Below the pieces are notes generated by a model. The model did no database searches and was not told the origin of the DNA. It saw nothing but the letters and a program-made list of their open reading frames with translations. 64,000 nt of DNA from an uncultured Clostridia bacterium (GTDB lineage Bacteria; Bacillota; Clostridia; Christensenellales; UBA1242), in contig CAKVOP010000001.1 in NCBI GenBank assembly GCA_934793215.1, forward strand, positions 138,871 to 202,870. Reading direction: 5' to 3'. The position numbers and the translations under genes are program-made. Position 1 is the stretch's first letter. Each line of letters begins with the position of its first letter. Of the stretch, positions 1-64,000 are shown piece after piece.

Positions 1-1
1 T

Positions 2-1624
2 GTTGACCTTTACAAGATTACAAGAAATGAAGAAAATGAAGAAACTTCTAGACAAACTTTGGCAACAAATGGTATGACAACATATTATGATACAACAAGA
101 GGCGTATTTACAGTTGATGCAGGTGCTTTCAATGCATCAAGTGCAGGTGAGTATCAAGTTGTTGTAACAGTTATTGACTCTGCAAATCATACTCTTTCAA
201 CTTATTTTAACTACGCTGTTACAGGCACAACAGTTGTTGAAGAGCCAGAAATTTCAAACGTTTCAACAGAGACGAAAGAACTTGAACTTGGTAAGTCTTT
301 ATATCTTCCAACTCCAACGCTTTCCGTTAGTGAATCTAGCGAATATGGCTATATTGGGCTTGGAGACGAAGATGATTCAAATAATGCAACATACTATTTC
401 CCACAAGTAATTTCAGCAACAAGCAGTGATTATGAGCTTGATGGACAATATTTCACAGGAAATACAAAGGGAACTTATAAACTTCAATACAATGTCTTCT
501 TGCTTCGTTACAGCAAAGCAGAAGCTAATTTTGCAGATTCAGCAACAGAAAATAAACTTTCTCTTGATGCAAATGGTAAACTTGTGTTCACATCTAGTGG
601 GGTAAACTATTATGTTTACATTGCTAAAACAGGTGATGAGTTTGTTCTCCATGCAAACACTCAATTAGATGGAACTGGCGGAGACCTCGCTGACAACACA
701 AGACTTAATCAAATTGTTAAGACTTTTGCTCTTAAATCAAAAACCATTACAATTTCAGTGAAAGATGTTGTTATTAATGTAACAATGCCAAACAATGCTT
801 ACGCAAAAACCGACTACCCAACTGTTGGCGGAAGCCTTGAAATTGTTAAACCTGATGTTTCAATCGGTGGTTCTTATTCTGTAAACAAGAAAGATTCAAC
901 TGTTACAATCACTTATTCTTCAAATTCTTCAAGCAGTGAAACACTTGCAAAAATCAATCTAGAAGATTGGGAAAAGGCTATCGAATCGACCAATTCAAAC
1001 TTTGTTGTTAATGGAACAAAAATAAGCCTTAACCTTGCGAAGAATGGACAATACAAAATTGCTTACTCAATTCAAGCACAAAATGCTTATGGCGAAAATG
1101 TTGGCGATCCAAAAGAACTTTCTTATACAATTAAGAGTGGAGATAACACTAAACCAACTCTTGAAGTAAAATCAGGCAAAATCACAACAGATTATGCCCT
1201 TGGCGATTCAATGAAGATCGCATTCACAGGTTCTGCTGTAAGTGATATATTCAATTTGGAAGATAATAAGACTAGCATCACAGAACTTCTTAAAACTTTA
1301 AAATTGACATTGAAAGGACCAAACAAAACTGAAGCTTTAGAGAATAAAGCAGAAGGTGACAATCAGTTTGAATACGCTTACACTTTTGAAGAAGCGGGTG
1401 ATTACACTCTTACTTTCCAAGTTACAGATGAAGCTGGAAACATAAGCACTGAAAAAGTTTCATTTACTGTTAAAGCAAAAGAAAACAAACCTGTAAATGT
1501 AAAACAAGTTATGGGTGGAGTGCTTATCGGCGTTTCAGTCGCTCTTCTTGCAGGTGTTGTGATCTACTTCGTTGTAAGTAAGGTTAAACTTGACAAGAAA
1601 GAACGCTCTTATAAAAAGAGATAA
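2..1624 (+). CDS. Cell-surface protein, C-terminal portion (5' end outside window); beta-rich repeat region with C-terminal TM anchor
   Basis: Reading frame is open from base 2, with no stop before the TTG at 59 used by the ORF track. Thr/Ser/Asn/Val-rich extracellular-type sequence. C-terminal hydrophobic span VMGGVLIGVSVALLAGVVIYFVV followed by a basic tail KVKLDKKERSYKKR. Terminator hairpin follows. Confidence 0.7.
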   Translation, partial: VDLYKITRNEENEETSRQTLATNGMTTYYDTTRGVFTVDAGAFNASSAGEYQVVVTVIDSANHTLSTYFNYAVTGTTVVEEPEISNVSTETKELELGKSLYLPTPTLSVSESSEYGYIGLGDEDDSNNATYYFPQVISATSSDYELDGQYFTGNTKGTYKLQYNVFLLRYSKAEANFADSATENKLSLDANGKLVFTSSGVNYYVYIAKTGDEFVLHANTQLDGTGGDLADNTRLNQIVKTFALKSKTITISVKDVVINVTMPNNAYAKTDYPTVGGSLEIVKPDVSIGGSYSVNKKDSTVTITYSSNSSSSETLAKINLEDWEKAIESTNSNFVVNGTKISLNLAKNGQYKIAYSIQAQNAYGENVGDPKELSYTIKSGDNTKPTLEVKSGKITTDYALGDSMKIAFTGSAVSDIFNLEDNKTSITELLKTLKLTLKGPNKTEALENKAEGDNQFEYAYTFEEAGDYTLTFQVTDEAGNISTEKVSFTVKAKENKPVNVKQVMGGVLIGVSVALLAGVVIYFVVSKVKLDKKERSYKKR

Positions 1625-1660
1625 CCTTTTAATAATTTAACAAAAAGAGCCTTTATTGGA

Positions 1661-1701
1661 GAGCCCTAGTTGAGGGATTGTCCTAAACTAGGCTCTTTTT
1701 T
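1661..1701 (+). terminator. Rho-independent terminator of the surface-protein gene
   Basis: GAGCCCTAGTT...AACTAGGCTC stem followed by TTTTTT. Confidence 0.65.
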
Positions 1702-1706
1702 GCTGT

Positions 1707-1749
1707 AAACACAGAACTTCACTAGATCATCTAGTGAAGTTCTGTGTTT
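1707..1749. repeat. Perfect 43-bp palindrome (21-bp arms, 1-nt centre)
   Basis: AAACACAGAACTTCACTAGAT-C-ATCTAGTGAAGTTCTGTGTTT, verified base by base. Lies between two convergent surface-protein genes. Confidence 0.9.
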
Positions 1750-1888
1750 CAAATATAAAACCAAATATAAAATTTGCTGAATAATAAGTTGGGACTGTTT
1801 GTTTTCTATAGGTTAAGATGTTTAAATTATATAATTTTTGCATAAAAAAGACAGGTTTAAAACCTGTCTTAAAATTTACTAAAATATT

Positions 1889-2461
1889 TTAGAAATTTGT
1901 ATTAGAAAGTTTAATATTGAAATTGAATGCTCCTGAAACTGAACTTTCAAGATTTGCAACTTTCATTGTTATAGTGAGTGTTTTGCTTGATTCTTTTTCA
2001 ACTGTGAAAGTAGTCAAAGTTTCCGTTCCTACTTTGTAATCAAATGTTACATTTGAAATCTCTGTGTGGTTATCAGTATATTGAATGTACATTGGATTTT
2101 CAGTGCTTTTGTTTTCAAAAGTGATTGTGAAAACAATTTCTTGATTGTTAACAAAAGTGAAATCAATGTTTTGCCATGAATCTGGGGCGACAGTTTCTTG
2201 TGTTGAATTTGAGTCGAAGTTAAGGGCTTCAAAAGTGTGTCCTGTTTTTGCGCCAGTAAGAGCACCTGTCACTTGTGCGTAAACATTCGTTGCATCGTAT
2301 GTAAAATTTCCTCCACCATTAATATTTAACAAAGAAAGTGCTAATGCCACTGCAATGGCAGATACGCCAGCCAAAAGCATGAAAACAACCGAGCAAGTAA
2401 CAAGTGCTTTTGAGCGTTTTGGACTTTTTCTGTCGTCTATTTCTCTATCATAAAATTTCAT
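1889..2461 (-). CDS. N-terminally membrane-anchored secreted-domain protein; paralog of the N-terminal module of the LRR protein at 56176
   Basis: AAGGAGG SD precedes the ATG at 2461 (MKFYDREI...), which I prefer over the ORF-track start at 2482. One TM span (LVTCSVVFMLLAGVSAIAVALALSLL) followed by a beta-rich domain. Full-length similarity to residues ~20-190 of the 655-aa protein (e.g. FTYDATNVYAQVTGALTGAKTG vs FNATNIYAQVTGTVTGSKSE). Confidence 0.75.
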   Translation of the reverse strand: MKFYDREIDDRKSPKRSKALVTCSVVFMLLAGVSAIAVALALSLLNINGGGNFTYDATNVYAQVTGALTGAKTGHTFEALNFDSNSTQETVAPDSWQNIDFTFVNNQEIVFTITFENKSTENPMYIQYTDNHTEISNVTFDYKVGTETLTTFTVEKESSKTLTITMKVANLESSVSGAFNFNIKLSNTNF

Positions 2462-2760
2462 TTTTTCCTCCTTTGCGGGCATATTCGCCTTATCTTGCTT
2501 TAATTATACATTTTTAGATAAAATGTGTCAACAAATACACGGCTTTATAAGTATTTTTTTTAAAAATTGATGTTTTAGACTAGTTTAGTTTGTGTAGAAT
2601 TAATAAAAATATGCTCAATAGGCAGTTTAGGCATGGACGAATAAACGCATAGCCAACGCTAGTAATGTTTTTAAATGATATTACGCCAAAATGCCTATAA
2701 TTTTTTATAAAACGAAAAAATCCTTTATGACAGACGAAAAAATTGGTATGCAAAAATTAC

Positions 2761-2789
2761 TTGACAAAATTGTCAGTTTATGGTATATT
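2761..2789 (+). promoter_or_regulatory. Sigma-A type promoter of the rplU-prp-rpmA operon
   Basis: TTGACA (2761-2766), 17-nt spacer, TATATT (2784-2789) with an upstream TG (extended -10). Confidence 0.7.
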
Positions 2790-2795
2790 TATAGG

Positions 2796-2866
2796 CGTAT
2801 CCGCATGGGAAAGGTTTTAAAGATTACATATTGTAACACCCGAGCCAGCGAGTTTGGATAGAGGAG
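2796..2866 (+). promoter_or_regulatory. 5' leader of rplU (possible L21-leader type autoregulatory RNA)
   Basis: ~75-nt untranslated leader between the predicted TSS and the GGAGG SD. It is GC-richer than its surroundings. Firmicutes are known to carry an L21 leader upstream of rplU. The consensus was not verified here. Confidence 0.35.
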
Positions 2867-2875
2867 GTATAAAAA

Positions 2876-3184
2876 ATGTTCGCAGTAGTACAAACTGGTG
2901 GCAAACAATACAAGGTTAGCGAAAATGACGTTATCACAGTTGAAAAACTTGAAAACGAAGTTGGAGACAAAATCAATCTTGAAGTTTTGCTTGTAAGTGA
3001 TAATGGAACAGTTGTTGCTGGAAACCCTGTCGTTGCTGGTGCTGTATGTGAAGCAGAAGTTGTTGCTCACGGAAAAGGTGACAAAATCGTTGTTTTCAAA
3101 TATAAACCAAAGAAAAACGAAAGAAAGAAACAAGGTCACAGACAACCATTCACTCAATTAAGAATTTTATCAATTAAAAAGTAA
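2876..3184 (+). CDS. rplU: 50S ribosomal protein L21
   Basis: [14 protein letters not shown]... is the canonical L21 N-terminus. GGAGG SD. Conserved rplU-prp-rpmA order. Confidence 0.97.
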
Positions 3185-3192
3185 GGTTTAAA

Positions 3193-3522
3193 ATGACAAA
3201 TATTACTTTTTACAAAAAAAATGGTATCGTTTTAGGATTTGAAATTTCGGGGCACACTGGCAAGGACGACTACGGAAAGGATTTGCTTTGCTGTCAGATT
3301 TCAACAATCGCTCAACTTGCTATTGTTGGAATAGATGAAGTAAAAAGAGTCGCAAATTTTCATGAAATCAGTGATGGATATTTGAAAATTCGTCTCAATG
3401 AAAAGGACGCTAGTGCCGAAGATGTTCAACTCCTTTTTGAAAGTTGTTTGCAATCATTAAAATCGATAGTTGCAGACGAAAAAAAATATGCAAAATTGGA
3501 GGTAAAAAATGTTAAAGTTTAA
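3193..3522 (+). CDS. prp: Ribosomal-processing cysteine protease Prp (YsxB family)
   Basis: ~109 aa ORF between rplU and rpmA with the GHTG...LCCQIST motif (His/Cys dyad context). Overlaps the rpmA start. Confidence 0.88.
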
Positions 3523-3784
3523 TGCTCAACTTTTTGCTCACAAGAAGGGTGGTGGTAGCACTAAAAACGGTCGTGACTCTCAAAGTAAGCGCCTTGGCGT
3601 TAAGGCTTATGGTGGCGAGACTGTAACTGCTGGAAGCATCATTGTAAGACAAAAAGGAACAAAAATTTACCCAGGAAAGAATGTTGGAATGGGTAAAGAT
3701 TATACTTTATTTGCACTTGTTGATGGAGTTGTTAAATTCGGTCAAAGTAATGCAAAGAAAGTGGTATCAGTTGTAACTGAATAA
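3509..3784 (+). CDS. rpmA: 50S ribosomal protein L27 with cleavable N-terminal extension
   Basis: MLKFNAQLF|[15 protein letters not shown]: Firmicutes-type 9-aa propeptide followed by the conserved L27 N-terminus. Confidence 0.97.
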
Positions 3785-3792
3785 TATCACAA

Positions 3793-3816
3793 ACGAGGGT
3801 AGTCCCTCGTTTTTTA
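3793..3816 (+). terminator. Rho-independent terminator after rpmA
   Basis: ACGAGGG-TAGT-CCCTCGT followed by TTTTT. Confidence 0.85.
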
Positions 3817-3959
3817 TTGGCTAAATAAAGTAGTTCTAGGTTAAGGAATGTTAACCTGAAGCAGCAAATTGTTATAAGCGTAAAGTTTTATGATAAGAAA
3901 AATATTATAAATTCAAAAATTAATTGTTTTTATTGCATTTAGTGTGATAATATGAGTAT

Positions 3960-4790
3960 ATGAAACTTTACGAACAGGGGAAAAATTATATAAAAATTTT
4001 AGACTCATCATCATTCAATATAGAGCACATATTGGAGTGTGGGCAAGTTTTTTGTTTTAGAAAAGTTAATGAGCACTATGAGGTGTTCCCAGAAGACAAA
4101 TATGCCGAGATATACAATGAAGATGGTCAATATTTAATTAAGACGCAAACGCCTGAATTTTTCGTAAAATGGTTCGACCTTGATAGAAACTATGAAAAAA
4201 TAAAACAAGACTTAATCAAATTCCCTATTATGAAAAACCCGATTGATTTTGGGTATGGGATAAGAATATTGAACCAAAATCTTTTTGAAACTTTAATTTC
4301 GTTTATAATTTCTGCAAACAACAACATAAAAAGAATTAAAGGGATATTGCTAAAACTTCGAGAAGCACTCGGTGACAAAAATTCAACAGGATATTCTTTT
4401 CCTTCCAGAGAAAAAATGCTAGATAAAGATGAATCGTTTTATAAAAGTTTAGGAATGGGATACAGAGCCTCATATATTGTTAAAGTTTTAAAGCAAGTCG
4501 ATGAAAAAACGCTTGAAGAGTGGAGTGAACTAGAAACTTGTGCTTTAAGAAATCGTTTGATTGCTCTCGCGGGAGTTGGACCAAAGGTTGCTGATTGCAT
4601 TTTACTTTTTGGTTATCATAAAGGCGATGTTTTTCCTGTCGATACTTGGATTGAACAGATGTATAACAAGAATTTTATACCACTTAAAAACAGAAACATA
4701 ATTAGGGAAAACCTCACGGAAATGTTTGGTTCTCTTTCTGGTTATGCTCAACAATACTTATTTTATTATCAGAGGTCATTTTTGAATTAA
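3960..4790 (+). CDS. ogg: 8-oxoguanine DNA glycosylase / AP lyase (HhH-GPD superfamily, Ogg type)
   Basis: HhH-GPD signature region LIALAGVGPKVADCILLFGYHKGDVFPVDTWI. Size ~276 aa is typical of clostridial Ogg. Confidence 0.8.
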   Translation: MKLYEQGKNYIKILDSSSFNIEHILECGQVFCFRKVNEHYEVFPEDKYAEIYNEDGQYLIKTQTPEFFVKWFDLDRNYEKIKQDLIKFPIMKNPIDFGYGIRILNQNLFETLISFIISANNNIKRIKGILLKLREALGDKNSTGYSFPSREKMLDKDESFYKSLGMGYRASYIVKVLKQVDEKTLEEWSELETCALRNRLIALAGVGPKVADCILLFGYHKGDVFPVDTWIEQMYNKNFIPLKNRNIIRENLTEMFGSLSGYAQQYLFYYQRSFLN

Positions 4791-4947
4791 TGGCCTTTTT
4801 TAATCATTTTTAATAAAAAATTTGGCTTTTTTAACGAAAAAATATTGTATTTTGTGTTATTTTTGTTAAAAATCTAGTTTACAAAAGATTTGCCTATTTA
4901 CAATCTTTTGTTATTGTGATATAATAAAAAAGTAAATGGAGGCGAGA

Positions 4948-5985
4948 ATGATGTCATTATTAAACGCACTTTCTGTTGCGCAGATCACATTAATTTCAGT
5001 TTTTGGAACAATAGCGTTATTAGGAATTATCTATTTGTGTTTTGTTCCACTTAAAACATATTTTATGGTTGTTTTTTCTGGTTGTTACATTTCTAGTGCA
5101 CAACTTATTGGTTTAAGAAGTAGGAAAATAAATGTTAAGGAAATTGCACTTTTATATGTTTCAGTACGCAAAGCAAAGATAAAAGTTACTCTTAAAGATA
5201 TAGAGAGAGCATCACAATCGGGGGTTGACATAAAAGCAGTTATAGAGGCAATAACACTGCTTGATTCGGCAAATAAACCACTTGATTTTGAAAAGGCGGT
5301 TGCTATTGAAATGGCGACAAAAAATGTTGTAGAACTTGCAAAAGATAGTCTTGTTAGCAAGGCGTTAAATATTGATGATATATCTGCAACAACGAAAGAT
5401 GGATATGAAATAAGTACAAGTGTTAATTTTTCTGTTAAGGCTGATCTTGAAAAGTTTTCAAGTGGACTTGGTCTTGATGACCTTAAAAATGCTATAACAG
5501 CTTGTGTGATTGATAAGATTTCTTCAACTGAAAATCATGAAGAGTTGCTTGCGAAACCAAATGAGAGTCTGTTTGAGAATGTAGACTTAAAAACCATCGC
5601 ACAAAAATCAATGTTCTCCCTTGAAGATATTAAAATAGGTTCAATTTCAATAATTAAAGATTTGAACGCAGAAAAAGAGATAAAATCAGCAGAAAAAGAG
5701 AAAATTTATGCTTCTATTGAAGCTGAAAGAATGAGAAATGCCGAGGAAATTCGTTTAATTCAAACTAAAACTAGAATTGAAAATATGAAGGCGAGCGTCC
5801 TTGAAGCAGAGGCAGAAGTGCCACGTGCACTTTCAGAAGCAATTAAAGAAGGAAGGTTCTCTGTTATGGATTATTACAAGCTTATGAACCTTCAAGCTGA
5901 TACTGCTCTCCGTAGGGCGATTATTGGAGACAATGACGAAGAAGATAATGACGACAGTGATGATGAGGACGGTGAAGGAGAATAA
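4948..5985 (+). CDS. floA: Flotillin-like protein FloA (UPF0365/YqfA family) with acidic C-terminal tail
   Basis: N-terminal TM, then the SAQLIGLRSRKINVKEI... region typical of YqfA/FloA. GGAGG SD favours the ATG at 4948 (ORF track: 4936). Sits upstream of yqfC/yqfD as in B. subtilis. Confidence 0.8.
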   Translation: MMSLLNALSVAQITLISVFGTIALLGIIYLCFVPLKTYFMVVFSGCYISSAQLIGLRSRKINVKEIALLYVSVRKAKIKVTLKDIERASQSGVDIKAVIEAITLLDSANKPLDFEKAVAIEMATKNVVELAKDSLVSKALNIDDISATTKDGYEISTSVNFSVKADLEKFSSGLGLDDLKNAITACVIDKISSTENHEELLAKPNESLFENVDLKTIAQKSMFSLEDIKIGSISIIKDLNAEKEIKSAEKEKIYASIEAERMRNAEEIRLIQTKTRIENMKASVLEAEAEVPRALSEAIKEGRFSVMDYYKLMNLQADTALRRAIIGDNDEEDNDDSDDEDGEGE

Positions 5986-5987
5986 TT

Positions 5988-6548
5988 ATGTTAACCATTA
6001 TTTTATCAGTTGCTGGCGGTGCAATAGCACTTATCACTCTTTGGGTTGTTATTGCTGTAGTTCGTGGTAAAAAGAAAGATCGTGCACTAGATGAAAATAT
6101 CAAAAAACTTAAAGCAGAAAAGGAAAGCCTTAATGATGCTGGTTCACTTACGATTGCAAGTGACGAGACTCCAGTGCAAACTGATGTGCCAAAGGGGGGC
6201 ACTATTGAGAGTATTGATATAGACAGTAAAGATGCCGAAAATCCTGTGGAGACGGAAGTTGAGAATTCTAACGCTTTGGATATGCAGATACCTGATAACG
6301 AAATGTTTGATATCGCGGACGACAAAGCCCTTGAAGATTTTTTAAAAGAATTAGATGACGACTATGATTATAAACCTAAAAAAGCAAGCAAAAAGAGCAA
6401 AAAAACTGACGATTTTGAAAAATTTCTTGATAAGCACTCATATACGAGAAGAATTATAGATAAAAACCTCTTAAAAAAATTACAAGAACTTCCACCAGAA
6501 ATAAAGGCGATTGTAATTTCAAATATATTCACAAGACCACAAGATTAA
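5988..6548 (+). CDS. Membrane-anchored acidic protein of unknown function (position equivalent to yqfB)
   Basis: N-terminal TM (IILSVAGGAIALITLWVVIAVV) and a charged C-terminal region. Tightly coupled to floA with a 2-nt gap. Confidence 0.6.
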   Translation: MLTIILSVAGGAIALITLWVVIAVVRGKKKDRALDENIKKLKAEKESLNDAGSLTIASDETPVQTDVPKGGTIESIDIDSKDAENPVETEVENSNALDMQIPDNEMFDIADDKALEDFLKELDDDYDYKPKKASKKSKKTDDFEKFLDKHSYTRRIIDKNLLKKLQELPPEIKAIVISNIFTRPQD

Positions 6549-6551
6549 AAA

Positions 6552-6577
6552 AAGGACGCATACCGTCCTTTTTTTGT
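6552..6577 (+). terminator. Rho-independent terminator
   Basis: GGACG-CATA-CCGTCC hairpin flanked by an A-run and a T-run. Confidence 0.75.
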
Positions 6578-6753
6578 GTTTGAAACCTTGCGTTATTTGA
6601 TCAAGAATCAAATACACCTTGATAAGGTTTTGCTGTAAAAAATGGAAATTTTTATGAATAGACTTGAATCTTAAATTTTGCAATTTGATAGGGCGTATTA
6701 AATATTTGATATTTTTTCAGTGAATTAAACATATATTATTGCGTTGGAGGGGT

Positions 6754-7011
6754 ATGTTTAATTTCCTAGAAGAGATTAAAAAGAAAGCGAGGAAAAGTAA
6801 ACTCGCTGTCGATTACAATGTTATCCTCGTTTCGGGACGACTTTTGTATATAGAGGGACATCTTGGACTTACTATTATAAGCCCTACTTTGATGGCATTA
6901 AAAGTTAAAGGTTCAAGGCTTGAAATAGAGGGGCAGGAATTAAGCATAACCGAATTGACTGAAAATACACTTCTTATTGAAGGGAACATTTGCGAGGTGC
7001 GTAAAGGGTGA
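6754..7011 (+). CDS. yqfC: Sporulation protein YqfC (YabP family)
   Basis: Pattern LLYIEGHLGLTIISPTLMALKVKGSRLEIEGQELSITELTENTLLIEG is typical of YabP/YqfC. GGAGGGG SD before the ATG at 6754. Overlaps the following yqfD start. Confidence 0.75.
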   Translation: MFNFLEEIKKKARKSKLAVDYNVILVSGRLLYIEGHLGLTIISPTLMALKVKGSRLEIEGQELSITELTENTLLIEGNICEVRKG

Positions 7012-8123
7012 ATAGAAGTCAATTTGTTGTGAAAGGGTTAAATCAAGAAAAGGCATTTAATAACCTTTCAAAAGAAATAAAAGTGTACAAAATAAAGCGT
7101 CCTGAATATAATTTATCCACATTTGAAGTGGATAGTAAAAACGAAAAGAAAGCAAATTCTATTTTATCGTCTATGGGGCTTGAAGTCACTGTGGTTGGAC
7201 ACAAAGGATTTGTTAAAAAACTTAAAAGTTTTTTTTCTTTTTATGGAATTATTTGTGGAATTGTGATTTCGATACTTTTTTATATTTTGCAGTATAATTT
7301 CATTTTAAAAATAGAAATCTGGGGAAATGAAAACCTTTCTGCTAGCGTGGTTAAAGATTACGCAGACAGCCTGCTTGGTAGTCATTTTAAATCCAAAGTC
7401 GATACAAAAGAGGTAGAGAATAAAATAAAAAATAAGTTTAATCTTGCAAGCAGTGTAAGCGTTGCCATTGTTGGACAAACACTTATTATAAACCTTAATG
7501 AAGGAATTTTGCCACCAGAAATGGAAGATGAATTTGCACCTATTATAAGTAATGAAGAGGGGCTGGTAACTTCAATTACATTGATTCAGGGAACTCTAAA
7601 CGTTAAAGTGGGAGATATTGTCAAAAAGGGAGATGTGCTTGTTTTTCCTTATATTATAGATGCCGATGGAAATGAACGAAAAGTTAAACCACAGGCTGAT
7701 ATAGAGGCGGAGGTTTGGTTGCGAAAAGAATATTGTCACAAAGATTATGTGGTTAAGTCCCAGCGTACAGGCGAAAAAGCGGTTTGCAATAGAGTCCTTC
7801 TCAATGGTAAGGAAATTTACAAATATGAAAGTAAAACAAAATTTGATTGTTATGAAGAGGAGACAACTTATCAAAATTTGATTTCAAGCAATTTGATTCC
7901 ATTTAAGTTTGAGCGAACAACGCGTTATGAGCTTGAAACGGTTGAAATAAATAACCCTTTTGAAGACAATAAAGAGGAAATTGTGAATTTAGCACGCGAA
8001 AATGTATTGATTTTTTTGCAGAAAAATGAGATAATTAAAGATGAAAAGTATTTCGTGCGTGAAGGTGGCGGTTGTTATTTTATTGATTACATCATAACCA
8101 CTTGCCGAAACATTGGAGGATAA
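7008..8123 (+). CDS. yqfD: Sporulation protein YqfD (stage IV-type, single TM)
   Basis: GTG start overlapping the yqfC stop. ~370 aa with an internal TM (FYGIICGIVISILFYIL). Conserved position between yqfC and ybeY. Confidence 0.7.
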   Translation: MNRSQFVVKGLNQEKAFNNLSKEIKVYKIKRPEYNLSTFEVDSKNEKKANSILSSMGLEVTVVGHKGFVKKLKSFFSFYGIICGIVISILFYILQYNFILKIEIWGNENLSASVVKDYADSLLGSHFKSKVDTKEVENKIKNKFNLASSVSVAIVGQTLIINLNEGILPPEMEDEFAPIISNEEGLVTSITLIQGTLNVKVGDIVKKGDVLVFPYIIDADGNERKVKPQADIEAEVWLRKEYCHKDYVVKSQRTGEKAVCNRVLLNGKEIYKYESKTKFDCYEEETTYQNLISSNLIPFKFERTTRYELETVEINNPFEDNKEEIVNLARENVLIFLQKNEIIKDEKYFVREGGGCYFIDYIITTCRNIGG

Positions 8124-8606
8124 ATGATAATTAATTTTAATAAGGTACATTTAGGATATAGAAATTTGATACGCAAAATTTATAATAGGGCACTTCAAGA
8201 AACTAAAAATGATGATATGAACATTATTGCAAGTGTGACTTTTGTAAATGAAGAAAAAATAAGATCTCTAAACAAAATTAGCAGAGATGTTGACCGAGTT
8301 ACTGATGTTTTATCTTTCCCTATGCTTGATATAAAATATCCACAAAAAGTAAATGAATTTTTGGCAGAAGTAAACCCTGACGGGACTTTATACCTTGGAG
8401 ATGTTGTAATTTGCATTAAGCGTGCAAAAGAACAAGCGAAAGAGTATGGACACAGTTTAAAGAGGGAAATTGGCTTCCTGGCTTTGCATGGATTATTGCA
8501 CATTTTGGGATATGATCACATTGAAAAAGAAGACGAAGAGGTTATGTTTTCAACAGCGGATAAAATTTTAAACAGTGTGGGCTTGAAAAGAGGCAAAAAT
8601 GTTTAA
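8124..8606 (+). CDS. ybeY: rRNA maturation endoribonuclease YbeY
   Basis: Zinc-binding HGLLHILGYDH motif. 160 aa. Precedes era. Confidence 0.93.
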   Translation: MIINFNKVHLGYRNLIRKIYNRALQETKNDDMNIIASVTFVNEEKIRSLNKISRDVDRVTDVLSFPMLDIKYPQKVNEFLAEVNPDGTLYLGDVVICIKRAKEQAKEYGHSLKREIGFLALHGLLHILGYDHIEKEDEEVMFSTADKILNSVGLKRGKNV

Positions 8607-9435
8607 GGCTGGATTTATAGCATTGGTTGGCAAACCCAATGCAGGGAAAAGTACTTTAATTAATGCACTTGTTGGCGAAAAGGTTGCCATAATATCACCA
8701 AAACCTCAAACCACAAGGGATAATATTCTTGGAATATTAACCACAAACGACTTTCAAATGGTTTTTGTTGACACCCCAGGCGTACACAAGTCAAAAAATT
8801 CTCTTGATAAAGCAATGATGAAAAATGTACGCAGTGCTATCGCTGGAGTGGACTTGGTTTTGTATTTAATTGATGGTACGAGTCAGCCAGATGAGGAAGA
8901 ATTGGCTTATATTGAAAATTTATCAGTTCCTAAACTGGTAGTGAAAACAAAGACAGATTTGCCTCAACAAAAGAATTTTTCTTTTGATATTGCTATATCA
9001 GCTTTTAATGGTGAAAATTTGAATCTATTAAAAGAAAAGATATTGGCTCTTTTGCCTAGCTATGATGACAAACATTACATTTATGATCCAGAGTACTATA
9101 CAGACAAGTCAGTTAAATTTTTGATTGCCGAAGAACTTCGGGAAAAAGCACTTTTGTCTCTTCATCAAGAAGTCCCACATGGCATTGCAGTCGAAATTAT
9201 TCGATTTTATGAAGAAGACAAATTGGTCGAGATTGACGCAGATATAATTTGTGAAAATGAGCGACATAAAGGAATGATTATAGGCAAAGGTGGCATTACC
9301 TTAAAAGATATGGGGGCAAAAACACGAAAATTTGCTGAAGAACTTTTAGGGAAAAAAGTTATGCTTAAAATATTTGTTAAAGTAGAAAGTGATTGGAGAA
9401 ACAAACCTCAAAAAGTCAAAAATCTAGGCTATTAA
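8599..9435 (+). CDS. era: GTPase Era
   Basis: G1 GKPNAGKST, G3 DTPG, NKxD-like TKTD, and a C-terminal KH domain with GKGG. Confidence 0.93.
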   Translation: MFKAGFIALVGKPNAGKSTLINALVGEKVAIISPKPQTTRDNILGILTTNDFQMVFVDTPGVHKSKNSLDKAMMKNVRSAIAGVDLVLYLIDGTSQPDEEELAYIENLSVPKLVVKTKTDLPQQKNFSFDIAISAFNGENLNLLKEKILALLPSYDDKHYIYDPEYYTDKSVKFLIAEELREKALLSLHQEVPHGIAVEIIRFYEEDKLVEIDADIICENERHKGMIIGKGGITLKDMGAKTRKFAEELLGKKVMLKIFVKVESDWRNKPQKVKNLGY

Positions 9436-9442
9436 CGCTTTA

Positions 9443-9472
9443 AAAAAACGCATTTTTAAATGCGTTTTTTTT
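9443..9472 (+). terminator. Rho-independent terminator after era
   Basis: AAAAAAACGCATTT-TT-AAATGCGTTTTTTTT. The flanking A and T runs could make it bidirectional. Confidence 0.75.
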
Positions 9473-9565
9473 CTCATAACATTGTTTTATTTTAACGGGT
9501 AAAATGGTGAGATATGTCTTTTGCAATAAACATTTAATGTATAAAAGATAAAAATATATCTAGAT

Positions 9566-10432
9566 TTAAATTATTTCAACTTCTCTTTCTAGTTTAATGT
9601 TAAATTTTTGATATACACAGTCTTCACAAAGCAAAATTAAATCATAAATATCTTGAAAACTTGCGTTATTAGAATTTATAATAAAGTTGGCGTGCTTGTT
9701 TGAAATAATTGCTCCATTTTTAGATATTCCTTTTAACCCACATTGCTCAATTAGCCAACCTGCACTTTTTTCAGGCGGATTTTTAAACACACTCCCGCAA
9801 CATCTTCCGGAAGGTTGGTGTAAAAGGCGGTCGTTTACCATCGCGGTATGCTTTTTTATGATCTCGCATTTTGAGGTTTTTGTAAGTAAAATCGACCCAC
9901 CCAAAATAAGACTGTCGCCTAGATTTGTTTGATGATAGCCAAATTCAACTTGCGTCTTATTCAAAGTTTTGACTTTTCCATTTTGTAGAACTCTAATTTT
10001 ATCCAAAATATCAAATATGCTTTTTCCATAAGCCCCAGCGTTCATTTTTATAAGTCCACCCATTGTGCCTGGAATGCAAGAAAGCTCTTCAAGGCCACCC
10101 AGTGCTTTTTCGTAACAACGACGATATAACATAGGCATGGAAACAGCAGATGAAAAATATACTTTATCACCTTTAAAATTGATTTTTTTGTCCATTAATT
10201 TGGTTGACAAAACAACAATATCTTCACTTTTAGGTGAAAAAAGCAAATTACTGCCATTTCCTACTATTTTAAAATGCATATTATTAATTTTAAGATAATT
10301 GTATACATTTATGAGCTCCCGCTCATTCTTTGGATAAAAAACGCCCTTAACTTTTCCCTCTGTTCCATAGAAACTTAATGTTCTGGTATTTTCGTTTGTA
10401 ACAAAATAAATTGAACTTAAAATATTATCCAT
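9566..10432 (-). CDS. murB: UDP-N-acetylenolpyruvoylglucosamine reductase
   Basis: FAD-binding GNGSNLL motif and catalytic-region GSVFKNP. 288 aa. Confidence 0.92.
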   Translation of the reverse strand: MDNILSSIYFVTNENTRTLSFYGTEGKVKGVFYPKNERELINVYNYLKINNMHFKIVGNGSNLLFSPKSEDIVVLSTKLMDKKINFKGDKVYFSSAVSMPMLYRRCYEKALGGLEELSCIPGTMGGLIKMNAGAYGKSIFDILDKIRVLQNGKVKTLNKTQVEFGYHQTNLGDSLILGGSILLTKTSKCEIIKKHTAMVNDRLLHQPSGRCCGSVFKNPPEKSAGWLIEQCGLKGISKNGAIISNKHANFIINSNNASFQDIYDLILLCEDCVYQKFNIKLEREVEII

Positions 10433-10500
10433 GTTAATTAATATGTTTTAATTTCATTTTTGTTGAAAGCAAACATGAAATAATAAGCATATACAATAAC

Positions 10501-11859
10501 ATGAATTATTCAAAAAAAGTTTACATAATTGGTATAGGTGGAATAAGTTTGTCGGCTCTTGCGGTTCTATTAAGAGATAGAGGCGCGTCTGTCAAGGGCA
10601 GTGATCTTACTGACGGAGAAAGGGTAGAGGCGTTGAAAAGGAAAGGCTTTGAAGTCGTTGTCGGTCACAGCCGTGAATTTGTTTCATGGGCTGATGAAAT
10701 TATTATTTCTTCCGCCGTCCCAGAAAATGATGAAGATTTGATATTTGCAAAAAAACTCGGCAAAAAAATCATAACGCGGGCTGAAGCATTAGGGGATTTA
10801 TCAAAAATTTATAAAACTATTTCCGTGTCTGGTTGTCATGGGAAAACAACCACAACGGGAATGATTGCGTCTGTTATGTTAGGCTTGGAAAAGAAGCCCA
10901 GCATACATATAGGCGGACTTATGGTACAAATTCATGACAATGTATATGAAGGAAATAGTGAATATTTTGTCACAGAAGCTTGCGAATACAAGGACAGTTT
11001 TCTCAAACTTACTAGTGAGGTTGGGGTTATCTTAAATATTAAGCCAGATCATTTGGATTATTTCAAAAATTTCAACAATGTGAAAAAAAGTTTCTATAAC
11101 TTTGCACAAAATATTAAATCTGGTGGCACTCTTATTGTAAATGGAGATGATCTTTCTTGCAAAGAACTGCTTGATTCTTTTGTAGGTAAATGTAAATTAG
11201 TGACATTTGGAATGGGAGATGGTTGCGTTTTTAAGGCGACCGATGTGGAAGAATATAGCACTGGAAAATATCGATTTAGTTGTGAAACTAAAAATGGAAG
11301 ACTTGTAATAAATCTTCCAGTATATGGGTTTCATAACATCTATAATGCCCTTGCCACGGTGGCAACATGCATTAGCGTAGGTGTTAGCGTAAAGGAGATA
11401 AAAAGAGGCATAGAAAGCTTTAAGGGCATTTCTCGTCGGTTTGAAAAAGTGTATGATGATGAAAACAAAATAGTAATTCATGACTACGCTCATCACCCAG
11501 ACGAGATAAAAGCAGCCATTGAAGCGGGGAGAAAATTAAAAAAAGGGAAATTAATAGTTGTGTTTCAGCCCCACACTTTTTCTCGTACGCGTGACTTTTT
11601 TAACGGGTTCTGTGAAAGCCTTTCTTTGGCTGATGAGGTGTGGCTTTTGCCTATTTATCCTGCAAGAGAAAAGCCTATTAAAAATGTATCTTCATATAAA
11701 ATTTACAGAAAACTTAAAGAAAATGGCAAAAAAACGCGATATTTTGCAAATTTTTCTTCGGTTTACGATGAAATTCGCTTAATTAAAGATAATTGTTTGG
11801 TGCTAATTCTCGGTGCTGGCGATATTGAGTTCCTTGCTCGAATGATTGAAAAGAAGTGA
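10501..11859 (+). CDS. murC: UDP-N-acetylmuramate--L-alanine ligase
   Basis: N-terminal GIGGISLSALA Rossmann motif, Mur ligase P-loop SGCHGKTTTT, and DYAHHP. 452 aa. Confidence 0.93.
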   Translation: MNYSKKVYIIGIGGISLSALAVLLRDRGASVKGSDLTDGERVEALKRKGFEVVVGHSREFVSWADEIIISSAVPENDEDLIFAKKLGKKIITRAEALGDLSKIYKTISVSGCHGKTTTTGMIASVMLGLEKKPSIHIGGLMVQIHDNVYEGNSEYFVTEACEYKDSFLKLTSEVGVILNIKPDHLDYFKNFNNVKKSFYNFAQNIKSGGTLIVNGDDLSCKELLDSFVGKCKLVTFGMGDGCVFKATDVEEYSTGKYRFSCETKNGRLVINLPVYGFHNIYNALATVATCISVGVSVKEIKRGIESFKGISRRFEKVYDDENKIVIHDYAHHPDEIKAAIEAGRKLKKGKLIVVFQPHTFSRTRDFFNGFCESLSLADEVWLLPIYPAREKPIKNVSSYKIYRKLKENGKKTRYFANFSSVYDEIRLIKDNCLVLILGAGDIEFLARMIEKK

Positions 11860-12093
11860 TGGGAGAAAATTTAATTATTAGGCATTTTTGATAAATTATT
11901 ACTCAAATTAGCGATATGCTTGACAAAATCATATTACCTTGCTATACTCTACCTGTACTCATTGAGGGTAGAGTAGTTTTTATTCAATTTGATTGAGTGT
12001 AAATGTTCGCTTTGTAAATTTAGCAGAAGACATATAATTATATAAAAATCTTTTAAATCTATGTTATAAAAGTTGCAGAAAATTTCGTTTCAT

Positions 12094-12132
12094 GCTACCG
12101 CTGGCTCAGCGGTAGAGCACTGCCTTGGTAAG
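12094..12132 (+). pseudogene. Orphan 5' half of a tRNA-Thr(GGU)-like gene (acceptor through anticodon loop)
   Basis: GCTACCGCTGGCTCAGCGGTAGAGCACTGCCTTGGTAAG matches the D-arm and anticodon loop of the intact gene at 12295. Similarity stops right after the anticodon loop. Confidence 0.8.
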
Positions 12133-12194
12133 ATTTGAAATGCCTAAAATTACCGACTTAAAAACTTAATAAATTAGCCTATTTTTATAGATAT

Positions 12195-12232
12195 GCTACT
12201 GTGGCTCAGCGGTAGAGCACTGCCTTGGTAAA
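12195..12232 (+). pseudogene. Second orphan 5' half of a tRNA-Thr(GGU)-like gene
   Basis: GCTACTGTGGCTCAGCGGTAGAGCACTGCCTTGGTAAA. Same break point, just after the anticodon loop TTGGTAA. Confidence 0.8.
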
Positions 12233-12294
12233 ACAAAAACAGCACTTTTTCACTACTAAATTTCACCGCAAAATTCAATCAAAAACAGCACTAT

Positions 12295-12369
12295 GCTGGT
12301 GTGGCTCAGCGGTAGAGCACCACCTTGGTAAGGTGGGGGTCACGGGTCCGATTCCCGTCACCAGCTCCA
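12295..12369 (+). tRNA. tRNA-Thr (anticodon GGU), CCA encoded; unusual T-loop
   Basis: Manual cloverleaf: acceptor GCTGGTG/CACCAGC, D-arm GCTC-AGCGGTA-GAGC, anticodon arm CCACC-TTGGTAA-GGTGG, T-arm ACGGG-TCCGATT-CCCGT, then T-CCA. The T-loop reads TCCGATT rather than the usual TTCGAWT. Confidence 0.85.
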
Positions 12370-12380
12370 TTAAACAAAAG

Positions 12381-12421
12381 TCGCTAAAACGCTTAAAATC
12401 ACAGGCTTTTAGCGATTTTTT
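12381..12421 (+). terminator. Terminator hairpin downstream of tRNA-Thr
   Basis: TCGCTAAAA...(17-nt loop)...TTTTAGCGA followed by TTTTTT. Confidence 0.6.
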
Positions 12422-12599
12422 ATTTGCAAATTTTTATGGCACGACTCTCTTCAAAAAATACATTAGGTACACAAAATTGTCATTTTAGGTACACAAAAAT
12501 TGCATAAAAAAAGACCGAAAATTGAACTCATCAACTTTCGGCCTAATTCTTCCTAAAACTGCTCAAAACTACTACATTAGGTGCATTTAGGTACACGAT

Positions 12600-13127
12600 T
12601 TAATCCGTTTTTTTCTTTCTCGCAGCTTCGAATTTCGCAATCATTGTCGGATTATCTTTTGTCAATTTTTTTATTGACAGGTCCTCAACTTTATTATTCG
12701 CCAATCTTAATTGATTTTGCGATCCCAGCAAGGCTTCTTTTATTTTGTTTAAATGATCGATAGATTTATCTATTTCATCAATGGCCATCGCAAATTTTTT
12801 AGTAGCCAGTTCGTAATTTCTACCAAATTGATTTTTAAAGTCTGTCATTTGTTCTTCAAAATTTGAAATATCGATATTTTGACTTTTTAGTTCTATTAGT
12901 TGCTTTTGATATTGAGCGCTATTTAATGATATATTCTTAAGTAAAGTTAAAAGTGGGATAAAAAATTGAGGTCGAATAACATACATTTTGTCATATTTAT
13001 ATGATACATCAACTATGCCTTGATTATATAGTTCATTATCTCTTTCAAGAAGAGATAATGGTACAGCATATTCACATTTTTTTCTTTTCTATCCTTATCT
13101 AATTCTTTAAAGAAATCTTCGATGGAG
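12600..13127 (-). pseudogene. 5'-truncated DUF2130-family gene (only the C-terminal ~175 codons remain)
   Basis: The frame reads ...[47 protein letters not shown]...[18 protein letters not shown]. From memory this matches the C-terminal half of DUF2130 proteins, which are normally ~400 aa. No N-terminal half or SD is present. The upstream limit is approximate. Confidence 0.6.
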
Positions 13128-13132
13128 TTGAA

Positions 13133-13477
13133 ATGTTGTTTTATAACAACGATAGTGATTTTGATAGATATATAAAATGTTTACAAAATGTTGTACAAAT
13201 AAGAGATTGTTCAAGTTTATTGGGCGAAAATAAGGATAACTACAAAAATACAACATTAATAATAATGTTGCAAAAAGAGACTTCTGTTGACCCAACTCCA
13301 ATCAACCCTAACCCTGATGATACCAAACCTGACGATAAAAAAGATAATACAAATGATAACACAAACAATACAACTTCAAACAATGAATATATTGTTCCAA
13401 TAATTATTGTTACAAGTTTTGTTGGTTTAACAATAGCATCATTATTTATTTTTATTAGATTTAAGAAGAGAAAATAA
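13133..13477 (+). CDS. Small ORF ending in a Pro/Asp/Asn-rich linker, TM and basic tail; possibly the 3' remnant of a surface-protein gene
   Basis: C-terminus ...PIIIVTSFVGLTIASLFIFIRFKKRK resembles the anchor of the 2-1624 protein type. No convincing SD. Followed by a bidirectional terminator. Confidence 0.35.
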   Translation: MLFYNNDSDFDRYIKCLQNVVQIRDCSSLLGENKDNYKNTTLIIMLQKETSVDPTPINPNPDDTKPDDKKDNTNDNTNNTTSNNEYIVPIIIVTSFVGLTIASLFIFIRFKKRK

Positions 13478-13488
13478 ATTAAAAACAT

Positions 13489-13519
13489 AAAAAAACTCGG
13501 CTAATTCCCGAGTTTTTTA
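13489..13519. terminator. Bidirectional terminator between convergent genes
   Basis: AAAAAA-ACTCGG-CTAATTC-CCGAGT-TTTTT. Confidence 0.8.
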
Positions 13520-13520
13520 T

Positions 13521-14306
13521 TTATTTTTCTGATGTTTCGTCTTTTGTGAAATTAATAGTTTCCTGTTTATCTTTTTTTCTCGTAACCAACCAATATATTA
13601 AATAAAAACAAGCCACAACCCCATAAACTGCTGTTATAACTGCAAAAGGCATTAGCCATTTTGGAACAAATGGAAATGTTGAACCTGTGATAAAAAACCA
13701 ATCATAATGGTGTGGTCCACCATTAAAACAAAGGTTTCCAAGCCCTGCCCACAAAGCAATACAAACAACCCCAATAAGCGGTTGCCACATTTTTTTAACA
13801 TGAAGTTTTACTTCTCCAGTTGTTAAGGATAGCACACCCCAAGAAAGCAAAAGCCCATGATAAAGCATTGTTTGAACAACTTTATAACACCAAGGAGAAA
13901 CTCCACCAAGTGCCGAGCCTGGATATACAAGATACATCAAACAACCAGCCATCGCAAGCGTTACTGCAACTTCTTTAAACCAATCTTTTTTGGAAAATTG
14001 AGCAAAAGTTGCTACAATACACATCAGCGTGCAAATGTGGAATGGTAATTTATCAATATCCAAAGTAAAATCACTTGTTACAAAAGGTTGCAACATAAAG
14101 TCCATTATATATAAAACTAAGGTTGTTATAACAATTACTCTTAAAGTTTTTTCTTTTGTTTGTTTAGATTTGTTTTTTAATAAAAATGCACCGCCTACAA
14201 TAGCACCAGCTATAAAAAGAATATACAAAAAGTGCCATATTGAAAATAGTTCAATGCTTACACTGCCCACCTTCCAACCAAAAATTTTTCTTAAAAATTC
14301 TGTCAT
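13521..14306 (-). CDS. Integral membrane protein, YwaF/TIGR02206-like
   Basis: Polytopic (7-8 TM). Contains the LPFHICTLMC motif I associate with the YwaF family. Tandem paralog of the next gene, with a 4-nt overlap. Confidence 0.65.
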   Translation of the reverse strand: MTEFLRKIFGWKVGSVSIELFSIWHFLYILFIAGAIVGGAFLLKNKSKQTKEKTLRVIVITTLVLYIMDFMLQPFVTSDFTLDIDKLPFHICTLMCIVATFAQFSKKDWFKEVAVTLAMAGCLMYLVYPGSALGGVSPWCYKVVQTMLYHGLLLSWGVLSLTTGEVKLHVKKMWQPLIGVVCIALWAGLGNLCFNGGPHHYDWFFITGSTFPFVPKWLMPFAVITAVYGVVACFYLIYWLVTRKKDKQETINFTKDETSEK

Positions 14307-15073
14307 TTGTTATTCTCCTTTTTCTTTTGAGTTATTTTAAATAATTTATATAAACTTCTATCTTCTTTCTTTTTGGTTATAAGTTCAAAAATCTCTGCAA
14401 ATACAAACACCAACAACAGCCCCATTAGTCCCATTACATAAGTATTAAGCCAAGGAAGATCTGGAAATGGCAACTGTTCTAAATACATTGAATTACAACT
14501 TTTAAGCCCAAATATTTTATATATCCCATTTATAACAAAGCCATTAATCAAAAAGAACACCAACCCGCAAAAACACGAAAAGCAATTTGTTAGGTCTATT
14601 TTAATAAATCCGCCAACCAAAATATACAAACATCCATATACCATCATTACATGACTTAGAAGACCTCTTAAAGAAAACCAATTTGCAAGAGTTGGATTAC
14701 TTGCGTAATTTTCGTTAAATATGATACCTATTAAACCACACACAACACCAGCATAAAAAGTGAATTCATACAAAACTTTTGCAAATTTTGAATTTGAATT
14801 TTTTAAAAAAGCACATATCACCAAAAAACACATTAAAACATTGCAAGGATAAATTGGCAATAAAAGCGTTGATTCCACAACCGCTGTTCCTTTATTAACA
14901 AAAAAATCAACATATACTGTGCTAAAATGGATCAACACTGTAAGTATGGCGGCTACTTTTAAAACAAACTTTTTCCATTTTTCTTCTTTTATAAACAACT
15001 TGCAAAGTATTAATCCAGCAATAGTAAGAATAGCTGAAATCACCATAAATAAAATGTGTTGCGTGTTAAACAT
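14303..15073 (-). CDS. Integral membrane protein, YwaF/TIGR02206-like (paralog)
   Basis: Polytopic. LPIYPCNVLMC motif at the position equivalent to LPFHICTLMC in the neighbour. Confidence 0.65.
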   Translation of the reverse strand: MFNTQHILFMVISAILTIAGLILCKLFIKEEKWKKFVLKVAAILTVLIHFSTVYVDFFVNKGTAVVESTLLLPIYPCNVLMCFLVICAFLKNSNSKFAKVLYEFTFYAGVVCGLIGIIFNENYASNPTLANWFSLRGLLSHVMMVYGCLYILVGGFIKIDLTNCFSCFCGLVFFLINGFVINGIYKIFGLKSCNSMYLEQLPFPDLPWLNTYVMGLMGLLLVFVFAEIFELITKKKEDRSLYKLFKITQKKKENNK

Positions 15074-15294
15074 TATTTACCTCTATCTACCAATTTTTCT
15101 TTTGTTGTCTCATTACATAATAGTAAGTGTATACTTCATTTTTTCTTGAAAATTAAGATTGCTTTAGCGCCAAGTGTAATTATTGTAGAAATTAAAACAA
15201 ATTCTTTTTTCTCCAGTTCATTGTACTTGTCCTCAATTTTTTTGCTATTGGTGTATAACCTATAACTTCTGTTTTATACATTTTTTATCTTCTA

Positions 15295-15548
15295 TTATTT
15301 AAGATTTTTTTTATACTCTCTAATAATATTTAAAATATCTTCGTACTTTAAAGTTTCTATCTGCTCTTCTTTATTAACCAAAGAAACATTTTCACCAACA
15401 AGAAAGCACTTTATTCCAACTTTTGTTGATGGGGCATAGCCGTATTTTGAAAGTTTTTACACAAAAGCGTAAAAATCCCTTTTGTAAATTCATCTTCATT
15501 CATTGGAAGCAGAGTTCCGTCTAAATCAAATATAATGGCTTTTAACAC
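15295..15548 (-). pseudogene. HAD-superfamily hydrolase pseudogene (frameshift plus internal deletion)
   Basis: Minus strand reads (V)LKAIIFDLDGTLLPMNEDEFTKG (HAD motif I DxDGT) and hits a stop after 45 codons. A second frame continues KLSKYGYAPSTKV...CFLVGENVSLVNKEE..., which is HAD C-terminal-like. The total is far shorter than an intact HAD enzyme. Confidence 0.6.
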
Positions 15549-16138
15549 ATTTACCTACATTATACAATGTATATATTATCACATTTTTATAAGATGCGGC
15601 AACATAAATTATTTCCTCTTTACTTAAAATTTTAAAATTACTAATTTATTTTCACACTGTTCATTATCTTTGTCTAAAAATAAAGTTTTTTTCATTAATC
15701 TTCACAACTAAGTTCTTTTACTTTTACAACCTGACACTCTATTATCCTACACACCACCAAACAGCACAACTCCGCATTCGAAATGATATCAAAATGTCAA
15801 GACAAATGTCAAGACATTTTAATTAAAAACATAGGTCAAAGTTAAATAATAAGTTTTAATATTTTTTAAAGCCACCTATCAAAATCAGTATGAAAATAAA
15901 TATGGCAGTAGTGATTAGATATTAATGATATAACACTTTACTACAAAAGTCCACAAAGTTCTAAGCCGTTTTAAAGCGTTATGGAAAGAAAAAGAATGAA
16001 TGAAAATATGGGTTTAATACATTTAGGTACATAGGGTTTTGGAAATTGTGTACCTAAATAAAAAAATACTAGCGAAAGTGCTAGTATTTATGGGTGGTTT
16101 TGGGGTGTGGGCACAAGTTTGGAGCAAAGGTTCGTGTG

Positions 16139-16183
16139 TTGGTAAGGCGGGGGTCACGGGTCCGATTCCCGTCACCAGCTCCA
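16139..16183 (+). pseudogene. 3' half of tRNA-Thr(GGU) (anticodon loop to CCA), direct repeat of 12325-12369
   Basis: TTGGTAAGGCGGGGGTCACGGGTCCGATTCCCGTCACCAGCTCCA differs from the intact gene only in the anticodon-stem strand (GGCGG vs GGTGG). The upstream 40 nt look like a badly decayed 5' half. Confidence 0.8.
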
Positions 16184-16899
16184 TTATTAAAAACCCTTGA
16201 AATCCTAGTAAAATAGGCACTTTCAAGGGTTTTTCTTTTGCAAAAAATTTTGCTTAATTTTAGGCTAAAAATACAAAACGCGAACGTAAACTGCTCCAAA
16301 AAGTGTAGTAAAATTGCATAAAAAGACCGAGAGTTCAATTTTCAAACTCTCGGTCTAATTCTTTCTAAATCTCCCTAAAACTAGTGTAATAGGTGTAAAC
16401 TAGTGTAGTAAATTTTACATTTCAAAATCTTTTTCTAGTTTGTGTCTTCTTTCTTTTCGCTATTTTAGCATTTCTTTTAACATTAAATCAAAATTTTCAT
16501 CAGACAAATTTCTAGATTAGATTTCTTTTCTTCTTGTTCTTCTTTATTTTGATTGTTTTGCTTTCTTTAAATCTCATTTTCATTTAGTCTTTTGTTTAAA
16601 CGATTTGTGCTTTTCTTTACATAATCACAGAAACTAGAAAAACAATTGCAACAGCCGGTGTAAATACATTTGCAATTTCTAAAGCGGTGATTATACGCTT
16701 GTTATCAAAGTAACAAAAACACAAGAGAAAAGTAGTAAGGCGCCAAAAGATATAAGATTCTATGTTAAGTGGAAATAATGTAAATTATGAAAAAGACTGC
16801 AATTAAGCAGTCTTTTTTGTGTTATTTTTATTTAGTTTTTTAAATTAGTTTTAAAATTAAAAAATTATCATGGTTAGCATTTATATAAAAATGATTAAT

Positions 16900-17634
16900 T
16901 TAGATTTTTTCGCAAGGTTCAGCCGTTTGGGTATGTGATGGCAAATAAAGGTGACTACTAAACATTTCCGTAATAAAATTATAAACGATTGAAAAATTCT
17001 TTACATTTTCTAGTTTATAATCCCAAAATTTGGAATTTTCTGGTTTTGCATGTGAATTTTCTGGGTTAAGGCAACAAGTTTGAACTCCGGTTTGCTTTAC
17101 ACATAAATCATTTGCACCATTTCCAAAGTAGAGTGCATGACTTGCGGGTAAATTGTTGTCAATCAAAATGTCTTTAATGTGGGCAACCTTGCCTTTGCTG
17201 TTTTTAAGTTTAGCAAAGGTATTTTGGTTTGTCCATTCTATATCAAAGCCATACACGCCATCAAAAATGTCATTATCTTCGCTTAAAGCGCTTTTTATTA
17301 CAGGAACAATGCTATCGCTTACAATGTATAGTTTATAGCCATTTTCATGGAGAGAACGAAGGCATTCTCTTGCCAAGGGCATTAATTGTGTCTTTTCGGC
17401 AATATCTTTAAATTCTTCTTTTGTTATTTGAGCGTTTTTTATAACCATTGAACACATACGCATGCCAATCTTTAAAAATCTAGGAGAATTTACAAGTTTG
17501 CTGTTTAGTAACTTTTTACAAATGCGTTGAGAAACACCCGCACGCCTCAAAAGTGAAATATAGGGGTTGGGAGTGTTAAAGGTTAGAGTTCCGTCAAAAT
17601 CAAATATTACAACCTTGTCTGTGTTAAAACTCAT
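16900..17634 (-). CDS. HAD-superfamily hydrolase
   Basis: Motif I VVIFDFDGTLT at the N-terminus and a later GNGANDL (motif IV-like). 244 aa. Confidence 0.75.
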   Translation of the reverse strand: MSFNTDKVVIFDFDGTLTFNTPNPYISLLRRAGVSQRICKKLLNSKLVNSPRFLKIGMRMCSMVIKNAQITKEEFKDIAEKTQLMPLARECLRSLHENGYKLYIVSDSIVPVIKSALSEDNDIFDGVYGFDIEWTNQNTFAKLKNSKGKVAHIKDILIDNNLPASHALYFGNGANDLCVKQTGVQTCCLNPENSHAKPENSKFWDYKLENVKNFSIVYNFITEMFSSHLYLPSHTQTAEPCEKI

Positions 17635-17836
17635 ATCGACCTACCTTGCATATATTCTATCATAATCGGCCGACAAAGTCTAGACTAAAAATAAGAATTG
17701 CTAGCATAAAACAAAAAAATTAGAAAATTGTGCAAAAAAATGACACATTTCACATTTTTGACGTTCGAAATAAATCAAAGTTGTCTTGACAACACATAAA
17801 ACTTGTGATAAAATTTTTGCATGTTAGGGGTATGAA

Positions 17837-18346
17837 ATGGAAATAAAGTTTGTTAGATTTACATATTTTGCTTATGAATCAAGTGTAGACGATATTAAGA
17901 GACGAAAAGCCGACGAAAAAATTAGCAAGACATTTATGCCGTGTACTTCTTTAACATATATTGCTCCAGAGGGTGCAAGCGATGAACAAATAAAAAAATT
18001 ATTGACATGCGTATATGGTGCATTTATTTATAAAATGAAAGCAGTAAATCCTAACCTGGGTGAAAGCGAAAGAAGATTTGCTAACAAATGCTTCGCTTAT
18101 TACACTTTTGGCGATGAACTCATCGAGAAATTTGGGTTTAAACCAGCCTACGACGAAAGTGAAGTAAAAGGCAAAGTTAGAGAATTTATCTTGTTTGAAG
18201 AGAGCGACCGTGAAGATTTCATTAATTCAAAATATTTTAAAAATTATACACCTTGGTTTGATACAACAGGCATAGAACCTTCAAAAATCTATGCTGAATT
18301 TAAAGCACTTGCACAAAAAGTACAGTCACAAAACGAAAGAAACTAA
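17837..18346 (+). CDS. Hypothetical protein
   Basis: 169-aa ORF with a GGGGT SD-like sequence and a TGATAAAAT -10 upstream. No recognisable motif. Confidence 0.55.
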   Translation: MEIKFVRFTYFAYESSVDDIKRRKADEKISKTFMPCTSLTYIAPEGASDEQIKKLLTCVYGAFIYKMKAVNPNLGESERRFANKCFAYYTFGDELIEKFGFKPAYDESEVKGKVREFILFEESDREDFINSKYFKNYTPWFDTTGIEPSKIYAEFKALAQKVQSQNERN

Positions 18347-18481
18347 AAATTAAATCTTGCTTAAAAAGAGAGTTGTCTCTTCAAAGCAAGATTTTTTGTT
18401 GCTTTAGCTATGATAAACAAGGTAACAACTTGCATTTTTACCCATAAAATGTGATAGGGATACTTGCAATGGAGAAAAGCA

Positions 18482-19246
18482 ATGGGTAAAATTTTAAATA
18501 CATCATCATTATCAGCAAAATACACGCTTCCCGACATGTCAGAGCGTGAGATAAATATAAACAGCAATACAACCGCCACGGAAAATATGACAACTTCATT
18601 TGAAAAAGTATTATCTAGCGCCAAGGCCTTTGGGTTTCCGGGGGAATCAATTAAAATCACACTATCTTTAAATAATAAAAGTGAATTTGACATAACAAAT
18701 GTTCATATAAAAGACTCTCTTTCGGGTGCAACATTTCAAGAAGGTAGTTTAGAGATTGACAGGACACCGCATGCTGACTTTAATGCCACAACTGGATATG
18801 CCTTGCCAGAAGTGATTAATGCGGGGCAAAGTGTTGAGATAACTTACAACATTGATATTGACGACCCTCACACATCCGACATAATAAATTTACTTTCAAG
18901 TATATCTTACACGGTTGAGGGCACCGAAGACTTGCAAGAAAACACTAATGTAGTCAATATACAAGTAGAACTGGCAAACATAGTCATCACCAAAACCGCA
19001 AGCAAATCGGTTGTTATTAAAGGGGATACTATTACTTTTGATAATGTAATTAAAAATAATGGGAACCTCGAAGCGACTAATGTAAAATTTACTGATGTAA
19101 TTCCAGAAGGGGCTACTTTTGTTGCAGGAAGTGTTACGATTGATAATCAATCAATGCCGGATGCAGACCCAACGCAGGGGATTAGTCTAAACAACCTAAA
19201 TGTTGGTGGTGAAATAAAGGTATCATTTGATGTTAAGGTGTCGTAA
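18482..19246 (+). CDS. DUF11 (conserved repeat domain) protein, probable spore/cell-surface component
   Basis: Two repeats of the DUF11 pattern (ITLSLNNKSEFDITNVHIKDSL..GATFQEGSLEID and ITKTASKSVVIKGDTITFDNVIKNNGNLEATNVKFTDVIPEGATFVAGSVTIDN). GGAG SD 7 nt before the ATG at 18482. Confidence 0.75.
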   Translation: MGKILNTSSLSAKYTLPDMSEREININSNTTATENMTTSFEKVLSSAKAFGFPGESIKITLSLNNKSEFDITNVHIKDSLSGATFQEGSLEIDRTPHADFNATTGYALPEVINAGQSVEITYNIDIDDPHTSDIINLLSSISYTVEGTEDLQENTNVVNIQVELANIVITKTASKSVVIKGDTITFDNVIKNNGNLEATNVKFTDVIPEGATFVAGSVTIDNQSMPDADPTQGISLNNLNVGGEIKVSFDVKVS

Positions 19247-19530
19247 TGGAAAAAACTTTAAGATTTTTTTCAAGAGTAGACTGCACAGTTGATGGAAGTG
19301 ATTTATCTTTTCAAAGCAATGAAGTTGAAATAAAAGTTATTGAAGAATATGTTATTTTCCAAGATTCAATCAAAATTGGAGCAGATTGTTTTGAGGAAAA
19401 AGGTGACTTCGAATTTGCGAGAACACAACCTTATTACGCAAAATGTTGCATTAAAGCGTGCGAAGTGTGCGATTTTGCAAAATATTTAGAAAGCATAATT
19501 TTGCTGTTAATCGTGCACTATTTGAAATAA
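19246..19530 (+). CDS. Small Cys-containing hypothetical protein (coupled to the DUF11 gene)
   Basis: ATG overlaps the stop of the upstream gene (TAATG). 94 aa with a CCIKACEVC cluster. Confidence 0.5.
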   Translation: MEKTLRFFSRVDCTVDGSDLSFQSNEVEIKVIEEYVIFQDSIKIGADCFEEKGDFEFARTQPYYAKCCIKACEVCDFAKYLESIILLLIVHYLK

Positions 19531-19560
19531 AAAATTAAAAAAATAACAATTGAGGTTTTT

Positions 19561-20814
<1,254 letters not shown>

Positions 20815-20964
20815 TCAAGATATAAAATAAAACATGTTAAAGCAAAGAGGCTTTTTCAACAAAATCAATTTATCGAGTTGCTATGCTCGATGAAACAAAG
20901 ATACTTGCTAGATTTAATAAATATAGATAAAAAATCGCCACAAATTGTGACGATTTTTTATTTT

Positions 20965-21753
20965 TTATTGTTCTATATATTTCTTATTGAATTTTCTTCT
21001 TCTCATATACAGTATATACAATATGGTAGAAATAATATTGATTGGTATCATAATGTAGATAACTATTTGCCAAGGGTCAAAAACCTCTTTTTGAGTGTAG
21101 ATGTTGAGGTCAAGTTGAACAATGGTATTTTCGTAGTTGTCCTTGTCTTCGCCTTCGTATTGTGCATCAACTCTTTGAACTCCATTTTTGAGTGTGGTGC
21201 TAGGTACAACCCAAACCCAATCGGCGGGGAGAATAACATCAGCAAGTGATTTTGCGTTCTTTTTAATTTTTACTTGGTTTCCATCAAGAGTTGGAATCTT
21301 TTGTTTTAAAATTGTCATTTGGTATGAGCTTATCTTTTCGTTATAGTCGTCATGCGATAGTTTGTAATATACAGTATAGGTTTGTGCATAGTCCACAAAG
21401 TTCTCTTTAATTTCATCTTCGGTGTAGAAATTTTCGTTGTCACGAGAATAAGTCACTTTTACTGCATCAGCTATGAGAGGGTCGTTATAACTCACTTTAT
21501 AAACTTGACCATGCTTATTGTATTTAAGCGGAGTTGTGTCGATTTCAATTTTTTCCTCGTCAAAATCAAGTTTTTCAGTGTTGTCTAGAAGAGAGCATTG
21601 AGTTACGTCTTGTGTCGCACTTGAGTGAGAATTTGAGTTTAGGTGTGTAATAGTCGCGAAACTAGGCATGCAAAAGACTGCAACACTTAATAAAGCAAAT
21701 AGCAGAAAAGACAAACTTATAGTTTTAGATTTGGTAAATTGCACGTTTATCAC
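20965..21753 (-). CDS. Secreted protein with signal peptide and C-terminal TM anchor
   Basis: N-terminal hydrophobic signal (ISLSFLLFALLSVAVFCMPSFA) and C-terminal IVIYIMIPINIISTILYILYM followed by RRRKFNKK. Confidence 0.65.
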   Translation of the reverse strand: MINVQFTKSKTISLSFLLFALLSVAVFCMPSFATITHLNSNSHSSATQDVTQCSLLDNTEKLDFDEEKIEIDTTPLKYNKHGQVYKVSYNDPLIADAVKVTYSRDNENFYTEDEIKENFVDYAQTYTVYYKLSHDDYNEKISSYQMTILKQKIPTLDGNQVKIKKNAKSLADVILPADWVWVVPSTTLKNGVQRVDAQYEGEDKDNYENTIVQLDLNIYTQKEVFDPWQIVIYIMIPINIISTILYILYMRRRKFNKKYIEQ

Positions 21754-22056
21754 TCCTTATTAGTTTTTATGGCAGAGCCCATTTCATTTTTAGTATAGCA
21801 TTAATTATCAAAAATTAAAAACAAAAAAGAAAATTTGTTTTAAAAATCGAAAATTTTATATTAAAGGCTTTGAAAAATTCCCAAATATAAGAAATAAATC
21901 GAAAATTTATTCGTTTTTGTCAAAAAATAATCAATTTTTTAAAGAAATCTAATCAAATTATATTATTAAATTATTTTTTTTAAACTAAATCCAAAAAGTT
22001 GCGATTTTGTTGACAATATTTGCGTAAAATGATAATATTTAATCAGGAGGAAAAGT

Positions 22057-23118
22057 ATGGGACTTTTTAATTTTGTAAAAAAACAATTGCTTTCTGTCAT
22101 TGAATGGAATGACAATTCAAAGGACACCCTTGTTTATAGATTTAAACTCGAAAAACGAGAAGAAATCATGAATAGTTCGACATTGGTTGTTCGCCCATCA
22201 CAAGTGGCTTTATTTGTTCACAAAGGTCAAGTTTGTGATGTTTTTGCACCGGGGACATATAAACTTGCAACAGAGAATATTCCAATTCTTACCAAGATTT
22301 TGTCGCTCCCAACAGGGTTTAATAGTCCAATTAAAGCTGAGGTTTATTTTATAAACACAAAGCAAATGACTGGCATTAAATGGGGCACACAAAATCCAAT
22401 TATGATGCGCGATAACGATTTTGGGAATGTTAGAATTCGTGCGTATGGTGTATATAGTTACAAAGTAAACGATCCTAAAAAGTTTATGGAAGAAATGTTT
22501 GGTACAAACGAACTTTACACAACTGCTGATGTGGGCGCTCAAATGAAATCAGTGCTTTTGCAAGGATTTGCTGATGCTCTTGGTGAAGGCAAGTTTAATG
22601 CTCTTGACTTGGCTGCAAACTATAAAGAACTTGGAAGCATGATTGTTGAGAAGAACTCAGACGAGTTTGCAAGATTTGGACTTAAACTTTGCTCTGTTGT
22701 TATTGAAAACATTTCTCTTCCAGAAGAGGTAGAAAAGGCACTTGACGAACGCACAAAAGTTGGTGTTATGGAAGACAAAGTTGGCACTTATACTCAACTT
22801 CAAGCCGCACAAGCACTCCGCGATGCAGCTCAAAATACAAGCGGTGGAAATCTCGCTGGTCTTGGCGTAGGCCTTGGTGCTGGCGTGGGCATCGGGAATG
22901 TTTTTGCTGACGCACTTGCTTCTGCAAAAGATAAGCCAAAAGAGAGTGGGAAACAAGGCACAAAAGAGTGTCCAGTTTGTCACGCTTCAATGCGTGCGAC
23001 AGCAAAGTTCTGCCCAGAATGCGGAAACAAAATGGCAACTACAAAGCATTGTCCAAACTGCGGAAGCGAAGTTAAGTCTACAGCAAAATTCTGCCCAGAA
23101 TGTGGTGAAAAATTATAA
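22057..23118 (+). CDS. SPFH/band-7 domain protein with a C-terminal double zinc ribbon (YdjI/COG4260-like)
   Basis: N-terminus MGLFNFVKKQLLSVIEWNDNSKDTLVYRF is typical of the YdjI/'virion core protein-like' SPFH family. C-terminus has CPVCHA..FCPECG and CPNCGS..FCPECG. Confidence 0.8.
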   Translation: MGLFNFVKKQLLSVIEWNDNSKDTLVYRFKLEKREEIMNSSTLVVRPSQVALFVHKGQVCDVFAPGTYKLATENIPILTKILSLPTGFNSPIKAEVYFINTKQMTGIKWGTQNPIMMRDNDFGNVRIRAYGVYSYKVNDPKKFMEEMFGTNELYTTADVGAQMKSVLLQGFADALGEGKFNALDLAANYKELGSMIVEKNSDEFARFGLKLCSVVIENISLPEEVEKALDERTKVGVMEDKVGTYTQLQAAQALRDAAQNTSGGNLAGLGVGLGAGVGIGNVFADALASAKDKPKESGKQGTKECPVCHASMRATAKFCPECGNKMATTKHCPNCGSEVKSTAKFCPECGEKL

Positions 23119-24176
23119 TGGCGACTGCTAAAAAGAAAGTGTCATCAAAGTGCCCAGGTTGTGGTGGAAACCTTTTGTTCTCGCCCAATAGTCAAGATTT
23201 GGTGTGTGAAAAATGCTTGGCACATGTTGGAATTGAAAAAAATAATGATATTCCGCTTCATGTTTACCAAATAGGCAAAAATTCAAAAGATAATAGTGAT
23301 TGGCAAGCGATTGGACGCTCGTTTAGATGTAAATCTTGTGGTGGTCAAGTATCATTGTCTGGACTAGAAATCACTAAAATTTGTCCATATTGTGGAAGCA
23401 CATATGTGAGTGAAGTAGAGTCCTTGCCTGGATTAAAACCAGATTGTGTTATTCCATTCGCTTTTGATAAATCTGTCGCATTGCAAACGTTTAAGGAAAA
23501 AGCGAAAAAAAAGAAATTCTTGCCGGGGACATTTAAAAAATCTTTACCAGAAAGCAAGATATATGGGTTGTATATTCCATGTTTTTCGTTTGATGCTGAT
23601 GCATATTCAACCTATAAGGGTGTTCTTGAAGAAAATTACACTACGACAGATAGAGAAGGAAAAACTATTGTTGAAACTAGACCTTTTCCAATTTCTGGGT
23701 CAGTAAATCTTAATCTTAAAAATGTAGTAATTGAAGCAAGCCAAAAAATGACGCAATCAGAACTTGGCTCAATACTACCTTATAGGCATAACGAAGCGTA
23801 TAAATTTGATGAAGGTTTTTTGAGAGGATTTTATGTGGAACATTACAGCGATTCTCTTGATGAAAGTCATGATAAGGCTCGAAATGTTATGAATAGCGAA
23901 ATTAGGCGCAATATTTTGTCTCAATATCATTATGATAGAGTTCGCTATCTTGACATTGATTCAAATTATTCAAACGAGCATTATCTTTACAAACTTTTGC
24001 CAGTATACAAGTTTGAATACACCTACAAAAAGAAAAAGTATCTCACATGCATGAATGGTCAAACGGGAGAACTACAAAACAACATGCCAAAAAGCGGTTG
24101 GAAAATTTTTGGTCTAGTATTGGGAATTCTTGTGCCAATTATACTTTTCGTACTTTTGTTTATATTTATAAATTAA
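23118..24176 (+). CDS. Zinc-ribbon membrane protein (YdjG-like)
   Basis: ATG overlaps the upstream stop (TAATG). CPGCGG..CEKC and CKSCGG..CPYCGS ribbons. C-terminal TM (IFGLVLGILVPIILFVLLFIFI). Confidence 0.65.
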   Translation: MATAKKKVSSKCPGCGGNLLFSPNSQDLVCEKCLAHVGIEKNNDIPLHVYQIGKNSKDNSDWQAIGRSFRCKSCGGQVSLSGLEITKICPYCGSTYVSEVESLPGLKPDCVIPFAFDKSVALQTFKEKAKKKKFLPGTFKKSLPESKIYGLYIPCFSFDADAYSTYKGVLEENYTTTDREGKTIVETRPFPISGSVNLNLKNVVIEASQKMTQSELGSILPYRHNEAYKFDEGFLRGFYVEHYSDSLDESHDKARNVMNSEIRRNILSQYHYDRVRYLDIDSNYSNEHYLYKLLPVYKFEYTYKKKKYLTCMNGQTGELQNNMPKSGWKIFGLVLGILVPIILFVLLFIFIN

Positions 24177-24194
24177 TTTTTAAAAGGAGAAAAA

Positions 24195-24647
24195 ATGAAT
24201 AGAATTGAAAGAAATAAAAAAGCCCTTATTGGTTTGTCTATTGGAATCATTGTGTTAGGCGTTATTTTCCAAGCCGTAGGTATCATGCTTACAGTGTTTG
24301 GTGGTAGAGGGCTTGCTCAATCAGGTGCAAAGGCAGGGGCGATAGTCGAACTAGTTTTTGGTATCATAATGATTTTGCTTGGTCTTGTCGGTGTTTGCTT
24401 TGGAATTGTTACGACATGGACAGGAAGTGCACTAAAAGCAATACAAGGTTCTATTGCCGAAGATAACCTTGGGAAAGGCACAGTTAATATGCACAAATGT
24501 CAAATTTGTGGGGCGGAAATTTTAGGTGATGAAACTTTTTGCCCAGTTTGCGGAAATAGTTTGACAGGGGAAAAGACTTGTCCAAATTGTGGAGCCGAGG
24601 TTGGAGATCACGATAGAAATTGCACAAAGTGTGGTAAAGAACTGTAA
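24195..24647 (+). CDS. Small 2-TM protein with C-terminal zinc ribbons
   Basis: Two hydrophobic spans, then CQICGA..FCPVCG and CPNCGA..CTKCG. GGAG SD. Confidence 0.65.
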   Translation: MNRIERNKKALIGLSIGIIVLGVIFQAVGIMLTVFGGRGLAQSGAKAGAIVELVFGIIMILLGLVGVCFGIVTTWTGSALKAIQGSIAEDNLGKGTVNMHKCQICGAEILGDETFCPVCGNSLTGEKTCPNCGAEVGDHDRNCTKCGKEL

Positions 24648-24830
24648 TCTGTATATGGGCTTGGTAGACTATTCTGGCTAGTAAACCGTAATAAGTAAAC
24701 AAATTAGATTATATAAGATAAGGCTATGATTTTTGATGATAATTTTTATCAAAGAGGCCTTATTTTTTTTGCTTAATATTGACAATGTGTAACTTTATGT
24801 GATAAAATAGCCAAGCATTTTGGAGGCTAA

Positions 24831-25412
24831 ATGATAAAAAATAATAAACCTATTACAGCAAATGAAAAAATGAATGTCGAGCACGAAGTTTTTATTTCTA
24901 CCAGAGAGGGGAGAGTTTGTTTTGAAGAAATTACCCACAAGAAAGTTAAAGACAAGATTACAAATAAAAACTACTTGGTCTCTTATGGTAAACTTATCGG
25001 TGATAATGAAAGTGTTTGCATGATTATTGAGCAAGGGAAAGAACCATTATTTTTTGGTCAAATGCATGGATACTTACATGGGGATATATTTATCAAGATT
25101 GAAAACAAAAAACTATTCATGGGAATATATGAAAATTCGCTTGAACAATACTTTGATTTCCGTAGAAAAGGAGAGAAGTATTTGCCAATGCAAGCCGTTC
25201 TTATGCTCAATCTTTCGACTGGCGAAAGAGATGGATATGTAAAAGAAAATTTAAGAGCAATAACATATTGGGACATGTCCAGCCAAGCAACCAAGGACAA
25301 AACAGCACGCTATTTATATCGCTCAACCGAAAAAGCATTTAATGAATTAAATGAAGAAATTTTTAAATTAAAGAAAAAAGAAATTGCAAATAGGCATGTT
25401 GAAAGACAATAA
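24831..25412 (+). CDS. Hypothetical protein
   Basis: 193-aa ORF with a GGAGG SD and a terminator-like hairpin downstream. No recognisable motif. Confidence 0.55.
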   Translation: MIKNNKPITANEKMNVEHEVFISTREGRVCFEEITHKKVKDKITNKNYLVSYGKLIGDNESVCMIIEQGKEPLFFGQMHGYLHGDIFIKIENKKLFMGIYENSLEQYFDFRRKGEKYLPMQAVLMLNLSTGERDGYVKENLRAITYWDMSSQATKDKTARYLYRSTEKAFNELNEEIFKLKKKEIANRHVERQ

Positions 25413-25535
25413 TACTACTATTTAAAAGTTAAAAAAAGACATATGTTGGTTTATCGATATATGTCTTTTTTATTACTTATTCAAATATAATTTTTGCATT
25501 TTATCAAGTTGATTTAGAATGAAATTCGATATTTA

Positions 25536-26303
25536 TTAATCTTGTGAAGCTTCGCTTTTGAGAGGTTCGCTTTCGTTATCAGTGGTTAATGTTTTTTCAA
25601 GCGTTTCATTATTTTGAATGCCGTTATTTTCATATTCAACGTTTGAATTGTTTTTGCTTTCTTCTACAACAATTAAATGCTTTTGATTTTTATCTGCCTT
25701 GTCTTTTGGCTTTTTAGCAGTTTTCTTATCTTTATTTGAATGGAATAAACTTAAAAACTTTGCAAATCGCATAATGATTGCTTCTGCATGATCCATTGAG
25801 TAGCGTTTCATAAAGGCCTTTCCAGAAATGGTTATGGCTGCTATAACTGCCGATACAAGCGAGGCAATCACGATTCCCCAAAATCCAGTTATTTTGTTTG
25901 TGATAATTGCACTTGTAACGGTTGCTCCTGCCGCACCCGAAAGAATACCGCATACATCACCAACAATATCACCAAATATACTTGCGACCCTATCAGCATT
26001 TTTTTTCAGTTTTATAGCGTCTTTTGCACCTCGCACCTTTTTAGACGCCATTGCCCTGAAAGGTTTCATGTCACAAGCGGTGATCGCAACGCTTAACATA
26101 TCTGCTACTATTGCTATAAAAACGAAAACAAGTATCACAACTATTGACACAGCGATTCCTGCACTTGATAAAGATATTTCGCTTAATACACCAAAGCACA
26201 TGCAGATTGCAAATGAGATTGCAAGCACTGCCAGTGGCCACCTAATTGCAGAATGATTTTTGACTTTTCCCTTTACTTTCTTTTTCCTCGGGCTGGGGTT
26301 CAT
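25536..26303 (-). CDS. Polytopic membrane protein (possibly DUF21/CNNM-like TM domain) with a hydrophilic C-terminal tail
   Basis: AAGGAG SD precedes the ATG at 26303 (MNPSPRKKK...). The ORF-track ATG at 26333 lies inside a 5'-UTR hairpin. About 4 TM spans. The family assignment is only a gestalt impression. Confidence 0.55.
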   Translation of the reverse strand: MNPSPRKKKVKGKVKNHSAIRWPLAVLAISFAICMCFGVLSEISLSSAGIAVSIVVILVFVFIAIVADMLSVAITACDMKPFRAMASKKVRGAKDAIKLKKNADRVASIFGDIVGDVCGILSGAAGATVTSAIITNKITGFWGIVIASLVSAVIAAITISGKAFMKRYSMDHAEAIIMRFAKFLSLFHSNKDKKTAKKPKDKADKNQKHLIVVEESKNNSNVEYENNGIQNNETLEKTLTTDNESEPLKSEASQD

Positions 26304-26472
26304 GTAAGATGCTCCTTTTAGGGGAGTTTCCATTCAAATAACCAGTGCTTGAATGGAAACTCCCGCTTTAAATTTATATGAATTTCAAAGAATTTCGCGT
26401 TACTTTTATGCGAAATGTACTTATAGATATATATTAGCACATTTTTACCAAAATTTCAAGAATTTGTGGAAC

Positions 26473-27056
26473 AAAAAAGAGTCCCTGATGAGACTCTTTT
26501 GAAGACAGCATTATAAGTAAACCTTGTGTCATAGGTTCGGTCGGATTTCCCGTCTTCGCACTGTTCGTCACCGAAGCCAGCAGTTTCCTTTTAAGCGAGG
26601 AGCAACACCGAATCGCCACTCAGCACACACTATAATCCCTATAATGCCTGCAAATGCAACAGTCTAGAAGTTTTCCTTAACACCAATCTATGTTATTCCC
26701 TTGTTTTGCAATTATAGTTTCAAAGGCAAGGCGAGATTTGTTCTCGCGCGCGAATAAACCTCGATGAAACCTTATCCCCATATAATCACGCAAAGTAGGC
26801 TACGCTGCACACGACTTTTACCGCAATGCAGGTTCTCCTGGAGAGTGGAAAAATAAATTTTGCACCCTATCAGGTCTCCACGAAAATTGGGGCATCTGCT
26901 ATATGCCGTTATAGCTCGCCCAATAATCTTAACTCCCAGCACCAGCCCCAGTTTGGGCAACCAAAGCAAGCACCAGAAACTTCACAGATATGCCAATCGA
27001 CGCCATAAAATTTCGTCTTCCTAACATGACAAGATGACTAGAATACTGCATCTTCT
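26473..27056 (-). ncRNA. Candidate large (~580 nt) structured non-coding RNA, class unknown
   Basis: Own promoter (27063-27091) and own intrinsic terminator (26473-26500). Locally GC-enriched. Only 60-65 aa ORFs without SD. Multiple local hairpins. The ends are predicted, not measured. Confidence 0.55.
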
Positions 27057-27062
27057 ATATAA

Positions 27063-27091
27063 ATTATAGCATATCCATTTAAAAAATTCAA
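27063..27091 (-). promoter_or_regulatory. Sigma-A type promoter driving the candidate ncRNA
   Basis: Minus strand: TTGAAT (27091-27086), 17-nt spacer, TATAAT (27068-27063). Confidence 0.65.
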
Positions 27092-27188
27092 GTGTGGTAA
27101 ATAAAGTTGATAAAAATCATAAAATTTTTAAAAAAACTATTGAATAAATCTTTCTAATATATTAAACTAAAACTACAAAAGAGGTATT

Positions 27189-29015
27189 ATGACAACTGAA
27201 TCCCCAAAACAAATTACAATAGAGAACCTTTTAAAGGAATTTGATGATGTGGTCGCCATGCATGGCGGAATACCACGCGACTTATGGGGGATAGATTGTC
27301 CTCAAACATTGAGGGAGCAAATCCAAGCACTTCCTAAAAAAGTTGAATTTGAAGAATATGGCAAAGGTAAAGTTAGACTCCCAAATGGAGATGTAATAGA
27401 TGACCTTCGACACCTTGAATTTATAACAGTAGATCCACAATCTTGTAAAGATATGGATGATGCAATATGTTGTGAGATTGCGAAAAATGGCGATTATATT
27501 TTATATACTGCTATCGCAGATGTTCCAAGATATTTTGATTTGACGGAAGATATTGCAAATGGTGACTTGAACAGCATTGGGCAGGTGTATTTTAATGGCG
27601 GGTATACAATGTATAGCCCATTTAAAGCTTATAATATTTTGCCAGAAGAGTTGAGTGACAACCTTTGCTCTTTAAAGGCAGGCGAAGACAGGCTTGCTTT
27701 TGTTACAAGAATCGTGATTGATCCTGTGACAGGCAAGCAGAAAGGTGAGCCCAAAATTATGGAAGCACTTGTAAAAAGTAGGGCAAAACTCTCTTATAAC
27801 GAGGCTCAAGCCATTGTTGACAGCCAAATGTCAAAAGTTAGAAGCGAAAATGCTAATGAAGTTGTTATTGGACAGGTTTTGATAGGACAAATGGTTGCTG
27901 ATTCAATAAGAAATGGATTTGCTAGCCGTGACATGGTTCGTTTCCCTGATGAAGAAGAAAGAAGCATTAGCATTGAAGACGGACAAATAAAGGTAGAAAT
28001 AGAAAAAAGACTTCCTTATCAAGATGTTGTTGAGGCATTTATGATTATGACAAACGAAGCAAACGCCCAATTTGCTCGTGAGAAGAAGCTAGATGTCATT
28101 TATAGAGTGCACGCATCTCCAAACAGCAACAATGGTGGAGAAGATATTCTTTCTCTTGTAAGACTTTTACAAATTATGCCTCTTCATGGATTCGAAGAAA
28201 GTATTGAGTCTATCTCACAAGTTACACCAGGAACATTCAATCGAATATTCGACCTTGTTAAAAGTGAAAATGGGGCAAAAAATGAAATATACAAAAAGTT
28301 TCTGTCTCGCATCCAAGCAAGAGCAGAAAGTTCATTGGATATTCCAAAATCAATCTGTTATGACTATATAAGCGGACGTAAGTATGAATACTCTCACTTT
28401 GGGCTTCAAAGTGATTGCTACATGCATATCACATCACCAATAAGAAGAATAACTGACTATGTTAATATAAAAAATATTCTTGCTTTTGTGCAAGGCAAAG
28501 AGCCTCTTTTGGCAGAAATAGTGGCAAAAGTTGCCATGCAAGCAAACGCCACTTGCGCTGAAGTCGACAAAGCGGGAATGGATTTCATGGAGATTGTTGC
28601 TGGTCATTACTACGGAGAGGAACGCATTGTAAGTGCAACTCTATGTGATTTTGATTATAGCAAAAACGGATACTGCATATTTGAAGATGATGCGACAGGA
28701 TTTAGAATAAATGTTCCAATGGAAGAATTTTCTCACGGGCTTTATGTCGAGCAAGAAAAATGGGGATTTACTTTATATGGAGATGTTGTTGCTGCTCTAG
28801 GGCAAAAAGAAACACTTTTAGTTCAAGTTAATGATGATTTGACAATAAGCGGTCATGTCATTAATGCAAGAAGCCATCATATTGCACAAGAAGGTGGGAA
28901 ATTTCATTCTGAACGCGAAAGATTTGAAAAACGCAAACTTTCCAAAAAGAAAGCAAAAATGAGGGATAGGGCGATGCATTTGCACTATGACCTTGATCCA
29001 AGTGAAAGAGAATAA
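27189..29015 (+). CDS. RNB-domain exoribonuclease (RNase II/R family)
   Basis: RNB catalytic signatures DPQSCKDMDDAI and HFGLQSDCYMHITSPIRRITDYVN. 608 aa. Confidence 0.85.
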   Translation: MTTESPKQITIENLLKEFDDVVAMHGGIPRDLWGIDCPQTLREQIQALPKKVEFEEYGKGKVRLPNGDVIDDLRHLEFITVDPQSCKDMDDAICCEIAKNGDYILYTAIADVPRYFDLTEDIANGDLNSIGQVYFNGGYTMYSPFKAYNILPEELSDNLCSLKAGEDRLAFVTRIVIDPVTGKQKGEPKIMEALVKSRAKLSYNEAQAIVDSQMSKVRSENANEVVIGQVLIGQMVADSIRNGFASRDMVRFPDEEERSISIEDGQIKVEIEKRLPYQDVVEAFMIMTNEANAQFAREKKLDVIYRVHASPNSNNGGEDILSLVRLLQIMPLHGFEESIESISQVTPGTFNRIFDLVKSENGAKNEIYKKFLSRIQARAESSLDIPKSICYDYISGRKYEYSHFGLQSDCYMHITSPIRRITDYVNIKNILAFVQGKEPLLAEIVAKVAMQANATCAEVDKAGMDFMEIVAGHYYGEERIVSATLCDFDYSKNGYCIFEDDATGFRINVPMEEFSHGLYVEQEKWGFTLYGDVVAALGQKETLLVQVNDDLTISGHVINARSHHIAQEGGKFHSERERFEKRKLSKKKAKMRDRAMHLHYDLDPSERE

Positions 29016-29306
29016 TTCATTAAAAGTCATTAAAAATTTGCATTTTTTAGCAAAAAAAATGTAGAAAACCATAAATCATTAAAAATTACGCCATTTTATG
29101 GCGTTTTTTTTTACTTATTTATTTTTGTGAGAACAATACGAATTACAATAAAGCAATTATTTTTTTGTTCTTTAATTAGGACAGCACATTTACATACCAA
29201 TATAATTTTATCTAAAATAAAATTTCTCTTATAAAATGTATAATCTTTGTTTTGTTAATAAAATTAAATTATGTATAATAATTGTATAATAAATTGAGGT
29301 GACTAA

Positions 29307-31667
29307 ATGGGAAAGACTTTCTATGATAGTAAAAAATACTTTGATCTTTTAGACAAATATCTTCGTGCAACTAATTATCTTTCCGTGGCACAACTTTATC
29401 TTCTTAAAAATCCACTTTTAAGAGAGCCATTAACCCGCTCGCAAATTAAAAAGAAAATCGTTGGGCACTGGGGAACTGTTCCAGGACAAAATTTCGTTTA
29501 CGCACATATGGATAGGGTTATTTGTAAGTATGACCTTAATATGATTTATATTTCTGGGCCGGGGCATGGTGGTAACTTTTTTATCGCCAACAGTTACTTG
29601 GAAGGGCGTTATAGCGAAGTCTATCCAGATGTAAGTGAAGATGAAAAGGGTATGACAAAACTTTGCAAGCAATTCTCTTTCCCATGTGGTGTATCGAGCC
29701 ATGTTGCTCCCGAAACGCCAGGCTCAATGCATGAAGGTGGAGAGCTTGGTTATAGCCTTCTCCATGGTATGGGGGCAGTGCTAGACAATAAAGACCTTAT
29801 TGCAACTGTTGTGGTCGGTGATGGTGAGGCTGAAACTGGTCCGCTTGCAACCTCATGGCACTTGAATAAGTTTTTAAATCCTAAAACCGATGGGGCAGTG
29901 CTTCCAATTTTGCATTTAAATGGATACAAAATTTCTGGGCCTACGGTAATGTCTCGAATGCCTAAAAAGGAACTTGAATATCTTTTAAAGGGATATGGTT
30001 GGAATCCAATTTTTGTAGAAGGTGAAGATGTTAAAAAAATGCACCTTGTAATGGCAAAAGCAATGGATAAGTGCATTGAAGATATTAAAAAGATTCAAAC
30101 CTTGGCAAGAAATGGAAAATTAAATAGCCGTCCAATTTGGCCAATGATCGTTCTTCGTACTCCAAAAGGGTGGACCGCACCAAAATTTGTGGACGGGAAA
30201 CCAATGGAAGGCTCGTATAGGGCTCATCAAGTGCCAATAACACTTGAAGAGGAAGGTCATTTTGAAGTTTTAAAAAGATGGCTTGAAAGCTATCATGCAA
30301 GCGAGCTTTTCGATGAAAATTATCGACTCTTACAAGAAATAAAAGATATTTTACCAAAAGGGGACAAAAGAATTTCCGCAAACCCAGTCACAAACGGCGG
30401 ACTGCTTTTAAAAGACTTGATTTTGCCGAATATTTATGACTATGCAGTGGACACCGAAGGGCATGGCAAAGTTAAAAGACAAGATATGCTTGAACTAGGC
30501 AAATACATGCGAGACATTTTTATTTTGAATAAAGATAATCATAATTACCGCATTTTTAGCCCAGATGAAGCAAATTCAAACAGAATTGGAAGTGTTTTCG
30601 AAGTGGAAAACAGAAATTTTCAAGAAACAATTTATAAAACAGATGATTTTCTTGCTCCTGATGGACGCGTAATGGACTCGTACTTAAGTGAACATGCTTG
30701 TGAGGGCTGGCTTGAAGGCTATATCTTGACGGGTAGGCATGGAGTGTTTGTGACTTATGAAGCGTTTGCAAGAGTTGTTGATTCTATGATAAGTCAGCAT
30801 GCAAAGTGGCTAAAAATAACAAGGGCACTTCCTTGGCGTGCACCAATTTCATCGTTGAACTTGGTTTTGACTTCCAATATCTGGCAACAGGACCATAATG
30901 GTTATACACATCAAGAGCCGGGACTTCTTGATCACTTATCTAATAAGAAGTCGGAAATTGTAAGAATTTATCTTCCACCAGATGCAAATTGTCTTCTTTC
31001 TTGCTACGACCATTGTCAAGCAAGCAAAAACTATATTAATGTCATCGTTGCTTCAAAGCACCCATCTTACCAGTGGTTAAATATGGATGAAGCGGTTAGT
31101 CATTGTACCAAGGGGCTCTCAATTTGGGAGTGGGCTTCCACTTGCAAAGAAGGAGAAATTCCTGACCTAGTTCTGGCATGTGCAGGAGATACACCAACTA
31201 TTGAGGCTCTCGCTTGTATTTCTCTTGTGAAAAAGTATATGCCAGATGTTAAGGTGAGATTTGTAAACATTGTGGATATAATGAAACTGCAATCAAATTC
31301 CGCTCATCCTCATGGACTTACCGAAGCAGAATTTGATAAGATTTTCACGAAGAACAAGCCTATTATTTTCAATTTCCATGGTTATCAAAAATTTGTTCAT
31401 GGTCTTTTAATGTCAAGAAAAAATAAAAATCTAGAAATTCATGGCTATGAAGAAGAGGGAACAATTACCACTGCTTTTGATATAAGAGTGCAAAATAAAA
31501 TTGACCGTTATCACCTTGTCAAGGCAATAATAACTAAACTTAATCTTACAGAAAGATATTCACTCGTTCTTGAAGAAATGGATAGACTGCTTGATAAGCA
31601 TATCAAATATATTGCAAAGTATGGAGTTGATATGCCAGAAATTGTAAATTGGAAATGGGAAGATTGA
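29307..31667 (+). CDS. xfp: Xylulose-5-phosphate/fructose-6-phosphate phosphoketolase
   Basis: GHWGTVPGQNFVYAH and EGGELGYSL signatures. 786 aa, the typical Xfp length. Confidence 0.93.
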   Translation: MGKTFYDSKKYFDLLDKYLRATNYLSVAQLYLLKNPLLREPLTRSQIKKKIVGHWGTVPGQNFVYAHMDRVICKYDLNMIYISGPGHGGNFFIANSYLEGRYSEVYPDVSEDEKGMTKLCKQFSFPCGVSSHVAPETPGSMHEGGELGYSLLHGMGAVLDNKDLIATVVVGDGEAETGPLATSWHLNKFLNPKTDGAVLPILHLNGYKISGPTVMSRMPKKELEYLLKGYGWNPIFVEGEDVKKMHLVMAKAMDKCIEDIKKIQTLARNGKLNSRPIWPMIVLRTPKGWTAPKFVDGKPMEGSYRAHQVPITLEEEGHFEVLKRWLESYHASELFDENYRLLQEIKDILPKGDKRISANPVTNGGLLLKDLILPNIYDYAVDTEGHGKVKRQDMLELGKYMRDIFILNKDNHNYRIFSPDEANSNRIGSVFEVENRNFQETIYKTDDFLAPDGRVMDSYLSEHACEGWLEGYILTGRHGVFVTYEAFARVVDSMISQHAKWLKITRALPWRAPISSLNLVLTSNIWQQDHNGYTHQEPGLLDHLSNKKSEIVRIYLPPDANCLLSCYDHCQASKNYINVIVASKHPSYQWLNMDEAVSHCTKGLSIWEWASTCKEGEIPDLVLACAGDTPTIEALACISLVKKYMPDVKVRFVNIVDIMKLQSNSAHPHGLTEAEFDKIFTKNKPIIFNFHGYQKFVHGLLMSRKNKNLEIHGYEEEGTITTAFDIRVQNKIDRYHLVKAIITKLNLTERYSLVLEEMDRLLDKHIKYIAKYGVDMPEIVNWKWED

Positions 31668-31834
31668 TTATTTTATAATTAATTTAAATAAGTAATCATA
31701 CATGTTAAAATGTAAACGTGTTATTGAAAACACTCTTTGAGAAAAATAACAATAAAACAAAAAAATGCTTATATATTAAGCATTTTTTGTGTTTATTTGA
31801 AGTTTTTAAATGATTTTAATAACAAATATTACAT

Positions 31835-33415
31835 TTAAAATTGTTTTGTTTTAATATTTTCGTAAATCTTTTCGGCACATTTTATGCCGTCTTGGGCGGA
31901 AGAGATTATTCCTCCCGCATAACCCGCACCTTCCCCAACGGGGTATAGTCCATGAATTGAAGATTCATAGTTTTCGTCACGATTTATTGTAAGTGGACAA
32001 CTACTTCGTGATTCTACAGCGATAAGAAGATTCTCATCTTTTGCAAAACCATTTAGTTTTTTGTTTAAAATTGGAAGAGCTTCTTTAAGGGCTGTTGTCA
32101 CAAAACTTGGCAAGCACTTTTCTATCTTTGTTAAAGTTATGTTTGGTCTATACGATGGATTTATATTAGAGTTTACTCTTTTCCCAAGAAACTCTCCAAC
32201 GCTTTGGGCTGGTGCATGATAGTTGTTCCCACCCAACGCAAATGCGAGACGCTCATATTTATCTTGAAATTCAATTCCTGCAAGTGGGTGAGAGGAGTGA
32301 TAATCTTCTGGTGTTACATTGACTAGAAGAGCACTGTTGGCGTTTTCTTTATCTCGTGCAAATTCACTCATGCCATTTGTAACTATTCTGCCTTCCTCAC
32401 TAGAAGATGCAACGACTTGTCCCCCGGGACACATGCAAAATGTAAACACACTTCTTCCACTTGGCAGGTGTGTTACTAGTTTGTAATCTGCTGGTGGCAA
32501 AAGGTGAGCACTTTTTCCATATTGAGCAATGTTTATGTCGCTCTGTTTTTGTTCAATTCTTACACCCATAGCAAAAGGCTTTTGAGATAATTTTACGCCT
32601 TTTTCGTACAAAAGTTTAAATGTATCTCGGCCGCTATGACCTACGCAAAGCAAAAGGTGATTTGTTGCAATCTTCTTGCATTCTCCGCTATTGAGGTCAA
32701 GCACAGTGACCGAAATTATCTGCCCATTATTAGTGTCAAAATCAGTCATCTTATGGCTGAAATATATTTGACCGCCCAAATTTAAAATTTCTTCGCGAAG
32801 AGATTTTACAACATTTTTAAGTTTGTCGCTCCCTATGTGAGGTTTGGCGTCATAGAGTATTTCTGGTGGTGCACCGAAATTGACTAATTCTTGTAAAACA
32901 GCCTTGCAGTGCCTATTTGAAACGTTGCTGTTTAATTTTCCATCGCTAAATGTTCCCGCACCACCTTCTCCAAATTGAACATTAGAAAAAATGTTTAACT
33001 TTCCTTTTCCCCAAAACTCCAAAACATCTTTTTCTCGTTCGTCAACCTTTTTCCCTTGTTCCAAAATTACAGGCTTCAATCCCATTCTAGCGAGTGCTAG
33101 ACCTGCAAACATTCCACTTGGACCAAAACCAATTATTACAGGAGACGGATTGATAGATTTTTGTTCGTATTGAAGTGAAAAGTCTTCCTCTTCATATTTC
33201 AAATCTTTGAAGTTGTTTTCAAGATTTTCTTCTAGTTCTACGATTGCTGAAATCATATAATAAACATTTGGCTTCCGTCTTGCATCGATTGATTTTTTAA
33301 AAATTTTAATCTTTTTTATTGTTTTTTGAGGTAAATTAAGCGTTTTTGCACAAATTATTGATAATTTTTCATCAGTATAAGGTGGAATTATTTTTAAATT
33401 ATCAAGTTTTATCAT
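31835..33415 (-). CDS. FAD-dependent oxidoreductase (COG2509-type)
   Basis: Dinucleotide-binding IIGFGPSGMFAGLALA and the GEGGAGTFSDGKL motif. 526 aa. Confidence 0.75.
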   Translation of the reverse strand: MIKLDNLKIIPPYTDEKLSIICAKTLNLPQKTIKKIKIFKKSIDARRKPNVYYMISAIVELEENLENNFKDLKYEEEDFSLQYEQKSINPSPVIIGFGPSGMFAGLALARMGLKPVILEQGKKVDEREKDVLEFWGKGKLNIFSNVQFGEGGAGTFSDGKLNSNVSNRHCKAVLQELVNFGAPPEILYDAKPHIGSDKLKNVVKSLREEILNLGGQIYFSHKMTDFDTNNGQIISVTVLDLNSGECKKIATNHLLLCVGHSGRDTFKLLYEKGVKLSQKPFAMGVRIEQKQSDINIAQYGKSAHLLPPADYKLVTHLPSGRSVFTFCMCPGGQVVASSSEEGRIVTNGMSEFARDKENANSALLVNVTPEDYHSSHPLAGIEFQDKYERLAFALGGNNYHAPAQSVGEFLGKRVNSNINPSYRPNITLTKIEKCLPSFVTTALKEALPILNKKLNGFAKDENLLIAVESRSSCPLTINRDENYESSIHGLYPVGEGAGYAGGIISSAQDGIKCAEKIYENIKTKQF

Positions 33416-34569
33416 AAGTTATCTCCTACAATCTTTCCACTCGTGAAAGCCCATTGCAAATTGTATCCTCCGCATTCGCCGTCTACATCACATGCTTCGC
33501 CAATAAAATAAAGATTACTAAATTTCTTGCTTTCGAGGTTTTTTGTTAACGATTGAAGTTTAACTCCGCCAGAAATAACCTGATTATTATCATAAGTGCC
33601 CTTTACTTCAAAAGTGAAGTTCTTTATGTGTTTAGCGAGGCTTCTAGCATCGTCATTTGACAAACTTGAAAGCGGGAGTGATTCGTCTAAACGGACGCGA
33701 TTTAAAATTTCGTAACCAATGGCTGGAAGAATAAAACCATCAAAAATATGGCTTATTTTTCTAGGAAGCATCTTCCTAGATAATAAGATATTTTCGATTT
33801 CTTTCTCACTTTTATTTGGGAAAATATCAATCGAAATAGTTCCTTTAAAGTTTTTAATTCTTGCGAGTCTTGCCGAAAGATTAAAGATACATATTCCACT
33901 TAATCCGCTGTCTTTAAAAAGCACTTCGCCATTATCTTTAAATTTTTTTCCGTTTGGCAATGAAAGTGAAACTTCGCAATTTGTGATTTTAGAACCAGAA
34001 AGTGAACGGGTGGGTGCTGTTTTAAGTGCCACTAGGCTAGGGTATGGATTAGAAATTTCAACGTCAAATTGTTTTTTTGCAAAATCAATACTTTTCCCTC
34101 CCAAAGCATAAACGAGTTTATGGCAACAATAATCTTCATCATTAGTTTTTATCATAAAGTTTCCATTTCCTTCTTTTACACTTTGAATTTCTGTATTCCC
34201 AAAAAATTTCACTCCGCTTTCTTCAAGAGCAAGTTCCAAAACTGTTGTAACCGATTTTGCACTATTAGATAATGGATATATTCGTCCTTCATTGTCAACA
34301 TATGATTCGAGGCCTATTTGTTTGAAAAATTTAATAGTGTCCTCACTTGAAAATCGTTCTAGGAAATTGTCAATATTTTGATTAAAAAATATGCTTGACA
34401 TATTTTGGTTTGTCAAGTTGCATCGGCCATTGCCTGTCACTAAAATTTTTTTCGCAGGTCTATTATCTTTGTCTAAAATGGCAACGTTCTGGCCCTTGCG
34501 TCCTGCACTAATTGCACAAACACAACCACTCGCACCACCGCCCAAAACTATAACATCAAAAAATTTCAT
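33412..34569 (-). CDS. HI0933/BaiN-like flavoprotein (aminoacetone oxidase family)
   Basis: N-terminal VIVLGGGASG and the GNGRCNLTN motif typical of the HI0933-like family. 4-nt overlap with the downstream gene. Confidence 0.8.
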   Translation of the reverse strand: MKFFDVIVLGGGASGCVCAISAGRKGQNVAILDKDNRPAKKILVTGNGRCNLTNQNMSSIFFNQNIDNFLERFSSEDTIKFFKQIGLESYVDNEGRIYPLSNSAKSVTTVLELALEESGVKFFGNTEIQSVKEGNGNFMIKTNDEDYCCHKLVYALGGKSIDFAKKQFDVEISNPYPSLVALKTAPTRSLSGSKITNCEVSLSLPNGKKFKDNGEVLFKDSGLSGICIFNLSARLARIKNFKGTISIDIFPNKSEKEIENILLSRKMLPRKISHIFDGFILPAIGYEILNRVRLDESLPLSSLSNDDARSLAKHIKNFTFEVKGTYDNNQVISGGVKLQSLTKNLESKKFSNLYFIGEACDVDGECGGYNLQWAFTSGKIVGDNL

Positions 34570-34679
34570 TTTTCACCTAAAAATAGTTTAGCATAAAAAT
34601 CATTTAAAATCAAAATATTTACTTTCCGTTGTTTATATTTTTGTCTTTTGGTAAAAATTGTTATAGAATTCGAGGCGAA

Positions 34680-35177
34680 ATGGATAAAAAATACAAGTTT
34701 ATGCTTGCAAATCATATTGTAGGAACGGCACTATGCCTTTTGATGCTTATTTTTTGTGCATCAAATTTTATTACGGGAAACGAAAATCTTACGGGGATAA
34801 ATTTAATAATTGCCCCTAATGGAGACCCAATAGCTTCAACGATTTCAATTTCGATAGTGTTTATGATAACCATACTTGCTGTTATGGGAATTGTGAGTTT
34901 TTGTCTCCTTCTTGCTGACTTTGAAATTATTGAGAATGAAAAAACATTGGATATGCTTGTAAAATTTCAACTTATTTTAGCGTTGTTTTTAGTTACACTG
35001 ACGTTTGTAACATTAATATGTTTGAAATTGAAAACGACTGAATTGAATCGTGGGCAGTCTTCACAAAATACTTTGGGTATAGGCGGTGTTATAAATTTTG
35101 TTTTTTCGCTTGTTCTTCTTACGCAATCATTTGCATTGAGATATATTGACAAAATTGACTTTGAAAAGATTAAATAA
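34680..35177 (+). CDS. Polytopic membrane protein, unknown function
   Basis: GAGG SD before the ATG at 34680 (MDKKYKF...). 4-5 hydrophobic spans. Confidence 0.55.
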   Translation: MDKKYKFMLANHIVGTALCLLMLIFCASNFITGNENLTGINLIIAPNGDPIASTISISIVFMITILAVMGIVSFCLLLADFEIIENEKTLDMLVKFQLILALFLVTLTFVTLICLKLKTTELNRGQSSQNTLGIGGVINFVFSLVLLTQSFALRYIDKIDFEKIK

Positions 35178-35594
35178 CAAAATCGTAAAAAGAAAAAGGT
35201 TAAAATAAACTTGTTATCCAACTAAATTTCGTTTTTTACTCAATTTTTATTAGTTTTTTGACACTTATAGATGAATTTTAAAATAATTTATGATATAAAT
35301 ATTTTGTATTAAAGAATTTAGTTTTAATTCGTTTATCCTGTCAATGATAATTAAATCACTTTGCAACATGTTTTTATGTCACCAATATGTTGTGCAGAAT
35401 AAAAAAGAATGTCTATTTAGAAATTGACATACATACAAAAAATTGTTTTTAATTTATCGTCATTGTTGGTTAATATGTTTAAGTGGTTAATACGATAAAT
35501 ACAATCTGTGAGAGATTGTGAATTTGTAAAAATTTATTTGTAAGTTTTAGATAAACTATATAAAATATGCTATCATGTTAATAGAGGAGGAGTT

Positions 35595-36146
35595 ATGTGG
35601 TGGAGTAAAGTGTGTTCTTTATTGAGCAATTTTTTACCTTTTGGTATTTATTTGCTAGTTTTAAGTTTTGTTTCCAATTTTAGTTGGGTTCTTCGTGGCG
35701 TTTTTATTGGTCTTGTTTTAATACAGTTTATTTGTGTTTTAATGTTAAAATATACAATTAATAAATATGTCGCAAAATTCCCATATTCGGGCAAAGAATA
35801 CAAAATTGTGAGAGTGACAAGAGATAGAAATTCATCTTTAAATTTTTTAGTAACAAATATATTCCCATTAATTTCACTGGATTTAAGCAATTATGGAATG
35901 ATAGCATTTACAATAATAACTATTATCATCGTCATAATACTTTTCTTCAAAAATAATTTATATCTTTACAACCCAATACTCGAAATTTGGGGATTTAGAA
36001 TATATAATATTGAACTAGAAGAGATAAATGAAAAAGAAACCACCCAAAATGTGGTTTCTAAAACATTAATATCAAGTAAACTTATTCCGCTAAATTCTAA
36101 TATTAGAATCAAGGAATTTGAAGATGACATTGCTTTTAATCAATAA
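35595..36146 (+). CDS. 4-TM membrane protein, unknown function (candidate partner of the DUF4868-like gene)
   Basis: GGAGGAG SD and a TGCTATCAT -10. Four hydrophobic spans followed by an ~60-aa soluble C-terminus. The 3' end overlaps the convergent gene by 11 nt. Confidence 0.6.
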   Translation: MWWSKVCSLLSNFLPFGIYLLVLSFVSNFSWVLRGVFIGLVLIQFICVLMLKYTINKYVAKFPYSGKEYKIVRVTRDRNSSLNFLVTNIFPLISLDLSNYGMIAFTIITIIIVIILFFKNNLYLYNPILEIWGFRIYNIELEEINEKETTQNVVSKTLISSKLIPLNSNIRIKEFEDDIAFNQ

Positions 36147-37092
36147 TTTCGTTTCCAGGGGCGTTATAAATTTGGTCTATATCAATGTAATCTCTTTTTA
36201 AATCATTGCACAAAAATTTACTAATTATTTTTTGTTTGTCTTCGGAGTCGAGGAGTAAGTCTCCTTGACTATTTTTTTGAATGTTATACTTTTTCAAAAA
36301 GTTTTGTGCATATTTATTCTCTGATTTGAGGGCAATCAATTTTCTCTTATCGTAATTGTTGTAGCAATAATAATTTTTGCCTTTTAAAGAATAAGACTCT
36401 AATGCGGCAATTGAATCTTTGCTAAAAAGATTTGCTGATTTTATGTCGTTCATCGCTTCTATCATTTGTTCTTTTAAACTATTTTCAAGTCCAAACACTG
36501 ATTCAATTAAATTGCTAAAAAGGTATACCTCATTGTCAAAAATACAAGCAGACAAAGATAAAGGAAATTTTAAGTCGTATTTTACTGGTTTTGCAGTTCC
36601 TGAATTATCAATGCTAAATATAAATTGTTTGCATTTTACAAATGGAGTTCCTTTGCAAAATAAATATACATCTTTATCTTCAAGTTTAGTGTAAATAGCC
36701 AAACAATTCGCATATTTCTTTGCTAAAGAAACATTTTCTGTATTTGAAATGGCTAACTGACTTAAACAATTCTTTATTTTACTTGAATTTCCATTATCCA
36801 AATTGAGATCAATAAAATCAATGGTTGTTTTATTATTGCTGTAATTAAATTCTTTTATTTCGCTAGTTTTCGAAATAGATGACTCGGCCTTGTTGAGTAG
36901 GGTTTCAATATATTCCTTAATGTCGCTGGTTTTTAAGTTTATTCTGTAACAAGGATAGTTAAAGAGAGCCTCTTTTTCGCTATATTTAGTTAAAAAAGCC
37001 ATAACCGACATTTCTGCGGAACCATTTGGCAAATTGTGGATTTTGCTTTTTAGTTCTATTAAGAACTCTTTCAATTCATCGGTGTTTTTCAT
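36136..37092 (-). CDS. Hypothetical protein, possibly DUF4868/KwaB-like (Kiwa defence component)
   Basis: 318 aa with its own TGGTATAAT promoter and GGAGG SD. Length and sequence texture (...DVYLFCKGTPFVKCKQFIFSIDNSGTAKPVKYDLKFPLSLSACIFDNEVYLFSNLIESVFG...) recall DUF4868. No alignment was possible. Confidence 0.5.
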   Translation of the reverse strand: MKNTDELKEFLIELKSKIHNLPNGSAEMSVMAFLTKYSEKEALFNYPCYRINLKTSDIKEYIETLLNKAESSISKTSEIKEFNYSNNKTTIDFIDLNLDNGNSSKIKNCLSQLAISNTENVSLAKKYANCLAIYTKLEDKDVYLFCKGTPFVKCKQFIFSIDNSGTAKPVKYDLKFPLSLSACIFDNEVYLFSNLIESVFGLENSLKEQMIEAMNDIKSANLFSKDSIAALESYSLKGKNYYCYNNYDKRKLIALKSENKYAQNFLKKYNIQKNSQGDLLLDSEDKQKIISKFLCNDLKRDYIDIDQIYNAPGNEIID

Positions 37093-37481
37093 TAAACCTC
37101 CATTATTATGGATTCATTATACCATAAAGTTTCTAAAAAGTACAGATATTTGTAAAAAATTGTAAAATATATTTGCTTTTAATCAAAAAATGTCACAAAA
37201 TTAACAGCTCCATTTTGTGGCTAACCAGAATAAAATTTTTCGGCAGTAGTTAAACATTCCTTTATAATCTTGATTTATTATTTTTCTGAACATAATATAG
37301 TGGTTGTTTAAACTTACTTTATATATCTCGTTATAATTGAAACGCAAATATTTTAAAGAAACATTTAAAAAAATTAGCAAGAAATGGGTAGCCCCGTATC
37401 GACCTTGTGTGTCAAGAAATGTTAGAGATGACATTTTGATAAACAAAAAGACGCCATGCTAGCGTCTTTTTTATTGAAAAT

Positions 37482-37526
37482 TGGTGTGACTATGCATATT
37501 TGAACTGCAGACCTATCGCTTAGGAG
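37482..37526 (-). pseudogene. 3' half of a chromosomal tRNA-Arg(CCU) gene (anticodon loop to CCA); element junction
   Basis: Minus strand CTCCTAAGCGATAGGTCTGCAGTTCAAATATGCATAGTCACACCA. Similarity to the intact gene at 55493-55569 starts exactly in the anticodon loop. A G53:A61 mismatch suggests decay. A native terminator lies just downstream (37449-37472). Confidence 0.8.
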
Positions 37527-37785
37527 CAACAAAATATTGTCATTTTAACTTTTTTATCGCTCACTTTCGCGATTATTACAAACATTATAACACCTAACTT
37601 GCAAAATTCCAACCAACTTTTCTATCTTTTGAAACATAAACATAAACCAATTCAAATCCACGGTACAGAAATGGTGACTTTTTGAGCAATTTTAAGGTTT
37701 GGGTACAATTTGGCACTTTTATGACACATTGAGATATTGATTTATTACTCTACATTATGATATAATTTTTAAAAGGAGGCAAAAT

Positions 37786-38151
37786 ATGATTCACTTCAAA
37801 GAAGAGTTAAGAAACAAAGCAGATTTGCTACACACAATTAAAGAGTATGCAGATGCATTTAAGGATTTGTCAAAAATTGAATATACCGTTACACATATAT
37901 ATGAATTTGGTGGAATCGAGAATGCAAAGAGTTTGCATAAAGAATTATTTGAAAAATATCCAGAAATATTAGCTATGCTAACGGTTGCAGAAATGTTGCC
38001 TAGAGTTAATACACCTTTAAGAAATAAAACTGTTCAACAGATACCAGAAGTAAGCGATCTAATTCAAGATAAGTTCGGGATATATACTCACATATTGTTA
38101 AAATCAAAAGACATAAAAGAGATAAAAGATTTTATAGATTATGTTGATTAA
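37786..38151 (+). CDS. Hypothetical protein (island)
   Basis: 121 aa with a TGATATAAT -10 and AAGGAGG SD immediately upstream. Confidence 0.55.
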   Translation: MIHFKEELRNKADLLHTIKEYADAFKDLSKIEYTVTHIYEFGGIENAKSLHKELFEKYPEILAMLTVAEMLPRVNTPLRNKTVQQIPEVSDLIQDKFGIYTHILLKSKDIKEIKDFIDYVD

Positions 38152-38223
38152 AAATTTCAGAACATATCTTAAATGTAATCTTGATCACACGGTCAATTTC
38201 AAGAGATTGGAGTTGACCTTTTT

Positions 38224-38433
38224 CTATGTCAAATCGAAATATTCTTTCCACTTTTCTTTTGAAAAGCCTTTTACGAACTTGTCTTTAAGTTCACAAATCT
38301 TATTTAATTGCAACTGCTCTTCGGCAGTTCTTTTTTCATTTTCTAGTATATCTCTGACTAGTTGTAAAACGTGGTTCAACTTTCTCACCTCCATTTGAAA
38401 TAATGCTACAATACTTTGCATAGTCTTCGCCAT
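38224..38433 (-). CDS. Small coiled-coil protein (island); start uncertain
   Basis: ORF overlaps the 3' end of the upstream 121-aa ORF in another frame. An internal ATGGAGGTG context (near 38394) could be the real start, giving a 56-aa product. Confidence 0.35.
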   Translation of the reverse strand: MAKTMQSIVALFQMEVRKLNHVLQLVRDILENEKRTAEEQLQLNKICELKDKFVKGFSKEKWKEYFDLT

Positions 38434-38701
38434 TGCTATTTACAAGCAATATAATGTCCGATTGCAAACAGCAAAACATTAATACATGCCAAACCCCTTG
38501 TGTATCAATAAACATATCTTTTTTGTGACAAGAAACAAAAGGCATTTCTTCCATAAGATGCTCACGAAAAGGAATAAAGTCTCGCTTAGATAAATACACA
38601 ACTCTTTCAATTACATATTCACATTCCAAACCTTCGCCTCTGTCGAGTTTATTTCTTAGCAACCGTGCATTTGCCATATCGAATAAAAACCTTGCTTTCA
38701 T
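38336..38701 (-). CDS. Hypothetical protein (island)
   Basis: 121-aa ORF immediately downstream of the 75-aa ORF on the minus strand. No recognisable motif. Confidence 0.5.
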   Translation of the reverse strand: MKARFLFDMANARLLRNKLDRGEGLECEYVIERVVYLSKRDFIPFREHLMEEMPFVSCHKKDMFIDTQGVWHVLMFCCLQSDIILLVNSNGEDYAKYCSIISNGGEKVEPRFTTSQRYTRK

Positions 38702-38712
38702 GGATGCCTACC

Positions 38713-38940
38713 TTAACGAAAACGCATCTTTACAAACTTTGTAAGTGTGATTGATGTATTCCTTCGATTCGATTTTTGTAATTCTCCAATCTCAACACAA
38801 AATTTTAAAAATTCAATACATTGTTCATCGTTTAGGCTTGAAACAAATTGCATCTTCAATTCATTAACTTTTGCCATTTTATTATTCAATTCATCTGAAC
38901 CTACGAACGACTTATTAACCAAATCAATTATTTTTTTCAT
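38713..38940 (-). CDS. Small hypothetical protein (island)
   Basis: GAGGAGG SD before the ATG at 38940 (MKKIIDLVNK...). 75 aa, helical. Confidence 0.5.
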   Translation of the reverse strand: MKKIIDLVNKSFVGSDELNNKMAKVNELKMQFVSSLNDEQCIEFLKFCVEIGELQKSNRRNTSITLTKFVKMRFR

Positions 38941-39225
38941 AACACCTCCTCGGGTTGTTGTGTGTTTTACCGTAAAATAATATTTTTTGCAAGTCTTTTG
39001 CAAATGTTTCTAAAAAGATATTACAACGCTATCCTAAGGGGTTGCTGTATTCAGATAACCCAAGTGCTTTAATGCCAACAGTGTTTCATTAAAAATTTAT
39101 AAAAATCCCTGGACTTATATGATTTATTAAAGTATTATTCATGTTAACATTAAAAGCGTTAAAAAATTTGTGTTTTGTAGATACAGAAATGACTTTTATG
39201 TGTTATAATAAAGGTGGAGGCAAAA

Positions 39226-39990
39226 ATGCAAAATAAGATCTATTTTAGAGAAGACAACGCTACTATAGTTTGCGATGATATGTTGACAACGAAAAAGATC
39301 AGACCAGAAAGCATAGATCTTATTGTCACTTCGCCACCATATAACTTAGATATAGATTACAAGTCACATGATGATAAACTTGAATATCAAGAATATCTTA
39401 AATTTACGAAAAGATGGTTAAAAAAATGTCTGTCTTTACTTAAAAGTGATGGTAGAATGTGCCTAAATATTCCACTTGATACAAATAAAGGTGGACATCG
39501 TAGTATTGGTGCGGATATTACAACTATTGCAAAAGAGGTTGGATGGAAATATCATTCTACCATAATATGGAATGAAGGTAATATATCAAAATCATCTGCT
39601 TGGGGATCTTGGTTGAGCGCATCTAGTCCTTATGTAATAGCTCCTGTAGAACTAATTGTAGTGTTGTATAAAGACAATTGGAAAAAGACTACTGGAAGTA
39701 AAATAAACGACATTACAAAGGAAGAGTTTGTTAAATGGACAAACGGAGTATGGACGTTTAAAGGTGAAAGCAAAAGAAAAATAGGACATCCTGCTCCATT
39801 CCCAGTAGAATTACCAAAAAGGTGTATAAAACTTTTCAGCTATAAAGGAGATAATATTTTAGATCCTTTTATGGGTAGCGGATCTACTGTAATTGCGGCC
39901 AAACTGTTGGGACGCAATGGTATTGGAATTGATAAAGAACTGCAATATTGTGAACTTGCAATGCACCGTGTATTAAAGGAGACAAAATGA
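39226..39990 (+). CDS. Beta-class amino DNA methyltransferase (N4-cytosine or N6-adenine; SPPY type suggests m4C)
   Basis: Motif IV DLIVTSPPYNL near the N-terminus and motif I DPFMGSGSTVIAA near the C-terminus (beta-class order). GGTGGAGG SD before the ATG at 39226. Confidence 0.88.
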   Translation: MQNKIYFREDNATIVCDDMLTTKKIRPESIDLIVTSPPYNLDIDYKSHDDKLEYQEYLKFTKRWLKKCLSLLKSDGRMCLNIPLDTNKGGHRSIGADITTIAKEVGWKYHSTIIWNEGNISKSSAWGSWLSASSPYVIAPVELIVVLYKDNWKKTTGSKINDITKEEFVKWTNGVWTFKGESKRKIGHPAPFPVELPKRCIKLFSYKGDNILDPFMGSGSTVIAAKLLGRNGIGIDKELQYCELAMHRVLKETK

Positions 39991-41327
39991 AAAAAAACAT
40001 AACATATATTGATCTATTCTCTGGACCTGGTGGATTATGCACAGGTTTTAAAAGCGAAGGTCTAGTTCCTAGAATCGCAGTGGATTTTAGTGAATTTACA
40101 GTGAAAACCTATGCCGCCTCTCACAGTGCAGAGATATATGAATTAGAAGATTTAATAAAAAACATTGGTCATCTAGAAAATATTTTATCTAAGACAGATA
40201 AAACATGCGTGATTCACGGAGATATAAACAATGTTTCCAACGAATTAATAAAAGAAATTTTGAACAAAAAATTTAATGAAGATTCAGTTGATATCGTTAC
40301 TGGCGGTGCTCCATGTGAAAGTTTCTCAATGGCTGGGAATCGATTAGAAGACGATAAAAGAAATGACTTATTCTCAAATATATTAAGAATTGGACATTGT
40401 GTGGATGCAAAGTTTGTCATGTTTGAAAATGTGCCAGGATTACTAACAAAAAAACGTAATGGTAAAGCTGGTGGTCAGATTGAATATGTCATAAATGAGT
40501 TTGAAAAAGACGATCCAACAACTCATAACCACTATAATTTGGCTAGTAAGGATAAAGAAGTATATAAATGTCTTGCATCAGATTATGGTACACCGCAAAA
40601 AAGAGAAAGATTGTTTATTGTTGGTTGTAACAGTAAATACAAGGAGAATACTTTTACATACCCAGAAAAAACACATGGTAAAGGCAGAAAATTTAGCAAC
40701 ATAACTGTAAAAGATGCATTCAGATATTTACCTATTATCCATAGCAATGATGGCGCTGAAGAAATGGTTTCTCAACCAAGCTACGAGGAAGACTATAGAA
40801 ATGGCAAAATTACAGAGGGGGCTTATCTCTATTACAAATTTATATATGGCGACGACTATTGCGAAAAACCAGGATTTGACAAACAAAAAACCACATATCA
40901 AAAGTCTCTAAACCATAGTAAAAAAATGATTAGACGCTTTGAGAATATCAAACAAGGTGAAGGCATGCAGTCAGCTGTTGATAGATTGATCTCTGAAGGT
41001 AAATCTGATGTCGTAAAAGAATGCTTTCCTAATAAGATATACAGTTCTCGAAATAGGCGTCTAAAAGAAAACGAACCAAGTTACACAGTGACATCGCATT
41101 GTCTAGATGAAATGGTTCATCCAACAGAAAACAGACAATTGACGCCAAGAGAGGTTGCAAGACTTCAAGGATTTCCGGATTGGTATACATTTGAAGGCCC
41201 TTACGTTAAATTCCATAGTGACCCACAGCAAGATAAATATGAACAAATTGGCGATGCAATTCCAGTAATTATGGCAAAAGCACTTGCAAAAAGTTTTGTT
41301 GAGGCGATAAAGAAATTAAAAAAATAG
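39987..41327 (+). CDS. DNA (cytosine-5)-methyltransferase
   Basis: Motif I DLFSGPGG, motif IV GGAPCESFS, motif VI ENV, motif VIII QKRER, and C-terminal TPREVARLQGFPD. The start overlaps the upstream stop (ATGA). Confidence 0.93.
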   Translation: MKKNITYIDLFSGPGGLCTGFKSEGLVPRIAVDFSEFTVKTYAASHSAEIYELEDLIKNIGHLENILSKTDKTCVIHGDINNVSNELIKEILNKKFNEDSVDIVTGGAPCESFSMAGNRLEDDKRNDLFSNILRIGHCVDAKFVMFENVPGLLTKKRNGKAGGQIEYVINEFEKDDPTTHNHYNLASKDKEVYKCLASDYGTPQKRERLFIVGCNSKYKENTFTYPEKTHGKGRKFSNITVKDAFRYLPIIHSNDGAEEMVSQPSYEEDYRNGKITEGAYLYYKFIYGDDYCEKPGFDKQKTTYQKSLNHSKKMIRRFENIKQGEGMQSAVDRLISEGKSDVVKECFPNKIYSSRNRRLKENEPSYTVTSHCLDEMVHPTENRQLTPREVARLQGFPDWYTFEGPYVKFHSDPQQDKYEQIGDAIPVIMAKALAKSFVEAIKKLKK

Positions 41328-41351
41328 GAGTTCTAATGAACTCCATTTTTT
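41327..41351. terminator. Bidirectional terminator between methyltransferase and endonuclease genes
   Basis: GGAGTTC-TAAT-GAACTCC followed by a T-run. Sits between convergent stop codons. Confidence 0.6.
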
Positions 41352-42126
41352 ATGCTTTAAACTGTATCTTTTTGCCTTTTGAACCAGTTGCATACGTCCA
41401 ACTTAAACCTGTTCCAAATCCACCTTTCTTTAAATTCCCGTGTTTATCATACATGATCGAATCAATATAACTTTCAATGTCATAAACTTTATAGGACTTC
41501 AAAGAATTGTCATTTTTATTAATATCGAATTTGACTATCATTGTTGGGATTCTAATGTCATTACTAACAACAGGAGAACCTGTGATGACCCATCTAACGA
41601 AATTTCTAGCAATCGGTTTTAACTTTTCTGTTAATATATCTTTTTCTTCTTTTGTGAAATTTTTTGCTGATGCATCTGTTTGGTGTTTTTTCAATAATCT
41701 AATTAATTCTGGATCGGTTATTCCTACTTCTTTAACTATTGTATCAACATCGAATTCTGCAAAAGCAACTTTCTTCGCTGTAGATTGTTTAACACTTATA
41801 GGGAATTTTTTGTCATCATTTAATGTCATAATAACATCGGTTTTAGATAATCCATGAGACATTCTTACAGGCACTGGGTCTGTTGCTGTAATCTTTTTAA
41901 CTACATTACGATCTATATTATAATCGTTCAAAATGTCCGAGAATAAAACATATTCCCAGTCTTTGATATGTTTAGATGCTCTATATGCTGAGATGTAATC
42001 TACATTTTCAAGTGTATTAACGACAAATTTTTCATAAACGTCACCCAACTTATCTTGTAAAACACCAAAAGATAAATTGGCTATATTATATTCTTTATAT
42101 AAGTTATCTAAAACTAATGACTTCAT
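41350..42126 (-). CDS. Type II restriction endonuclease, MspI-like (tentative)
   Basis: Convergent with the two MTase genes. 258 aa. From memory of R.MspI (~262 aa), the segments HQTDASAKNFTKEEK..L.E.L.P....F.RW and the C-terminus GFGTGLSWTYATGSKGKKIQFKA closely resemble it. AGGAG SD favours the ATG at 42126. Confidence 0.6.
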   Translation of the reverse strand: MKSLVLDNLYKEYNIANLSFGVLQDKLGDVYEKFVVNTLENVDYISAYRASKHIKDWEYVLFSDILNDYNIDRNVVKKITATDPVPVRMSHGLSKTDVIMTLNDDKKFPISVKQSTAKKVAFAEFDVDTIVKEVGITDPELIRLLKKHQTDASAKNFTKEEKDILTEKLKPIARNFVRWVITGSPVVSNDIRIPTMIVKFDINKNDNSLKSYKVYDIESYIDSIMYDKHGNLKKGGFGTGLSWTYATGSKGKKIQFKA

Positions 42127-42228
42127 ATGCATTTCTCCTACATATGAAGTATATCAAACTAAATTAAAAAAGTCTATTAAATGATTAAAAGGAATAACAA
42201 AATCAAGGAAATATGGTATAATGAAAAT

Positions 42229-42570
42229 ATGAAAGCGTTGATTATTAAGAAGCCTTGGATTGATTACATCCTTGACGGCAAGAAAATTTGGGAAATTCGT
42301 GGTAGTAATACTCGAATTCGTGGAGAAATTGAGTTAATACAAGATGGCAGTGGTTTAGTGGTCGGCAAATGTGTGTTAGTAGACTGTATAGAATTATCGT
42401 TGAACGATTATCAAAACAATAAAAATAATCACTGTATTGCCAGCACAGAAAAGATGCCATATAAAAGGACTTTCGCGTGGATAATTAAAAATGCACAAAG
42501 ATACCCTACACCAAGAAAATATAAGCATCCAACAGGCGCGGTTATTTGGGTCAACTTAGAGAACGGATAA
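42229..42570 (+). CDS. ASCH (PUA-like) domain protein
   Basis: MKALIIKKPWIDYILDGKKIWEIRG... is a typical ASCH N-terminus. TGGTATAAT -10 (42215-42222) ends 6 nt before this ATG, suggesting a leaderless mRNA. The ORF-track start at 42181 lacks an SD. Confidence 0.7.
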   Translation: MKALIIKKPWIDYILDGKKIWEIRGSNTRIRGEIELIQDGSGLVVGKCVLVDCIELSLNDYQNNKNNHCIASTEKMPYKRTFAWIIKNAQRYPTPRKYKHPTGAVIWVNLENG

Positions 42571-42585
42571 ATTCCGTTCTTTTTT
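42560..42585 (+). terminator. Terminator (copy 1 of a near-identical pair flanking hamAB)
   Basis: AGAACGGA-TAAAT-TCCGTTCT followed by TTTTT. The ASCH stop codon lies in the loop. Confidence 0.8.
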
Positions 42586-42654
42586 GTTAAATTTAGAAAA
42601 AACATATTAAAGTTATTGAAATTTATGTTATAATAAAAGTGAGTTGGAGGCAAG

Positions 42655-43593
42655 ATGGCTTTTGTAGATACGTATAAACAGATAATGAGAAATGGATATG
42701 ATAAGATAGTGTATTCCTATGACAAGTCTGTGGGGAAATATGAATACATACCATTTTCTCATGCGAATATTGATACTTGGAAAGAAGATTTTGTTGAAGT
42801 ACTAATAAATAATCTTCTTAATTATTGTTATGAACCAAACGAATTGGAAGCCATATATAATCCAAATGTTCCAGAACTGAGGAAATATATTAACAAGGCC
42901 ATAAAAGATAGACTAAATCACAAGACTACTCAAGAACAAAAAGATGGTTTGTGTGGAGAGTTGTTAATAGATTTAATATTAAGGATGGAAAATGAAAATA
43001 ACAATATGCTTATTTGTAGGCCAAAGTATCAACAACTGGGAGCAAAAGCAGAATTAAAAAATTATGATGTTTTAATGTTTAGAGAGATTGACGATAACAT
43101 TACACTTATTTTAGGGCAAGTCAAAACTGGTGGGTTTGATTATTGTACGAAAAATATGAAGACAGATCTAGACACAAAATATGATGAAACATATTTTGGT
43201 AATGCAATTTGTTATGTTGCAGATAGAAGAATATCAGATTGCCCCAATAGAGCATTACTAAATATTATATCAGACTTAAATGCCATTGCTTTAGGAACAG
43301 ATGATACAGATATACGCAATAATAAAATTTGCGAATATGTAAAGGGAAATAATATTAAAATTGAAATCCCATGTTTACTGCTATATGGAAAAGATACAGT
43401 ATACGCTGATATAAACAAGATAAAAGAAAATATTAATACTGAAGTAAAACTAGTAAAAAACTTTTTTGATAGTTTATCATTTAATATATACGATTTTAAT
43501 TTTACTATATCGTTTTATATCTTTCCTGCTAAGAGTATAACTGAATTAAGAGAAAGTATCATGGATTATAAAGTGGAGGTGCTAAATGGATAA
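42655..43593 (+). CDS. hamA: Hachiman HamA (DUF1837-like, PD-(D/E)xK-type nuclease)
   Basis: 312 aa immediately upstream of, and overlapping, a Ski2-like helicase gene. Motif series GELLIDLIL ... YDVLMF ... LGQVKTG is consistent with E...D...QxK. The domain call is not search-verified. Confidence 0.65.
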   Translation: MAFVDTYKQIMRNGYDKIVYSYDKSVGKYEYIPFSHANIDTWKEDFVEVLINNLLNYCYEPNELEAIYNPNVPELRKYINKAIKDRLNHKTTQEQKDGLCGELLIDLILRMENENNNMLICRPKYQQLGAKAELKNYDVLMFREIDDNITLILGQVKTGGFDYCTKNMKTDLDTKYDETYFGNAICYVADRRISDCPNRALLNIISDLNAIALGTDDTDIRNNKICEYVKGNNIKIEIPCLLLYGKDTVYADINKIKENINTEVKLVKNFFDSLSFNIYDFNFTISFYIFPAKSITELRESIMDYKVEVLNG

Positions 43594-46003
43594 ATATATA
43601 GTACGAAACTTTATTGAAGCAATAAATAATTTTGATGGCACAGACAATGCTAGAGAAATACTAAAAGACCATGTATGCTTTATTTCAGAGCATAAAAATG
43701 AATTATATGATATTTATCCTATTGACGAATTATTGCATATTGCATCGCAGAAACTTAAAGTTTTTGGGTATGACGAAATGAACAATATTAAACATATTGA
43801 AACGTCTGATACCTCTAGTATAGTTGACACTGCAATCAAAAATTATCATCGTTCTGCCACAAGTACTGAAGACGAAAACATCATATTAGATGGATTACAA
43901 AAGAATATAATAGATGCTTATCAGAAATTAGATAATCGAAGAATTATGGTCTCTGCCCCCACATCGTTTGGTAAATCGTATTTATTGCAAGAAATTCTTT
44001 TAAATAATGCTCAAGAATATGAGAATGTTATGATTATATTGCCAACGATTGCGTTGTTAAATGAGAATGTAAATAAATATCAAGAATTAATAAAAAAAGG
44101 AAAAATAAAATATAACATTGTTTCAACAAATTATGAAGACCTAGACCTTTGCGCAAGAAACCTTTTGATATTTACACCAGAGAGAGCGTTAAAATTCTTG
44201 GGCAAATTTGATTTGAAAATTAACTTCTTCTTTTTTGATGAAGTTTATAAAATTGAAGAGAGATTGGATATCACAAAAGATACACAATCTGGAGAAGATG
44301 TAATTAGCGGGAATGATAAAAGAGCTTCTGCTTTTAGAATATGCTTATATCTGCTTGCAAAAACAGTAAAAGACTATTATATTGCTGGGCCATACTTAGA
44401 TTTGGGAAACAAAAAATGCATCGGCCTAAAAAAATTTTTAACAAACAATCGAGTTAAAATATTCCAAGTTAAATTTGATCCAACATTAAGGATAACTTAT
44501 GATGCGTGGAAAATTGTTGATATAACAGAAAATAATTCAATAATCCCAGAAGCTATATCTTATAAAACAAGATTGGAACAACAAAATCAAGTTGGAAAGT
44601 TAACTCGAATTAAAAAATTTATTGATGAACACAATTTAGGCAAAACTATAGTTTACTTAAATTATCCTTCTAAAATAGTTGATGTCCTAAAATCGTGCGA
44701 TATATTTGATACCCAACCAATTAAAAACAAAGAATTAGAAGAGTTCATTGCTCACTTAAAAACAAAATATAATGTAAATATGTATGGAATCTCTAGTGTA
44801 GAATATTGGACATTAATTAAATGCTTAGAATTTGGCATTGGAATACATCATGGCAAAATGCCAAAGTATATACAAAATGAAATTTTAAGACAATTTAATA
44901 AGCCAGATGGTTTGAATTATTTGTTTTGCACTTCTACCATTATAGAAGGTGTCAATACAGTTGCTAGAAATGTTGTAATGTTATCAAATAGTTATGGTTC
45001 TGGAGACATAAAAAAATTTGCATTTAAAAATATTAAAGGGCGCGCTGGAAGATATTATAGTAATTTTATTGGGAATTTGTTTTATTGTGATGCTGAACAA
45101 AAGAAACTTGATGATTCAGAATATATGCATCTTGAGTTTTTAAATTATGGAGACAGTCCTCTACTTACTATCGACTTGGACAATACAGAAAAGGAAGACT
45201 TGTCTCAAAATAATAATGCAGAAAAAGTAAAAAGAGAAAATAGATACAATAAAAATTTATTACCAGACGATGTTTTCTATCAAAATAGATTGTTTGATAG
45301 ACTAGACCAAGAAAAAATATTATTAAAGATATTAAATGAATCTAATTTCGATAGATTGTATGAACTTACTCAAAAAGTTATAGGGCATGGATTAAGTTTT
45401 TTATCTTTAGTAAAAGAAGTATTAGATCTAGAAGAAGATCTTCTTCTTGGTGCATCGGTTAAAAATCAGCCAGAGGATAAACAAAAAGAAATTTTAGCGA
45501 AATATAAATATAAGTTATATTGGATTTTAAAGGAATATGAACGAGAAGGTTTTATAGGTCTGCTAAAATATCAAATGAGCAAAGCAAAGTTCAAAGATGA
45601 ACTAAAACAAGAAATGGATGATAAGTATAATTTGGTCTTTGAGCAAATTAGGACAACTATAGAATATGATATTCCTAAATATTTAAGTTTATATCAATCA
45701 TTATTTAACCATGCATGTAAGTTAAAAAACAAAGTTTTTGGGAATGGCGACTTAGATGATGTTATAAAATTCTATGAGATTGGTGCATCAAATGATTTTG
45801 GAAGGCTTCTTATAGAAAGAGGGTTCCCAAGTGAATCTGCAAAAATAATTGAATCCGAATTAAGAAAGACAAGAATTGATTTCTTAAACAATTATAAAGT
45901 TATTGAATATATAGACAAAAATCCAGATGTAATTTCTCGACTTGACAATTATGAAAAAAAGTTATATTCAAGGATAATCGATCTATATCGAAAAGAAATG
46001 TAA
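43586..46003 (+). CDS. hamB: Hachiman HamB (SF2 DExH-type helicase)
   Basis: Walker A VSAPTSFGKSY, motif II FFFDEVYK, motif V/VI FCTSTIIEGVNT and NIKGRAGR. 805 aa. 8-nt overlap with hamA. Confidence 0.75.
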   Translation: MDKYIVRNFIEAINNFDGTDNAREILKDHVCFISEHKNELYDIYPIDELLHIASQKLKVFGYDEMNNIKHIETSDTSSIVDTAIKNYHRSATSTEDENIILDGLQKNIIDAYQKLDNRRIMVSAPTSFGKSYLLQEILLNNAQEYENVMIILPTIALLNENVNKYQELIKKGKIKYNIVSTNYEDLDLCARNLLIFTPERALKFLGKFDLKINFFFFDEVYKIEERLDITKDTQSGEDVISGNDKRASAFRICLYLLAKTVKDYYIAGPYLDLGNKKCIGLKKFLTNNRVKIFQVKFDPTLRITYDAWKIVDITENNSIIPEAISYKTRLEQQNQVGKLTRIKKFIDEHNLGKTIVYLNYPSKIVDVLKSCDIFDTQPIKNKELEEFIAHLKTKYNVNMYGISSVEYWTLIKCLEFGIGIHHGKMPKYIQNEILRQFNKPDGLNYLFCTSTIIEGVNTVARNVVMLSNSYGSGDIKKFAFKNIKGRAGRYYSNFIGNLFYCDAEQKKLDDSEYMHLEFLNYGDSPLLTIDLDNTEKEDLSQNNNAEKVKRENRYNKNLLPDDVFYQNRLFDRLDQEKILLKILNESNFDRLYELTQKVIGHGLSFLSLVKEVLDLEEDLLLGASVKNQPEDKQKEILAKYKYKLYWILKEYEREGFIGLLKYQMSKAKFKDELKQEMDDKYNLVFEQIRTTIEYDIPKYLSLYQSLFNHACKLKNKVFGNGDLDDVIKFYEIGASNDFGRLLIERGFPSESAKIIESELRKTRIDFLNNYKVIEYIDKNPDVISRLDNYEKKLYSRIIDLYRKEM

Positions 46004-46009
46004 TTATTA

Positions 46010-46035
46010 AGAACGGATACTTTCCGTTCTTTTTT
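46010..46035 (+). terminator. Terminator (copy 2 of the near-identical pair)
   Basis: AGAACGGA-TACTT-TCCGTTCT followed by TTTTT. Confidence 0.8.
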
Positions 46036-46103
46036 ATAAAATTATTTTTTATTTTACACGATTTGATGTTTGGTGTGCTATAATACTCTCATAGGAGCGG
46101 ATT

Positions 46104-46970
46104 ATGAAAGAAAAGATTACATATTCTCATTTGGAAGAAGATCTAGAAGAAAATGAAATAGAAGAAGAAAGAAAAAGACTAGAACAAGAAAAGGACTTTC
46201 TACAAATGGTTATCCATGATAATGTAACGAACAGTCCAGGATATAAAAGAATTGTGGAAATTTCAAATATTCTTAATGTCAAAATGATTGCAATGTCAAA
46301 GGAAGAACAAAAACAAGAAATTAATGAGTCATCAAAGCAGATAACTGAAAGAGAATTTGATGAAATTGCGAAATCTTATAATGACGAGAAAAAATATGTC
46401 CAACTGTTAAAAGGTTACAAGGGTTATGACAATGAATGGAAATTATATACAAGAACAAATGTTGACTGCTTCAACTACTATTTTCACAAAGCAAAATTTA
46501 TTATAAGATCTTATTATGAAGATTATCAATATTGTATGAATTTACAATTTAAGTATAACACGAGATTTTTAGATTCAAATATGAAAAAACATTATGATAT
46601 GGTCAAAAGCAACCGAAAAATATCTTCAATGTCACAAGAAGAATTTGAATTTAGATTAGAGTATGTTCGTTTACTGAATAATGCATACAATATCCCAGAG
46701 TTGGCTGAATTTACAGAATTAATACACATGCATGGATTTTGTGGACTTTCTGAAGATAAATTGGCAGATTATAAAGGCATTAATATTGGCAGTGCTGAGA
46801 ATGATTTGAAAAAGTTGTATAAGGCATTGGCTCATGTATTACAAGATAGAGATAAAAACTACATCACTGGTAAAGCATTCTTTGAAAGAAGAGATAAATG
46901 TAATATTAATTTAGACGTGAAAGACAAATTAATTGAATTAGGTAAACTGATAGAAATTTATAAAAATTAA
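46104..46970 (+). CDS. Hypothetical protein with acidic coiled-coil N-terminus and possible C-terminal HTH
   Basis: TGCTATAAT -10 and GGAG SD. The segment LSEDKLADYKGINIGSAENDLKKLYKAL resembles a sigma region-4/HTH unit. Weak evidence. Confidence 0.5.
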   Translation: MKEKITYSHLEEDLEENEIEEERKRLEQEKDFLQMVIHDNVTNSPGYKRIVEISNILNVKMIAMSKEEQKQEINESSKQITEREFDEIAKSYNDEKKYVQLLKGYKGYDNEWKLYTRTNVDCFNYYFHKAKFIIRSYYEDYQYCMNLQFKYNTRFLDSNMKKHYDMVKSNRKISSMSQEEFEFRLEYVRLLNNAYNIPELAEFTELIHMHGFCGLSEDKLADYKGINIGSAENDLKKLYKALAHVLQDRDKNYITGKAFFERRDKCNINLDVKDKLIELGKLIEIYKN

Positions 46971-47097
46971 CTGATAGGACTTGTTCCTATCTTTTTTATG
47001 GCGAATTTATGGTAAATAAGCATTTTCCTGATTTATGAGGGGTAATATCATAAAAAACATATGATATTAGACCTTAATATAAAGAAGGAGGTGCAAT

Positions 47098-47280
47098 ATG
47101 GAACAGCAAGAAAAAATGTGTATTTCAATACAAGAAATGGCTCAGTTGCTTGGAATTGGAATATCATCTGCCTACAAACTTGCAAACGATAAACAGTTTT
47201 ATCCTGCAAAACGTGTTTGTGGAAGAATCGTAATTCACTACGATTTGCTTGAAAAGTGGATAAAAGAACAAAATAACTAG
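47098..47280 (+). CDS. Excisionase/AlpA-type helix-turn-helix DNA-binding protein
   Basis: 60 aa. ISIQEMAQLLGIGISSAYKLANDKQFYPAKRVCGRIVIHYDLLEKWI fits the MerR-like excisionase HTH pattern. AAGGAGG SD. Confidence 0.7.
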   Translation: MEQQEKMCISIQEMAQLLGIGISSAYKLANDKQFYPAKRVCGRIVIHYDLLEKWIKEQNN

Positions 47281-47288
47281 GAGCGATT

Positions 47289-49292
47289 ATGGAAAACATT
47301 TTTACAGAGGTTAAAAATCGTTTGTCCATAAAGGATGTTATTGAGCATTACTCCGCCGCATTGTTTAATAAAGGCAATAAATGCCACTGTCCGTTCCCAG
47401 ATCATCAAGATGTGAAAAGTCCGTCATTATCAATACTTAAAGATAATAATACATTTAGATGTTTTGGGTGCGACAAATGTGGCAGTGTTGTTGACTTTGT
47501 TATGATGTATAAAGGAGTAGATAGAATCCAAGCAGTTAGTATGCTTAATGAAGATTTTAACCTAGGCTTAAATTTAAAAGATCAAAGCAAAAAGAAATTT
47601 GATATCAATAAGTATTTGTTGGCGTGTGAAAAAAACATTAGTCAAACAGATTATTTTATTAAACGAGGATTGTCATCTACAACAATTAAGAAACATAGGC
47701 TTGGCTATGACAAGGTTAAGAATGCGGTAACAATACCTTACAATGGTAAAATGAATTATGGTCAAATAAGATATATCAATGAAAAGAAATTTTGGAAACC
47801 ACCTACAAGCGATGTTGGCGCAGAACCGATATATAATGAAAATGCAATAAACGATAAAGATAACGAGCCAATCTTTATTGTTGAAAGCCCAATATGTGCA
47901 ATGAGTATTGAACAGTACAATTCAAAAGCAATTGCGATATGTGGAGGTGGCGGAGTTTCTAAGTTGGATAAGGCACTTAAAGGCAAGAAAACTGGCAACC
48001 TAGGATTTATACTGGCACTAGACAATGATGAGCCAGGCACAAGATATACTGACGAATTTGTGGCATATTTCAAAAGCAAGAGAATTAAATATGCGGTGTG
48101 CAATATTTCTGGCAAAGAGAAAGATCCTAATGACTTGCTGAAAAAGTCCTCTGAGGCTTTGGTTAAAAATATAGTCAAAGCAAGAAAGGAATATTTCAGT
48201 AAATGTACCTCATATAGAGATTTGAAATCGGCGCAAGAAATTACGAATATGACATTAAAACCTGTCAATTGGTTAGTTAATGACTTATTCCCTACTGGAC
48301 TAAGTATTATTTGTGGAGCTTCTAAGATTGGAAAGAGTTGGTTTGTGCAAAACTTGTGTTTATCTATAAGTAATGGGGACAAATTTTTAGATAAACCTGC
48401 ATCAAAAAATGCATGTTGGTATATGGCACTAGAAGACGATGAAAGTCTGTCACAAGCAAGACTTAAAATGATGCTAAAAGGCAAATCTGCACCAAACAAC
48501 TTTTTTATATCATACGAAATATATCCAATGGACAAGATTGACAAAGATAGACCTACACTAATGGAATATATCGCTGAAAATATAAAAAGAAATCCAGAAA
48601 TAAAATGTGTGGTTGTAGACACCTTTCAAAAGGTGAGAAGTGCGTCAGCCTATGGCGAAAGCATGTATGCTCATGATTATAGAGACATTTCCACGCTGAA
48701 AAAACTTGCTGATGAGTTGCAAATTGCAATAATTCTCATTCATCACACCAATAAAATGAAAGACAGAGATACAGATGGCGATCCATTTGCTAAAATCAGT
48801 GGAACTAATGGGCTGATGGCAAGTGCGGACTGTATTTTTTTGTTGGATAGAAAACGTGGAGAACAAGAAGTTCTATTTGCGTTTACTGGAAGAAAAATAA
48901 GGTGTGATACTTGGACAATATGTCAAAGCGAGGTGGATATGACTTGGTCAAAAGTAGGAACTGCCGAAGAAGAAGCCTACAAAAAGAAATTAAAGGAATA
49001 CAACCACAGCCCTTATGTAATTACAATCAAGCATTTGCTTGCTGTAAACGATGGAGATTGGAGTGGGTCTTCCACTAAGTTTATAGAAGAACTTGGCAAA
49101 CTCTATCCTAACGGAATGCCAATAAATCCTATTCCTTCTGTCGTTGAAAAAGATATAAACGAAATATCTGAAAGCTTAAAGCAGTTTGATCAAATAATTC
49201 ACTTAAATACAAACCCACATGGTGGGACAAATGGTAGACAACATAGGTTCTACTACATCAATAAAAAAAGAGAACAAACTTATATATCTTAG
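47289..49292 (+). CDS. Bifunctional primase-helicase (CHC2 zinc finger + Toprim + RecA-like AAA_25 domain)
   Basis: CHCPFPDHQDVKSPS...FRCFGCDKCG zinc finger, Toprim-like VESPICAMS...LDNDEPG, Walker A GASKIGKSW, Walker B VVVDTF, and ILIHHTNK. Confidence 0.85.
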   Translation: MENIFTEVKNRLSIKDVIEHYSAALFNKGNKCHCPFPDHQDVKSPSLSILKDNNTFRCFGCDKCGSVVDFVMMYKGVDRIQAVSMLNEDFNLGLNLKDQSKKKFDINKYLLACEKNISQTDYFIKRGLSSTTIKKHRLGYDKVKNAVTIPYNGKMNYGQIRYINEKKFWKPPTSDVGAEPIYNENAINDKDNEPIFIVESPICAMSIEQYNSKAIAICGGGGVSKLDKALKGKKTGNLGFILALDNDEPGTRYTDEFVAYFKSKRIKYAVCNISGKEKDPNDLLKKSSEALVKNIVKARKEYFSKCTSYRDLKSAQEITNMTLKPVNWLVNDLFPTGLSIICGASKIGKSWFVQNLCLSISNGDKFLDKPASKNACWYMALEDDESLSQARLKMMLKGKSAPNNFFISYEIYPMDKIDKDRPTLMEYIAENIKRNPEIKCVVVDTFQKVRSASAYGESMYAHDYRDISTLKKLADELQIAIILIHHTNKMKDRDTDGDPFAKISGTNGLMASADCIFLLDRKRGEQEVLFAFTGRKIRCDTWTICQSEVDMTWSKVGTAEEEAYKKKLKEYNHSPYVITIKHLLAVNDGDWSGSSTKFIEELGKLYPNGMPINPIPSVVEKDINEISESLKQFDQIIHLNTNPHGGTNGRQHRFYYINKKREQTYIS

Positions 49293-49296
49293 AACA

Positions 49297-49360
49297 CTGT
49301 TATTCTCGTTATTGCTGTTATAGGGACAATTAAAATAACAGCAATAACACCTATAACAGT
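49297..49360. repeat. Nested inverted repeats built on the heptamer CTGTTAT (2 direct + 2 inverted copies)
   Basis: GTTATTGCTGTTAT (49308-49321) pairs perfectly with ATAACAGCAATAAC (49335-49348). CTGTTATAGG (49315-49324) pairs with CCTATAACAG (49350-49359). ACTGTTAT (49297-49304) pairs with ATAACAGT (49353-49360). Confidence 0.85.
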
Positions 49361-49400
49361 AAAAAGGTATATAGAAAAAATTAAAAAACTAGGAGTAAAT

Positions 49401-49736
49401 ATGTTTGAACATTATGACTTTTATAAAGCCAGTCAATTTCTGGCAAAAACAAATCAATGTAAATGGATAATACAAGGAGTTACTGGACTTTTGCAATATG
49501 ATGAAAGAGATATCCTTAACACCATTAAAAAGTTAAAGCCTTGCAATTATTATATGATTGAAAAACTTTATTATAAGATAATGCAAGATATGGATTATGA
49601 AGTTCCATTTACATTAGAAGAACTCTTAATTTGTATTAAAAATTATCCAAAAAGTAAATATAGAAAATTCAATCAAAACGCATATGATTATGTAAAGACT
49701 TTATATGAAAGATTGCAACACTTATTCCCAGTCTAA
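49401..49736 (+). CDS. Hypothetical protein (island)
   Basis: 111-aa ORF with an AGGAG SD. No recognisable motif. Confidence 0.55.
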   Translation: MFEHYDFYKASQFLAKTNQCKWIIQGVTGLLQYDERDILNTIKKLKPCNYYMIEKLYYKIMQDMDYEVPFTLEELLICIKNYPKSKYRKFNQNAYDYVKTLYERLQHLFPV

Positions 49737-49811
49737 GCCCCAGGGGCGGTCAAATCTCTACGAGAGTCAACTACCAGAACGGGCAGGCAGTCGCACACAA
49801 ACTTTCGCGTA

Positions 49812-49942
49812 ATCAAAAATCAAAATGATAATCAAAATATTGAAAATATTACTAGTAGATCATTTCACTAGTATTTTTTATTACTAAAAGTTTTATTTGA
49901 AAAGTAAAAAAACACGAAAATAATTCAAAAAATAATCAAAAT
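49812..49942. repeat. AT-rich region with ATCAAAAT iteron-like repeats (candidate replication origin)
   Basis: ATCAAAAAT (49812-49820), ATCAAAAT (49819-49826), ATCAAAAT (49831-49838), ATCAAAAT (49935-49942). A terminator hairpin TACTAGT...ACTAGTA plus T-run lies at 49850-49879. Confidence 0.45.
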
Positions 49943-50207
49943 AAAAAAATTAAGGAATGTTTTATAATTTGCGAAAACTTGATTGAGAAAGTCTTTTCAA
50001 GCGACTGTGAGCAAATTTAAGGCAAATAAGAGCAATATTACAAAGATATAAGAAAACAAGATTACAAAAAGACAAAGTTTCAAGGATACAAATATAAAAA
50101 ATCTTTTATTTTATTTGGCTGTTCGCTGGACTTTAATATTCTTTTGCGGTATGTGTTGTACTAGCAAAAGTACAAGTCCAGTTGAGAACAGCACACTGGA
50201 GGTATCA

Positions 50208-50426
50208 ATGCAAAGAATAAGGACTATTACTGAGACGTTACAGATGTTGAAGAAAGAAGATCCAGAAACTTGTTTAAGTGAGTTTCTAATTAGGAAGCTT
50301 GCGAATAACTACAAAATCCGTTCTATCAAAACTGGCAACAAGGTGCTGATTGATTACGACTCCCTACTTGCTTTCTTGCAGAGTAAAAGTTACGAGTTGC
50401 CAATGGAACAAATCATTATTGGATAA
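50208..50426 (+). CDS. Excisionase-like HTH protein upstream of int
   Basis: GGAGG SD before the ATG at 50208 (MQRIRTITETLQMLKKEDPE...). The ORF-track start at 50115 has no SD. The ...KVLIDYDSLLAFL pattern resembles DNA-binding excisionase-family proteins. 11 nt upstream of int. Confidence 0.55.
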   Translation: MQRIRTITETLQMLKKEDPETCLSEFLIRKLANNYKIRSIKTGNKVLIDYDSLLAFLQSKSYELPMEQIIIG

Positions 50427-50437
50427 GGAGAAAGGTT

Positions 50438-51829
50438 ATGCCATGTATAAAGAAAAATGTGCTAGACACGGGTGCGATTTCATATCGCATCCAAGTCAAA
50501 GCCAAAAATGAAAGGACTGGTAAGTTTGAGGCAAAGGTAATGACTTGCAGAAAACCAGCAGAATTAACTGAAAGGCAATACGAAAGAGAACTGCAAAGAA
50601 TTGCCTTTGAGTTTGAAGATAAGTTTCGCAAATCAATGAATGGCTTGCTTGTCGTAGATAACGACATATTGTTTATAGATTATGCCAACAAATGGCTTGA
50701 AAAAGTTAAGAATACAAAGTCGCTCAATTACTATGTAAAGGGAAAAGACAGCATCAAAAAGTTTTATGCTTACTTTGGAAATATTAAACTAAATCAAATC
50801 ACGCCAGTTATGGTACAAGGTTTCTTGGATGAAATGAGTTTCAAAAAAGTTGAAAAGAAAAGTGCTGTGATGATTAAAGACATAACGCAATATCTTAAAT
50901 CGCATTGCATAAAACTGGTAGACGCAACAAACAAAACTGGTATATCAAGGTCAATATTCTTCTCTGCCACAAGCGGACACGGAATAAGAGTTGAGAATGC
51001 TGAGCGAATATGTAAAGAATTAGGACTAAAATATGACGAATATTTTAGAACGGAAGTTATTAGTCATCCTTATGCAAAAGAGACAATACTCAAACTTAAA
51101 CGAACATTTGCAACAATCTTGGCGGAGGCAAAAAGACAAAGGCTTGTTGAACATAACTTCGCAAGCAGAGATTATATTGCACCAATACAAGGTTACAAAA
51201 AAGAGATACAAATATTAAATGACAAGGAGGCAAAGATACTGGCGCAATACTTGGATACAGAACCAAATCCACGCTGGAAGATTGCATTATTGACAATCTT
51301 GTTTATGGGATTAAGGCGTGGCGAACTTGCTGAACTTGAATGGAAAGACATTGATTTTGAAAACAAAACAATGACAATTCAAAGATCGGTGCAAGATATT
51401 GTTGGCTTTGGTCTTATAACCAAAGATCCAAAAACTGAAAACTCAAAACGCACAATATCAATGCCAGATAAACTCATAATATATTTAAAAGAATATCAAG
51501 TGTGGTGGGATAATCAAAAACATTACTTGGGCGACCGTTGGAAAGATACTGACAGATTATTCTGCACAGAAGACGGAAAAACAATCTCACTAGGGCTATT
51601 CAGAGTTTGGCTACAGAAAACACTTGCAAAAGCGGGCTTGCCAAAAGTATCTCTTCACTCACTTCGTCACACAAATATAACCTTGCAACTGATTGCTGGT
51701 GTAGACATGAAAACCGTATCCGCACGTGCTGGTCACAGTAAAGCATCAACCACCAGCGACTTCTATAGCCACTTCATAAAGAATTCAGATATTCACGCAA
51801 GTGAAATAATTAACAAGATATTCGAATAA
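50438..51829 (+). CDS. int: Tyrosine site-specific integrase
   Basis: Catalytic-domain signatures LTILFMGLRRGEL (Arg I), HSLRHTNITL (H-x-x-R) and AGHSKASTTSDFYSH (His/Tyr). N-terminal arm-binding-like and SAM-like domains. Confidence 0.9.
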   Translation: MPCIKKNVLDTGAISYRIQVKAKNERTGKFEAKVMTCRKPAELTERQYERELQRIAFEFEDKFRKSMNGLLVVDNDILFIDYANKWLEKVKNTKSLNYYVKGKDSIKKFYAYFGNIKLNQITPVMVQGFLDEMSFKKVEKKSAVMIKDITQYLKSHCIKLVDATNKTGISRSIFFSATSGHGIRVENAERICKELGLKYDEYFRTEVISHPYAKETILKLKRTFATILAEAKRQRLVEHNFASRDYIAPIQGYKKEIQILNDKEAKILAQYLDTEPNPRWKIALLTILFMGLRRGELAELEWKDIDFENKTMTIQRSVQDIVGFGLITKDPKTENSKRTISMPDKLIIYLKEYQVWWDNQKHYLGDRWKDTDRLFCTEDGKTISLGLFRVWLQKTLAKAGLPKVSLHSLRHTNITLQLIAGVDMKTVSARAGHSKASTTSDFYSHFIKNSDIHASEIINKIFE

Positions 51830-51911
51830 ATCTTCAATTTAAATAAAATGACAACAATAGTATTACAAATTGTCTTTCTTGTGTTATAATGTCAGCATCA
51901 ACGGAGGAAAG

Positions 51912-54038
51912 ATGGAAGATAATCCTTTGCAAAAACTTGCAAATAAATATTCATATGAAGCTGTCGATTGTAAAGTAAACCAATTTGTAGATAATTTAAA
52001 AAGATATGATGTTGCTAACGTTTTGGTAAAACTTGTTGAAAAGTCATTTGTTTTTGCTAATAATTCTGAGAGTAAAAAAGCTGAAGATTATAGAATGATG
52101 ATTGGTTATATTCAGTCGCTATATGCGGGCAATATCTTCACAAATACTTTACATTGTAAAGAAAAAGAATTTAATGACCTAATCGAAGACTGTAATAGTA
52201 TTATAAACTCATGTATGATTGCAGAATCTATAAATACACCTATTGATGAATCACTTGCAGACTTTTCATCGAGATTATATGAAATAAGTCAAGGCAAAAC
52301 ATATCCCATCTTTGCTCCTTGGATTTTAGAGAATTTGTTAAAGCCTCAAGACAGCTTATTAAAAGAATCTTATGGTATTACGGCAGATGAAGTAATCACA
52401 GGTTTGTTAAATATAGCAAAAGCACTTACTGAGGCGGCGGCTTATATAATTAACGGCAACTGTTTAAGCAAAGATATGTTAATGGTAAAAAAAATCACAA
52501 ATTGGCCTGACAACTTTATTAATGATTTATCATTTGAAAATGGTATTGCAGAAGAATTTTCTACTAGAGATAAGTTTGCTAATTGGTTTAATATTGAAAT
52601 GCCAACAAAACAAAAACCATTTATAAAAATAGATGGCATAAGTTATTTGTTTGAATTTAGTATCGTTTTTGATAACTTTTATAGATCAATACAAAAAGCT
52701 ATTTGTAAACAAAATAAGCATTTTATCGATGTGTGGCAAGAAAATCAGAAGGAAGCATCAGAAAATTTTGCGACGGGTTTATTTTCATATCCATTATTGG
52801 GGTCATTTTGTTCACTAAATAACTATTATAGATTGGATAAAAACAACTGGATTGAAAATGATGCCATAATTGTTTATAAAAACATACTATTTGTTATGGA
52901 AGTTAAAGCAGGTTCTTTTACTCCGAGATCAGTAATCTTAGATAATGAGTCGCACAAAACAGCAAAAAAATCATTAATAGAAAAGCCTATATTTCAAAGT
53001 GAAAGATTAATAACAAAATTAGATAGAGATAAATCAGTTGAAATATTCGATGCGAGTCATAAAAATAAGATTTGTACTTTAAAAAGAGAGGAATTCAAAT
53101 TCATAATTCCAATTGTGGTCACGCTTGATCCAATAGGAGAGATACTTTCTATGTATAGAAATAAAGAAGAACTTAACTTCTTACCTATCAGTTTAGAAGA
53201 TTTAGCGATTTATTCAAATTTTTTTGAAAATGAGCCAATATTTTTTATTCACTATCTGCTAGAGAGAGTAAAAAATATTAATATAAAAAATTTTATGATT
53301 AACGATGAATTGGATTTCTTGGGTGGTTATTTAGCAAATAGAAATTTTAATCATCGATATAATCATTTGGTTGAAGAAGAAGGACTCGAAGAGTCTAATA
53401 TTGGAAGTCTTTGGGTTGATAATATGCACGAGCAACTTGATTTATATTTTGGTTGTGCAATGAGTACAAAAAAGCCCCAATTTAATGTCTCAGATTTTAT
53501 ATATGATTTAATCAAGAGTTTTGAGAAAAACTTAAATGCTAATTTATTAAATCTAGCAATAATAATTTTAGGCCAAAACGATATGTTTCATGACAACTTA
53601 GAGGATTGCGTCTCTAAGATAATTAATAGACAAGCTGTTACAAATAAATTTGCAAGTATAACAATCTTTTTTGAGGATAATGCTGAATTTATACCTATTC
53701 AACTTTTCGCAAATGATGATAATAATATTTGCACTACAGAAGAAAAAGCAAAAAAGTACGCTTTGGCAACTATGAAAGCAAGAGGATATGCCAATATTTA
53801 CTATTTAATTATAAACACTAATCACGGAAAAATATCTTCAATAATTGCAAAATATCTTAATGAAGAAAATTTTATTGATGTAGAGACATCAGAACTTGAG
53901 TTCTTGCAAAGTTATATTCAAACCAATTCATTGCCACTAAATAAATCAGATAAAACAAAAGACAAGAAAATAGGGAGAAATGACTTGTGTCCATGTGGTA
54001 GTGGTAGAAAGTATAAGAAGTGTTGTTTGAATAAATAA
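51912..54038 (+). CDS. Large uncharacterised protein with a PD-(D/E)xK-like motif and C-terminal SEC-C zinc motif
   Basis: TGTTATAAT -10 and GGAGG SD before the ATG at 51912. [21 protein letters not shown] gives a D-x12-E-x-K pattern. The extreme C-terminus [13 protein letters not shown] is a SEC-C motif. No NTPase motif seen. Confidence 0.6.
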
Positions 54039-54059
54039 TGACGGACAATTGTGTTTAGA

Positions 54060-54686
54060 TTATAAATAGCTTATTAATGAGCCTTTTGTTTCGCTTAAGA
54101 ATTTTTCAATCATGTTGAATAGTATCTTTGACACATTAATAAAAGAAGCAGCGTTTATTAAGATGTCTCTACTCTTATCTTTATTTCCTATAGCCATATT
54201 TATTTTTAATTTCATATCGCCAATAGAAGAAACGCACGATTTCATGTTGAATCTAGTAAAATGTACAGCTTTACAAGTAAATTTATATAATTCCTTAAAA
54301 GATTCATGTTCTTCAGATATAAGTTCTGCTAATTTGTTCTCAGACAAATTCTTACCATTGTATTTAAACTTCTTTATTTCGAAATTGTCGTTATAAACTT
54401 CTTGTAAAATGTCTTTCCATTGTTGTGATAATATACCTCCAAGTTTTAATAAAAGACAATTATCTATTTCTAATCTTAAAATAGGGACTTGTACATTTAG
54501 GTTAAATTTTTCAACTGAATAAGTAAATGCATCAACTATATCCAAAGATCGTTTTAAAATGGCGAAAATAAACAGATGAGTATTCAGTAATCCGCCAGTC
54601 TTTTTTATGCATTTTATAGAAAGTGATAAATGTTGTTCTTTTAGTGTTTTAAGTTGTTTAAGTATGTTGTCTAATTCTCTGTTCAT
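54060..54686 (-). CDS. All-helical hypothetical protein (weak resemblance to DUF5677/AbiV-like proteins)
   Basis: 208 aa, convergent with the 708-aa gene and divergent from the next gene. The resemblance is gestalt only (…AILKRSLDIVDAFTYSVE…LRLEIDNCLLLK…CKAVHFTRF…). Confidence 0.45.
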   Translation of the reverse strand: MNRELDNILKQLKTLKEQHLSLSIKCIKKTGGLLNTHLFIFAILKRSLDIVDAFTYSVEKFNLNVQVPILRLEIDNCLLLKLGGILSQQWKDILQEVYNDNFEIKKFKYNGKNLSENKLAELISEEHESFKELYKFTCKAVHFTRFNMKSCVSSIGDMKLKINMAIGNKDKSRDILINAASFINVSKILFNMIEKFLSETKGSLISYL

Positions 54687-54762
54687 ATGTATTCTCCCTT
54701 TTTATTATACCACATGAATTGAAATTAGTAGCTAAATATGTTAAAATAAGATGGAGGTTTGT

Positions 54763-55470
54763 ATGAAAGTATTTGACTCAAATATTTATGTGTATATGAT
54801 AAGAGTTTTTAGTAAAAAAGAATATCGCGATGATTTTATAAGGGGACACATGTACCTTAACGAATCTGGATATTTTAATAAATTAGAAGATAGTTTCCGT
54901 GGAGATAAATACGATAGTAAAATCGTCGAATATAATGCCACGATTTTTATAAATGGACATGAATTTCATCCAGATATAATGACACAAGGTTTTGTTGGAG
55001 ACGATAAAGTTCCAATTTTATGTATGACAATTTTGAATGAAGAGGCTCTTGTTCGCACGCATAATAATAAATTTAAGTTAAAACAAAGTGTTGTTGATGA
55101 ACTCTCGCAATTTGGTGAATATGGATTACTCTTCTATTATAGCGAATTGCGTGAGAATTTAGAGAAGTATGCCAAAGCACATGATTGGTTTATTGATCAA
55201 GATGTTGTAACTTATGTAGATACTAAGAAAAACAAAGAATATTTAAATTTATATTTTCATGATAGATTCAAGAAATATTTTGTAAAGGACATTACTTACA
55301 TAAACCAAAATGAGACTAGGCTTATATTTTTAAATAAGAGCAATCCTTTCATTCCTTTAGTTTCTCAGGAAAATAATCATATTGAGTTTGATATTGACCC
55401 ATTACTTAGTTATTATGAATTTGACATTAAGAAGAATATAGAAATGGAATTTAAAAAGACGACTAAATAA
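54763..55470 (+). CDS. Hypothetical protein (island cargo next to the element tRNA)
   Basis: GGAGG SD before the ATG at 54763 (MKVFDSNIYVYMIRVF...). 235 aa. A bidirectional terminator is shared with the tRNA. Confidence 0.55.
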   Translation: MKVFDSNIYVYMIRVFSKKEYRDDFIRGHMYLNESGYFNKLEDSFRGDKYDSKIVEYNATIFINGHEFHPDIMTQGFVGDDKVPILCMTILNEEALVRTHNNKFKLKQSVVDELSQFGEYGLLFYYSELRENLEKYAKAHDWFIDQDVVTYVDTKKNKEYLNLYFHDRFKKYFVKDITYINQNETRLIFLNKSNPFIPLVSQENNHIEFDIDPLLSYYEFDIKKNIEMEFKKTTK

Positions 55471-55492
55471 GCCGTCTTTTTTCTTTATAAAT

Positions 55493-55569
<77 letters not shown>

Positions 55570-55695
55570 ATATTAGGGTTTTTATTGGTGTTCGGTGAAC
55601 TTTTGGTGAATTTTGGTTTTGTGTGGGTTTCATGTAATCGCAAAATGTCAGTGTTTTAGGGGTGTTTAGCGATTTTCAATTTGTCCAAGTCGATA

Positions 55696-55735
<40 letters not shown>

Positions 55736-55825
55736 ATGTTTTGTTTTGTGATCTGTGGCATTGTGGTGGAGGGTATGTTTCGGTTTTGTAAATAAACGAG
55801 TGGTGTGGGGATTAGACACTAATTT

Positions 55826-55854
55826 AGTATATCACTTGTAAAAATTTATGTCAA
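55826..55854 (-). promoter_or_regulatory. Consensus sigma-A promoter upstream of the orphan tRNA-Arg 5' half
   Basis: Minus strand: TTGACA (55854-55849), 17-nt spacer, TATACT (55831-55826). About 90 nt upstream of position 1 of the tRNA half. Confidence 0.7.
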
Positions 55855-56175
55855 CTGTGTTGCAGACTCAGATTAAGACTCATGGTGGTAAGTTATGTTT
55901 TGTTATTTGTAAAACAAGTGCGGTTTTCCCTTTGGACATAAGAAAATTGCAGTATGTGAAAATTTTTTAACAGAACACAAGCAACAATGGGGATTCACAC
56001 CAATGAAAAAATTGGTATTTGTCTTTAAATTTGTTTTTAATTTACTTATTGCAAAAAGTTGACAAAAATTGGAGATAAATATATAATATTGTTGTAAAAA
56101 GTCGTGTAGTCTTTTAGTTTGTGACTTTGTCATATATTCATTTAATTTAGCCATATTAAAAATAAAGGAGAAACG

Positions 56176-58143
56176 GTGGAAACAAAAAGCAAAAGAAAGG
56201 GGTTTAAATACATATCCAAATACATACTTTTGTTTTTGTTTGTATGTGGGGGGGCTTTTATGGGAGTTGCTCTTGCTTTGTCACTCGTTGATGTCCCAAT
56301 TGGTGGGAAAATTATATTTAATGCGACAAATATTTATGCACAAGTCACTGGAACGGTCACTGGTTCTAAAAGTGAAAACACACTTGATGTGTTAAATTTC
56401 AATTATGATTCTCCAGCTTTTACAACGCCTAATTCTTGGTCTAATATGAAATTAGACTTTGAAGCTGATAAAAACATAGAACTTACGATAACAATTAAAA
56501 ATCTTAGTGACGAGCGAGAAATTTGGGTAACTTTCGTCGAGAACATTAAAGCGGGCAATGTCTCAACTGCTCGTAGCGTTGATGGGACAACTGTTAGTGC
56601 TTTTACAAATCAAGTTGTGTCTAAAAGCGGAACAAAGGTCATAAAACTCATTTGGCGAGTTGAGAATCCTGATGAGGAAGTGACAAATGGGACTTTTAAT
56701 CTTGATATTACATTGACCAACGAGCGAGTGGCAGTCGACGAATCAGTTTATGCAGAGTCAATGTCGTTCAAATCATTCAATACAAGTACAAAAACTTGTA
56801 CAGTTACGAAAGGGAACTCCACAACTGCCACGGTTCTTGACATCCCAGAAAAGATTTTGCATGGGGGAGTCGAATACACAGTTACCCAAATTGCGAACGA
56901 TGCATTTAGAGATTACACAACACTTGAAAAGGTGGTTGTCCCAAGCACAGTTAAGAGTATAGGCGCACGTGCATTTATGAATATAAAAACATTGAAGAGT
57001 GTTACCTTCAACGAGGGGCTTACAACATTTGAAACACAAGTTTTCTCTGGATGTTCGGCAATAGAAAGTATTGAAATTCCTTCGACCGTAACAACAATAG
57101 GAACATGGGTATTCTCGGGATGCTCGGGGGCTAAATCTGTAACCATTAAAGAGGGCGTACAAACGATTGGGTATGGAATGTTTAACGGTTGCTCAAATGC
57201 CGAATTTACCAATGTTACTATCCCTGCAAGCGTAAATTCTATTGGTGCGTTTGCTTTCCAAAATTGTTCATCATTAAAATCAATAAAATTTAAGAACCTT
57301 GTAAAGTGGGACGCAGTCCATAATTCAGATTCAACCAAAATTGCAAGCGATATCGATGTATCAGACGCCTCTAAAAATGTTACTTTATTGAGAGATGGTG
57401 CGAAAGGATACAAAGAGTACAACTGGACGCGCACAACACCAAGAGATACAAATTATACTGGGAAATTGACATTTACCTATGATAACGCTGCCAAAACAGC
57501 AACAGTTAAAGGGGCAGATAGTTCACAATCTTCAATTATTATTCCAAATGAAGTCATTTGCAATCAAACCTCTCTTTCGGATGGCACAGCAACTAATGGA
57601 ACAATTGGTCAAACCTATAAAGTGACGGCTATAGGTAAAGAAGCATTTAAAAATTATTGGCTAAATTACATTTACTTGCCAGATACGATAAATACTTTTG
57701 AATTTGGAGCTTTCTGGAGTAGTGCGGTTAATAGTATAGAAATTCCAAAGTCTGTGACGAGTATTCCTGATAATTGCTTTGCTTATTGTGGACAACTTAA
57801 ATCTATAACTATTCATGAGAATATCAAAAGTGTAGGCGGTTCGGCTTTCTATTCATGCACAAAACTTACAAGTGTTACCATAGTAGAAGGCGTGACAGCG
57901 TTTGGTTGGGGCGTTTTCAAAGGATGCACTGCTCTTGCTTCTATCACATTACCTTCAAGTTTAAAATGGATAAACTCATCAGCATTTGTAGATTGCAGTC
58001 TTCTAACTTCTGTAACTTTTAAGAATGCCACAGGTTGGAAAGCTGGCAGCACATCAGTTTCTTTTAGCGATTTATCAAATAGCTCAACTGCTGCTCAATA
58101 TCTCACAAGCACTTATAGTTCATCTATTTGGACTCGTTCATGA
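56176..58143 (+). CDS. BspA-type leucine-rich-repeat surface protein with N-terminal TM and a module shared with the 1889-2461 protein
   Basis: GTG start after AAGGAG. TM (ILLFLFVCGGAFMGVALALSL). Two blocks of ~23-aa LRR_5-type repeats (IPSTVTTIGTWVFSGCSGAKSVTIKEGVQTIGYGMFNGCSN...). Confidence 0.85.
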   Translation: METKSKRKGFKYISKYILLFLFVCGGAFMGVALALSLVDVPIGGKIIFNATNIYAQVTGTVTGSKSENTLDVLNFNYDSPAFTTPNSWSNMKLDFEADKNIELTITIKNLSDEREIWVTFVENIKAGNVSTARSVDGTTVSAFTNQVVSKSGTKVIKLIWRVENPDEEVTNGTFNLDITLTNERVAVDESVYAESMSFKSFNTSTKTCTVTKGNSTTATVLDIPEKILHGGVEYTVTQIANDAFRDYTTLEKVVVPSTVKSIGARAFMNIKTLKSVTFNEGLTTFETQVFSGCSAIESIEIPSTVTTIGTWVFSGCSGAKSVTIKEGVQTIGYGMFNGCSNAEFTNVTIPASVNSIGAFAFQNCSSLKSIKFKNLVKWDAVHNSDSTKIASDIDVSDASKNVTLLRDGAKGYKEYNWTRTTPRDTNYTGKLTFTYDNAAKTATVKGADSSQSSIIIPNEVICNQTSLSDGTATNGTIGQTYKVTAIGKEAFKNYWLNYIYLPDTINTFEFGAFWSSAVNSIEIPKSVTSIPDNCFAYCGQLKSITIHENIKSVGGSAFYSCTKLTSVTIVEGVTAFGWGVFKGCTALASITLPSSLKWINSSAFVDCSLLTSVTFKNATGWKAGSTSVSFSDLSNSSTAAQYLTSTYSSSIWTRS

Positions 58144-58565
58144 TTGTCAAATTGACAGAATTTGAAAGTTGGCTGAAAAGAGCTCTTTTAAGTAGCAATG
58201 TTTTGCTTTAAAATTGGGCGGGATTAAAGCTTTGCGAAAAGGCATGTTCATAAACTTTGTTTGAACTTGATAGTTTGTTTTCATATTAATTAAGGTTTAT
58301 TTGTATGGGAAAGTAAGAACAAATATTTAAAAAGAAAATTCACCAAAGATTTGGTGAATTTTCTTTTTAAACACATCAGAAAAACACAAACGAAATAGGT
58401 CTTGCTTGGGGCAAGATTTAAAAAATTTAAGATAATGAGATCGTCATATGAAAATATAGCAATATTTTAATGTTTTTTTAAATATTCGAAAGAAATATAG
58501 TATTTGATAGAATAATATTTCTTTTAATCATTAAAATTTACTAAGATTTAAATATGTGGATAGAT

Positions 58566-59189
58566 TTAAAACTCACTTTTTACAAGTTCGCGTGCTTTTT
58601 CAAGTGCACCTTTTGCAAAAATGGAACGCGAAAATGCGTGGTGAGAGAGTGAAATTACTTCATCACCGAGGAAGAATTTGAGTTCATGATATCCTTTTTC
58701 ATTTCCAACTCTATGACAAGAGATGTCATAATGTAAATCATGTTGGGTTAATATTTTTTCAAGTTCTTTCGCTGTTCCACTTGGTGCATCTTTTTTGGCT
58801 TTATGGTGAATTTCAGTCAGTACTACATCTGCCCCTTGAAGCTCTTTACAGGCAAGCTTGGCGAGGTCATACAGTAAATTAACTCCTTTGCTCGCATTTT
58901 TACACCTTAAAACTTTGACGGTTTTGGCAAGTTCTTCTAGACTTTGTTCGTCTTTTTCGGTAAGCCCAGTTGAAAAGCAAGCATAAGGAATTAGCCATTT
59001 TTTTGCATAATCGAAATATTTGCTTCTATCTGTCGCAGAAGAAAAATCTATCATAACCTCTGCATGTAAATTTCTCTTTGACAAAGGCTTGTTTTTGTCA
59101 ACCTCTGCGACAATTTTATCTCCCTTTTCAATGTTTTTTTTGATTTCTTGCCCCATTTTTCCGCAAGAACCTATCAAAATTATTCTCAT
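58566..59189 (-). CDS. dapB: 4-hydroxy-tetrahydrodipicolinate reductase (short form)
   Basis: GGAG SD before the ATG at 59189 (MRIILIGSCGKMG...). Signature EIHHKAKKDAPSGTA. Confidence 0.85.
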   Translation of the reverse strand: MRIILIGSCGKMGQEIKKNIEKGDKIVAEVDKNKPLSKRNLHAEVMIDFSSATDRSKYFDYAKKWLIPYACFSTGLTEKDEQSLEELAKTVKVLRCKNASKGVNLLYDLAKLACKELQGADVVLTEIHHKAKKDAPSGTAKELEKILTQHDLHYDISCHRVGNEKGYHELKFFLGDEVISLSHHAFSRSIFAKGALEKARELVKSEF

Positions 59190-59199
59190 AAATTTTCTC

Positions 59200-60102
59200 C
59201 TACATAAATTCAAATTCATCTTCACTTAAAATGTTTTTAAGTGGTAAGTCCATAATAGTGTAAGCACCATAAGCATTTCGTTCTTTAAGTGGTAAATAAT
59301 TTTTGGCAAAAGTTGTTAAAACTTTGGCAGTAAATTCTGGGTTTGAAGGAAGATTTAGTGAGAAGTTCATCATTGAATTCTTGGTTGTAACTTTTCCTTG
59401 ATGAGCAAAACTTTTAAGTTTCTCAAGTTCCTCTTGTTTAACAAAAAGCACCTCTGTAGGATATCCTACAAAGTAGTCAGGCATGGATTTAATTTCTTCT
59501 TCAATGCGTGGGCGATCTTCTGGGTTTGCTACTACATAACATATTCTCTTATGCATTTGGTGAGGATCAAGAGATTCTCCTCTAAACGCTTTGCGTTCAC
59601 CTTCTGCAAGGGGAACAGTGAACTGTAAACCGTCTACAACGCCTTTAATATTTTTAATTGCTTGTGTGTGGCCTTGACTCAAACCAGGGCCCCAAAAAGT
59701 GTATGGATCAAGCCCAAGTGTCGTGAATAATGCACGCATATAACTGAATAAACCCGGGTCCCAGCCAAGAGAAGAAAGTGCAATTTTGCCATGTTCCTTT
59801 GCTATTTTATCTATCTCGTTATGAAAAGGTTTAAGCCTTGCATGATTATCATAACTTTCTGCGATTGAGAAGTGGTGAAGGAGAGAAAGAGCCTGTGTTT
59901 CAAGTTCATTTTGACTTCCTCCACATAAGAAAAGAAGGTCAATTTCGCCCTCATAATCTCTCAATTTTCTGTATGGTAAAGTGTGAGGGATATCCCGTCT
60001 CGAGAATGTTTGTATTAGTTGGTAATCTGGGGATAATAAAAGTTCTTTTTCAACTGCTTTGCCCAGATTTCCGTAACCGACAACGCCTGCTTTAATTTTC
60101 AT
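59200..60102 (-). CDS. ddh: meso-Diaminopimelate D-dehydrogenase
   Basis: GGAGG SD before the ATG at 60102. N-terminus MKIKAGVVGYGNLGKAVEKEL...FSRR parallels Ddh of Corynebacterium (VAIVGYGNLGRSVEK...FSRR). 300 aa. Confidence 0.8.
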   Translation of the reverse strand: MKIKAGVVGYGNLGKAVEKELLLSPDYQLIQTFSRRDIPHTLPYRKLRDYEGEIDLLFLCGGSQNELETQALSLLHHFSIAESYDNHARLKPFHNEIDKIAKEHGKIALSSLGWDPGLFSYMRALFTTLGLDPYTFWGPGLSQGHTQAIKNIKGVVDGLQFTVPLAEGERKAFRGESLDPHQMHKRICYVVANPEDRPRIEEEIKSMPDYFVGYPTEVLFVKQEELEKLKSFAHQGKVTTKNSMMNFSLNLPSNPEFTAKVLTTFAKNYLPLKERNAYGAYTIMDLPLKNILSEDEFEFM

Positions 60103-60289
60103 AAATACCTCCATATTGTTTTTATGTATAGACGCATTTAAAAAGTGTGAAAAAGTTGTTTTAGAAAGAAAAAATCTGTTTTTTAAGTAAAGTTTAAATT
60201 TAAAGAACTGATTAAACTGATTTTTTTTATAAAAATTGTTGAAATTGAAGGCTTTTATGCTAAAATAAGTCAGTAAAAAGGATATATAA

Positions 60290-61141
60290 ATGGGAAAGGA
60301 AGAAAAAGTTCTGACAAAGGCCGAAGAGGTTGAATTAAGCATAAGAAAGAAGTTTCATAAAGAGATTTTTTCTCGCTTTACAGAGGCTTTAAACAAATAT
60401 GAATTACTCAAAGAAGGAGATAAAGTTGCCGTCTGTATTTCTGGAGGGAAAGATTCTTTTTTGCTAGCCAAACTTTTTCAAGAATTAAAAAGGCATAGAA
60501 AATTCCCTTTTGAAGTGGTTTTTTTATGCATGGATCCTGGTTATGCTCCTAAAAATAGGCAAAAAATTGAAGATAACGCAAAACTTTTAAATATACCATT
60601 AACAATTTTTGAGACAAACATATTTGAAAATGTGCATAACATAGAAAAATCGCCTTGTTACATTTGTGCAAGAATGAGAAGAGGCTATTTGTATAACGAG
60701 GCAAGAAAACTAGGGTGCAATAAAATTGCACTTGGTCACCACTATGACGATGTGATTGAAACAATACTTATGGGAATGCTTTACAGTGGTCAAATTCAAA
60801 CCATGATGCCTAAACTTCATAGTAAAAATTTCGAAGGAATGGAACTTATACGTCCATTATACTTGATTCGTGAAAAAGACATTTTGCATTGGCGTGATTA
60901 TAATGGTCTTAATTTCTTGCAGTGTGCATGTCGCTTCACAGAAGAGGTGGAGAGTGGCGAAAGCCAGCACACTTCAAAGCGTGCAGAAACAAAAGAACTA
61001 ATTAAGTTTCTAAAAGAGAAAGACGAGTTCATAGAAGGTAACATTTTTAAAAGCGTTGAAAATGTGTGCCTTGATACTATTATTGCTTATAAAGATAAAC
61101 GTGGGAAACATCATTTTTTAGACACTTACGACGAAGAATAG
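60290..61141 (+). CDS. ttcA: PP-loop ATPase, tRNA 2-thiocytidine synthase TtcA-like
   Basis: PP-loop VCISGGKDS, CYICARMRRGYLY (TtcA-type CxxC...RRG) and GHHYDD. Confidence 0.75.
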   Translation: MGKEEKVLTKAEEVELSIRKKFHKEIFSRFTEALNKYELLKEGDKVAVCISGGKDSFLLAKLFQELKRHRKFPFEVVFLCMDPGYAPKNRQKIEDNAKLLNIPLTIFETNIFENVHNIEKSPCYICARMRRGYLYNEARKLGCNKIALGHHYDDVIETILMGMLYSGQIQTMMPKLHSKNFEGMELIRPLYLIREKDILHWRDYNGLNFLQCACRFTEEVESGESQHTSKRAETKELIKFLKEKDEFIEGNIFKSVENVCLDTIIAYKDKRGKHHFLDTYDEE

Positions 61142-61190
61142 GAAAGGGGTTTGAAAGCCCCTTTTTTGGTAATAAAACATGGGGGTAAAA

Positions 61191-61919
61191 ATGTTTGGGT
61201 TAAAAGATGTTTACTGGGTTATCATAAACTCTTTTGTTTCATTTATCTATCTTTTTATAATTTCAAAACTACTAGGCAAAAAGCAAATTGCCCAGTTAGA
61301 ATTTATAGATTATGTTGTGGGAATAAGTCTTGGTTCTATTGCTGCTGACATGTCTGTGGAAACCGAGGCACCATTTTATCATGCTCTTATTGCTATGACC
61401 ATCTTTTTCTTGCTTGCTTTGGCGGTTGCTCTAATAGGCAGAAAAAACACCTTTTTTAAGCGTATTTTGAAAGGGAAACCTAGCGTGCTTATTTACGAAG
61501 GCGAAATAGACTATAAAGAACTTGTGAAATGTAAAATCGATATAAACGACCTTTTAAGTATGTTGCGTGAAAAGGGCTTTTTCGATATAACAGAAGTATC
61601 TTACGCATTGTTTGAACCAAGCGGAAAACTTTCTGTATTGCCAAAAGGCAATTTTAGGCCAGTAGTGGCAGAAGATATCAGTATGAAAATTGTTAAAAAA
61701 CCTGAATTAAAAAATGTCCTTATTGCAGATGGAAAAATATCAAAGTCTGGATTAAATGAAATTGAGAAAGACAAAGATTGGTTGTTCAAGAAATTAAATA
61801 TAAAGAATAAAAAAGAAATAAAGCAAATTTTGCTTGCTACTTTTGACGACGAAAATGGTTTCATAGTTTATCACAAAAACAAAAATGAATTTAGAACGAA
61901 AGACAAATCTCGTCAATAA
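61191..61919 (+). CDS. DUF421 (YetF-like) membrane protein
   Basis: N-terminal TM pair, then the ...LKGKPSVLIYEGEIDYKELVKCKIDINDLLSMLREKG... pattern typical of YetF/DUF421. ATG at 61191 follows GGGGG. Confidence 0.7.
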   Translation: MFGLKDVYWVIINSFVSFIYLFIISKLLGKKQIAQLEFIDYVVGISLGSIAADMSVETEAPFYHALIAMTIFFLLALAVALIGRKNTFFKRILKGKPSVLIYEGEIDYKELVKCKIDINDLLSMLREKGFFDITEVSYALFEPSGKLSVLPKGNFRPVVAEDISMKIVKKPELKNVLIADGKISKSGLNEIEKDKDWLFKKLNIKNKKEIKQILLATFDDENGFIVYHKNKNEFRTKDKSRQ

Positions 61920-61959
61920 AGTTGATTTATTGGCGTGGAGATGCTAAAATGAAAACGTT

Positions 61960-63249
61960 ATGAAGATATGCGTGATGACATTAGGGTGCAAAGTTAACAA
62001 ATATGAAAGTGATGCACTTATGTATAATTTAAAACTTAAAGGCTATGAGGTAACGGACGCATTAGAGCGAGCCGATGTTTATGTTATCAACACATGTGCT
62101 GTGACAGGTGAGGCAGAGAAAAAATCTCGCCAAATGATTGCAAGGTGTAAAAAATTTAACAAAAACGCGAAGATATTTATATGCGGTTGTGCAAGTGAGC
62201 ACAACAAAGAGCAATTTATAGAAAAAAATGTTGATCTTGTTTTAGGTACAGCAGGTAAAATAAAAATTAGTGAATATATAGACAAACTTGCATCTGGTGA
62301 TAAAAAAATCACACGCACAAGAAAAAAACTAGCGTCTCTCCCCAAAGAGTATGAAGATGATTTGACCGCAATGCAGTCGCGTACGCGTGCATACATAAAA
62401 ATTCAAGATGGGTGTGACAACTTTTGCTCATACTGTATTATTCCATATTTAAGGGGGCGTTCTAGATCAAGAGGAATATTTTCAATTCTTACCGAGGCAA
62501 GTGCTCTTAATGATTCTATCAAAGAAATTGTGTTGACGGGTATCAATGTTACTGACTACAAGATAGATGGTGAGAAGGGACTATTGACCCTACTGCGAGA
62601 GCTTGACAAACTTGGCAAAAGAATAAGGCTTTCGTCAATGGAAGACACCCTTGTAGATGAAAAATTTTTAAAGGGGCTTGCGGAACTTGAAAACTTTTGT
62701 CCACATTTTCACCTTTCTCTTCAAAGTGGAAGCAACACAGTTTTAAAGCGAATGAATAGACATTATACAGCAGAAGAATTTGCATCTTCGGTGGAACTTA
62801 TTCGCAAATATTTCCCTCTTGCGGGCATCACCACTGATGTGATTGTTGGCTTTGCAGGTGAGAGTGAAAAAGAATTCGATGAGACATATGAATTTTGCAA
62901 AAAAGTGGGTTTTTCTCAACTCCATATTTTCCCATATTCAGTTAGAGAAGGAACTATTGCAAGTAAACTATATAAAGACCTAAATGGTAAGATTAAAGAC
63001 GAACGTTGTGATAAACTCAATTCTCTAAATAAGTCGCTTAAAGAAAGGTTTATTAAGAAAAATAAATTTGAAGAAGTGTTATTTGAGGAGATTGATGACG
63101 GCTTTTATACTGGGTATACACGAAACTATATAAGATGTTATGTTCAGTCAAAAGAGGATTTAACTGATAAAATAGCATATGTAAAAATCAAAAGACCTTT
63201 TAAAGATGGTGCAAAAGCCAAACTTATTAAAAAGAAGATTTTGCGTTAA
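61960..63249 (+). CDS. mtaB: tRNA t6A37 methylthiotransferase MtaB (radical SAM, MiaB family)
   Basis: N-terminal UPF0004 domain TLGCKVNKYES, radical SAM CDNFCSYC and a C-terminal TRAM-like region. 429 aa. Confidence 0.85.
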   Translation: MKICVMTLGCKVNKYESDALMYNLKLKGYEVTDALERADVYVINTCAVTGEAEKKSRQMIARCKKFNKNAKIFICGCASEHNKEQFIEKNVDLVLGTAGKIKISEYIDKLASGDKKITRTRKKLASLPKEYEDDLTAMQSRTRAYIKIQDGCDNFCSYCIIPYLRGRSRSRGIFSILTEASALNDSIKEIVLTGINVTDYKIDGEKGLLTLLRELDKLGKRIRLSSMEDTLVDEKFLKGLAELENFCPHFHLSLQSGSNTVLKRMNRHYTAEEFASSVELIRKYFPLAGITTDVIVGFAGESEKEFDETYEFCKKVGFSQLHIFPYSVREGTIASKLYKDLNGKIKDERCDKLNSLNKSLKERFIKKNKFEEVLFEEIDDGFYTGYTRNYIRCYVQSKEDLTDKIAYVKIKRPFKDGAKAKLIKKKILR

Positions 63250-63363
63250 TTTTGTGGCTAAAATAGTCAAAAAGTCATTTAATTTTTTGGGTTTTTGCTT
63301 GACAAAGCCTTTTTAAGATGATATATTTAATAGGACTATTGAATTAGAAGGTGGTGAGAAGAT

Positions 63364-63546
63364 TTGACAACTGTTAAAGTAGGCGAAAATGAAACTCTTG
63401 AAAGCGCTCTTAAAAGATTTAAGAGAAAATGCCAAAAAGACGGTATCATTGGCGATATAAGAAGAAAAGAAGCCTATGATAAGCCAAGCGTTGCTAAAAA
63501 GAAGAAAAGAGAAGCCGCTCGTAAGAGAGCAAGAAAGAGAGGCTAA
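63364..63546 (+). CDS. rpsU: 30S ribosomal protein S21
   Basis: (TTG start) [27 protein letters not shown]...RKRARKR is canonical S21. Confidence 0.93.
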
Positions 63547-63593
63547 AATCTCACACCTGTGCATTTGCACAAATATATAAAAGGAGAAAGACG

Positions 63594-63944
63594 ATGAGTA
63601 ATATTATTGACCAAATCGAGAAAGAAAACATGAAAGAAACTCTCCCTGAATTCAATATTGGCGACACTGTTAAAGTTGGCGTTCAAATTAAGGAAGGAGA
63701 TAAGTCAAGAATCCAAAACTTTGAAGGCGTAGTTATCGCAAGAAAAAATGGCGGAGTTAGAGAAACTTTCACTGTTAGAAAAATCTCAAATGGCGTTGGC
63801 GTTGAAAGAACTTTCCCTCTTCACTCTCCACTTATAACAAGTGTAGAAGTTGTAAGAAAAGGTAAGCCAAGAAGAGCAAAACTTTACTATGTAAGAGAAC
63901 TTACAGGTAAGGCTGCTAAAATCAAGTCAGCAGACAACAAATAA
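63594..63944 (+). CDS. rplS: 50S ribosomal protein L19
   Basis: ...[60 protein letters not shown] is canonical L19. Confidence 0.96.
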
Positions 63945-63954
63945 CATAAAGAGA

Positions 63955-63980
63955 AGAGGGCAAATAAGCCCTCTTTTTTA
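63955..63980 (+). terminator. Rho-independent terminator after rplS
   Basis: AGAGGGC-AAATAA-GCCCTCT followed by TTTTTT. Confidence 0.85.
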
Positions 63981-64000
63981 TTTTGTTTTTTTATAAAATT

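What the first reader, a model, noticed from the sequence alone, without database searches (positions are those of the whole stretch)
26473..27056. Orphan ~580-nt GC-enriched, ORF-free transcription unit: candidate large structured ncRNA of unknown class
**Seen in sequence**
- On the minus strand, a sigma-A type promoter (TTGAAT, 17 nt, TATAAT; 27091-27063) is followed ~580 nt later by a textbook intrinsic terminator (AAAAGAGTCTCATCAGGGACTCTTTTTT, ending ~26473).
- The interval is visibly GC-richer than its surroundings. By hand count, line 26941-27000 is 30/60 G+C, versus 7/60 for flanking line 27121-27180.
- It contains only 60-65 aa ORFs in mixed frames, none with an SD.
- Local hairpins are frequent: CAGG-AGAA-CCTG, GCGAG-AACAAAT-CTCGC, GCTATA-ACGGCA-TATAGC and AAGATG...CATCTT near the 5' end.
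- GGAAGAC near the 5' end can pair with GTCTTC just before the terminator, which would close the whole molecule.

**Established knowledge**
- Firmicutes harbour rare, very large ornate ncRNAs (ROOL ~580 nt, OLE ~600 nt, GOLLD larger) whose functions are largely unknown.

**Inference**
- This is a stand-alone structured RNA gene, not a leader. The downstream gene has its own promoter (TTGAAA, 17 nt, TAATAT) after the terminator.
- I cannot assign the class from memory.
Basis: partly seen in the sequence, partly recalled or inferred. Interest (0 to 1): 0.78.

Follow-up and report, generated by a model that had tools for sequence, protein, structure and literature searches.

The report
OLE RNA gene with oapA partner
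The ORF-free, GC-rich unit is a full-length member of the already described OLE RNA class, a ~600-nt membrane-associated bacterial RNA, sitting just upstream of its usual membrane-protein partner gene oapA, so it is real and well formed but not a new class.

Summary
A sigma-A promoter with an extended -10 (27091-27063), about 585 nt with no conserved ORF at 44% G+C in a 33% window, and an intrinsic terminator (26500-26473) lie on the minus strand as described.

The class is known. Rfam's OLE model (RF01071) matches 26486-27070(-) end to end at 361.5 bits (gathering score 50, E 1e-102). ROOL, GOLLD, raiA and HEARO do not match.

On an alignment with 26 homologs, 82% of consensus pair cells are standard pairs, against about 43% in slid controls. 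106 of 151 pairs show changes on both sides.

The next gene (25536-26303, -) is oapA. A homolog lies directly downstream, on the same strand, in 103 of 122 OLE loci retrieved.

The closest genome is an uncultured gut Clostridia MAG from a Hadza sample.

The copy belongs to a low-scoring subtype found in at least 32 gut MAG species. This subtype lacks the P13 hairpin (primary OapB site) and the A-rich L4 loop (dimer bridge B1). It keeps P1, P3, the L5/L6 and L9 dimer contacts, its own promoter and its own terminator. It resembles the published "variant 1".

Verdict: already known; low interest.

The parts
27063..27091 (-). Sigma-A type promoter of ole: TTGAAT, 17 nt, TG-extended TATAAT. The predicted start is about 27056/27055.
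   Evidence: 10 of 12 matches, TG present. Conserved position and sequence in relatives.
26501..27056 (-). OLE RNA, from the 5' strand of P1 to the 3' strand of P1. The Rfam match, including flanks, is 26486-27070.
   Evidence: RF01071, 361.5 bits, E 1e-102, model positions 1-616 of 616. Covariation.
27050..27055 (-). P1 5' strand, GAAGAU. It pairs with GUCUUC at 26506-26501 and closes the molecule.
   Evidence: helix 1: 88.9% paired, 4 of 6 pairs changed on both sides; 6 of 6 pairs in 44 of 54 homologs. GAAGAU/UCUUC alternates with GAAGGU/CCUUC within the clade.
26501..26506 (-). P1 3' strand, GUCUUC.
27022..27033 (-). P3/P3.1 5' strand, CUUGUCAUGUUA. This long-range helix encloses P4-P9 (domain 1). 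Its partner is UAACAU-A-GAUUGG at 26695-26683.
   Evidence: same register as in relatives. Family mean duplex energy is -14.3 versus -9.3 kcal/mol for shuffled controls. In this AU-rich copy the energy alone (-6.8) is not better than control (-7.1).
26683..26695 (-). P3/P3.1 3' strand.
26999..27017 (-). P4 hairpin, GACG-AAAUUUUAUGG-CGUC. The loop L4 lacks the usual UAAAA(A)U run. The name P4 is assigned by position and by the loop in homologs.
   Evidence: (helix 2, 99% paired).
26933..26979 (-). P5/P5.1 hairpin with loop UGCCCAA. The preceding AUCUGUGAAG and following AGUUAAG carry the conserved k-turn residues.
   Evidence: helix 3, 94.8% paired. K-turn location from PMC9723947 and PMC12286853.
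26882..26928 (-). P6/P6.1 hairpin with loop AACGGCAU. GGCA is complementary to UGCC of L5.1.
   Evidence: helices 4-5.
26837..26874 (-). P7 hairpin.
   Evidence: Poorly aligned by MAFFT in the comparison (helix 6, 45% paired).
26805..26831 (-). P8 hairpin.
   Evidence: helix 7, 91.9% paired.
26699..26796 (-). Long P9 arm with a self-complementary apex, CGCGCGCG. The core is GCGC instead of the usual GGCC.
   Evidence: (helices 8-11).
26507..26678 (-). 3' domain: P10, P11, P12/12.1/12.2, P14/14.1 (GUGA tetraloop) and the GGGAAAUCC element. The P13 hairpin is absent; its site is 26603-26606.
   Evidence: model insert of 19 nt reduced to 1 nt; alignment columns 501-519; helices 12-19.
26473..26500 (-). 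Intrinsic terminator directly after P1.
   Evidence: -13.5 kcal/mol. Equivalent terminators occur in nearly all members of the clade.
26431..26459 (-). Promoter-like site for oapA: TTGAAA, 17 nt, TG-extended TAATAT.
   Evidence: 9 of 12, TG present. Conserved in L001.
26320..26367 (-). Long hairpin of 19 base pairs (17 consecutive) in the oapA leader, ending 4 nt before the Shine-Dalgarno sequence AAAGGAG. Function unknown.
   Evidence: -27.5 kcal/mol, z -3.7. Conserved in L001 with one G-U-compatible change, while the neighbouring spacer has diverged.
25536..26303 (-). oapA, encoding OLE-associated protein A: 255 aa, four hydrophobic segments, a basic N-terminus and a basic loop.
   Evidence: homolog directly downstream in 103 of 122 OLE loci. 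(hydropathy and charge). (CNNM/DUF21 hit at 25.3 bits, below the 28.4 cut-off).

Best explanation
The interval is the ole gene, encoding an OLE (ornate, large, extremophilic) RNA. The adjacent gene is oapA, encoding its membrane-protein partner. The host is an uncultured anaerobic gut Clostridia bacterium.

**Shown here.**
- The RNA has its own sigma-A promoter and its own intrinsic terminator.
- It fits the OLE covariance model end to end.
- Its helices are supported by compensatory changes, including the long-range helices P1 (5' end with 3' end) and P3/P3.1 (enclosing P4-P9).
- It keeps the conserved loops used for homodimer contacts: L5.1 UGCC with L6.1 GGCA, and a self-complementary L9 apex.
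- It keeps the k-turn residues.
- It lacks the P13 hairpin and the A-rich L4 loop.

**Inferred from published work on Halalkalibacterium halodurans and Clostridium OLE RNAs.**
- The roughly 585-nt transcript folds into two domains joined by P3 and forms a homodimer.
- It is bound and held at the cell membrane by an OapA dimer.
- The ribonucleoprotein helps the cell cope with stresses such as cold, short-chain alcohols, excess Mg2+ and poor carbon sources.
- OapA is related to the CNNM/CorB/MpfA Mg2+-transporter membrane domain, so the mechanism I favour is modulation of divalent-cation or membrane homeostasis by the RNA-OapA complex.
- This copy lacks the primary OapB site, so the complex probably works without OapB, as proposed for the reduced gut clades.

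The exact biochemical activity of OLE RNA is unknown in any organism.
For: **Identity as OLE.**
- Rfam RF01071 scores 361.5 bits against a gathering score of 50, E 1e-102, covering the full model. It is the only hit in the region apart from a sub-threshold chance match.
- 27-sequence alignment: 82.2% of pair cells are standard pairs, against 42.5-48.5% when partners are slid. 106 of 151 pairs change on both sides. The covariation score is 0.414 against 0.10-0.14.
- Invariant sequence blocks are shared with homologs, including GCAGUAUUCUAGUCA, UGAAGUU, GUAGC, CUAG.CUG, GGAAAC, GGGAAA.CC and UUUA.

**Long-range helices.**
- P1 covaries: GGUGG/CCACC, GAAGA/UCUUC, GAAGG/CCUUC.
- P3 complementarity is kept with different sequences in different relatives.

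**Partner gene.**
- An oapA homolog lies directly downstream on the same strand in 103 of 122 OLE loci.
- The protein has four hydrophobic segments and a basic loop, and a CNNM-like hit.

**Host and clade.**
- The closest genome is an uncultured Clostridia MAG from a Hadza gut sample.
- The same subtype, with promoter and terminator, is found in 32 species-level gut MAGs.

**Function.** Published roles and structure: PMC12265935, PMC11332333, PMC12286853, PMC7936274, PMC9723947.
Against: - There are no expression, localisation or binding data for this organism.
- Two features that are near-universal in canonical OLE RNAs are missing: the P13 hairpin and the A-rich L4 loop. This lowers the score from 506-554 bits for canonical members to 361 bits.
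- The Pfam CNNM hit for OapA is below its curated cut-off.
- NCBIfam and the PDB sequence search gave nothing for OapA.
- The P3 duplex in this AU-rich copy is not more stable than shuffled controls.
- The usual neighbouring genes of the H. halodurans cluster are not present.
- The biochemical function of OLE RNA is unknown, so the mechanism is a hypothesis borrowed from the literature.
Confidence: 0.96

Rival explanations
1. A decaying OLE relic. On this reading, loss of P13 and of the A-rich L4 loop means the RNA is no longer functional.
For: The Rfam score is 361 bits against 506-554 for canonical members. The P13 hairpin is absent. The L4 A-run is absent.
Against: - The same architecture is kept in at least 32 species-level genomes, with promoter, terminator and an intact oapA.
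- Compensatory changes occur within the clade, for example P1 GAAGAU/UCUUC alternating with GAAGGU/CCUUC.
- Invariant blocks are retained.
- A published survey reports reduced variants lacking the OapB site in gut clades (PMC11332333).
Confidence: 0.03
2. A cis-acting 5' leader or attenuator of oapA. The long structured RNA would mainly control read-through into oapA rather than act in trans.
For: ole and oapA are adjacent on the same strand. In some relatives (L039, L114, L007) no terminator separates them. In H. halodurans the cluster is one polycistronic RNA (PMC12265935).
Against: - A strong terminator directly follows P1, and a conserved promoter-like site lies in front of oapA here and in L001.
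- The RNA is a full OLE by sequence and structure.
- OLE RNA is known to be an abundant stable RNA that binds OapA protein (PMC12265935).
Confidence: 0.02
3. A degraded protein-coding gene, or another large RNA class such as ROOL, GOLLD, raiA or HEARO.
For: Short ORFs of 60-65 aa are present.
Against: - There is no conserved ORF. Stop-free stretches vary widely in length across 109 homologs (median 86 aa, maximum 188 aa; 69 aa here).
- Substitutions follow base-pairing rather than codons.
- A permissive Rfam scan of 26300-27250 returns only OLE plus one sub-threshold chance hit.
Confidence: 0.005

Closest known systems
Full-length OLE RNA (Rfam RF01071), e.g. Halalkalibacterium halodurans, Clostridium acetobutylicum, C. 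botulinum
   Same: - Size of about 585-600 nt.
- All conserved sequence blocks.
- Helices P1, P3-P12 and P14.
- L5.1/L6.1 complementary loops and a self-complementary L9 apex.
- K-turn residues.
- oapA immediately downstream.
- A Bacillota anaerobe as host.
   Different: - No P13 hairpin, which is the primary OapB site.
- L4 lacks the UAAAA(A)U run that forms the A-A dimer bridge B1.
- The L9 core is GCGC rather than GGCC.
- It has its own promoter and terminator instead of sitting in a long polycistronic cluster.
- The neighbours are unrelated to the isoprenoid and DNA-repair genes typical of the H. halodurans cluster.
- The Rfam score is about 150-190 bits lower.
OLE 'variant 1' of Fernando and Breaker 2024 (PMC11332333), most common in the gut order TANB77
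   Same: - Uncultured gut Clostridia known only from MAGs.
- The OapB-binding nucleotides at P13 are missing.
- The covariance-model score is intermediate.
   Different: - The paper defines variant 1 by score against its own model and by shorter P7, P8 and P9. Here P7-P9 are close to the Rfam consensus length.
- The relatives carry NCBI labels of Clostridia, Christensenellaceae or Catabacter. I could not check GTDB placement.
- The paper's text does not mention the L4 change. I could not see its figures.
OLE 'variant 2' (RF39 clade)
   Same: A reduced OLE found in gut symbionts.
   Different: Variant 2 lacks P7 and P8 entirely. Both are present here.
ROOL and GOLLD large ornate RNAs
   Same: Large, ornate, homo-oligomeric bacterial non-coding RNAs of unknown biochemical function.
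   Different: No sequence or structure match. Those RNAs are phage- or prophage-associated and form nanocages. They have no OapA partner.

Membership tests
OLE RNA (RF01071) | Covariance-model score above the gathering score over the full model length | tested here: met
   361.5 bits against 50, E 1e-102, model positions 1-616 of 616.
OLE RNA (RF01071) | Highly conserved sequence blocks (about 25% of positions nearly invariant) | tested here: met
   About 160 invariant columns across 27 sequences, including GCAGUAUUCUAGUCA, UGAAGUU, GUAGC, CUAG.CUG, GGAAAC, GGGAAA.CC and UUUA.
OLE RNA (RF01071) | Ornate secondary structure supported by covariation | tested here: met
   82.2% of cells paired against about 43% when slid. 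106 of 151 pairs change on both sides. 0 of 500 shuffles reach the observed values. The structure was taken from the model alignment of this sequence, so the paired percentage is somewhat favoured.
OLE RNA (RF01071) | Long-range helices P1 (5' end with 3' end) and P3/P3.1 (enclosing P4-P9) | tested here: met
   P1. P3: supported across the family and in the same register here, although weak energetically in this copy.
OLE RNA (RF01071) | oapA gene immediately downstream on the same strand | tested here: met
   A homolog lies directly downstream in 103 of 122 OLE loci, and 25536-26303 is that gene here.
OLE RNA (RF01071) | Host is a Bacillota anaerobe or extremophile | tested here: met
   The nearest genome is an uncultured Clostridia MAG from a human gut sample. 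Relatives are all gut Clostridia MAGs.
OLE RNA (RF01071) | Dimer contacts: L5.1/L6.1 complementary loops and a self-complementary L9 loop | tested here: met
   L5.1 is UGCCCAA and L6.1 is AACGGCAU, with invariant G/C positions. The L9 apex is CGCGCGCG; 96 of 102 homologs have a palindrome there, against 50% of shuffled loops. Dimerisation itself was not tested.
OLE RNA (RF01071) | A-rich L4 loop (A-A bridge B1 of the dimer) | tested here: not met
   100 of 109 loci carry AAAA in L4. This copy and its clade carry GAAAUUUUAUGG or GAAGUAAUAG instead.
OLE RNA, full-length type | P13 hairpin with GNRA loop and single-nucleotide bulge (primary OapB site) | tested here: not met
   The model's 19-nt insert is reduced to 1 nt. 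It is absent from alignment columns 501-519 in the clade. The same junction is found in 32 genomes. The P14.1 GNRA loop (GUGA), the weak secondary OapB site, is retained.
OLE RNA (RF01071) | K-turn at the base of P5 (OapC site) | tested here: inconclusive
   The UGAAG and AGUUAAG residues and the AUC/GAU helix are present, but the bulge is UGU rather than GAU. The fold and OapC binding were not tested.
OLE RNA (RF01071) | Membrane localisation through OapA, RNP formation and stress phenotypes | not testable with these tools
   Experimental properties known from H. halodurans (PMC12265935).
OapA | Small membrane protein with four transmembrane helices and a conserved basic cytoplasmic cluster, related to the CNNM/MpfA membrane domain | tested here: met
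   Four hydrophobic segments. The basic N-terminus has 8 K/R in 22 residues, and the segment 66-112, which includes the basic loop, has 10 K/R. tblastn gives 31-79% identity to the gene downstream of OLE in other genomes. The Pfam CNNM hit is 25.3 bits, below the 28.4 cut-off.
ROOL, GOLLD, raiA, HEARO | Match to the family covariance model | tested here: not met
   No hit even at E up to 1 in 26300-27250.

The most novel reading that the evidence does not exclude
The gut-Clostridia subtype to which this copy belongs, found in at least 32 species-level MAGs, may be a distinct and not yet described architectural form of OLE.

- It has lost two things together: the OapB-binding P13 hairpin, and the 'highly conserved' A-A dimer bridge in L4.
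- In this lineage the L9 kissing core has changed from GGCC to GCGC.
- ole is transcribed as a self-contained unit running promoter, P1...P1, terminator.
- oapA has its own promoter and a conserved leader hairpin.

If so, it would be a natural minimal OLE particle with a rewired dimer interface and with RNA and protein expression uncoupled.
Probability: 0.3. Interest if true: 0.35.

Novelty: already known. Interest (0 to 1): 0.14.

Why it matters
OLE RNA is one of the largest and best-conserved bacterial non-coding RNAs without a known biochemical function, so any instance interests RNA biologists. This one adds no new class. Its practical value is twofold.

- **Annotation.** It assigns 26473-27091 and 25536-26303 as an ole-oapA module in an uncultured human-gut Clostridia genome.
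- **Natural deletion experiment.** A clade that dispenses with P13 and with the L4 A-A bridge shows which parts of the RNA are not essential. It could give smaller constructs for structural and functional work on the OLE-OapA complex.

Tried and rejected
- **The search for related loci with the single OapA protein.** It found only the one closest genome. I switched to a conserved OLE DNA motif.
- **NCBIfam.** It has no usable OapA model; the only hit was a spurious GrpE match at 15.8 bits.
- **PDB sequence search with OapA.** No hit at E up to 1.
- **Regex test for the L5.1/L6.1 loops across all loci.** My position windows were too tight (24 of 109 matched), so I discarded it. I relied on the invariant columns of the 27-sequence alignment instead.
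Tested across homologs and rejected.
- **A functional link between ole and the divergent RNB-domain exoribonuclease (27189-29015).** That gene neighbours OLE only in the closest relative, so I did not pursue it.
- **The sRNA41 hit at 26313-26420.** At 30.8 bits against a gathering score of 45, it is the oapA leader hairpin matching by chance.
- **OapB, OapC and MpfA.** I did not search for these genes. They are usually unlinked to ole, and only 64 kb of the genome is available, so absence would mean nothing.
- **Large protein database searches, structure prediction and the metagenome scan.** Not run, because the answer did not depend on them.

Full report

- The promoter TTGAAT-17-TATAAT (27091-27063) matches 10 of 12 positions and carries a TG extension.
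- The hairpin AAAAGAGUCUC-AUCA-GGGACUCUUUU (26500-26475) folds at -13.5 kcal/mol, z -2.7, and runs into a U tract ending near 26473. The consensus scanner missed it because the stem absorbs part of the U run.
- The interval is 44.3% G+C in a window of 33.0%, the 98.7th percentile for its length.
- No ORF exceeds 65 aa.

**Identity.** A scan of the whole window against Rfam gives one non-tRNA hit: RF01071, OLE RNA, at 26486-27070(-). The score is 361.5 bits against a gathering score of 50, E 1.4e-102, covering model positions 1-616 of 616. A permissive scan of 26300-27250 finds nothing else except a sub-threshold chance match in the downstream leader. ROOL, GOLLD, raiA and HEARO are therefore excluded.

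**Related sequences.**
- An exact 47-mer from the RNA hits one species-representative genome: an uncultured Clostridia MAG from a Hadza gut sample, CAKVMD010000002.1. Its OLE is 96.8% identical, its OapA 79% and its neighbouring RNB-domain protein 76%.
- The invariant motif TGCAGTATTCTAGTCA retrieved 120 further OLE loci from Bacillota genomes.
- The nearest are gut MAGs labelled Candidatus Onthoplasma (Christensenellaceae in NCBI taxonomy), Catabacter and "uncultured Clostridia", at 72-76% identity.

**Covariation.** I projected the consensus structure from the model alignment onto a 27-sequence MAFFT alignment.
- 82.2% of pair cells are standard pairs, against 42.5-48.5% when partners are slid by 1-3 columns.
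- 106 of 151 pairs show changes on both sides.
- The covariation score is 0.414 against 0.10-0.14, and no shuffle out of 500 reaches any observed measure.
- The weakly supported helices (P7 and the apical part of P9) lie in length-variable regions that MAFFT aligns poorly.
- The criterion "relatives encode an intact protein" is not met either. Stop-free stretches in 109 homologs have a median of 86 aa (69 aa here, maximum 188 aa) and vary widely in length.

**Long-range helices not in the Rfam structure line.**
Its partner is GAAGAU at 27055-27050, immediately after the predicted transcription start.
- This P1 helix covaries across the family: GGUGG/CCACC, AGUGG/CCACU, GAUGG/CCAUU, GAAGA/UCUUC (helix 1). 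It is 6 of 6 paired in 44 of 54 sequences.
- Within the clade it alternates between GAAGAU/UCUUC and GAAGGU/CCUUC.
- The local hairpin AAGAUG...CAUCUU performs no better than shuffled controls across homologs.
- A second long-range helix, P3/P3.1, joins 27033-27022 to 26695-26683 and encloses P4-P9. Complementarity is kept with different sequences in relatives. The family mean is -14.3 against -9.3 kcal/mol for shuffled controls, although in this AU-rich copy the energy alone is unremarkable.
- Helix names follow the published model by position (PMC12265935, PMC12286853, PMC9723947). I could not see the figures, so the names are inferences.

**Partner gene.** The ORF 25536-26303(-) has a Shine-Dalgarno sequence AAAGGAG and starts MNPSPRKKK.
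- It has four hydrophobic segments, a basic N-terminus and a basic loop.
- It has a sub-threshold CNNM/DUF21 hit of 25.3 against 28.4 bits.
- tblastn finds a homolog directly downstream of OLE, on the same strand, in 103 of 122 loci, from Clostridia to Bacillaceae. This is OapA. Its relation to the MpfA/CNNM Mg2+-transporter membrane domain is published (PMC11332333).
- NCBIfam and the PDB sequence search gave nothing useful.

**Subtype.** Canonical OLE RNAs score 506-554 bits with the same model. This copy and its nearest relatives score 356-390. Two discrete differences account for much of the gap.
- *P13 is absent.* The P13 hairpin, the primary OapB-binding site in H. halodurans (PMC7936274), is missing: the model's 19-nt insert is 1 nt here, and alignment columns 501-519 are empty in eight sequences. 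A pattern that spans the P13-less junction finds 32 species-level genomes, all uncultured animal- or human-gut Clostridia MAGs. The P14.1 GNRA loop (GUGA), described as a weak second OapB site, remains.
- *L4 is changed.* The P4 loop lacks the UAAAA(A)U run, which forms the "highly conserved" A-A bridge B1 of the cryo-EM dimer (PMC12286853). 100 of 109 loci have the run. Apart from L032, the exceptions are this same clade, which carries GAAGUAAUAG or, here, GAAAUUUUAUGG.
- *Other dimer contacts persist.* L5.1 UGCC and L6.1 GGCA are retained. The P9 apex is self-complementary, with a GCGC core instead of GGCC. The k-turn residues are retained with a different bulge.
- *Relation to published variants.* The subtype resembles "variant 1" of Fernando and Breaker (PMC11332333), described for gut clades that largely lack OapB and OapC. 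P7-P9 are not obviously shortened here, and I could not check whether the L4 change has been drawn.

**Transcription.**
- Across the clade an extended -10 (TGnTATAAT) sits 7-9 nt before P1, and an intrinsic terminator follows P1 directly. A self-contained ole unit is therefore the rule in this group. This contrasts with the polycistronic cluster of H. halodurans (PMC12265935). More distant relatives (L039, L114, L007) have no terminator before oapA.
- In the window and in L001, oapA has its own conserved promoter-like site (26459-26431).
- It also has a long leader hairpin of 19 base pairs, 17 of them consecutive (26367-26320, -27.5 kcal/mol). The hairpin is conserved, with one G-U-compatible change, while the adjacent spacer has diverged. 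Its role is unknown.

**Context.**
- Neighbours are a divergent RNB-domain exoribonuclease, a phosphoketolase, two FAD-dependent oxidoreductases, an SPFH/zinc-ribbon protein, further zinc-ribbon proteins, and collagen-repeat and DUF11 proteins.
- None belongs to the usual OLE gene neighbourhood. The RNB gene accompanies OLE only in the closest relative.

**Mechanism.**
- *Shown:* an independently promoted and terminated, covariation-supported OLE RNA next to oapA.
- *Inferred from the literature:* the RNA dimerises, is bound and held at the membrane by OapA, and the particle helps the cell adapt to stress. A link to Mg2+ or membrane homeostasis is the most concrete lead, through OapA's kinship with MpfA/CNNM (PMC11332333, PMC12265935). 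The missing P13 implies independence from OapB.
- The biochemical activity of OLE RNA remains unknown everywhere.

**Verdict.** The feature is real, and its coordinates and anatomy were described accurately. The class is already known and detectable with the standard Rfam model, and reduced variants from gut clades have been published. Interest is low. The residual novelty lies in the combined loss of P13 and the L4 A-A bridge in a clade of at least 32 species.

Noticed in passing
window 26320-26367 (-), also L001: A long hairpin of 19 base pairs, 17 of them consecutive (-27.5 kcal/mol, z -3.7), lies in the oapA leader and ends 4 nt before the Shine-Dalgarno sequence. It is conserved in the closest relative with one G-U-compatible change, while the spacer around it has diverged. 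Other clade members have short leaders without it. It may be a stabiliser or a regulatory element. It also produced a sub-threshold Rfam sRNA41 hit (30.8 against 45 bits).
   Followed up: partly
window 26999-27017 (-); loci L001, L008, L039, L066, L077, L108, L113, L123-L148: The P4 loop of this clade lacks the UAAAA(A)U run present in 100 of 109 OLE loci. That run forms the A-A dimer bridge in the cryo-EM structure. The loss coincides with loss of P13.
   Followed up: partly
window 26740-26755 (-) approx., P9 apex: The self-complementary P9 apex is CGCGCGCG (GCGC core) in the window and in L001, where most OLE RNAs have GGCC. Other relatives use GUCGAC, GUAC, UGCGCA or AGCU. The identity of the kissing loop drifts while self-complementarity is kept.
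   Followed up: partly
window 16102-16186 (+), within the ORF-poor stretch 15073-16900: A tRNA- or tmRNA-like 3' fragment (GGGGGTCACGGGTCCGATTCCCGTCACCAGCTCCA) gives a 10.2-bit tmRNA hit against a gathering score of 47 and no ARAGORN call. It may be an attachment-site remnant of an integrated element.
   Followed up: partly
window 27189-29015 (+): A 608-aa RNB-domain exoribonuclease lies divergent from ole. It is well below the RNase R and RNase II equivalog cut-offs, and no cold-shock or S1 domain was detected. It neighbours OLE only in the closest relative.
   Followed up: partly
window 22057-24647 (+): Three consecutive genes encode zinc-ribbon proteins. One is fused to an SPFH/Band-7 domain and one to a membrane segment. 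Function unknown.
   Followed up: no
window 18464-20814 (+): DUF11 and collagen-triple-helix-repeat proteins lie side by side. They are reminiscent of spore-surface (exosporium-type) proteins.
   Followed up: no
L053, L057, L067, L069, L097 (record titles): Some loci carrying the OLE motif come from MAGs labelled Actinomycetota, Fibrobacter or Deltaproteobacteria. This agrees with the published remark that non-Bacillota hits probably reflect binning errors or transfer.
   Followed up: no
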